A stretch of 34,813 bases of DNA from Candidatus Daviesbacteria bacterium (GTDB lineage: Bacteria > Patescibacteriota > Microgenomatia > Daviesbacterales > UBA10151), in contig CP066688.1 in the NCBI GenBank assembly GCA_016432425.1, positions 409,398 through 444,210 on the forward strand, in the 5' to 3' direction. Under the pieces are notes generated by a model that was not told the DNA's origin, did not search any database, and worked only from the letters and a program-made list of their open reading frames with translations. Both the position numbers and the translations under genes were made by a program. How positions within the stretch are numbered: the stretch's first letter is position 1; each line of letters begins with the position of its first letter. Of this stretch, positions 1 through 34,813 are shown in pieces.

Positions 1-260
1 TTAGCTTGGTTTGCCTGTGTAGCTGCCAGAGCGGTGGGGATAAAAGAGTTGGAAGTTTTAATTTGAAAATTATCTAAATCATGTTTTAATTTAGGTGCCA
101 CAGTTTGCCAAATATCTACGTGGGGTTTAAAAAGAGTGGTCTGGGGTCTAACTCCTAAGTATGGTAGAGCAACCATTAAAAACACCATCAATAAACTGAT
201 CCAAAAGGCTTTTAAGCTATAGCCATTTAAATTTTTTAAAAATGATGAAAAGCTATTCAT
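1..260 (-). CDS. hypothetical protein, N-terminal fragment (ORF runs off the left window edge)
   Basis: The ATG is at 260 (complement of cat 258-260), 2 nt past the stop of the upstream GH18 gene. My translation MNSFSSFLKNLNGYSLKAFWISLLMVFLMVALPYLGV... stays open to position 1 and has a hydrophobic anchor-like segment. It is absent from the ORF track because it is truncated. Confidence 0.4.
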   Translation of the reverse strand, partial: MNSFSSFLKNLNGYSLKAFWISLLMVFLMVALPYLGVRPQTTLFKPHVDIWQTVAPKLKHDLDNFQIKTSNSFIPTALAATQANQA

Positions 261-261
261 T

Positions 262-1548
262 TTAATCATTAGCAGCTAATTTGGACCCAAATTTTTCAGC
301 TAACAGATGCCATAGCTCTTGTTTGCCTTCATCAAATCCCAAGGCCCAAATGCCCACTCCTGCCAAATTTTTCTGTTTGGCGAAGTCGTATTTTAAAGCC
401 AGTGACTGTTTATCATCAGTAAACACTATTCTCCAAGTGTCGGTATCGGCTATATGATAAGCTTTATAGGGAACTTGGCTGTCAGGATCACGCCCTTCAA
501 CAAACTCATCAATTCCCTCCATCTCCGGCTTGATTTCGTCCTGTACTATCTGGTAAGTTTGCGCTTTGGGTTTCCCCCTCCAAGAATAAAGTGGCCTGGT
601 TTCCGCTTTTACTTGGGGACTGTAGACTAAGTAGTTATAACCATAGTAGGGTACCCCCAGGATTAATTTGTCAGGGGGCATGACCTGTAAAAAATCATTG
701 ACCGCGGAAGAAATATCATACCAATACCCTCGGGGGCTGTTAGTGCCGTAAAGGGGAGCAGTGGGTATGGCATGTTGAGATCCGGTAGTGGCAAAATCGT
801 AAGCCATCATAAAAATTCCATCACTAAGTCTGCCTAGGGTGGGAATATCGTAAATTTTAGGTTCTTTAATGGAAGCTGCATAAACAGATACAGTCACTCT
901 GGAGGAGCTGTTGGCTTGGTGCATCTGCTCAGTTAATTTGGCCACAAATTGACTGAATTTAGTTTTATATCTCGACCCCGGATCGCCATCAAATTCAAAA
1001 TCCACATTAATGCCGTCAATGCCTCTTTTTTGGACTTCAGTAATTGCCTGATTAATCGCTTTTTGTTGGGCCGTTTCATCATCCATCAGTTGTAAAATAG
1101 AATAGTTGTCCATTTGGGTTAAAGTTAGAACTACTCTGGTGCTACTGGCATGAGCTTTTTTAAACAGGCGGGTAACTTTGTCGCTATAAAAAGCTTCGTA
1201 CCCAGGACTGTCCTGCAATAAATTACCATCTCCTCCTACCTCAATACCAAAATAAGCTAAGGTAGTTAACACATTGAAATTGACATTATCCAGCTTATCC
1301 AAAGTCCAAAAAGGGGCAAAACCAAAGACTTCTGTACTAGTTTTGCTATTTGTTAGAGGGTGAAGAGGGGAAACCAGTGGTTCGATTAAATTTTTAGCAG
1401 GCTGCAAACCATTCAGTAAAATAACTACAATAAGTAAAAGATCAATCAGAGAAGCTAGAACGTATTTAGCTCTCTTAAATTGTCGAATTTGCCCTGGAAA
1501 TTTAACCAGGGGGAACCTTTTGGAGGGAGCTGGCAGAAAGTTAATCAT
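262..1548 (-). CDS. glycoside hydrolase family 18 (chitinase/YaaH-like) protein with N-terminal membrane anchor
   Basis: 428-aa ORF. The GH18 catalytic motif is present in the form DGINVDFEF (DxxDxDxE with D-x-E retained). There is an N-terminal TM helix, LASLIDLLLIVVILL. Confidence 0.8.
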   Translation of the reverse strand: MINFLPAPSKRFPLVKFPGQIRQFKRAKYVLASLIDLLLIVVILLNGLQPAKNLIEPLVSPLHPLTNSKTSTEVFGFAPFWTLDKLDNVNFNVLTTLAYFGIEVGGDGNLLQDSPGYEAFYSDKVTRLFKKAHASSTRVVLTLTQMDNYSILQLMDDETAQQKAINQAITEVQKRGIDGINVDFEFDGDPGSRYKTKFSQFVAKLTEQMHQANSSSRVTVSVYAASIKEPKIYDIPTLGRLSDGIFMMAYDFATTGSQHAIPTAPLYGTNSPRGYWYDISSAVNDFLQVMPPDKLILGVPYYGYNYLVYSPQVKAETRPLYSWRGKPKAQTYQIVQDEIKPEMEGIDEFVEGRDPDSQVPYKAYHIADTDTWRIVFTDDKQSLALKYDFAKQKNLAGVGIWALGFDEGKQELWHLLAEKFGSKLAAND

Positions 1549-1612
1549 ACCGCACCCTCAAAGACATTAAAGATGTAAGCGGAAAGAGAGAATTTGAGAA
1601 TGCAACTGCGGA

Positions 1613-1641
1613 CTATATCAGGATGTTAAAAATTTGTCAAG
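1613..1641 (-). promoter_or_regulatory. sigma70-type promoter for the GH18 operon
   Basis: On the minus strand: TTGACA (1641-1636), a 17-nt spacer, then TATAGT (1618-1613). A GAGGGTG Shine-Dalgarno follows just upstream of the ATG at 1548. Confidence 0.45.
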
Positions 1642-1698
1642 TTTTGGGCAAGTTTTGTGTAATAACAGCCTGGAAGAAGTGTGAGAAAAGTGTAATCT

Positions 1699-1953
1699 TT
1701 AGTCTGTTTTCATGATGGCCCGGCTGATAAAAAGCAGCAGTAGGGAACCTAAGACGGCCAAAGAAAGAGAGGTGATATTAAAACCAGTGACCCCGGTTCC
1801 TAAAACTAAGTTTCCCAAAAATCCTCCTACCAAAGCTCCCACAATCCCCAATATAATGGCTCCCAGCATGCCTCCTTGGGTAGGATGGGGGTCTAGTAGG
1901 TTGGCCACTACTCCGACAATTAGTCCAAAAAGTAGCCAGGCTAAAATGGTCAT
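1699..1953 (-). CDS. GlsB/YeaQ/YmgE family transglycosylase-associated stress membrane protein
   Basis: 84 aa, Gly-rich with three hydrophobic helices (WLLFGLIVGVVANLL...GAIILGIVGALVGGFLG), which is typical of this family. Confidence 0.85.
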   Translation of the reverse strand: MTILAWLLFGLIVGVVANLLDPHPTQGGMLGAIILGIVGALVGGFLGNLVLGTGVTGFNITSLSLAVLGSLLLLFISRAIMKTD

Positions 1954-2060
1954 GGTTGCATAGTATATTTTTCAGATGAAAATAGCAGCCAAAAAATAGT
2001 AAGGGATTAGCAAGAGTGTTTAATTAGGAATACACTAACCTTCAGTTGATATTTACTCAA

Positions 2061-2089
2061 TTGACATTTCTTGGTTCGCAATCTATTAT
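2061..2089 (+). promoter_or_regulatory. sigma70-type promoter, predicted leaderless start at 2097
   Basis: TTGACA 2061-2066, 17-nt spacer, TATTAT 2084-2089. The ATG at 2097 lies 7 nt downstream and has no SD. Confidence 0.45.
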
Positions 2090-2096
2090 AAAATCA

Positions 2097-2786
2097 ATGG
2101 GATATTTCGGAAAACTTGAGGAAAAATTAAAGGCTCAAGAGCTTCGTCGCCGAGGTCTTTCATATGGAGAGATACTTTTACAAATTAATGTTTCAAAGGA
2201 TACTATAAGCAGATGGTGCCGTGATATTGCCTTGACAAAAACTCAAAAAAAGAGGCTTCTTAAAAATAAAGTATTTGGGCAAAAAAAGGGTTCACAGGTT
2301 GCCGCTGAAAATAAAAGGCGAAAAAGACTTCTAAGAACTAAAGAAATTTTTGAAATATCCAAAAGTGAACTCGGAGAGTTAAATAAAAGGGATAGGTTTT
2401 TAGCCGGGATTGCTTTTTATGCCAGTGAGGGGGATAAAACTGATGGTAAAGGAGGAGTTGCTAATTCAGATCCCAGAATTATTAAATTTATGATTAAATG
2501 GTTTAAAGAGTTTTGTAAAATACCGATGTCTAAATTTAGAGGTGCTTTATGGTTACATGAAGGGTTGGATGAAGAAAAGGCTAAAAAATTTTGGTGTAAG
2601 CTAACGAATATTCCCACGCAACAGTTTCATAAGACTTATATTGCTAAGGATAAAAAGGATAGTAGAAAAATTAGAAAAAACATACATCAATACGGAGTTT
2701 TTGCAATTAGATTTAGTGATGCAGATAAGCAGAGACGAATCATGGGGTGGATTTCAGCTTTGGTAGATGATAGAATTCAAAAGTAG
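2097..2786 (+). CDS. helix-turn-helix plus LAGLIDADG-like homing-endonuclease-like protein (putative)
   Basis: The ORF track gives 2046-2786. I prefer the ATG at 2097 (MGYFGKLEE) because of the promoter position. The N-terminus has an HTH-like segment (LSYGEILLQINVSKDTISRWCRD). The central FLAGIAFYASEGDK resembles a LAGLIDADG motif. The gene ends 17 nt before the intron-containing tRNA. Confidence 0.5.
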   Translation: MGYFGKLEEKLKAQELRRRGLSYGEILLQINVSKDTISRWCRDIALTKTQKKRLLKNKVFGQKKGSQVAAENKRRKRLLRTKEIFEISKSELGELNKRDRFLAGIAFYASEGDKTDGKGGVANSDPRIIKFMIKWFKEFCKIPMSKFRGALWLHEGLDEEKAKKFWCKLTNIPTQQFHKTYIAKDKKDSRKIRKNIHQYGVFAIRFSDADKQRRIMGWISALVDDRIQK

Positions 2787-2802
2787 CTTAAAAAGTGAAT
2801 AT

Positions 2803-3061
2803 TCCCCTGTAGCTCAACGGTAGAGCGAGTCGCTGTAATAGTTAGCAGCCTTCGAGGGAAACTTCGGAGTGATAAGTGGGTGAATTCAAGGAAAATCTTA
2901 AGATAACCCTGAGCCAAGTCCTAAGAGAAAATCAAAGGGAAGGTGCAGAGACTAGGTGGTTACACCAATTAGCGCCCACCACCTAAAACTTTTTAGTCAT
3001 GGTGATGAGATAGTCCATTAAAGTAACGACGAGGTTGTAGGTTCGAATCCTACCGGGGGAG
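2803..3061 (+). tRNA. tRNA-Asn(GUU) interrupted by a group I intron (exons 2803-2836 and 3024-3061)
   Basis: The joined exons fold as a cloverleaf: acceptor TCCCCTG/CGGGGGA, D arm GCTC-AACGGTA-GAGC, anticodon stem AGTCG/CGACG, loop CTGT+TAA = CUGUUAA, T arm GTAGG-TTCGAAT-CCTAC, discriminator G. CCA is not encoded. The layout closely parallels E. coli tRNA-Asn as I recall it. Confidence 0.8.
2837..3023 (+). ncRNA. group I intron (IC3-like, 187 nt, no internal ORF)
   Basis: P1: exon GCTGT 2832-2836 pairs with GCAGC 2845-2849, giving a U.G pair at the splice site. P10: TTA 2842-2844 pairs with exon TAA 3024-3026. P2 hairpin spans 2850-2869 with a GAAA tetraloop. Conserved core strings are GAGCCAAG, GTGCAGAGACTAG (2943-2955) and GAGATAGTCC (3007-3016). 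P7 is GACTA/TAGTC. The terminal nucleotide is G3023. Confidence 0.8.
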
Positions 3062-3138
3062 CATTGCTATGGATTTGGTTCGACTTCATTTACCATAAAT
3101 CTTCGGATTTTAAAGCCTCAAAGTTATATAATTGACCA

Positions 3139-3552
3139 ATGAGAATTGGCGTTGTTGGGAGTATGCAATACACTGAAAAAATGATGGAGTTGCGAGATAG
3201 ACTCGCAAAAATGGGTCATGACGCATTTTTGACAAATCTAGCCTCGCCATTTATAGGAAAATCGGATAAAGAAAAAGAGAAAATCAAAATACATCAAAAA
3301 CAAAATAAAGATGCTATCAGGGAATTTTGGAGGCTGATGCAAGGGGCTGATGCAATTCTGGTTGCTAATTTCGACAAAAACGGGGTCAAAAACTATATTG
3401 GGGGCAATACGCTAATGGAAATAGGGTTTGCACATGTGTTAAATCAAAAAATATTTTTACTCAATCCGATTCCGGAGATCCCATACTACAAAACAGAAAT
3501 AGAGGCTGTTAAACCAATTCTACTAAATGGTGACTTAGCCCTAATTCTTTAA
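3139..3552 (+). CDS. nucleoside 2-deoxyribosyltransferase-like (NDT/Rcl-fold) protein, putative
   Basis: 137 aa. The pattern MRIGVVGS...GHDAF...ADAILVAN...YIGGNTLMEIGFA...KIFLL resembles the NDT-like Rossmannoid family. TATAAT 3127-3132 lies 6 nt upstream of the ATG. Confidence 0.45.
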   Translation: MRIGVVGSMQYTEKMMELRDRLAKMGHDAFLTNLASPFIGKSDKEKEKIKIHQKQNKDAIREFWRLMQGADAILVANFDKNGVKNYIGGNTLMEIGFAHVLNQKIFLLNPIPEIPYYKTEIEAVKPILLNGDLALIL

Positions 3553-3711
3553 TTTCCTCCCATCTGGTTTTAACAACTTCAATCTCAATCGGACTTTCGA
3601 ATGCCTTAATGATCCTATTCAAGGCTGCTATAATATCGTCAGAGCTGGGGAGCTGAACTGTTAATTTTAGAACCTTGTGACCTTCAAGGCTATTTGAATT
3701 CAATTTTCCAC

Positions 3712-3739
3712 TTGACAGAGTTAGCTATTGTTGTATAAT
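3712..3739 (+). promoter_or_regulatory. sigma70-type promoter of the brnT-brnA operon
   Basis: TTGACA 3712-3717, 16-nt spacer, TATAAT 3734-3739. The ATG at 3751 is 11 nt downstream. Confidence 0.5.
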
Positions 3740-3750
3740 ACAGTATATAC

Positions 3751-4044
3751 ATGAGGATTGATAAGAATGTTGTTGCGTTTGAATGGGATGATGGCAATAG
3801 TGATAAGCCTAAAAAGCATAGTTTGACTTTGGAGGAAACAGAAGAATCTTTTCTAGATGAGAACAAAATTATCTTTGCTGACTGGGAACACTCAACAACA
3901 GAATCAAGAATTACCTTGCTTGGTAAGACCAAAAAAGGCCGGTTGCTAAATATTACTTATACTGTCCGAAAGAATAAAGTTAGAATTATTACGGCAAGAC
4001 CTATTAACAGAAAGGAGGTGCCGCTTTATGAAAAAACAGCTTAA
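3751..4044 (+). CDS. brnT: BrnT family type II toxin (DUF497 ribonuclease toxin)
   Basis: 97 aa with the family signature FEWDDGNSDKPKKH...ESR..LLG......L...YT.R....RIITARP. It overlaps the downstream antitoxin gene by 17 nt. Confidence 0.85.
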   Translation: MRIDKNVVAFEWDDGNSDKPKKHSLTLEETEESFLDENKIIFADWEHSTTESRITLLGKTKKGRLLNITYTVRKNKVRIITARPINRKEVPLYEKTA

Positions 4045-4291
4045 AATTCCGAAATTTAAAAATGAAGATGAGGAAGCAGAATTTTGGTCCAATTTAGACC
4101 TTTCAGAGTATTTGGAGCCTTCAGATTTTGAGAGGGTCAGTTTTCCCAATCTTAAACCGACCAGCCGCTCTATCTCTATCCGAATTCCCGAATATCTTTT
4201 AAATCGGCTCAAAGAAAAGGCCAATGAGATTAATATTCCCTATCAATCACTGATAAAACAATATATAAAAAAAGGAGTATTATCCTCTTAA
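4028..4291 (+). CDS. brnA: BrnA-type antitoxin (CopG/RHH-like)
   Basis: 87 aa. It has the acidic N-terminus EEAEFWSNLDLSEYL and the C-terminal ISIRIPEYLLNRLKEKANEINIPYQSLIKQYI typical of BrnA/CopG antitoxins. It is translationally coupled to brnT. Confidence 0.75.
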   Translation: MKKQLKIPKFKNEDEEAEFWSNLDLSEYLEPSDFERVSFPNLKPTSRSISIRIPEYLLNRLKEKANEINIPYQSLIKQYIKKGVLSS

Positions 4292-4332
4292 GCTCTGGGG
4301 TTATTGGGACTGGTTCGAATCCAATAGCGGGT
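4292..4332 (+). other. tRNA 3'-half-like remnant (T-arm plus acceptor-like tail), not a complete tRNA
   Basis: ACTGG-TTCGAAT-CCAAT (GGTTCGAATCC at 4312-4322) is followed by AGCGGGTA. No matching 5' acceptor strand or D/anticodon arms occur upstream, where the sequence is brnA coding. Confidence 0.3.
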
Positions 4333-4552
4333 AGGTATAAGGTTTGGCAGCGTATTTGAATGGCTTTTTATAGTATCCGGCTTTCACTAGTTGCACAGCG
4401 TCGAATAGCTCCTTCTTAATTATTGTAGCGTATCGGTGCGGGTAAAGTATATCCCTATATAACATCATTCCGTAATAAAGGGGTTTTTGAGTATAAAGTC
4501 AATGAACTTGTTATGGTAATGCTGCATTTGACCCTATGATCTAATTTGGCCT

Positions 4553-5149
4553 ATGATGGTGGTAATGGCCAAGGGTATAAAAAGTCAAGTTAAAGTTTCC
4601 ACCCCTCCGCCGATACCTGATTTAGAAAAACCCATTCTTGAGGTCAGTATTACCAACCCTTTTAAAAAGATTATGTATTGGTTGGACCAAATCCGCCGCA
4701 AGCAAACAACCACTTTTGCCATCAGGTTATCTATCCCCCTAATTGCCATCCCAATTATAGCTTTGGCTTTCTTCCAATTAGGTAAATCTTTTTCGCTGCC
4801 TTACTCTTCATCTGCTCTGCCTTCTCCAGTTCCTACTAGCTCGCCAACTCCTGACTTAAACCTGTCAAAAGCTGGGATATTAAAAATTGCCAGGGGTAAA
4901 GAGAACCGCTACCTGCTTAATTTAAAGGATGGCAGAATTATTGTTTTGGAAATTCCCTTAGGTGTTGACTTGACAAAATATCAAAATAAACAAGTTTTGG
5001 TCACCGGTCCCTACAACCGCAATACTTCGGTGATGCAAGTAGAGGATATTGCAGAAGTTGAACTCCTCAATGAAACCTCTGTTACTCCGTTACCTTCTCC
5101 CTCCCTTTTACCTTCACCAACAGCCACCTCTTCGTCTGGAAGTTCATAG
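4553..5149 (+). CDS. hypothetical membrane-anchored protein with Ser/Pro-rich linkers
   Basis: 198 aa with one TM helix (FAIRLSIPLIAIPIIALAFFQL) and SP-rich segments on both sides of a small globular region. I recognise no family. Confidence 0.5.
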   Translation: MMVVMAKGIKSQVKVSTPPPIPDLEKPILEVSITNPFKKIMYWLDQIRRKQTTTFAIRLSIPLIAIPIIALAFFQLGKSFSLPYSSSALPSPVPTSSPTPDLNLSKAGILKIARGKENRYLLNLKDGRIIVLEIPLGVDLTKYQNKQVLVTGPYNRNTSVMQVEDIAEVELLNETSVTPLPSPSLLPSPTATSSSGSS

Positions 5150-5842
5150 CACATAGGGATGGGCTTGTTGCTGCCTGGAAAGAGCAGCTTCCTTTTCTAA
5201 ACTTTTCATCTGACCAATCACAAAAAACGGCCGCTGGCAATGAATAATCCCCTTTTTTTCAAACTCTTTGACCACTAAACTGGTGGTTTCTCTGGTTAAG
5301 CCGGCCAGTGTAGCAATAAATTGATGGGTTAGAGGCAGGTCAATAATTACCTGGCCGCTTTCTTCCTTTTTGCCAAAGCGTTTGGCAGCCACGATCAAAA
5401 CTGTAGCTACCTTATTATAAGCATTGCCAAACATCAAGGATTCCATTACTCCCAAAAGGCCATCCAAACCAATTAATATTCTTTTGGTCATTTCAAAAAG
5501 CACTTGTGGTTCCTCTTTGACAAACTCTACTAAAGCTTCTTTGGGAGCGCGCAAAAGTTCAATTTTGGTCAGGGCTTCAAAAAAATAAGTGTTTTTGGTT
5601 TCTCCAATAGCCCACATCAGGGAAAAGTAAGCACCGGGTTTAAAAATATTTAAAGTTAACTCCTGTCCGGTGGGAGAAACCGTATAAAGTCTGGCATAGC
5701 CTTCCTTAAGATAAAAAACTCCCAGTGGATCATCGTCTGCCCGGATAATGACTTCTTTTTTATTATAGAGTCGTTTGGTATTAAACTTGTTAAAAAATTG
5801 CTCAACTTTTTCTTCAAAACCATCTTCAAACGCTGTTTGCAT
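5144..5842 (-). CDS. Crp/Fnr family transcriptional regulator
   Basis: It has a cNMP-binding-like beta-roll and a C-terminal HTH (THQFIATLAGLTRETTSLVVKEFEKKGII). I trimmed the start to ATG 5842 (MQTAFEDG). The 38 upstream codons in the ORF track cover the divergent promoter region. TGgTAAGAA sits 7 nt upstream of this ATG. Confidence 0.8.
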   Translation of the reverse strand: MQTAFEDGFEEKVEQFFNKFNTKRLYNKKEVIIRADDDPLGVFYLKEGYARLYTVSPTGQELTLNIFKPGAYFSLMWAIGETKNTYFFEALTKIELLRAPKEALVEFVKEEPQVLFEMTKRILIGLDGLLGVMESLMFGNAYNKVATVLIVAAKRFGKKEESGQVIIDLPLTHQFIATLAGLTRETTSLVVKEFEKKGIIHCQRPFFVIGQMKSLEKEAALSRQQQAHPYVL

Positions 5843-5959
5843 ATTCTTATTCTTACCACAAAATATAAGTTTTATTGCTAAAAAATTGTAAGAAAACAGA
5901 CAAAGTATTTGCAATTTGCTTGACGGAAAGTTTTCTGCCAATGAGATATTCTTCAAAAA

Positions 5960-8900
5960 ATGAAAAAGTATTTTACACAGTTACTGTGCCTGTGGGCTAT
6001 TGCCTTGATTGTTTTTTTGCAATTTGCGCCCCTTGGTATCTATCTAGTTGCCACTGCCCGGGCAGAGGAGGGTAGCCAGGCAGCAGTTCCAGAAGATGGA
6101 AGTGGCAGCTCTGGTTCAGGCAGCAGTGGTTCCCAGGACAGTTCCGGTTCAGGAAATAGTGGGTCAGAGTCCGGAGGTAGTTCATCAGGGCAGGATTCTT
6201 CTGGCAGCGGTTCAGGTGATAATAGTTCCGGATCAGGCAGTGAACAGCCAACAAACAATACAGATACTAATAGTAATTCTGGCTCTTCCGGCAGTGATAC
6301 AACTACACAAGATCCTCCCCAAGACAGCAGCGGCTCAGGATCTGGGACAGAGTCTACCAGTGGTTCCGGAAGTTCTGGATCAGGTAATGAAGATATTCAA
6401 ATAACACCTCCGGAAAATGTACCGGCAGATGAAGGTAGTAATTCCGGTTCTGGATCAGGTGGTGGTTCCCAGGACAGCTCCGGTTCAGGCAGTGGTGGAT
6501 CAGAGAATACTGCTCCGACACCTGACTCATCTGGGAGTGGGTCTGGAAGTTCCGGATCAGGCAGCGGAGGGGGTAATACAGAAAATGGTAGTTCAGGGCC
6601 AGGTAACGGGGAAGTGGGCAATGAACCACCGGCTGATGAACCACCAGTAGCAGAAGAACCTCCGGTTGGTGGAGAGCCTCCTGCTGAGGAGCCACCTGCT
6701 AATGAGGTCCCATCTGATAGCCAACCTCCTGCTAACGACACATCAGGCGACCAGTTGCCTCCGGTACTTGGCGATCCCCTGGCAGGCCCTACTGATCCCT
6801 CAAACGGTTTCCCTCTTCTATATAGGGATGCCTTGGGTCAGGTGGTGGCGGCCTGTCTTGAAGGGACAGACCCCAACTGTGTTCTGCCCGGAGCTGGAGA
6901 AGAGGCTAATTTTGACCCCAACCAGCCCACAGATTTTCCTGATAACTTCCCATCAGAGTTTTTCTATTGGATTGCTGAATCAGACAAGCTAAGTACACCG
7001 CTGGACGGAAAGTTATCTTTCCGGATGGCTTTGGAAGGAGCATTCTTAAATGAAGATCCGGCTGAAGGTGACCAGATGGTCTTTGGCAGGATCAGGTTAA
7101 CAGGAACAGGACTTGAACCAAACTCCCTCTATACTGTGACCCATCCTTATGGGGTGGATACTTATGAAACAAACGATGTAGGTATAGTGAGAAGAGGAGA
7201 TGGGACAGAGGATATTGGCTGTGAGGTTGGACCCTGTGATTTCTCTTTGGCTCTGGGTAGCAGAATCTTCGACGGGTTTTTGGGAATGGCCGAGGGTGCA
7301 CCTGCGGGTTACCTGGGTGATGGAGCGACATTGGGAGAAGTGACCGGCAGTCCTTTGGGTCAGAACTTCTTTAGAATTGAAGGGCCGGGACTACCCTTGG
7401 GCGGATTATTCACCAATCTTTTTACGGTGGCCGGTAAACTGTTCTCCGGCATTATTCCTCCAGTTGAACCACCGGTAAAAGGGCCTCCTGCTGAAGAGCC
7501 ACCAGCACAAGAACCACCGGTTGTGGGTGAGCCGGGAGATCCGGGAGCTGGTCTAATCGATCCCTCAAATGGCTTCCCTCTTTTCTATCAGGATGTTCTG
7601 GGTACTGCAGTTGGTGCCTGTCTTGACGGATCAGACCCTATCTGTGTCTTACCGGGAGCTGGAGAAGAGGCTAACTTTGACCCTAACCAGCCCACAGTCT
7701 TTTCCACTAACTTCCCCTCTGAGTTCTTCTATTGGATTGCCGAATCAGACCAAATTGGTATTCCAGATACTGGTGGTAAATTTATGTTCAGGATGGCAGT
7801 AGAAGGAGCATTTCTAGGTGAGGATCCAATACCTGGTGATCAGATGGTCTTTGGCAGGTTGAGGGCCACAGGTACAGGTTTAGTTCCTAACTCTACCTAT
7901 ACTGTCACTCATCCATATGGAGTAGATACCTATGTGACCAATGCTGTAGGGGTAATGCCCAGAAATTCCTCCACAGAGGATATTGGTTGTGAAGTTGGGC
8001 CTTGTGATTTCTCTTTAGCTTTAGCTAGCAGAGTTTTCCAAAGTTTCCTGCAATGGGACTCTGGAGCCCCTTTAGGTTATTTAGGGGATGCCATTACTCC
8101 ACACGCTGTGATTGGTTCCCCTACAGGTAACAATTTTGTCAGGATTGAAGGTCCCGGGCTTCCCTTGGGAGGTCTTTTAACCAACTTATTTACTGTCTCA
8201 GGCAAACTGTTCTCTGAGCTGATTAATCCGGAAGAACCACCAGTTAATAACCAACCACCTGTCAGTGATTCTCCTTCTGATGAGCCACCAGTAGCAGAAG
8301 AACCTCCGGTTGGTGGAGAGCCTCCTGCTGAGGAGCCACCTGCTGACGAAGTCCCATCCGATAACCAACTTCCTGCTGATGATACACCAAGTGATCAGCT
8401 ACCTGATGATAACCCGCCTGCCAATGAACCACCAGCTGATAATCCACCTGCTACTGATAATCCAACAGACAACAATGTGGGGTCAACACCACCTAGTGGT
8501 AGTGAGAATACCACTGATGGGAGTTCTCAGACAGGTGATAGTTCTCAAACAGGCACCACTGGAACCCAGACCAGTACCAATACAAATCAATCATCAACTA
8601 CTAGCAGCTCCGGCGGTGGTTCCAGTACCACTTCATCAAATACCAGTTCATCAAATAATAGTAGCAGCAGCCAATCATCCAGTTCAGACAACAATAGTTC
8701 CAACAACCAGACATCTTCTATATCTGAATCAGAACAAACAAGTACCACAGAAGATAAAAAACCTGAAAATCAAACCCTGGTTTTAGGGACACAAATCTCT
8801 CAAAATTCGCAAAACTCGGAGGGTGATGGAGAGGTACTGGCAGCTGAGCAAGTAGGGTCAAATGAAGCTGTTGCACAAGAGACTCAAGCAGCAGGGACAA

Positions 8901-8989
8901 ATCCGGTGGCTACCTTGTTGGCAATCAGCGCTTTGGCTATGGCAGGTGGATTTTTATCCATTAAATCACTTCTAGCACTCAAACATTAA
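5960..8989 (+). CDS. large secreted/cell-surface protein: signal peptide, Ser/Gly-rich and Pro/Glu-rich spacers, two tandem ~227-aa Cys-containing domains, Ser/Thr-rich stalk, C-terminal TM anchor
   Basis: 1009-aa ORF. The N-terminal signal-like helix ends at ATARA-EEG. The C-terminus VATLLAISALAMAGGFLSIKSLLALKH is hydrophobic. The internal duplication is visible directly. There is no LPXTG motif. Confidence 0.8.
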   Translation: MKKYFTQLLCLWAIALIVFLQFAPLGIYLVATARAEEGSQAAVPEDGSGSSGSGSSGSQDSSGSGNSGSESGGSSSGQDSSGSGSGDNSSGSGSEQPTNNTDTNSNSGSSGSDTTTQDPPQDSSGSGSGTESTSGSGSSGSGNEDIQITPPENVPADEGSNSGSGSGGGSQDSSGSGSGGSENTAPTPDSSGSGSGSSGSGSGGGNTENGSSGPGNGEVGNEPPADEPPVAEEPPVGGEPPAEEPPANEVPSDSQPPANDTSGDQLPPVLGDPLAGPTDPSNGFPLLYRDALGQVVAACLEGTDPNCVLPGAGEEANFDPNQPTDFPDNFPSEFFYWIAESDKLSTPLDGKLSFRMALEGAFLNEDPAEGDQMVFGRIRLTGTGLEPNSLYTVTHPYGVDTYETNDVGIVRRGDGTEDIGCEVGPCDFSLALGSRIFDGFLGMAEGAPAGYLGDGATLGEVTGSPLGQNFFRIEGPGLPLGGLFTNLFTVAGKLFSGIIPPVEPPVKGPPAEEPPAQEPPVVGEPGDPGAGLIDPSNGFPLFYQDVLGTAVGACLDGSDPICVLPGAGEEANFDPNQPTVFSTNFPSEFFYWIAESDQIGIPDTGGKFMFRMAVEGAFLGEDPIPGDQMVFGRLRATGTGLVPNSTYTVTHPYGVDTYVTNAVGVMPRNSSTEDIGCEVGPCDFSLALASRVFQSFLQWDSGAPLGYLGDAITPHAVIGSPTGNNFVRIEGPGLPLGGLLTNLFTVSGKLFSELINPEEPPVNNQPPVSDSPSDEPPVAEEPPVGGEPPAEEPPADEVPSDNQLPADDTPSDQLPDDNPPANEPPADNPPATDNPTDNNVGSTPPSGSENTTDGSSQTGDSSQTGTTGTQTSTNTNQSSTTSSSGGGSSTTSSNTSSSNNSSSSQSSSSDNNSSNNQTSSISESEQTSTTEDKKPENQTLVLGTQISQNSQNSEGDGEVLAAEQVGSNEAVAQETQAAGTNPVATLLAISALAMAGGFLSIKSLLALKH
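6641..6700 (+). repeat. 60-nt perfect direct repeat, copy 1 (Pro/Glu linker EPPVAEEPPVGGEPPAEEPPA)
   Basis: Identical to 8285-8344. Similarity extends over roughly 6636-6760 versus 8279-8403. Confidence 0.9.
6770..7450 (+). repeat. tandem domain repeat, copy 1 (GDPLAGPTDPSNGFPLLYRD ... FTVAGKLFSG)
   Basis: It aligns colinearly with 7535-8218 at roughly 70 percent amino-acid identity by eye. The four Cys are conserved (ACLxGxDPxCVLPG and IGCEVGPCDF). Confidence 0.85.
7535..8218 (+). repeat. tandem domain repeat, copy 2 (GDPGAGLIDPSNGFPLFYQD ... FTVSGKLFSE)
   Basis: See copy 1. Confidence 0.85.
8285..8344 (+). repeat. 60-nt perfect direct repeat, copy 2
   Basis: Identical to 6641-6700. Confidence 0.9.
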
Positions 8990-8999
8990 TGAAGCTTGC

Positions 9000-9656
9000 C
9001 TAGATTAGATTTTGTAGAAAGGTGCGGATTTGGTCCAATAGCGCCATCAGGGAATTTCCTCCGATAGCTGCCTCTTCTACCTCAACTCCATTAGCTTTGA
9101 TCTCCCGGGCCAAAAGAGTACCATCTGCTTCAACCATCCCCTCTACTTTAATTACCTCTCCCACTTCAATAGTGCCTTCCTGCTCGAAGTTAGCCACTAA
9201 GTTTGGGTTAATGGTGATTGTTTGTCCGTCGATAGTGACTGTATCTCCAGTGAAAGCAATTACTTCGCCGGTGATTTCAAAAGTGTTACCTTCAATTTCA
9301 ATATTAGGTAAAGCTTCTACCTCCTCCGGCCCCCGCAGCTCAATTCGGACCCGATCTTGGTCATTTCTGGCCTCAACTCGAATGCGGTTAACATCTTCGG
9401 GAATCTGCAGCTGGTTAACTAGATTGAGGGCCTCATCAATATTCGCCTCGTTACCTCTGACTTCCACCCGGACCCGGTTTTCCTCCGGTTCGATCTGTCC
9501 TGTTCTGACTTCTACCCGAACCCGATTCTCATCTCCTCCACCGCCATGACCACTGCTGCTGTTGCCGCTGCCGTTACCTCCACGAGCATCGGCCAGGGTG
9601 GGTGCAATCAAAAGAAGTAGAGCTATCAAAAAAGTTGCAAATGCTCTATATTTCAT
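9000..9656 (-). CDS. secreted DUF5666-like protein with four (D/N)R(V/I)R(V/I)E(V/A/L)R repeats
   Basis: I moved the start to ATG 9656 (MKYRAFATFLIALLLLIAPTLADA, a signal peptide), which is preceded by AAGGAGGTG. The C-terminal half (TVTIDGQTITIN...VIKVEGMVEADGTLLAREIK) looks like DUF5666. Confidence 0.6.
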   Translation of the reverse strand: MKYRAFATFLIALLLLIAPTLADARGGNGSGNSSSGHGGGGDENRVRVEVRTGQIEPEENRVRVEVRGNEANIDEALNLVNQLQIPEDVNRIRVEARNDQDRVRIELRGPEEVEALPNIEIEGNTFEITGEVIAFTGDTVTIDGQTITINPNLVANFEQEGTIEVGEVIKVEGMVEADGTLLAREIKANGVEVEEAAIGGNSLMALLDQIRTFLQNLI

Positions 9657-9749
9657 TTTTCTGTTCCACCTCCTTTTGTCTTTCACTAACTTAAAACGAG
9701 AAACAGCCTAATTTGTTACAAAAAGTTTCTTTCCCCGTTATAACAATAG

Positions 9750-9769
9750 GTTGGGGTATGTTGGGGTAT
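9750..9769 (+). repeat. tandem direct repeat GTTGGGGTAT x2 overlapping the -10 box of the sigma factor gene
   Basis: Copies at 9750-9759 and 9760-9769. TATAAT is at 9767-9772 and the ATG at 9781. Confidence 0.8.
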
Positions 9770-9780
9770 AATTAGCTATT

Positions 9781-10329
9781 ATGGAAGTTAGTGTAATCAA
9801 GCTGGTTATACAGGCCCAAAAAGGAGACAAAGATGCTTTTGGACAAATTTACAGTCTATTTTTTAAAAGGATTTTTCGCTATGTTTATTACTCAGTTTTT
9901 AATCGCCCTCTGGCCGAAGATATTACTCAGGATACTTTCCTTCGCGCCTTTAGGGCGCTCCCTGGCTTTTCCACCCGGAAGGGGACTTTTCAGGCGTTTT
10001 TATTTGCCATTGCCAGAAATTTGGTTATCGATCATGCCCGTAAAAAAAGAGAGCTTTCTCTGGAGCTGGTGGGTGATCTTCCCTCCAGTGAGGATTTTGA
10101 GGATGAGATTGATGCAGAGAGGGAGAAACAGATGATTTATCAGGCCCTCGCCCATTTGGATGATTTTGAAAAACAATTAGTAATTCTACGTTTCTTTGAG
10201 GAGTTTTCCTACGAGGAAATTGCCCAAGTCACCCAAAAAAATGCCGGAGCAGTACGGGTTAGGGTACATCGGTCCTTAAAAAAACTACAAGAGTACCTTT
10301 TAAAAAAGGAGAGAAAAGATGAAAGATAA
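9781..10329 (+). CDS. RNA polymerase ECF-type sigma-70 family factor
   Basis: Region 2 (DITQDTFLRAF, FLFAIARNLVIDHAR) and region 4 (LRFFEEFSYEEIAQVTQKNAGAVRVRVHRSLKKL) are present. Confidence 0.9.
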   Translation: MEVSVIKLVIQAQKGDKDAFGQIYSLFFKRIFRYVYYSVFNRPLAEDITQDTFLRAFRALPGFSTRKGTFQAFLFAIARNLVIDHARKKRELSLELVGDLPSSEDFEDEIDAEREKQMIYQALAHLDDFEKQLVILRFFEEFSYEEIAQVTQKNAGAVRVRVHRSLKKLQEYLLKKERKDER

Positions 10330-10990
10330 GAAAATGTTAGATCAGCTTAAACAAACCTATCTTCAAACCCAGCCTTCCAAAAGGTTGGTCAAGTTTGGCT
10401 GGGTTAATTTAAAACCTCGGCTGGTGGATGAAAGGGAGGAGCAGATCCTTTTTGTAAGAATACCCAGGCAAAATTTTGCCCACTTTGTAAGTTTCACTGT
10501 GGTTGTTTTAATAATAGTTTTGGGTACCTTTTTTGGTCTGATAGAAGTGGCCCAGGCAGCACTGCCGGGCGAGCCGCTCTATCCTCTTAAAAGATTATCT
10601 GAAACTATTATTTCGACCGTTTCTCCCACCTCTAATGTAGCAGTGGAACACCGCGCCAAGGAAGTTTTAGATCTTTCTAAGAAAGGTAAACAAAATCAGT
10701 CTCTTAAGAGAGCGGTTGAAGAATACAAAGAAGCAGTCTTAGAAAGCAGGCAGAAGATAGCCCCATCTTCTTCAGGTGAGCAAGAATTTCAGCAAAGACT
10801 AGAGGAGCAGGAAGAGCAGTTTAGGGAAGCTCGAAAGAGTGGTCCTTCAGAGCAGTTGGAAAAAGCTGCTGAGATAGCCAGAGAGGGCAGAAGCGGTCCG
10901 GGTGGAGATGGTAATCGCGATAATGAAAATGAAAAAGAGCCGGAGACAAAAACTGATGACCGCTCCGGTTCCAATTCCGGCTCTAATTAA
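10319..10990 (+). CDS. putative anti-sigma factor, single-pass membrane protein with DUF5667-like extracytoplasmic region
   Basis: It overlaps the sigma gene by 11 nt and has an AAGGAGAG SD. There is one TM helix (FVSFTVVVLIIVLGTFFGLI). The LPGEPLYPLKRLSE motif is typical of DUF5667. Confidence 0.6.
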   Translation: MKDKKMLDQLKQTYLQTQPSKRLVKFGWVNLKPRLVDEREEQILFVRIPRQNFAHFVSFTVVVLIIVLGTFFGLIEVAQAALPGEPLYPLKRLSETIISTVSPTSNVAVEHRAKEVLDLSKKGKQNQSLKRAVEEYKEAVLESRQKIAPSSSGEQEFQQRLEEQEEQFREARKSGPSEQLEKAAEIAREGRSGPGGDGNRDNENEKEPETKTDDRSGSNSGSN

Positions 10991-11042
10991 TTACATCTTG
11001 CAATAATGAAACTTGTTTTTTAAAATATTAACTGGATAAATT

Positions 11043-11660
11043 ATGGCAAATTGGGATCAGTTAGCTTCAGCACAAACAATTGAAAAAACCGTCGCTGCTT
11101 TAAAGATCAGTGGTATTGAGGTTGAAGTGGTGGAAAACGCAGCCGCTGCCAGGCAAAAAGTTTTAGAATTGATACCAGCCGGCTCTGAAGTCATGACCAT
11201 GAGTTCTACCACATTAGATACCATGGGGCTCTCAGAGGAGATCAACAGGACAGACGGGAAATTTAAGCCGGTCAGGGACAAGCTTTATGCCATGGACAGA
11301 AGTAAGGAGGCCCAGGAAATGAACCGTTTAGGCTCCGCCCCTCAGTTTACGGTGGGCAGTGTCCATGCTGTCACAGTAGATGGTCATGTTTTGATTGCCT
11401 CCAACACCGGTAGCCAATTACCGGCTTACGCCTACAGCGGCCTTAATGTTATTTGGGTAGTGGGAGCCCAAAAGATTGTTCGCAACACAGAGGAGGGTAT
11501 TAAGCGTATTTATGAACACTCCCTGCCGTTGGAGAGTGAGAGGGCTAAAAAAGCTTATAATGTTCCAGGAAGTGCCGTCAATAAGATTTTAATAATCAAT
11601 AGAGAAGTTCAACCAGGAAGAATAAAATTGATTTTAGTTAAAGAAAAACTGGGTTTTTAA
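11043..11660 (+). CDS. LUD domain (LutC/YkgG-like) protein
   Basis: 205 aa. The overall pattern matches DUF162/LUD family proteins, with N-terminus ...TIEKTVAALKISGIEVEVVENAAAARQKVLELIP. Confidence 0.65.
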   Translation: MANWDQLASAQTIEKTVAALKISGIEVEVVENAAAARQKVLELIPAGSEVMTMSSTTLDTMGLSEEINRTDGKFKPVRDKLYAMDRSKEAQEMNRLGSAPQFTVGSVHAVTVDGHVLIASNTGSQLPAYAYSGLNVIWVVGAQKIVRNTEEGIKRIYEHSLPLESERAKKAYNVPGSAVNKILIINREVQPGRIKLILVKEKLGF

Positions 11661-11690
11661 AAAAAGAGGAATCTTGGAGATAAGACTAAG

Positions 11691-12764
11691 ATGAAAAATT
11701 TAATTATCATCTTGGGGATAATAATTATTTTAGTAGGCTTTTGGGAATGGAAGTCTAAGCCTGAACAAAATATTTTACCATCAGATAACAAAACTCCTTC
11801 AATCACAGTTATTGCAGAAAATTTAGATACCCCTTGGGCTCTGGTATTTTTGCCTGCCTCGCCGGCAGGTGGGCCTGGCAGCAGCATGTTGGTGACAGAA
11901 AGACCAGGAAGAGTGAGACTGGTAGATAATAACGGCAATCTTCAATCTGAGCCAGTGGCAACTTTAAGCAGTGCCAAAGAAATTGGTGAAGGAGGACTGC
12001 TGGGGATAACTATCCACCCCAACTTCAGGACTAATAATTATGTCTATTTGTACTATACCTACAGTGGGGATGAAGGCAATACGCTAAACCGCGTAGTCAG
12101 GATGACTTATCAAGATCGGCATCTCAAAGATGAGCAGATTATTGTTGATAAAATACCCGGAGCCTCTAATCATAATGGAGGGAGAATTAAATTTGGGCCG
12201 GACGGGTTTTTGTATATTACTACCGGGGATGCACAGAATCCTTCCAGGTCCCAGGATAAAAATTCCCTGGCAGGTAAAATTTTAAAGGTTACAGATGATG
12301 GAAAAGTGGGAGTTTACTCGTATGGCCACCGCAACCCACAGGGAATTACTTGGGATGACCTGGGTAATCTATGGGAAACAGAACATGGTCAAACAGCAGC
12401 TGATGAAGTCAATCTTATCCAACCAGCAGGAAATTATGGTTGGCCTGTTATTCAAGGAGATCAGTCTCAAGAAGATATGGTTTCCCCCATATTACATAGT
12501 GGTTCAAATACTTGGGCACCAGCAGGGCTTACCTACTACAATGGGTCCCTCTTTTTTGGTGGTTTAAGAGGTCAGGCCTTTTTTGAATATAATATTGAAA
12601 GTAAGAAATTAACAGAACACTTTAAAGGTGAGTTTGGTAGGATTAGGGAGGTAATTTTGGGGCCGGACAATTTACTCTACATTACTACCAGCAATAAAGA
12701 TAGTAGAGGAAATCCAATTGCTTCAGATGATAGGATAATTAAAATTGATCCTCAGAAAATTTAA
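11691..12764 (+). CDS. PQQ-dependent sugar (glucose/sorbosone) dehydrogenase family beta-propeller protein
   Basis: Motifs HNGGRIKFGPDGFLYITTGD and GHRNPQGITWD, plus an N-terminal TM/signal segment. Confidence 0.85.
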   Translation: MKNLIIILGIIIILVGFWEWKSKPEQNILPSDNKTPSITVIAENLDTPWALVFLPASPAGGPGSSMLVTERPGRVRLVDNNGNLQSEPVATLSSAKEIGEGGLLGITIHPNFRTNNYVYLYYTYSGDEGNTLNRVVRMTYQDRHLKDEQIIVDKIPGASNHNGGRIKFGPDGFLYITTGDAQNPSRSQDKNSLAGKILKVTDDGKVGVYSYGHRNPQGITWDDLGNLWETEHGQTAADEVNLIQPAGNYGWPVIQGDQSQEDMVSPILHSGSNTWAPAGLTYYNGSLFFGGLRGQAFFEYNIESKKLTEHFKGEFGRIREVILGPDNLLYITTSNKDSRGNPIASDDRIIKIDPQKI

Positions 12765-12812
12765 ACTTATCCCCCTGGAGAGCTCTTTCCATACCTGTTA
12801 CAATGAATCCTC

Positions 12813-13478
12813 ATGAAGGTGAGGTTACTACTTTTATTCTTGGCGGCGGTAGTCTTTCTCGTCTTTGTGCAGTTTTCCTATACTGTGGCCAAAGAAAGCT
12901 GGCAGCAAATAGATTTTGATACTACTGTCAAGATTCAGGATAAGATTCCGCGAAGATTTGATGAGTTTTTTTCAATTTTTTCCGTGATTGGCAGTGTAGA
13001 AATTACCGTAGGTTTTGTCTTTATTGGCGCACTTTTAAGCTTAATCAGGTTTAGAATTTGGGCCAGTTTAGCTTGGCTGCTGGTTTTACCGGCTACGGTT
13101 TTTGAAATTTTTGGTAAATTAGTCTTATTTCATCCCGGCCCTCCGGTTTTATTTCATCGCAATGTCTTAGCGGGTGAGCTGCCATCTTTTTACGTCCACA
13201 CTAATTTTTCCTACCCTTCCGGTCACATGACCAGGACCGCTTTTATTGTCACCATACTTTGTGTGATAGTTTCATTTCAACGCCCCCATCTCTTATACAA
13301 ACTATTAAGCCTGACAGCATTACTGGGTTTTTTGGGAGTAATGTTTTTAACTAGAATCTATTTAGGGGAACATTGGTTGTCTGATGTAGTAGGGGGGACA
13401 CTGCTGGGAGTAGCCAGCGGACTGCTGGCTGCCATTTTCATTGTGAAGTTTAAAAAATATCCCTTGTCCAAAGCCTGA
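12813..13478 (+). CDS. PAP2 superfamily phosphatase (membrane)
   Basis: PAP2 motifs YPSGH and the C-terminal GEHWLSDVVGG are present, with several TM helices. Confidence 0.8.
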   Translation: MKVRLLLLFLAAVVFLVFVQFSYTVAKESWQQIDFDTTVKIQDKIPRRFDEFFSIFSVIGSVEITVGFVFIGALLSLIRFRIWASLAWLLVLPATVFEIFGKLVLFHPGPPVLFHRNVLAGELPSFYVHTNFSYPSGHMTRTAFIVTILCVIVSFQRPHLLYKLLSLTALLGFLGVMFLTRIYLGEHWLSDVVGGTLLGVASGLLAAIFIVKFKKYPLSKA

Positions 13479-13537
13479 TCCTCTGTTAATATTATAGAAT
13501 AAACCTGCCCTAAAAAGGGGGTGAGATTTCAAAGTTT

Positions 13538-13771
13538 ATGAGTAAAAACGTGTTAATTGTCACTATTATTTTAATCTTAGTAGTGGTGGTAGGATATTTG
13601 GTTTGGGTGAGAAGTAAATTCCAAGAAACCGTCACCCCACAATCGGTGACTGAAGTGGCTTCTCCTTCTCCCGTCTTGTCACCTAGCCCGGTAGCTACTG
13701 CTTCTGCTACACCTTCAGCCACCCCCAGGGTGAGCCCTAAGGCTGCCACTGGGGCAGGGACAACTAGATAA
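13538..13771 (+). CDS. small membrane-anchored Ser/Pro/Thr-rich hypothetical protein
   Basis: 77 aa with the TM helix VLIVTIILILVVVVGYLVWV and a GGGGGTGAG SD upstream. It ends 2 nt before trxB. Confidence 0.4.
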   Translation: MSKNVLIVTIILILVVVVGYLVWVRSKFQETVTPQSVTEVASPSPVLSPSPVATASATPSATPRVSPKAATGAGTTR

Positions 13772-13773
13772 CT

Positions 13774-14697
13774 ATGGGAAAAAGAGAAAAATTAGTCATC
13801 GTGGGTTCAGGCCCGGCTGGTTTGACAGCGGCTGTTTATGCTTCCCGGGGGAATTTAAACCCGGTGATTGTGGCTGGCCGCGAAGCTGGAGGACAGTTGA
13901 TGCTGACTACCGAGGTAGATGATTTCCCCGGTTTCCCAGAGGGAATACAAGGACCAGCCTTGATGGAGCAAATGAGACGGCAGGCAGAGCGGTTCGGGGC
14001 CCGTTTTGTAAGTGAAGATGTGAAATCAGTTGATTTCCAACAAATGCCTTTTACTATTAAAACTGAAACTCAGGAAATTAAAACCCAAACAGTGATTCTG
14101 GCTACCGGCGCCTCAGCCATGTGGTTGGGATTACCCTCAGAACAAAGACTAATTGGTCGGGGAGTATCTTCCTGTGCGGTTTGTGACGGACCATTTTTTA
14201 AAGATAAAAAGGTCATTGTAATAGGAGGAGGAGATACTGCCATGAAAGACGCCCAATACTTATCAAAACTTTGTAGTCAGGTGACTGTGGTGGTGCGGGG
14301 AGAAGCGCTCCGGGCCCAAGAAGCCCTGCAAGAGTTATTAAAAAACAGATCTAATGTCAACTTTATTTTTAATACAATAGTAGAAGAAGTATTGGGACAA
14401 GAAAAAGTAGAAGGAGTGAGGTTAAAAAATACTCGGACAGAAGAAAGCTCAGAAATGCCCATTGATGGGGTTTTTGTGGCCATCGGGCATAAACCAAATA
14501 CAGATTTTTTAAAAGGCCAGCTAGATTTGGATGAAAAAGGTTACATTATAGTCAAAGATGAAACTAAAACCAGCGTGGAGGGGGTGTTTGTGGCCGGAGA
14601 TGTGGCAGATTATAAATACCGCCAAGCAGTCACCGCAGCCGGAGCGGGGTGTAAAGCCACTTTAGATGCAGAAGATTATCTGGATAATTTAAAATAA
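13774..14697 (+). CDS. trxB: thioredoxin-disulfide reductase
   Basis: GSGPAG FAD motif, redox-active CAVCDG, GGGDTA NADPH motif. 307 aa. Confidence 0.93.
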   Translation: MGKREKLVIVGSGPAGLTAAVYASRGNLNPVIVAGREAGGQLMLTTEVDDFPGFPEGIQGPALMEQMRRQAERFGARFVSEDVKSVDFQQMPFTIKTETQEIKTQTVILATGASAMWLGLPSEQRLIGRGVSSCAVCDGPFFKDKKVIVIGGGDTAMKDAQYLSKLCSQVTVVVRGEALRAQEALQELLKNRSNVNFIFNTIVEEVLGQEKVEGVRLKNTRTEESSEMPIDGVFVAIGHKPNTDFLKGQLDLDEKGYIIVKDETKTSVEGVFVAGDVADYKYRQAVTAAGAGCKATLDAEDYLDNLK

Positions 14698-14750
14698 TCC
14701 TCTTACTCTTCTTTGTTGGAATTTTCATAAAGCGGAGATAGTATATTAGG

Positions 14751-15257
14751 ATGATGAGATTTGTTAACTTTTTAATTCAACTTCTTCCTGCCAGACCAAT
14801 TTATGCTCATTGTGATATCCCTTGCGGGATTTATGACCCTCATGAAATGCAAATGGCAGCCCACAGTGTCTTGCGAATGGTTAATTTGATAAATGATCTT
14901 AAACCTGCTGCGCCGGAGTCTCCCTTTGATGAAAGGAAAAAGATTATCTCTCAAATCTCCAGGCTGACTAAAGTGAAAGAGGAACATGCAGAAAAGGTTA
15001 AACATGAAGTTAGAATTTTATGGGGAGACTATTTTAAAGAAGAGCATTTAAAAGATTACCCAGAGTTACATGATTTAGTTTTTAAAACTCTAAAACTGGC
15101 TTCAAAGGTAAAACAGGAAGTTAATTTGGAGCTGTCCCAGGAGCTTTTAAAAAATATCCAGGAAATTGCTGAGATTTTCTGGGAAACTAAAGGGATGGAA
15201 CCGGTCAGAATTAAATCAGGTTACCCCACAGAAGGGGAATTAGTGTTGCATAAATAA
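14751..15257 (+). CDS. sodN: nickel-containing superoxide dismutase precursor
   Basis: The Ni-hook HCDIPCGIYDP starts at His20 (codon 14808-14810). It is preceded by the 19-aa propeptide MMRFVNFLIQLLPARPIYA. Size and helical remainder fit NiSOD. Confidence 0.9.
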   Translation: MMRFVNFLIQLLPARPIYAHCDIPCGIYDPHEMQMAAHSVLRMVNLINDLKPAAPESPFDERKKIISQISRLTKVKEEHAEKVKHEVRILWGDYFKEEHLKDYPELHDLVFKTLKLASKVKQEVNLELSQELLKNIQEIAEIFWETKGMEPVRIKSGYPTEGELVLHK

Positions 15258-15268
15258 AAACATCATCT

Positions 15269-15553
15269 ATGACAATACAGATTCCTCTTAAAAGATTTAC
15301 AGTTTTGGGTAATTCCATGTTACCGACTTTAAAACCTGGCCAGGATATATTAATTTTTAGCTGGTTTATTAACCCCAAAGCAGGGGATATAGTGGCAATT
15401 AAAATGGGAGGCAAAGAGATAATCAAACGCATTCAATCTTTAGACGATCGTCTCATCTTTGTGATGGGAGACAATGAAAAGATGAGTACTGATTCCAGAC
15501 ATTTTGGTCCCATTAAAAAAGAAGAAATTATCGGTCAGGTAATTTGGTATTAA
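15269..15553 (+). CDS. sodX: S26-family NiSOD maturation peptidase
   Basis: 94 aa with GNSMLPTL (catalytic Ser box) and GDNEKMSTDSRHFGP. It lies immediately downstream of sodN. Confidence 0.8.
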   Translation: MTIQIPLKRFTVLGNSMLPTLKPGQDILIFSWFINPKAGDIVAIKMGGKEIIKRIQSLDDRLIFVMGDNEKMSTDSRHFGPIKKEEIIGQVIWY

Positions 15554-16225
15554 CTAGTAACCACCAAAGTGGTCACAGCGAATGTTGGTTTTATCCACCC
15601 TTAAGCTTTGCAGCATAGCATCAAAATTATCTACCATTGGGGGAGGACCAGCCAGGTAATAGATAGTAGTTGGTAGTGAGCAGTTAGTAGTAAGGGACTG
15701 CAATTTTTGATCATCTAATAAACCTTCTTTGGTGGTGTTAACCAATTGGATAGTTAAATTAGGCAGATTTTTTTGCCAAGCTTTAAGCGCATTTTTAAAA
15801 GGAAAATCATCATTTGAATTTAGATAGATTAAAGTTATAGGAGTTTTAAGTTTTTGATCAACAGCATATTTAATCATAGACCTAAATGGGGTAATACCAA
15901 TGCCACCGGCAATCATCACTGCCGGTGCAGTCTCATCTAAAATAAATGTCCCGGCCGGATGGGAAGTTTCAATAGTCTCTCCTGGTTTTAAGCTAAACAA
16001 TTTTTGTTTAAAAATAGACTGCCCTTCCCTGGCAGTCAGCATTAAAAAATCCTCAGTGGGAGAAGAAGCTAAAGTAAAAGATCGGCTGGAGCTATTGGGA
16101 TCTATAATTGGTAGTTTGTAATCCAAATATTGGCCGGGATAAAAGGTAAATTCTGCCGGCTTTTCCCACACAAAACTTCTTACTCCCGGAACTTCTGGTT
16201 TGGTGAGGGTCAACTTGAGTAACAT
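15554..16225 (-). CDS. ferredoxin-NADP reductase-like FAD/NAD(P)-binding oxidoreductase
   Basis: RSFTLASSP (RxYS-type FAD motif) and MIAGGIGITPFRSM (NAD(P)-binding motif). Confidence 0.75.
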   Translation of the reverse strand: MLLKLTLTKPEVPGVRSFVWEKPAEFTFYPGQYLDYKLPIIDPNSSSRSFTLASSPTEDFLMLTAREGQSIFKQKLFSLKPGETIETSHPAGTFILDETAPAVMIAGGIGITPFRSMIKYAVDQKLKTPITLIYLNSNDDFPFKNALKAWQKNLPNLTIQLVNTTKEGLLDDQKLQSLTTNCSLPTTIYYLAGPPPMVDNFDAMLQSLRVDKTNIRCDHFGGY

Positions 16226-16276
16226 TTAAGAGTATAATATATAGAATTCTTCAGAGTTTCAAGCTATACTACGAAT

Positions 16277-16525
16277 ATGGAAGAGACTGCCCAAAAAGAG
16301 CGGGAAACTAGAGATAAAATTGTTGCTTCATTACAGGAAGTAGGTCATTCAGTTTCCTCTGTGACCCCAGAGACAGAAAATCCGTTAGAGATTGCAGAAG
16401 AAATTCTAGATATGGGGGGTAAAAATGAAGGCCATGCTCCCAGTAAAAGTTTTTTAGCCAGATTAAAGGCCCGAGTGATGGGAACAAATAGGAATCAGGC
16501 AGAAGATTTTAAAAAAGCTGCTTAA
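16277..16525 (+). CDS. hypothetical small acidic protein
   Basis: 82 aa. TATACT 16265-16270 lies 6 nt upstream of the ATG. It ends 4 nt before the ATPase gene. I recognise no family. Confidence 0.4.
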   Translation: MEETAQKERETRDKIVASLQEVGHSVSSVTPETENPLEIAEEILDMGGKNEGHAPSKSFLARLKARVMGTNRNQAEDFKKAA

Positions 16526-16529
16526 ACAA

Positions 16530-18875
16530 ATGGAAGTTGTCCAAAATACTGGTCCGGATATTTTAACCATAATAGTAGCCATTGTGGCAGTGGCTGGTTT
16601 GGCATTGCTCTCTTTGGGGCTGGTAGTTTATTTTTGGAAATATTTTGTGGGTTGGATTAAATATAAAGAACGGGAAAAAAATTCCCTGGAATATGTACTG
16701 CTGCAAATTATTGTCCCTAAGGATAATGAGATCAAGATTGATGCTGCTGAGCAATTTTTTGCCACCTTAGCTTCCATTAAAAAATCAACCGGCAAATATT
16801 TCGGAAATTTTAAATCCCAGCCGCACATCTCTTTTGAGCTGGTGGCTTTGCATGAATCAATCAGATTTTATATCTCTTGCCATAAATCCCACCAAGATTT
16901 AATTGAGCGCCAAATTAACGGTGCTTATCCGGACGCTGAGATTAAAGAGGTGCCGGAGTATAATATTTTCTCCGAAGAAGGGCAAACCGCCTATGCCCAA
17001 CTAAAACTGCGGGCAGCGGATTATTTACCCATTAAAACTTTTCGCGATTTGCCCACTGACCCACTGTCTGCTTTAACTTCTGCCCTGGCCAAGATGCAAG
17101 TGGGGGAGGGGGCAGTAGTCCAGATGCTAATTTCTCCGGCAGATAATTTATGGAAAGACGCGGGCAAAAAATGGCTCAAGAAAGAAAAAGACCCGGGTAA
17201 ACCGGATAGTCCCAAACCTCCACCAGATGCCAAACAAATTGAGGCCGTGGAGAATAAACTGGCTAAACCTGGTTTTAATACTACCATTAGAATTGTCACT
17301 TCCTCATCCTCAAAGGATAATGCTAAAGCTCATTTAACCAATATCCGCTCCGCTTTTGAACAATTTTCCGGTCCTTATAATTCTTTTTCCGGTGACAAAA
17401 TTAAATCTGAGAGCGCTTTTATGACTGATTTTATTTATCGTTTTTTGCCCCGTTTTGCCAAAATGTCAGTGTTGACCTCGGATGAGCTGGCTTCAGTTTT
17501 CCATTTCCCCAGCAAAGCCGTGGAAACCCCGTATATCTCCTGGTTATCTTCTAAACGTGCTCCTGCTCCGGAAAAAATCCCCACCACCGGGCTTTACATC
17601 GGCAAATCGCAATTCCGGGGAGTGGAGCGGCCCATCTACATTGGAGAAGAAGATCGTACCCGTCATATGTACATTGCCGGGCGGACCGGTACCGGTAAAA
17701 CCCAACTGCTCAAACAGATGATGATCCAAGATATTTATGCCGGCAAGGGAATTTGTTTTATTGATCCCCATGGTGATGCGGCAGAGGAGCTATTGGAACT
17801 AATTCCGCCCCAGCGGGCAGAAGATGTAATCTATTTTGACCCCGGAGATCTCCTGCGGCCTTTTGGGTTAAACATGTTGGAGGCTTACAACGACGAGCAA
17901 AAACACTTCGTCACCGCCAATATCATTGGTTTAATGTACAAACTATTTGACCCTCAACATACCGGTATCATCGGGCCTCGCTTTGAACACGGAGTCCGCA
18001 ACGCCATGTTGACCGCCATGGCCAAGCCGGGGGCAACTTTTGTCGAGGTGATGCGGATTATGACCGATTCGGAGTTTGTGCGGGAGCTTCTTCCCCTGGT
18101 GGATGATCCGGTGGTGCGGCGTTACTGGACTGACCAAATCGCCCAGACCTCTGATTTTCACAAATCAGAGGTGTTGGATTATACTGTTTCCAAATTTGGC
18201 CGTTTCGTCACCAATAAAATGATGCGCAATATTATTGGCCAGAGTAAATCCAGCTTTGATTTTCGGGAAGTGATGGACCAGGGGAAGATTTTAATTGTCA
18301 ATTTATCCAAAGGGAAAATTGGGGAAGAAAACTCCAACTTTTTGGGGTTGGTGTTGGTGCCTAAGATTTTGGCCGCCGCCATGAGCAGGTCTAATATCCC
18401 CATGCCAGAGCGGCGCCCTTTTTATCTTTATGTTGACGAGTTTCAAAACTTTGCCACGGAAACTTTTGCTGATATTTTATCTGAGGCTAGAAAATACCAA
18501 TTAAACTTAATCGTGGCTAACCAATTTATTGGCCAAATTGGGGAAGAGCTCAAAAATGCGGTTTTTGGTAACGTTGGTACCTTGATTGCTTTCCGGGTGG
18601 GGGTGACAGATGCCAATTACTTGCAGCATGAATTTAGCCCCACTTTTTCTGAGAACGATCTGGTTAATGTGGAGATTTTTAATGCCTACATCAAAACAAT
18701 TGTTAATGGGGAGCCGGTAGTACCCTTTTCCATTAATACTAAACCTGACTTTGACAGGTTAAAACAACTGAGTAATCCTCAGGTGGCTGCCGCCATTAAA
18801 GAGTTGTCCCGTTTAAAATACGGCCGGGATGTGACAGGGGTGGAAGCGGAAATTGTCATCAGAGCCAAATTATAG
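16530..18875 (+). CDS. membrane-anchored P-loop ATPase of the TraD/VirD4/TraG (type IV coupling protein-like, FtsK-HerA superfamily) type
   Basis: N-terminal TM helix, Walker A GRTGTGKT, Walker B FYLYVDEFQNF, and LSEARKYQLNLIVANQ resembling the TraG/TraD C-terminal region. Confidence 0.7.
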   Translation: MEVVQNTGPDILTIIVAIVAVAGLALLSLGLVVYFWKYFVGWIKYKEREKNSLEYVLLQIIVPKDNEIKIDAAEQFFATLASIKKSTGKYFGNFKSQPHISFELVALHESIRFYISCHKSHQDLIERQINGAYPDAEIKEVPEYNIFSEEGQTAYAQLKLRAADYLPIKTFRDLPTDPLSALTSALAKMQVGEGAVVQMLISPADNLWKDAGKKWLKKEKDPGKPDSPKPPPDAKQIEAVENKLAKPGFNTTIRIVTSSSSKDNAKAHLTNIRSAFEQFSGPYNSFSGDKIKSESAFMTDFIYRFLPRFAKMSVLTSDELASVFHFPSKAVETPYISWLSSKRAPAPEKIPTTGLYIGKSQFRGVERPIYIGEEDRTRHMYIAGRTGTGKTQLLKQMMIQDIYAGKGICFIDPHGDAAEELLELIPPQRAEDVIYFDPGDLLRPFGLNMLEAYNDEQKHFVTANIIGLMYKLFDPQHTGIIGPRFEHGVRNAMLTAMAKPGATFVEVMRIMTDSEFVRELLPLVDDPVVRRYWTDQIAQTSDFHKSEVLDYTVSKFGRFVTNKMMRNIIGQSKSSFDFREVMDQGKILIVNLSKGKIGEENSNFLGLVLVPKILAAAMSRSNIPMPERRPFYLYVDEFQNFATETFADILSEARKYQLNLIVANQFIGQIGEELKNAVFGNVGTLIAFRVGVTDANYLQHEFSPTFSENDLVNVEIFNAYIKTIVNGEPVVPFSINTKPDFDRLKQLSNPQVAAAIKELSRLKYGRDVTGVEAEIVIRAKL

Positions 18876-18892
18876 TAAAATTTCTCCTATAC

Positions 18893-18966
18893 AGGCCCGT
18901 TGCATAATGGTAGTGCCTCACTCTTATACAGTGATGGTGAGGGTTCAATTCCTTCCGGGCCTACCA
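18893..18966 (+). tRNA. tRNA-Ile with encoded UAU anticodon (CCA encoded)
   Basis: Acceptor AGGCCCG/CGGGCCT, D arm GCAT-AATGGTA-GTGC, anticodon stem TCACT/AGTGA (5 perfect pairs), loop CTTATAC (TAT at 18925-18927), T arm GAGGG-TTCAATT-CCTTC, discriminator A, then CCA. Confidence 0.8.
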
Positions 18967-18968
18967 AT

Positions 18969-19832
18969 TTATAATTCTTCTAATTTGACCTTGCTGTTTT
19001 GGGACTGAGGAGAGACAAATTGGAGGTATTTTTCAGTAGTAGACAGTCTCTTGTGGCCGGCTAACTTGGATACTACCAAAAGCGAGGCCCCGCTTTGCAG
19101 TTGGTGGGCTACCCAGGTATGCCTTAAATCATTAACTTTGGCATTTTTAATTTCCGCAATCCGAAAATAGCGGTCAATGGCAGTCCTGATGTTGCGGATT
19201 AATAAGGGTTTGCCGGTTTTGGTAATAAATAAGGCATGAGCAGGGGATTTAGGCCTGACACTTAAATATTTTTTAATGGCTTCAGCCACGGAATTATTTA
19301 AAGGAATGTCTCGCTCAACTGTCCCTTCAAATTGGGGGACATGGATAGTTTGGTTTCCAAAATTAACATCTTCCACCCTTAAGTGTGCCAGTTCACCAAT
19401 CCTAATACCGGTTTGTAAAAGTAGCTCAATAACAGCTGATAAACGAACGTCAGCTCTGGCCGCATCCCGGAGCGCCCGGTATTCAATTTTGGATAAAATC
19501 CGGGGTGGTTTAGTTTCAAATTTAGGGTGTTGTAAGTTGGAAGCCGGATCTTCGGTAATAGCTCCGGCTGATCTTAAGAACTTAAAAAAGGTTTTAGTAG
19601 AGTTGGTTTTGCGGGAGATAGATTTGGCAGTGTAGCTTTCTTTGGATAATTTTTCCATAAAGGCTTGCAAATCTTCGAAACTAACTTCATCCACAGTTAC
19701 TTTCCCCAGGGAATTTAAAAAGCTGACCAGTTGATCAATATCCTTACCATAAGCTAAGATAGTGGCACTGGCAGAAGATCTGCCTTGTAGGTGGCCAATA
19801 AATTGTTGGTGGGCGTCTTTTAAGCTAATCAT
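18969..19832 (-). CDS. site-specific tyrosine recombinase (XerC/XerD/integrase family)
   Basis: It has an N-terminal SAM-like domain and the C-terminal catalytic residues pattern (...RHTWVAHQL..., GHKRLSTTEKY). The first ATG is at 19832. The ORF track start 19841 is a TTG. The stop is 3 nt from the tRNA-Ile 3' end. Confidence 0.85.
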   Translation of the reverse strand: MISLKDAHQQFIGHLQGRSSASATILAYGKDIDQLVSFLNSLGKVTVDEVSFEDLQAFMEKLSKESYTAKSISRKTNSTKTFFKFLRSAGAITEDPASNLQHPKFETKPPRILSKIEYRALRDAARADVRLSAVIELLLQTGIRIGELAHLRVEDVNFGNQTIHVPQFEGTVERDIPLNNSVAEAIKKYLSVRPKSPAHALFITKTGKPLLIRNIRTAIDRYFRIAEIKNAKVNDLRHTWVAHQLQSGASLLVVSKLAGHKRLSTTEKYLQFVSPQSQNSKVKLEEL

Positions 19833-19849
19833 AGTCTGCAAGCATGTAT

Positions 19850-19877
19850 TTTATATTTATAGGGTATTAATTGTCAA
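19850..19877 (-). promoter_or_regulatory. sigma70-type promoter for the recombinase gene
   Basis: On the minus strand: TTGACA (19877-19872), 16-nt spacer, TATAAA (19855-19850). Confidence 0.4.
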
Positions 19878-19886
19878 GTTATCTTT

Positions 19887-20231
19887 ATGAAAAAAATTAG
19901 TTTTTTTACTGTTGCTGTAGTGTTATTAATCATTATTTATAGCTTGATTAGCCAGATTTTTAGCGCTTTTCGCTCCGGAGACAGGTTAAGTGAAGCCTTA
20001 GATAAACTGCACCAGCTCCAAATTAAAAACCAAGCTTTAAAGAAAAGTTTAAAAACTGCCTCCAGCCCGGAGTTTATTGAGCAGCAAGCCAGAGATAAGC
20101 TGGGACTGTCCAAAGAGGACGAGGTAGTGGTGGTGATCCCGGAAGAAATTATTCAAAAAATATTATCTCAAACGCAGCCAAATGTGCCTCGTCTGCCTAA
20201 TCCAATAGGCTGGTGGAAGGTTTTCTTCTAA
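19887..20231 (+). CDS. septum formation initiator family protein (FtsB/DivIC-like)
   Basis: N-terminal TM helix, a coiled-coil segment, and EFIEQQARDKLGLSKEDEVVVVIP typical of DivIC/FtsB. Confidence 0.65.
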   Translation: MKKISFFTVAVVLLIIIYSLISQIFSAFRSGDRLSEALDKLHQLQIKNQALKKSLKTASSPEFIEQQARDKLGLSKEDEVVVVIPEEIIQKILSQTQPNVPRLPNPIGWWKVFF

Positions 20232-20629
20232 GTTTTGTGAGGGATTTTTCTGCCGCGCCTGACCAACTCGCCTTCATATTTGGTATGCAAATGTTGAAAC
20301 TCCTTATGGAGTTTTTCCAGGTCTTCATCAGGCAAATCCTCAATATCCACCAGCTCGGTTCTGGCTCCTTTAACCCCCCGCAAGAGTTCATCCAGTTTAA
20401 GGTGGATGGCTTTAGCATCCCTATTTTGGGTATTTTGGATCAAAAAGACCATCAGAAAGGTCACGATGGTGGTACTGGTATTAATAATTAATTGCCAGGT
20501 ATCGGAGAAATGGAAAATTGGACCGGTGGAGGCCCAGACAATAATTACAAATAAGGCGGCGATAAAAACTACCGGGGATCCGGTGTAGTTGGAAATAGTG
20601 GAGGCAATTTTGTGAAATATTTCGCCCAT
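20228..20629 (-). CDS. low-affinity iron permease family membrane protein
   Basis: FHKIASTISNYTGSP...FSDTWQLIINTSTTIVTFLMVFLIQNTQNRD matches the family pattern. Confidence 0.7.
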   Translation of the reverse strand: MGEIFHKIASTISNYTGSPVVFIAALFVIIVWASTGPIFHFSDTWQLIINTSTTIVTFLMVFLIQNTQNRDAKAIHLKLDELLRGVKGARTELVDIEDLPDEDLEKLHKEFQHLHTKYEGELVRRGRKIPHKT

Positions 20630-20677
20630 AGTTTTATGATTGTATACTGGTGAGTATTTGTCAATGAAGATCTTATG

Positions 20678-20749
20678 TTGCGGGGGTAGGAGTTGAACCT
20701 ACTACCTAGAGATTATGAGCCTCCCGTGCAACCGTTACACTTCCCCGCG
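20678..20749 (-). tRNA. tRNA-Met(CAU), initiator-like
   Basis: Minus-strand sequence: CGCGGGG AA GTGT AACGGTT GCAC G GGAGG CTCATAA TCTCT AGGTA GTAGG TTCAACT CCTAC CCCCGCA A. There is a C1xA72 mismatch and A73, as in bacterial initiators. CCA is not encoded. Confidence 0.8.
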
Positions 20750-20770
20750 ATGTTTAAAAGAACACTGTGT

Positions 20771-20799
20771 ATTGTAGCTTTGCAGGTTTAATAAGTCAA
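20771..20799 (-). promoter_or_regulatory. sigma70-type promoter for the initiator-like tRNA
   Basis: On the minus strand: TTGACT (20799-20794), 17-nt spacer, TACAAT (20776-20771). The tRNA 5' end is at 20749. Confidence 0.5.
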
Positions 20800-20800
20800 T

Positions 20801-20841
20801 GTTTTTGGACAAACATATCACGGCCGTGTAATAAATGTCTA
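20801..20841 (+). promoter_or_regulatory. 41-nt conserved element, copy A (contains the 10-bp perfect palindrome CACGGCCGTG at 20819-20828)
   Basis: 37 of 41 positions are identical to 28274-28314. The flanking sequence is unrelated. Confidence 0.7.
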
Positions 20842-20938
20842 AATTTCATTATTGATTCTCTTTAGTACTAATTTTAGCCATCACTTGGTATAATCGCTGG
20901 CGCTTCTTGTAACGATTACGTTATAATTGAGACCAATT

Positions 20939-21010
20939 GGCAGCGTAGCTCAGCGGTAGAGCGGAGCCCTCATAAAGCTTAGGTCGTTGGTTCGATTCCA
21001 ACCGTTGCCA
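20939..21010 (+). tRNA. tRNA-Met(CAU), elongator-type (a lysidine-type tRNA-Ile2 cannot be excluded from sequence alone)
   Basis: GGCAGCG TA GCTC AGCGGTA GAGC G GAGCC CTCATAA AGCTT AGGTC GTTGG TTCGATT CCAAC CGTTGCC A. Position 1-72 is paired. An extended -10 TGgTATAAT lies upstream at 20886-20894. Confidence 0.75.
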
Positions 21011-21058
21011 CATTCGGTTCAGTCCCCACCCCTGCTACTTTTGTATTAATACTAGAAA

Positions 21059-21700
21059 ATGATAGAATATAAAGATAAAATGGAAGAAGGTTTTGACCCT
21101 GAAGAAAATATGGATTTAAATCTCCAAGTACAAGTAATTCCTAAAGAACAAGTTGACGAAGAACAACTAAAAGAATTTATCGAATTTTTTAGAGCTGGTT
21201 ACGATGACAGGTGGGTTGGTGAAGAATATTTTAGAAACGTAGTTATGAAGAACAGTACTGAACTTTTAACCATGAGAAAGGAAGGAAAGTTAGTAGCTGC
21301 ATTTAATTTTGATCATCATCGCATAACTGATATTGCAGTTAACCCTGAATATAGGGGGAGTGGAATAGGTGTGAAGTTATTTCAAGAGGCTGCCCGTCAT
21401 GATCCGAAATCCTGGATTACCATTGCGGCTGATGCTGAGGGTATGTTAGCTACAGTTACCTCACAAGGTCTCAATTATTTACCAGTTGAAGACAAAAATC
21501 AAATGGAATCCCTTTTTCAAGAAGGTAACGGTACTAGAGATAATTACCAGGTTGAGGTATCAGAAGTAGAAATTCCTTGGTTAGCAGCAAGATTACAAGA
21601 GAAAGGTATTGAACATTCCGATACCTTTATTGCCTCCTCCAGAAATAAATCTCTACATGGTCCAACTTATTGGCAATTGTTGTTCCAAAATCAAAAATAA
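21059..21700 (+). CDS. GNAT family N-acetyltransferase
   Basis: Acetyl-CoA binding motif A: ITDIAVNPEYRGSGIGVKLFQEAA. Confidence 0.7.
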   Translation: MIEYKDKMEEGFDPEENMDLNLQVQVIPKEQVDEEQLKEFIEFFRAGYDDRWVGEEYFRNVVMKNSTELLTMRKEGKLVAAFNFDHHRITDIAVNPEYRGSGIGVKLFQEAARHDPKSWITIAADAEGMLATVTSQGLNYLPVEDKNQMESLFQEGNGTRDNYQVEVSEVEIPWLAARLQEKGIEHSDTFIASSRNKSLHGPTYWQLLFQNQK

Positions 21701-21755
21701 TTTCCCTCTTGCATCAATATGTTATGATAATTATATCCCAAGGAGGGATTTTTTT

Positions 21756-22154
21756 ATGGCCGCAATTCAAGAACAAGGGCAGTTAATTGAACACCCCATT
21801 GAAGTGGGGGAGAAGTTTTTGGTACAGAATTTAGATGTACCCCATCTAGCAGTTAGTTCGGGGGTAGCAGAAGTAGCATCACTAGAAATACCTGATTGTG
21901 ATAAATTATTTAGGTGGGATAGCTTCTTTCAAAGAGTGTGGCTAAAGACTTGCAAGGGGGATAGTTTTAGTTTTACTACTGCCCGTCGTCTTGGTGGGCC
22001 AGGAATTTTTGTCAGCAGAAGCGGACAATATCGATTTTTTAGAACTCCTCGCGACCCTCAAGATTTACGTCGGTTTTCTATTGAAGAAGTCATTGGTATG
22101 GCCAGGGTTCCCCATAGTTCTGATCTTATTAAAGTAAGAAGAATTATCAAATAG
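21756..22154 (+). CDS. hypothetical protein
   Basis: I trimmed the ORF to ATG 21756 (MAAIQEQGQ), which is preceded by AAGGAGGG. The longer ORF-track version overlaps the GNAT gene. I recognise no family. Confidence 0.5.
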   Translation: MAAIQEQGQLIEHPIEVGEKFLVQNLDVPHLAVSSGVAEVASLEIPDCDKLFRWDSFFQRVWLKTCKGDSFSFTTARRLGGPGIFVSRSGQYRFFRTPRDPQDLRRFSIEEVIGMARVPHSSDLIKVRRIIK

Positions 22155-22196
22155 CTTTCGCTCGCAATTTTTAAGTTTAAATGGTAAGATTTCTTC

Positions 22197-23282
22197 ATGA
22201 AAAGAATTTTAACCCTTCGACAAGCTCAGGGTGAGAATACTAAAAAACGTATTCTCACTGGAGACAGACCCACTTCTGAGAGTTTTCACTTGGGTAACTA
22301 TATTGGGTCGCTAAAAAATAGAGTCAAGTTGCAGGATGAATATGAAACTTTCATTCTGATTGCTGATTTACATGCTTTGACTACCCATTTTGACAAAACC
22401 GATGATCTTAAAAAAAATATTCAAGGTTTAATGCTGGGTTATTTGTCAGTGGGTTTGGACCCGGCAAAAGTAACCTTTTGTCTACAATCGGGCATACCGG
22501 AAACTACCGAGTTGGCTTATTTTTTAAGCGTACTTACCCAAAGGGCAGTTTTACAGCGCCAGCCGGCTTTAAAAGAAAAACTGGACCAGGGAAATCAGGA
22601 TACAGTGGGGCTTTATTATTATCCGGTTTTAATGGCAGCGGATATTTTGCTACCCAAAGCTAATTTAGTGCCGGTAGGTAAGGACCAAAAAGCCCATGTC
22701 GAATTTGCCCGGGATATTGCCATTAAATTTGACCACCTTTATGGAGAAGTTTTTCCTATCCCGGAGCCTTTGATAGGAGAAGTACCCACTTTGCCGGGGA
22801 CTGATGGGAAATATAAGATGGGTAAATCTTTAGGTAATGCCATCTTTTTAACTGACTCTCCTGAGGAAGTAGAGAAAAAAGTGATGAGTATGTATACGGA
22901 TCCCACCAGGATTAAAATTAGTGATCCTGGACATGTGGAAGGGAATCCAGTATTTATTTACCTGGATGCATTTTCAGGGGAATCCTTAGACTTCGCTCAG
23001 GACAAGAGTGGTCAAGGAAAAGTAGCAAGTTTAAAAGATCAATACCAGAAAGGCCAAGTGGGGGATATTGAGGTTAAAAAGTATTTGGTAGAAGTTTTAA
23101 ATAATTTCCTCTCTCCAATCAGAGAAAGTCGAGCTCGATTCGAGCGAGATCCTGAGCTTGTCGAAGGAATACTCAAAGAGGGAACTGCCAAAGCCAGGCT
23201 AGAGGCCCAAAAAACTCTAAAAGAGGTTAAAGCGGCCATGAAGCTGGATTATTTTCAATTCGTTCAACGATCGTATCAATAA
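22197..23282 (+). CDS. trpS: tryptophan--tRNA ligase
   Basis: HIGH-type motif HLGNYIG and KMSKS-type motif KMGKS. The overall class I TrpRS layout is present. An extended -10 TGgTAAGAT (22182-22190) lies 6 nt upstream of the ATG. Confidence 0.93.
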   Translation: MKRILTLRQAQGENTKKRILTGDRPTSESFHLGNYIGSLKNRVKLQDEYETFILIADLHALTTHFDKTDDLKKNIQGLMLGYLSVGLDPAKVTFCLQSGIPETTELAYFLSVLTQRAVLQRQPALKEKLDQGNQDTVGLYYYPVLMAADILLPKANLVPVGKDQKAHVEFARDIAIKFDHLYGEVFPIPEPLIGEVPTLPGTDGKYKMGKSLGNAIFLTDSPEEVEKKVMSMYTDPTRIKISDPGHVEGNPVFIYLDAFSGESLDFAQDKSGQGKVASLKDQYQKGQVGDIEVKKYLVEVLNNFLSPIRESRARFERDPELVEGILKEGTAKARLEAQKTLKEVKAAMKLDYFQFVQRSYQ

Positions 23283-23347
23283 TGAACATAATTTAAGCAA
23301 GTTCCTCCAGGTTCCAAAATACACTAACTTGTAGTATAATTCGGGTT

Positions 23348-25198
23348 ATGGCAAACCCTAAGAAGAAGCTCAATGATTGGCCTGGCAAATTGACTTCCCT
23401 GGCTAAAAGTTTGGGGATTTATTTATTAATTGGTATAGCTGCTTTAATCTTTTTTTATTCCATCTCCGGTGGAACTAAGCTGGAAGAGGGTTCCAATGTG
23501 CCGATTTCCCAAATAGTTTCGGATGTTAAAGATCAAAAAATTGACAAGATCCAGTTAGAAGGTAATAAAATTACTGCCCTTTACAAAAATTCTGATCAAA
23601 AAGCTACCTCCAGAAAAGAAGAAGGGGAGTCTATTTACCAGATACTGCAAGCAGCCGGAGTAGATCCTAAATCAGTTTCCATTGAGGTTAAAGACCTGTC
23701 CATCCAACAAGCCTGGATTTCCATTTTAGGGGCAGTTTTACCGGTGCTTTTAATGGTAGGGTTATTTTTCCTGCTGTTTCGCCAAGCCCGGGATGCCGGA
23801 CAAGGTATTTTTTCCTTTGCCCAATCCAGAGCTAAACTTTTTGCCAAAGGTTCACCTCAGGCTAAATTTGCTGATGTGGCAGGATATGAAGAGAGCAAAA
23901 AAGAATTAATGGAAGTGGTGGATTTTTTAAAAAGCCCCCAAAAATACAAAGACATTGGAGCCAGAATTCCCAAAGGGGTTTTATTGGTGGGCCCACCCGG
24001 AACAGGAAAAACTTTACTTTCGCGCGCTGTGGCTGGCGAGGCAGGAGTGCCGTTTTTCTCCATTGCCGGTTCTGAGTTTATGGAAATGTTAGTGGGGGTG
24101 GGAGCAGCGCGGGTCCGGGACATGTTTGCCCAGGCCAAAAAGAGCTCCCCCGCCATTATTTTTATTGATGAGATTGAAAGTATCGGTCGGATGCGGGGTT
24201 TTGGTATTTCCGGCGGCCATGATGAGAGAGAACAAACCCTAAATCAAATTTTGGTGGAGATGGATGGGTTTTCTCCCAATGATTACGTAATTGTGATTGG
24301 GGCCACCAACCGGCCGGATTTGTTGGATCCAGCCTTGATTCGGCCGGGCCGATTTGACCGGCGGGTAATGTTGGGACTGCCTGACCTGCAAGAGCGGGTG
24401 GCTATTATCAAAATTCACATGAGGGGTAAGCCTTTTACCGAGGAGGTTGATGTAGAACGATTGGCTCGCCGGACAGTGGGATTCTCTGGGGCAGATTTAG
24501 CCAATATGTTAAATGAGGCTGCGATTTTAGCTGCTCGTGAGGGGAAAAAGGCTATTGATAATAAAGATTTAGAAGAAGCAGCCACCAAGGAAAAATTAGG
24601 TCCTCAAAGGAAGAGGATGCAATCTGAAACAGATAAAAAATTAGCTGCTTACCATGAAGCCGGACACGCCATTGTCGGTCATCTCTTACCGGCAGTGGAT
24701 CCGGTGCATCGAATCTCGATTGTGGCCCGGGGGATGTCGGGCGGGCACACCATGTTTCCTCCCACTGAAGATCGCTCTAATGAAACCAAATCCAGACTGT
24801 TGCAACAAATTACTACGGCCTTGGGAGGTCAGGCGGCTGAAGAGTTTACCTTTAAAGATATTTCTACCGGAGCAGGATCGGATTTGGAAGTGGCCACCAA
24901 TATTGCCCGGGAAATGGTGACAGAATATGGCATGAGTACTTTGGGCCCGATGAATATTAAGCGCCGGCCCATGTTTGGGATGTGGCCAACAGGGGATGAG
25001 GGAGGAAATGTGTCTCAGGAGCTGCAGGCTAAAATTGATACAGAAGTCAAAAAAATTATTGATACTGCCTACAAACAAGCTGTGGATTTAATCCGTAAAA
25101 ATAAATCTAAGATGGATAAAGTGGCCAAAGAGTTGTTGGTTAAAGAAACCTTAGATGGCGATGAATTTGAGAGTATTGTGGGGAAAAAGAAAACTTGA
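23348..25198 (+). CDS. ftsH: ATP-dependent zinc metalloprotease FtsH
   Basis: N-terminal TM helices, AAA+ Walker A GPPGTGKT, Walker [12 protein letters not shown] region, zinc motif HEAGHA. Confidence 0.95.
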
Positions 25199-25231
25199 CA
25201 CTTAAAAGTGAGCGTCTTAATATGGAGGCAC

Positions 25232-25990
25232 ATGCGCATTAGCATTGTTTTATCTCTAAGTCTCCTTTTCTCCATGGTTTTTTTAGCTGGTTGCAGTCCA
25301 GTTTTGGCCCAAGATTCCACCGGCAGTTCTCCTGTCAGCCCGCAAACTATTAATTTGATTAATACTACCGCTAATCCGGGAGCAGTAGATATTGGAGAGT
25401 CTCTAATTGCCCCTAATTCGCCTTTATATTTCTTAAAATCAGTTAGGGAAAGTATAGAGATGATGTTTACCACCACCCCCAAAGCTCAAGTGGCCCGCAA
25501 TTTAGAGTTTGCTACTCGTCGTCTGCGGGAAGTTAACACTTTAATCCGCAAAAAAAGACAGGATTTAATTCCTTCTGCTATGGAAAGATACCATTTTTAT
25601 ATTCAAGAAGCCGGCCGCAAAGCTTTCTCAGCCAAAGACACCCAACTGCAAATTACAGTGGGGGAGCAAGTGGCGCGCCAGCTGGAAGTGCTGCAGCGGA
25701 TATATGATCAAGTGGGGGACGAGAGGGCTAAAATTGCCATCCGGGCTGCTATTTTCCGTCTGGAGAATTTCTACAATGAATTTTTGCCTAAGCTAGATTT
25801 AACCACCCAACAAAAATTAATTGGTCAGGTGGCTGGAAGGCTGGCTTTTGCCTGTAACTTTTTAACCCGGGAAGCTACTTCTTCTGGTTTGAATGATACG
25901 GAAAAAGTAAAGTTACAAGATGAGGTGGGTAAGTGTCGCACTCAGGGAGAAAAATTCCTCAAAGACCAGTTAATTGAGATGAGAAAATAG
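25232..25990 (+). CDS. DUF5667-like lipoprotein
   Basis: I moved the start to ATG 25232, which follows a GGAGG. The lipobox is LAGC (MRISIVLSLSLLFSMVFLAGCS). The motif APNSPLYFLKSVRE parallels the anti-sigma-like protein at 10319. Confidence 0.6.
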   Translation: MRISIVLSLSLLFSMVFLAGCSPVLAQDSTGSSPVSPQTINLINTTANPGAVDIGESLIAPNSPLYFLKSVRESIEMMFTTTPKAQVARNLEFATRRLREVNTLIRKKRQDLIPSAMERYHFYIQEAGRKAFSAKDTQLQITVGEQVARQLEVLQRIYDQVGDERAKIAIRAAIFRLENFYNEFLPKLDLTTQQKLIGQVAGRLAFACNFLTREATSSGLNDTEKVKLQDEVGKCRTQGEKFLKDQLIEMRK

Positions 25991-26028
25991 TCGAAATCCG
26001 CCTGCCGCAGTGTTACAATCTTCTCATC

Positions 26029-28275
26029 ATGAAAAAGTTAGTTTTGGTTGACGGAAATGCCCTGCTTCATCGGGCTTATCATGCCACCCCACCTCTGTCG
26101 ACCAGTTCGGGGGAGTTAATTAACGGAGTATATGGTTTTACCTCCATGCTGTTAAAATCTATTTTAGATTTAAAGCCGGATTACATTGCTATTGCCTGGG
26201 ATGAGCACGCTCCGACTTTTCGCCACCAGGAGTATACTCAATATAAAGCCACCCGGGGCCCGGCTGATGAAGGTTTAATCAATCAATACAAAAGAGTTCA
26301 TGAGATAGTAGCAGCTTTAAATATCCCTGAGTTTAGTTTGAAAGGCTTCGAGGCAGATGATTTAATCGGTACCCTAAGCCAGCAGGCTGCTAAATTTAAG
26401 GTAGAGGTAATTATTCTCACCGGAGACAGGGACATTATGCAGGTGATTGACAAAGATATTAAAGTTCTCATGCCCAGAAAGACTTTAATGGATGTAGGGC
26501 TTTACGGGGAAGAAGAATTTGTGGCCAGATTTGGCTTTTATCCTAAACAGATAATTGATTATAAAGCCTTAGCAGGGGACCCTTCAGATAATATTCCCGG
26601 GGTAGCGGGGATTGGGGAAGTTTCTGCCACCAAATTAATCCACCAGTTTGGCTCAGTAGAAAAAATTTACGATCCCCAAAACTTAAAAACTTTACCACAG
26701 AGGCAGCAAAAACTGCTGGCAGAAGGGGCAGAATCAGCCGTCATGAGTAAAAAATTAGCTACTTTGGATCTCAAAGCTCCTATTAAACTGGATTTAAAAA
26801 AATGCGCGGTTCATGAATATGACCATCAAAAAGCAACGGAGCTGTTTGAGGAGTTAGAGTTTAAGAGTTTAATATCCAGATTACCTGGTAATACGAGGGA
26901 TGACGGGGAAGAGGGCTCCCGTCGCCTCGCCCGCAGTGAGCTTGTTAGCCATAAGGACGGACGACGGGATACTGGAACGGCAGGTCTTCGACTCCGAGGT
27001 CGCTCAGACTCGAGGAGACCCCGAGCGATAAAAGGTGATGGGGCGGAAAAATTGGATCAAGAAGTGCTCCCGGTTTTAGAGAAGATGTCTAAAACCGGCA
27101 TTTTGGTGGATTTAAAATTTTTAGCTAAATTAGGCAAAAACTTTAAAGCTAAGCTCGCTACTTTAGAAAAAGAAATTTACCAACAAGTGGGCCATGAATT
27201 TAATTTAAATTCCCCCAAACAACTCTCGGTAGTGTTATTTGATGAGTTAAAATTACCTGTTTTTAGAAAAACCAAAACTGGAAGATCGACTGATGAAGAA
27301 ACCTTGCATGAGCTCTCCACAGCTCATCCGGTGGTAGAAAAACTGCTGCAGTACCGCCAACTTTTTAAACTGGTTTCCACTTACATTGATGCTTTGCCTA
27401 AGTTTACTGACCCGGAGGGCAGAATTCATTCTACCTTTAATGTGGAAGGAGCAGCTACTGGCAGGTTATCTTCCCAAAACCCTAATTTACAAAATATTCC
27501 TATTAAAGGGGAACTGGGGGCGCAGTTAAGAGAGGCTTTTGTGGCCCCCAAAGGTAAAGTCATTTTGGCAGCTGATTATTCCCAGATTGAACTGCGGATC
27601 ATGGCCCATTTAGCAGATGATCCGGGTTTAAAGCGGGCTTTTCAAGAAGGTTTGGATATTCACGCTGCCACGGCTGCCAAAATTTTTAATGTCCCAGTAA
27701 ATGAGGTGACTAAACAGCAGCGTGCGATCGGTAAAACTATGAATTTTGCCACTTTATATGGCCAGGGTCCACATGCGCTGTCCCGCCAGCTGGGGGTAGA
27801 TTATGAAGTGGCCAGAGTTTATATTGCGGAATATTTTGAGCAGTTCCCCAAAGTAAAAGAATGGATGCAAAAAACCCTGGAGTTTGGCCACACGCATGGC
27901 TATGTAGAGACTTTGTTGGGCCGGCGCCGCTACATTCCTGAGCTGAAAGTAGCTGATCGGAGGTTTAAGGCTGCCGGAGAGAGAGCCGCAGTTAACCATC
28001 CGGTGCAAGGTAGCGCAGCTGACATGATCAAACTGGCCATGGTGGAGATAGATAAGGAGCTAGGGACTGCACTTTTCACTAGTGAAGCGATTCCCTGTTT
28101 CCTTATCTTGCAGGTTCATGATGAATTGTTGTTCGAATGCAACAAGAACTCTGTTAAAGAACTGGGGCAAATGGTCAAAGTTAAAATGGAAAATGCCTTA
28201 AAATTATCTGTACCTGTTGTGGTGGATTTAAAAACTGGCCCCAACTGGGGAGAAATGAAACCGCTGCAGGTTTGA
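26029..28275 (+). CDS. polA: DNA polymerase I (5'-3' exonuclease domain plus family A polymerase domain; 3'-5' exonuclease domain absent)
   Basis: N-terminal FEN-like domain (LVDGNALLHRAYHA, GDRDIMQ, GDPSDNIPGVAGIGE). Polymerase motifs A (ILAADYSQIELRIMAHL), B (QRAIGKTMNFATLYG) and C (LQVHDELLFE). The total of 748 aa leaves about 50 aa between the two domains. Confidence 0.93.
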   Translation: MKKLVLVDGNALLHRAYHATPPLSTSSGELINGVYGFTSMLLKSILDLKPDYIAIAWDEHAPTFRHQEYTQYKATRGPADEGLINQYKRVHEIVAALNIPEFSLKGFEADDLIGTLSQQAAKFKVEVIILTGDRDIMQVIDKDIKVLMPRKTLMDVGLYGEEEFVARFGFYPKQIIDYKALAGDPSDNIPGVAGIGEVSATKLIHQFGSVEKIYDPQNLKTLPQRQQKLLAEGAESAVMSKKLATLDLKAPIKLDLKKCAVHEYDHQKATELFEELEFKSLISRLPGNTRDDGEEGSRRLARSELVSHKDGRRDTGTAGLRLRGRSDSRRPRAIKGDGAEKLDQEVLPVLEKMSKTGILVDLKFLAKLGKNFKAKLATLEKEIYQQVGHEFNLNSPKQLSVVLFDELKLPVFRKTKTGRSTDEETLHELSTAHPVVEKLLQYRQLFKLVSTYIDALPKFTDPEGRIHSTFNVEGAATGRLSSQNPNLQNIPIKGELGAQLREAFVAPKGKVILAADYSQIELRIMAHLADDPGLKRAFQEGLDIHAATAAKIFNVPVNEVTKQQRAIGKTMNFATLYGQGPHALSRQLGVDYEVARVYIAEYFEQFPKVKEWMQKTLEFGHTHGYVETLLGRRRYIPELKVADRRFKAAGERAAVNHPVQGSAADMIKLAMVEIDKELGTALFTSEAIPCFLILQVHDELLFECNKNSVKELGQMVKVKMENALKLSVPVVVDLKTGPNWGEMKPLQV

Positions 28276-28314
28276 TTTTGGACAAAAATATCACGGCCGT
28301 GGGATAAATGTCTA
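28274..28314 (+). promoter_or_regulatory. 41-nt conserved element, copy B (palindrome CACGGCCGTG at 28292-28301)
   Basis: 37/41 identical to 20801-20841. It starts inside the polA stop codon and abuts the extended -10 TGgTATAAT (28315-23) of the HIT gene. Confidence 0.7.
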
Positions 28315-28329
28315 TGGTATAATTTTGAT

Positions 28330-28698
28330 ATGGCTGAGCGTCATCCAAATTGTGTATTTTGTAAAATAGTAGCTGGAGAGATTCCTTCAACAAAAGTATT
28401 AGAAGATGATGGGGTTTTGGCTATTAAAGATATCCAACCGATTGCTGAGGGGCACATCGTAGTTTTATCCCAAAATCATTATGCCGAAGTCGGTCAAATG
28501 CCAGCTGCAGAGAGGGCTCAATTATTTAATACAGCAATTGAGTTAGGAGAAGAGATGATTAAAAAGGGAGAAGCCGAAGGTTATAATGTGGTTTTATCTT
28601 CCAATGAAGCAGCTCAGTCAAGCGTAGCCCACAGACCTCATCTGCATGTGATTCCCAGAAAAACTGGCGATGATCTTCGCATTGATCCCCGAACTTAA
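28330..28698 (+). CDS. HIT (histidine triad) family protein
   Basis: N-terminal CVFCKIVAGEIPS and histidine triad HRPHLHVIP. Confidence 0.88.
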   Translation: MAERHPNCVFCKIVAGEIPSTKVLEDDGVLAIKDIQPIAEGHIVVLSQNHYAEVGQMPAAERAQLFNTAIELGEEMIKKGEAEGYNVVLSSNEAAQSSVAHRPHLHVIPRKTGDDLRIDPRT

Positions 28699-28718
28699 AT
28701 TTGTTAGAATCTTTCCTT

Positions 28719-29525
28719 ATGGTGAAAAAATTAATTACCCATATTAATCCTCATTTGGATGATATTGCCGCCATCTGGCTGTTTAAAAAATTTTCTCCAG
28801 ATTTAAAAGAAGTGAAAATAGAATTTGTTTCTGCCACAGTGGGGAACCAATCGCAAACTGAGAGTTCAGAACAAATTTTTATTGGGGTGGGTCGGGGTAA
28901 ATTTGATGAGCACAAAGGAGATTTGGAAGATTGTGCCACCTCGCTGGTTTGGAAAGAAATTAAACAACATGTTAGTGATAAGATAGCTAAACTAGCTTTA
29001 GAGGATATAGTGGAGTGGGTTAGACTGGGGGATTTGGGCAGATTACCCACCCAGCAATATGGTGATTTTTCCGTCCCAGCTTTTATTAGGCCTACTGATA
29101 ACTCTGAAGATAGTTCTAGGAAAGCAGTAGAGTTGGGAGAGGAAATTTTGGACCGGATTTTAGAGGTGCAAAAAAGGAAACAGCGCAGTTTAGCTGATTG
29201 GCAAAATAGAGTAGAGTTTACTTCTAAATTTGGTAAAACTTGCGCAGTTGAGTCAGCCTTTGTCAACCGTGGTTTTTGTGATAGTCAGGAAGGGGAATTG
29301 TTTTTAATGTATGATCCCAAAAGTCTATCTACCCAGTACTATACTCCGGTCATGGAAATTGATTTAGAGCCAATTTATAAAAAATTAAAAGAGGTGGACC
29401 CAAACGCTTCTTGGTATTTGCACCAATCTCATCATATGGTTATCTGTGGTTCCGGTTCCGCCCCTGATGCCAAACAAACCAAATTGACATTTGAACAGCT
29501 AATTGAGGTTGTAAAAAATACCTAA
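28719..29525 (+). CDS. hypothetical protein, possibly MYG1/UPF0160-like metal-dependent hydrolase
   Basis: The first ATG is at 28719; the ORF-track start 28701 is a TTG. ITHINPHLDDIAAIWL and GVGRGKFDEHKG loosely resemble the MYG1 His/Asp motifs. The assignment is weak. Confidence 0.35.
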   Translation: MVKKLITHINPHLDDIAAIWLFKKFSPDLKEVKIEFVSATVGNQSQTESSEQIFIGVGRGKFDEHKGDLEDCATSLVWKEIKQHVSDKIAKLALEDIVEWVRLGDLGRLPTQQYGDFSVPAFIRPTDNSEDSSRKAVELGEEILDRILEVQKRKQRSLADWQNRVEFTSKFGKTCAVESAFVNRGFCDSQEGELFLMYDPKSLSTQYYTPVMEIDLEPIYKKLKEVDPNASWYLHQSHHMVICGSGSAPDAKQTKLTFEQLIEVVKNT

Positions 29526-29550
29526 CATTTGAGCCTAAAATATTTCATTA

Positions 29551-29568
29551 GTTCAACGATCGTTGAAC
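29551..29568. repeat. 18-bp perfect palindrome GTTCAACGATCGTTGAAC
   Basis: Read directly from the intergenic sequence between the 28719 and 29635 genes. Related half-sites occur at 23262-23274 and 32274-32286. Confidence 0.9.
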
Positions 29569-29634
29569 AATTGAAACAATTTGATCCTAGAAAAAGAGTT
29601 TTTAAAATGTGAATTTCACTGATATACTGAATAC

Positions 29635-30186
29635 ATGAACTGGGGATTAATTGTTAATATCCTCATAAGATTATCCGTACTTTACTTTTTAGGAGAGGTG
29701 CTGCTTTTTCCGGATGATCTCAGATTTGCTGGTAAAGCCATTCCTATTAGGAATTTTATTATAGTTGTTTCTTTAAGCCTACTGTTCCCATTTTTTTATT
29801 TTATTAAAAAGAGGTGGAAACATTATCCATTCTGGTGGGATAATCTTTACCTTTCCATTTTCTGGCTGGATATGTTTGGAAACTCTTTTAATTTATATGA
29901 TACCTATTTTTATTTTGATTTAATCCCGCATTTCCATTCCACAGCAGCTTTAGCAGTAGTACTTTTGGGAGCCTTTGGGATGAGTTTTTGGGGAGGAGTG
30001 GGGCTTGCCAATATTATCCATCTGCTTTTGGAAGCCCAAGAATATTACACAGATGTGTTTTTGGGGACTCATAACGTCAGGGGACTATTTGATACTATTA
30101 ATGATTTAATGGCGGGAGTTTTGGGGACGTTAATTTATGGAACAATAGTTCTGGTTTTAGCTAAAAAGAGAAGGAATATAATATAG
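29635..30186 (+). CDS. hypothetical multi-pass membrane protein
   Basis: 183 aa with at least 4 hydrophobic helices. An extended -10 TGaTATACT (29620-29628) lies 6 nt upstream of the ATG. Confidence 0.5.
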   Translation: MNWGLIVNILIRLSVLYFLGEVLLFPDDLRFAGKAIPIRNFIIVVSLSLLFPFFYFIKKRWKHYPFWWDNLYLSIFWLDMFGNSFNLYDTYFYFDLIPHFHSTAALAVVLLGAFGMSFWGGVGLANIIHLLLEAQEYYTDVFLGTHNVRGLFDTINDLMAGVLGTLIYGTIVLVLAKKRRNII

Positions 30187-30223
30187 TTTATTGCTAAAAT
30201 GTACGATCGCACATCATAATGTC

Positions 30224-31255
30224 ATGGGTAAGCTTAAGAAAATAGGTTTAGTATTATTAGTATTTTTATTGGTAGTTATTGTTTTAAATAGACAAGTTAG
30301 TACTCACTTAAAAATTATTTTATTTATTACAGAGCAGTTTCCTCAAATTCCCCTTAAACCTTTAGGGCTCATTACCCCAAGCCCTATCCATCAGCAAATA
30401 AAGCTGGAGACTGAATCAGGTAAAGTGATAGGTGATTTATTTATTCCTTCAAGCCCTGGTTCTAAATCAGCTGTGATAGTGGCTATGGGAGTCAGAACTC
30501 AAGAAAAGGACAAACCCTTGATATTAAAATTTTCTCAATCTATGGCCAGGCTGGGTTATGTTACGTTTTGGCCCAGACTGGAGGTTTTAGATAAAGGACA
30601 ATCTTTACCAGAGGAACCAACCACTTTTGTGGCTAGTTTTAAATACCTGGAGAGTTTAAAAGAAGTTAATAAAGAAAGAATCTCTTATGCAGGTTTTTCA
30701 GTTGGTTCCTCAACTGCCTTGGTAGCTGCCGCTGATCCAGCAGTTGCAGACCAAGTCCACGCTTTGGTATTTTTTGGAGGTCAATACAATATTTTTGAGT
30801 ATCTGGAAAATCTGGCCAGTAAAAGTTATGAGGCAGATGGTCAAAGAGTTGAGTGGCAGGTGGCAGATGATGCCAGAAATCATGCCAAGGGTTTACTGGA
30901 GACAAAAGAAGCCACTCATACAGCGAGAATTTTTTCTACCAAAGAAACGGGGGAAATAAAAAAGATCCTCTCTCAGATGCCGGAAGAAGAAAAGGCTAAA
31001 CTAAAAAGGTATTCACCTCAGACAGTAGAGGATCAATTTAAGGCAAGACTGTTTATTTTACATGATAAGTCAGATGTTTATGTGCCCTTTACTCAGTCAA
31101 TTAAGTTAAATCAAGCTTTCCAGGATCAGGTTGAAGAATTAATGATTACAGATTTATTTGAACATGTTCAACCCAATAGGCCATTAGGCTTTTTAAATAT
31201 TAAAGAGATGAGTAAACTGTATGGCTTTTTATACCAGGTTTTTAACTTCTTGTGA
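30224..31255 (+). CDS. alpha/beta hydrolase fold protein (dienelactone hydrolase/S9-like), membrane-anchored
   Basis: The first ATG is at 30224 (MGKLKKIGLVLLVFLLVV); the track start 30191 is a TTG. The nucleophile elbow is GFSVGS and there is a late LHDKSDVYVP segment. Confidence 0.55.
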   Translation: MGKLKKIGLVLLVFLLVVIVLNRQVSTHLKIILFITEQFPQIPLKPLGLITPSPIHQQIKLETESGKVIGDLFIPSSPGSKSAVIVAMGVRTQEKDKPLILKFSQSMARLGYVTFWPRLEVLDKGQSLPEEPTTFVASFKYLESLKEVNKERISYAGFSVGSSTALVAAADPAVADQVHALVFFGGQYNIFEYLENLASKSYEADGQRVEWQVADDARNHAKGLLETKEATHTARIFSTKETGEIKKILSQMPEEEKAKLKRYSPQTVEDQFKARLFILHDKSDVYVPFTQSIKLNQAFQDQVEELMITDLFEHVQPNRPLGFLNIKEMSKLYGFLYQVFNFL

Positions 31256-31295
31256 TGTTATCACCTTTTTCACTCTAAAATGATATCATATCTTC

Positions 31296-32417
31296 ATGCA
31301 AGTAGCATTGGTTCATGATTATTTAAAGGAGTATGGAGGGGCAGAGAGGGTGGTGGAGGTTCTGGCAGAAACCTTCCCGGAAGCTCCGCTCTATACGGCT
31401 TACTATGATTTAAATGGTTTAGGCAAGCACCGGGATAGGTTTAAAAATTGGACCATTAAATCTTCTTTTTTGCAGTGGATACCGGGAGCTGGTCGGTTAA
31501 TTTCACCGCTGCGGCTCTTGGCTCCCAAGATTTTTGAAAGTTTTAATTTATCAGATTATGATGTGGTGATTTCTTCTTGTAATGTCTACTTTTCCAAGGC
31601 TGTAAAAACTAATTCCAAGCAGCTACATATTAGTTATATTCACACTCCACCCCGATATTTATATGGTTACACCACCTCTTTTAATTATAAAAAGAACCCG
31701 TTAGTAAGAATAGTAGCAGAGATAATGAACCATTTTTTAAGGATAGTAGATTTTACAGTTTCTCAGCAGCCGGACATTTTAGTGGCTAATTCTAAAAATG
31801 TGGCGGAGAGGATTAAAAAGTTTTATAGAAGGGATTCGATAGTAATTTATCCTCCAGTGGAGATAGCCAAAGTTACTACGATCGTGAGGACTTTGGCTAA
31901 GGTTAAGAAAAGTTATTTTCTATCCGTGGGAAGGTTAGTCAAGGGGAAGGGGATAGATGTAATAGTTAAGACATGCGCTAAATTGGGATTACCACTTAAA
32001 GTTGTTGGTACAGGCCCAGAGCTTAATAATTTACAAAAAATTCTCGACCGAGAAGATAATAAAACTATTGAATTTTTGGGGCAAGTTAGTGATGAGCAGT
32101 TACCTAAACTGTATGCGGGTGCCATAGCCACTATTGTAGCCTCTGAGGATGAGGATTTTGGGATTGTGCCGGTGGAGAGTATGGCTGTGGGGACACCGGT
32201 GATAGCAGTAAAGGCGGGAGGGTTTTTAGAAACTGTAGTGGATGGAAAAACAGGACAGTTTTTCAATAATGCCACGATCGTTGAACTAATGAAAGTTTTA
32301 CAGGACTTTGATCCTGCTAAATATAGGGCAGAGGATTGTAAAAAACAAGCTGAAAAATTTTCCAAGGAAAGATTTCAAAAAGAAATAAGGGAGTTAATTA
32401 AAAAGAATTGGCCTTAG
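31296..32417 (+). CDS. glycosyltransferase family 4 (GT-B, Glycos_transf_1)
   Basis: EX7E region EDEDFGIVPVESMAVGTPVIA and the typical N-terminus VHDYLKEYGGAERV. Confidence 0.85.
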   Translation: MQVALVHDYLKEYGGAERVVEVLAETFPEAPLYTAYYDLNGLGKHRDRFKNWTIKSSFLQWIPGAGRLISPLRLLAPKIFESFNLSDYDVVISSCNVYFSKAVKTNSKQLHISYIHTPPRYLYGYTTSFNYKKNPLVRIVAEIMNHFLRIVDFTVSQQPDILVANSKNVAERIKKFYRRDSIVIYPPVEIAKVTTIVRTLAKVKKSYFLSVGRLVKGKGIDVIVKTCAKLGLPLKVVGTGPELNNLQKILDREDNKTIEFLGQVSDEQLPKLYAGAIATIVASEDEDFGIVPVESMAVGTPVIAVKAGGFLETVVDGKTGQFFNNATIVELMKVLQDFDPAKYRAEDCKKQAEKFSKERFQKEIRELIKKNWP

Positions 32418-32722
32418 CGTTTAGTGCGATGCGACGGACTAATTTCTCTGGCTGCTCTTTTTTGCCGAACTAAACTTTGTAGATATGTGATTTCTTCCCC
32501 AGAAATTCTCACTTTACCATTTTCTGTAAGCTTCAGTTCATATAAGCCTTGCAGTAAGATTGTCCTGACAAAGGGCATGTAAGTAACACCAATTAATCGA
32601 CACAAGGCATGCCTACCCATGACTAGTTCTTGGCTAGATGCAAGATCCTCTTCATGAGGGGGTGTATTTTCTTTTCTTTCTACCATGCCAGATAGTATAC
32701 AAAATTTCTTCCCCACTTGCAT
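32414..32722 (-). CDS. hypothetical protein (weak call)
   Basis: 102-aa ORF with TGTATAAT about 15 nt upstream on the minus strand. It overlaps the GT4 stop by 4 nt. I recognise no family. Confidence 0.3.
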   Translation of the reverse strand: MQVGKKFCILSGMVERKENTPPHEEDLASSQELVMGRHALCRLIGVTYMPFVRTILLQGLYELKLTENGKVRISGEEITYLQSLVRQKRAAREISPSHRTKR

Positions 32723-32767
32723 TTACAGGAAAAACATTATACAAATGTAAGAAGGAGGTGATTGGGA

Positions 32768-33019
32768 ATGGGAATGGATAATGAAAAACCTGCAGAGTTA
32801 AGCGCAATAGAGGAGAAATTGCATCCTGTTTCAAAGAGCGTGGGGGTAGAGGTGCCAAAAGACGTAGACTGGTCTCGTGTATCAGATGAGGACTTAGATA
32901 GGATGTTTGCAAAATTAGATGCAGAAAGTATGGTTGATATTGAGCGTCAACGACAACTCGCTGAGGATGAGGAAAATCAACGTACTCCACTCCAAGAATA
33001 CAAAACAAAAGCTGTGTAG
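32768..33019 (+). CDS. hypothetical acidic protein
   Basis: ATG 32768 lies 9 nt downstream of a strong SD, AAGGAGGTG (32752-32760). 83 aa, Asp/Glu-rich. I recognise no family. Confidence 0.45.
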   Translation: MGMDNEKPAELSAIEEKLHPVSKSVGVEVPKDVDWSRVSDEDLDRMFAKLDAESMVDIERQRQLAEDEENQRTPLQEYKTKAV

Positions 33020-33031
33020 TACAATAGCTTC

Positions 33032-33931
33032 ATGCCAGAGTTACCTGAAGTTGAGACTATCCGTTTAGGGTTGTCTAAAAAAATTATTGGTTTAAAAATT
33101 ACCAAAATCCAACTTCTGTCCCCCAAATCCTTTCTGGGAAACCCTAATTTAGCAGAGGGTAAAAAAGTACTCAAGATCGTTCGTTTTGCCAAGATGTTGG
33201 GCATAGAATTGTCTGGAGATTTAACTCTACTTTTTCATCTCAAAATGACAGGGCAGTTAATCTATGATGATGGCAATCGGTTAATTGGCGGCCATCCCAC
33301 TCCGGACATGAGAGACAGCATGCCGAATGCTCATACTAGGGTTGTTTTTTCTTTTTCAGATGATCGCAGCTATGTTTCGCCGAAGGCGAAACTCAAGGTT
33401 CCTGCGACAGCAGGGTTCTTATATTTTAATGATCAACGTCGTTTCGGCTGGGTCAAGGTAATCCCCTCTGTTATCCTGAGCGAAGCGAAGGATCTAAAAA
33501 ACCTCGGACCGGAGCCGCTGCAAAAAGAATTTACCTGGGAAATTTTAAAACAAAACTTATTAAGACATAAATCTCAACCTGTGAAAGTGGCCATTATGGA
33601 CCAAAGTGTAATTTCCGGGGTGGGGAATATTTATGCTTCTGAAGCTTGTTTTGAAGCCAAACTCGATCCCAGGAAAAAAGTTAAGGATTTAACTGAGGAA
33701 GAGTTTAAGAGTTTACACCAGGGGATTATCACTGCTTTGCAAAATGGGATTAAGCATGGTGGATCCTCTCGGGCCCATTTTGTCGATCCGGAAGGTAAAA
33801 GGGGTTATTATTTGGACTTCGCCAAAGTATATATGAAAGAAGGCAGGAAGTGTCCAAGATGTGGAGGGGTAGTAACTAAAATTACCCAAGCAGGAAGGGG
33901 AACATACTTTTGTCCAAAATGCCAAAAATGA
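33032..33931 (+). CDS. mutM: formamidopyrimidine-DNA glycosylase (Fpg/MutM)
   Basis: N-terminal MPELPEVE, H2TH region (MDQSVISGVGNIYASEACF), C-terminal zinc finger CPRCGG...CPKCQ. Confidence 0.92.
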   Translation: MPELPEVETIRLGLSKKIIGLKITKIQLLSPKSFLGNPNLAEGKKVLKIVRFAKMLGIELSGDLTLLFHLKMTGQLIYDDGNRLIGGHPTPDMRDSMPNAHTRVVFSFSDDRSYVSPKAKLKVPATAGFLYFNDQRRFGWVKVIPSVILSEAKDLKNLGPEPLQKEFTWEILKQNLLRHKSQPVKVAIMDQSVISGVGNIYASEACFEAKLDPRKKVKDLTEEEFKSLHQGIITALQNGIKHGGSSRAHFVDPEGKRGYYLDFAKVYMKEGRKCPRCGGVVTKITQAGRGTYFCPKCQK

Positions 33932-34005
33932 AAAATTTAATTCTTTTTTGGGAAAATATCAAATAATCTGCCCATTATAAAAAAGTGTTAGAATAACCAA
34001 TAGTC

Positions 34006-34813
34006 ATGGCAAAAAGAAGCGTGAGTTTTACCTCGGTAATTTCTAACCGGGGTTTTAGGTTTTTATGGTTTAATCAAATCCTAGTACAACTGGCTTACAA
34101 TACTATCAATTTTGCCCTGATTATTTGGGTTTTTAAATTAACTAACTCCAACCTGGCTGTCTCAGCCTTAATTTTATCTATTTATCTGCCTTCTTTTATC
34201 TTTGGCCTGTTGGCGGGGGTTTATATTGATGTGGCTGACCGGCGCAAAATTATTCTTTGGATAGATGGGCTGCTGGCCATAGGTTTTTTTAGCTTTATTT
34301 TTATTAAAGAATCCTACCCTCTGATTTTACTGAACTCATTTTTCATTAACTCCCTGAGCCAATTTTTTATGCCCGTCGAATCTTCCTCCATTCCGCTTTT
34401 GATAAATAGAAAAAAATTACTCACTGCCAACTCTCTTTTTTCCATGACTTTATATGGATCTTTTATGGTGGGGTATTCTTTGGCCGGGCCGATCTTATCT
34501 TTTTTTGGCATTAATACTTTATTTGTTTTTGGTACTTCTCTTTTGGTTTTGGCCTGGGTTTTATCTCAAAATTTACCAGTTATTCAAATTTCTCAGAAGC
34601 GAAGGTTACAAGCCCTGTCTGCTTTTACTAATTTCCGGAGACTAACCATTTTTGCCCTGTCAGAAATTAGATTAACCCTCAATGTCATTAAAGGTAAATT
34701 AAGCGTGGTTTCAGCCATTGGAATTTTGGCAGCAGTCCAGGGAGTCATCGGGATTTTGGCAGTATTAATTTCTCCTTATATGGAAAAAGTGCTGCGCATT
34801 CATGCCACCGATT
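34006..34813 (+). CDS. MFS transporter (MFS_3/EntS-like), 5' part; the ORF runs off the right edge
   Basis: ATG at 34006. My translation MAKRSVSFTSVISNRGFRFLWFNQILVQLAYNTINFALIIWVF... stays open to 34813 and contains multiple TM helices. It is not in the ORF track because it is truncated. Confidence 0.7.
   Translation, partial: MAKRSVSFTSVISNRGFRFLWFNQILVQLAYNTINFALIIWVFKLTNSNLAVSALILSIYLPSFIFGLLAGVYIDVADRRKIILWIDGLLAIGFFSFIFIKESYPLILLNSFFINSLSQFFMPVESSSIPLLINRKKLLTANSLFSMTLYGSFMVGYSLAGPILSFFGINTLFVFGTSLLVLAWVLSQNLPVIQISQKRRLQALSAFTNFRRLTIFALSEIRLTLNVIKGKLSVVSAIGILAAVQGVIGILAVLISPYMEKVLRIHATD

Follow-up and report, generated by a model that had tools for sequence, protein, structure and literature searches.

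The window analysed here, 34,813 nt of a Candidatus Daviesbacteria genome, is cellular rather than viral: the proteins encoded on it include FtsH, DNA polymerase I, Fpg, and Trp/Tyr-tRNA synthetase-family, thioredoxin-reductase-like, ECF sigma and DUF5667 proteins. Close to its start is a tRNA-Asn(GUU) gene that is interrupted between anticodon positions 35 and 36 by a group I intron of 187 nt (Table 1). Immediately 5' of the tRNA gene lies a gene whose product has no Pfam match. No promoter-like site was found between this upstream gene and the tRNA gene, and it is therefore plausible that the two are co-transcribed. Further along the window, a tRNA-Ile gene with the anticodon UAU, an uncommon one among bacteria, adjoins a tyrosine-recombinase/integrase gene and a gene for a TraG/VirD4-like coupling protein, and this region looks like the edge of a mobile element integrated at a tRNA. 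Two divergent tRNA genes with CAU anticodons lie about 190 nt apart, and a long ORF with a weak match to extensin-like, proline-rich repeats probably encodes a surface protein.

Table 1. Features of the split tRNA-Asn gene, its intron and other genes of the window (position 1 is the first nucleotide of the window; percentages are paired cells in the 103-sequence alignment)
Feature	Position	Strand	Description
Upstream gene	2046-2786	+	246 aa
tRNA-Asn(GUU) gene	2803-3061	+	Split gene, exons and intron
5' exon	2803-2836	+	TCCCCTGTAGCTCAACGGTAGAGCGAGTCGCTGT; acceptor strand, D arm, 5' anticodon stem, C32 U33 G34 U35; basis ARAGORN, unspliced and spliced
Intron	2837-3023	+	187 nt; begins AATAG, ends AAAG; no ORF; basis RF00028
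3' exon	3024-3061	+	U36 A37 A38, 3' anticodon stem, variable loop, T arm, acceptor strand, discriminator G
P1	2832-2836 (GCUGU) with 2845-2849 (GCAGC)	+	U2836.G2845 wobble at the 5' splice site; loop AAUAGUUA
P10 guide	2841-2844 (GUUA)	+	Can pair with 3'-exon UAAC (3024-3027); basis sequence
P2 hairpin	2850-2869	+	8 bp; GAAA tetraloop L2 at 2858-2861; recovered in the RNAfold MFE structure
P3	2876-2882 (GUGGGUG) with 2973-2979 (CGCCCAC)	+	99.7%; recovered in the MFE structure
P4	2886-2891 with 2907-2912	+	Encloses P5; 99.5%
P5	2895-2904 (AUC-UUAA-GAU)	+	Minimal, 3 bp
P6 and P6a	2913-2944	+	P6 GCC/GGU, 100%; P6a UCCU/AGGG
P7	2948-2954 (G(A)GACUA) with 3011-3016 (UAGUCC)	+	Bulged A2949; pseudoknot with P3; 99.7%
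Extra hairpin, P7.1 position	2955-2966 (GGUG-GUUA-CACC)	+	12 nt, between P7 and P3'
P8	2980-3004	+	Base CCUAAA (2982-2987) / CAUGG (2998-3002); 98.5%
J8/7 (AUGAGA) and P7 3' strand (UAGUCC)	3005-3016	+	Invariant or nearly so in 103 sequences; outside the scan pattern
3' tail	3017-3023 (AUUAAAG)	+	7 nt; ends in omega-G3023; no P9 hairpin
1009-aa ORF	5960-8989	+	Extensin-like repeats (weak match)
Coupling-protein gene	16530-18875	+	TraG/VirD4-like
tRNA-Ile(UAU) gene	18893-18966	+	
Integrase gene	18969-19841	-	Tyrosine recombinase
tRNA gene, anticodon CAU	20677-20749	-	
tRNA gene, anticodon CAU	20939-21011	+	

An initial annotation of this DNA had proposed the exon and intron coordinates given in Table 1, all of which were confirmed on the sequence. 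Its identification of the insert as a group I intron was borne out by the Rfam model for that class (RF00028, Intron_gpI), which matched positions 2825-3023 of the forward strand over its full length (model 1-253; 64.3 bits at a gathering score of 50; E = 2.8e-14), and by the covariation described below. When run with intron detection on the unspliced DNA, ARAGORN reported tRNA-Asn(gtt) i(35,187), i.e., an intron after the second anticodon base, and the exons joined in silico gave a cloverleaf tRNA-Asn(gtt) with the loop CUGUUAA. Both the host and the 35/36 split that had been proposed are thereby supported, as are the predicted loop and the predicted end of the intron at omega-G. The spliced tRNA is 72 nt long, and only the omega-G3023 boundary yields a cloverleaf of that length. 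An intron-less tRNA-Asn downstream of the same conserved gene in a related locus (L244; related loci are designated by L and a number) scores 70.8 bits as a tRNA in Rfam, is equal in length to the spliced tRNA of the window and does not differ from it in the acceptor stem or the anticodon loop. CCA is not encoded in the 3' exon, and six-frame translation of the intron gave no ORF longer than 36 codons. The G+C content is 42% in the intron, 41.6% in the window and 57% in the exons.

The gene was not detected in the intron-containing DNA by ARAGORN at its default settings or by the Rfam tRNA model, and the three tRNAs that standard detection found across the window all lie outside it. Since default tRNA finders miss the gene, a genome of this kind would wrongly appear to be without tRNA-Asn.

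The anatomy of the intron was examined by projecting the helices of the window sequence onto a MAFFT alignment of 16 sequences (A1), and pairing was also followed in 103 sequences. The elements near the 5' splice site that had been predicted were present on the sequence: the GCTGT that pairs with the internal guide GCAGC to give the U.G wobble of P1, the TTA at 2842-2844 that is able to form P10 with the TAA of the 3' exon, and the P2 hairpin with its tetraloop (CTTCGAGG-GAAA-CTTCGGAG). The pairs CG/UA/GC/UG of P1 occur in 16/16 and 103/103 sequences, at bases that were fixed by the pattern used to find the relatives. The UUA/UAA pairs of P10 are kept in all five of the introns that lack P9 (see below), and about 69% of the corresponding cells pair across the wider family. 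P2 has changed on both sides at 8/8 pairs in both alignments, and at 6/8 within the P9-less subgroup.

In the core, three pairs of P3 have changed on both sides, and all four P6a pairs covary in both alignments. The six pairs of P7, the presumed guanosine-binding helix, are invariant, in a region that the scan pattern did not fix. P4 of the window contains an A2889.C2909 mismatch, the sole unpaired core cell in the alignment labelled A2; this position is A.C in 3 of the 103 sequences and a compensating A-U in four, and, besides the window, the mismatch is seen in two species and in the seed sequence Pam37. The hairpin at the P7.1 position is found in most relatives (it is absent from L160, L186 and L238), shows one compensating GC-to-AU change, in L192, and aligns with an optional hairpin of the Williams seed alignment. 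It is followed by AAUUAG before P3'. The base of P8 closely resembles the 11-nt GAAA-tetraloop receptor, being two bases off the canonical CCUAAG...UAUGG, and the relative L169 has the exact receptor motif in P8. The GAAA loop L2 may dock into this receptor-like base.

The secondary structure is conserved well beyond what misplaced helices would give: in A1, 92.7% of the cells pair, compared with 37-44% when the partners are slid. Both sides have changed at 27 of the 60 pairs, and 0 of 500 shuffles reached the observed values. In the 103-sequence alignment P3, P4, P6, P7 and P8 are 98.5-100% paired, and the P3-P8 core with its P3/P7 pseudoknot is supported by covariation in both alignments. 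The 3' half of the core (P7, P3', J8/7 and P7') is nearly invariant though it was unconstrained by the scan pattern, while the invariance of several 5' core positions is partly a product of that pattern fixing those bases. Unaided, RNAfold still finds P2, P3, P6, P8 and the extra hairpin; the thermodynamic z-score of -1.14 is unremarkable, and folding alone was uninformative.

Introns of this type have been catalogued before. The preprint of Williams (2020; bioRxiv, doi 10.1101/2020.01.27.920355) raised the number of settings of group I introns in bacterial tRNAs from 4 to 21, and its seed alignment includes Pam37.Asn.4Ug together with Tyr.4Ug, Asp.4Ug and Lys.4Ug introns. Group I introns were also noted in tRNAs of candidate-phyla genomes by Lui et al. 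(2021; PMC8172020). A literature search for group I introns in tRNA-Asn beyond the Williams preprint returned organelle or unrelated papers only, and a cyanobacterial paper that names inserts of 22-49 nt 'group I introns' was set aside as not relevant. The intron of the window has a tRNA-Asn(GUU) host, an insertion point after the fourth base of the anticodon loop (CUGU|UAA), U(-1) and omega-G. It is a further member of the Asn.4Ug class and nothing new in kind, and the initial view that an Asn host and a 35/36 site would be unusual is outdated, given the catalogued class and at least 93 further species with the same arrangement.

The Pam37 intron has the same host tRNA, insertion point, U(-1) and omega-G as the window, and the two agree in 144 of 172 aligned columns (84% identity). 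The two have a core in common that comprises GGGUGAAUUCAAGGAAA; GCAGAGACUA followed by a hairpin and AGCGCCC; and AUGAGAUAGUCC. They differ in that Pam37 is about 270 nt long, with insertions in L1 and P2 and with a P9, whereas the window copy has 187 nt and no P9; the class is known from computation only. The intron of Azoarcus tRNA-Ile(CAU), an IC3 intron of 205 nt, is likewise small and located in the anticodon loop, with a GAAA-capped P2 and a P8 receptor of the CCUAAG/UAUGG type. Among its J3/4-P4, P6, P7 and J8/7 strings GAGCCAAG is an exact match to the window and GGUGUAGAGACUAGA and GGCAUAGUCC are close. Unlike the intron of the window, it occupies the 36/37 site of a CAU tRNA and has a P9 with a GAAA loop, a longer P5 and no hairpin between P7 and P3'. 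The cyanobacterial and plastid tRNA-Leu(UAA) intron, also IC3, resembles the window in its anticodon-loop position, U.G wobble and core (seed Sel1.Leu.3Ug), but is inserted at 34/35, measures about 240-250 nt, and has a P9 and no P7.1-type hairpin.

The resemblance to IC3 introns that had been noted from three core strings holds for the strings themselves (GAGCCAAG, GGTGCAGAGACTAGG and GAGATAGTCC), which were all found in the intron and are like those of the cyanobacterial and Azoarcus seeds. To place the intron strictly in IC3 was nevertheless rejected: in place of a P9 with a GNRA loop docking on P5, only seven nucleotides (AUUAAAG) follow P7, and the short, direct J7/3 of IC3 introns, free of P7.1/P7.2-type insertions, is replaced by the 12-nt hairpin, which some same-site relatives are without. 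The intron is best described, approximately, as an IC3-like core with a P7.1-type insertion. Alignment scores of the window were 48-58 with the hairpin-bearing seeds Mba55, Dba165 and Pam37, compared with 36-38 for Azoarcus (35.8) and Synechococcus. Its nearest relatives are the hairpin-bearing introns of candidate phyla (CPR) and phages.

An extra pairing between P7 and P3' is a feature of IA-type phage group I introns (T4 td, Twort). A search of viral contigs with the signature AGAGACTA-N-AGCGYCC-N-ATGAKATAGTCC (i.e., AGAGACUA-hairpin-AGCGYCC-P8-AUGAKAUAGUCC) found at least 120 stretches, and all eight of the loci tested were RF00028 matches. Most of these viral introns differ from that of the window, with its single 12-nt hairpin and no ORF, in that they are longer, lie outside tRNA genes and are often near endonuclease genes. 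A tRNA-Asn gene split by an intron of the window's type, as CTGT|...G|TAA, was nonetheless found on viral contigs of 76-543 kb (L030:129-428, reverse strand; L048:1926-2227, forward; L064:3113-3423, forward), and L030 is a phage array of nine tRNAs with genes for an HNH endonuclease, tail and baseplate nearby.

The distribution in cellular genomes was sought by scanning 185,579 species-representative genomes with the pattern CTGT-N4-12-GCAGC-N20-36-GGRTGAAYTCRRGGAA, which gave at least 120 matches. ARAGORN in intron mode often mis-split these relatives (as 'Thr(tgt)', 'Asp(gtc)' or 'His'), and their splice sites were re-mapped with U(-1), omega-G and a cloverleaf of 72-77 nt as requirements. 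Among the 120 matches listed, a tRNA-Asn(GUU) gene split at 35/36 was found in 93 further species; of the others, seven are tRNA-Tyr(GUA) split at the same place, one is tRNA-Asp, one is uncertain and 18 were not resolved. The record titles of the matches listed span more than 15 phyla, although bin names may be unreliable, and include Patescibacteria, Planctomycetota, Acidobacteriota, Nitrospirota, Binatia, Burkholderiales, Bdellovibrionota, Omnitrophota, Elusimicrobia and Margulisbacteria, among others. From these matches, the Asn 35/36 site ranks among the commonest homes of group I introns in bacterial tRNAs. The window-type introns after CUGU in tRNA-Tyr(GUA) (L137, L138, L160, L212, L214, L222 and L238) come mostly from Omnitrophota and Planctomycetes bins, and would fit a shift between tRNAs with GUN anticodons that have the CUGU target in common.

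Across the 94 Asn-hosted introns (the 93 listed and the window) lengths are between 184 and 334 nt (median 252 nt), and that of the window is the third shortest. The initial remark that the intron lies near the lower size limit of its class therefore holds against Azoarcus (205 nt), but not within the same-site group, in which 181-210 nt is common.

The surroundings of the gene are conserved as well. The upstream gene has 72% amino acid identity to the gene that precedes the split tRNA-Asn of another Ca. Daviesbacteria locus, L216, and the two loci are 73% identical over 996 nt. The same synteny with the upstream gene was seen in other Patescibacteria (L169 and L195). By these similarities the source is a Daviesbacteria-like member of the Microgenomates, in the candidate phyla radiation. 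More widely, the 246-aa ORF is conserved before tRNA-Asn in many Microgenomates-type contigs, with or without an intron (43 metagenome loci, 31-78% identity).

Searching metagenome contigs with the upstream protein made it possible to resolve 27 syntenic tRNA-Asn genes. At their 35/36 site, five have the window-type intron (lineage A), 14 have a distinct type (lineage B), two have other group I introns and six (L244, L248-L250, L272 and L275) are intron-less. The introns measure 181-250 nt, and 181-210 nt is normal there. Lineage B consists of distinct group I introns of 181-235 nt among L242-L282 (e.g., L270:2807-2983 and L251:3187-3419), with a core of TCGGGCUAAUUCGGGG...GUGUAGAGACUAUAUACCCGA (also TCGGGCTAATTCGGGG...GTGTAGAGACTATATACCCGA) that resembles that of the Wba81.Asp.4Ug seed. 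For those introns of lineages A and B and of the others that scored above the Rfam threshold, L216, L227 and L241 among them, the assignment to group I was confirmed. In the intron-less locus L275, a truncated tRNA-like 5' fragment (TCCGCGGTAGCTCAATGGTCTGG...) lies about 130 nt upstream of the intact tRNA-Asn and may be the remnant of a rearrangement.

This pattern indicates that, within a set of fairly close relatives, introns have been acquired at the 35/36 site, lost from it or exchanged for others. The introns that were resolved are all too short to hold an endonuclease gene, and reverse splicing guided by GCAG:CUGU pairing is therefore a plausible route to the site.

Five introns of 184-194 nt, those of the window, L216, L227, L192 and L241, lack P9; L216 and L227 are also Daviesbacteria. 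Most other relatives have, after P7, a 7-bp P9 with a GNRA loop, whereas L216, L227 and L192 end in the same tail as the window and L241 in AAUUAAAAG. The window, L216 and L227 share a minimal P5, and L1 of the window has a 4-nt insertion (AAUA) relative to its closest relatives. The loss of P9, common to the four close relatives, is the only distinctive trait of the window intron. In this subgroup 98.7% of the cells pair, the core is invariant, and compensating changes are found in P2 and the P7.1 hairpin. An invariant core together with compensating changes suggests that selection for a working ribozyme has continued to act on the fold since the loss of P9.

The best explanation for these observations is that the 187 nt between U35 and U36 of the tRNA-Asn(GUU) gene are a group I intron that is removed by the group I pathway, and that this intron is a P9-trimmed member of a widespread lineage; we would put the probability of this reading at roughly 85%. 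The lineage would target CUGU|N in tRNAs with GUN anticodons, mainly tRNA-Asn and in some cases tRNA-Tyr, and the window copy would be a trimmed derivative that has lost P9 and retained a P5 of only 3 bp. The intron is real and probably functional: its identity, its boundaries, its secondary structure and its conservation are established by the data above. By analogy with other group I introns we infer that it is catalytic, that it forms the tertiary contacts outlined above and that it splices independently of protein.

Splicing would be expected to follow the group I paradigm, read onto the conserved anatomy. In the precursor, P1 would arise from pairing of G31-U35 of the tRNA with the guide GCAGC, and its wobble between U35 and G2845 would mark the 5' splice site. 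The P3-P8 and P4-P6 domains would fold around P7, with L2 (GAAA) docked on the receptor-like base of P8. A free guanosine held in P7 could then attack after U2836, and omega-G3023 would next occupy the same site while GUUA (2841-2844) held the 3' exon through P10. Attack by the freed 3'-OH of U35 after G3023 would join the exons as the loop CUGUUAA and release the intron. As CCA is not encoded, the mature tRNA-Asn would be completed by CCA addition.

Without P9, and thus without the Azoarcus-type L9-P5 clamp, and with a P5 of 3 bp, the intron may fold poorly or may need protein or high Mg2+. It is in this light that a second reading has to be weighed, in which the group I intron is real but its trimmed periphery no longer stabilises the core, so that splicing in the cell depends on a chaperone- or maturase-like helper. 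The absent P9 and minimal P5 of the window, L216 and L227, the A.C mismatch in P4 and a fold energy barely better than that of shuffles are what such dependence would lead one to expect. We consider it unlikely all the same, as the L2 tetraloop and the receptor-like motif of P8 are retained and every catalytic-core position is conserved. Nor is a helper suggested by the locus: the intron has no ORF, no conserved neighbour gene suggests a cofactor, and the conserved upstream gene also adjoins intron-less alleles.

The P4 mismatch, if specific to the window, would also suit a decaying relic, i.e., an intron that no longer splices in a tRNA-Asn pseudogene that is backed by another, intact gene such as may lie in the genome beyond the window, as would the AAUA insertion in L1 and the missing P9. 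The same A.C is present in two other species and the Pam37 seed, however, and P9 is missing alike from five sequences that have diverged from one another and in which compensating changes are still seen. The exons are moreover intact and equal in length to a functional-looking allele, and genomes of the candidate phyla radiation usually carry tRNA genes in single copy, which makes decay very improbable. No point was found in favour of an assembly artefact or chimera that placed intron-like sequence inside a tRNA. The same architecture and flanking gene recur in independent assemblies (L216, L169, L195, L241 and about 20 metagenome contigs), and this explanation is in effect refuted.

A broader interpretation is offered tentatively, at somewhat less than even odds. 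The P9-less sub-lineage may be a naturally minimised ribozyme that self-splices although it has no L9-P5 clamp and its P5 is only 3 bp long, and/or the CUGU|N of GUN-anticodon tRNAs may be a hot spot that distinct ORF-less lineages have invaded repeatedly by reverse splicing, swapping copies with phage tRNA arrays. A hot spot would explain why some syntenic loci are empty and the rest have an intron of lineage A, of lineage B or of another kind. A search of the literature for a statement on the smallest group I intron gave nothing usable; a minimised ribozyme of this kind, if that is what these introns are, would rank with the smallest self-splicing group I introns found in nature, and the short P9-less form, if active, would be a natural minimal scaffold for RNA biochemistry. 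For genomes of candidate phyla, a split tRNA-Asn that is missed matters to estimates of completeness. For the intron family, the Asn 35/36 site is one common to bacterial genomes and phage tRNA arrays, at which intron lineages turn over among close relatives.
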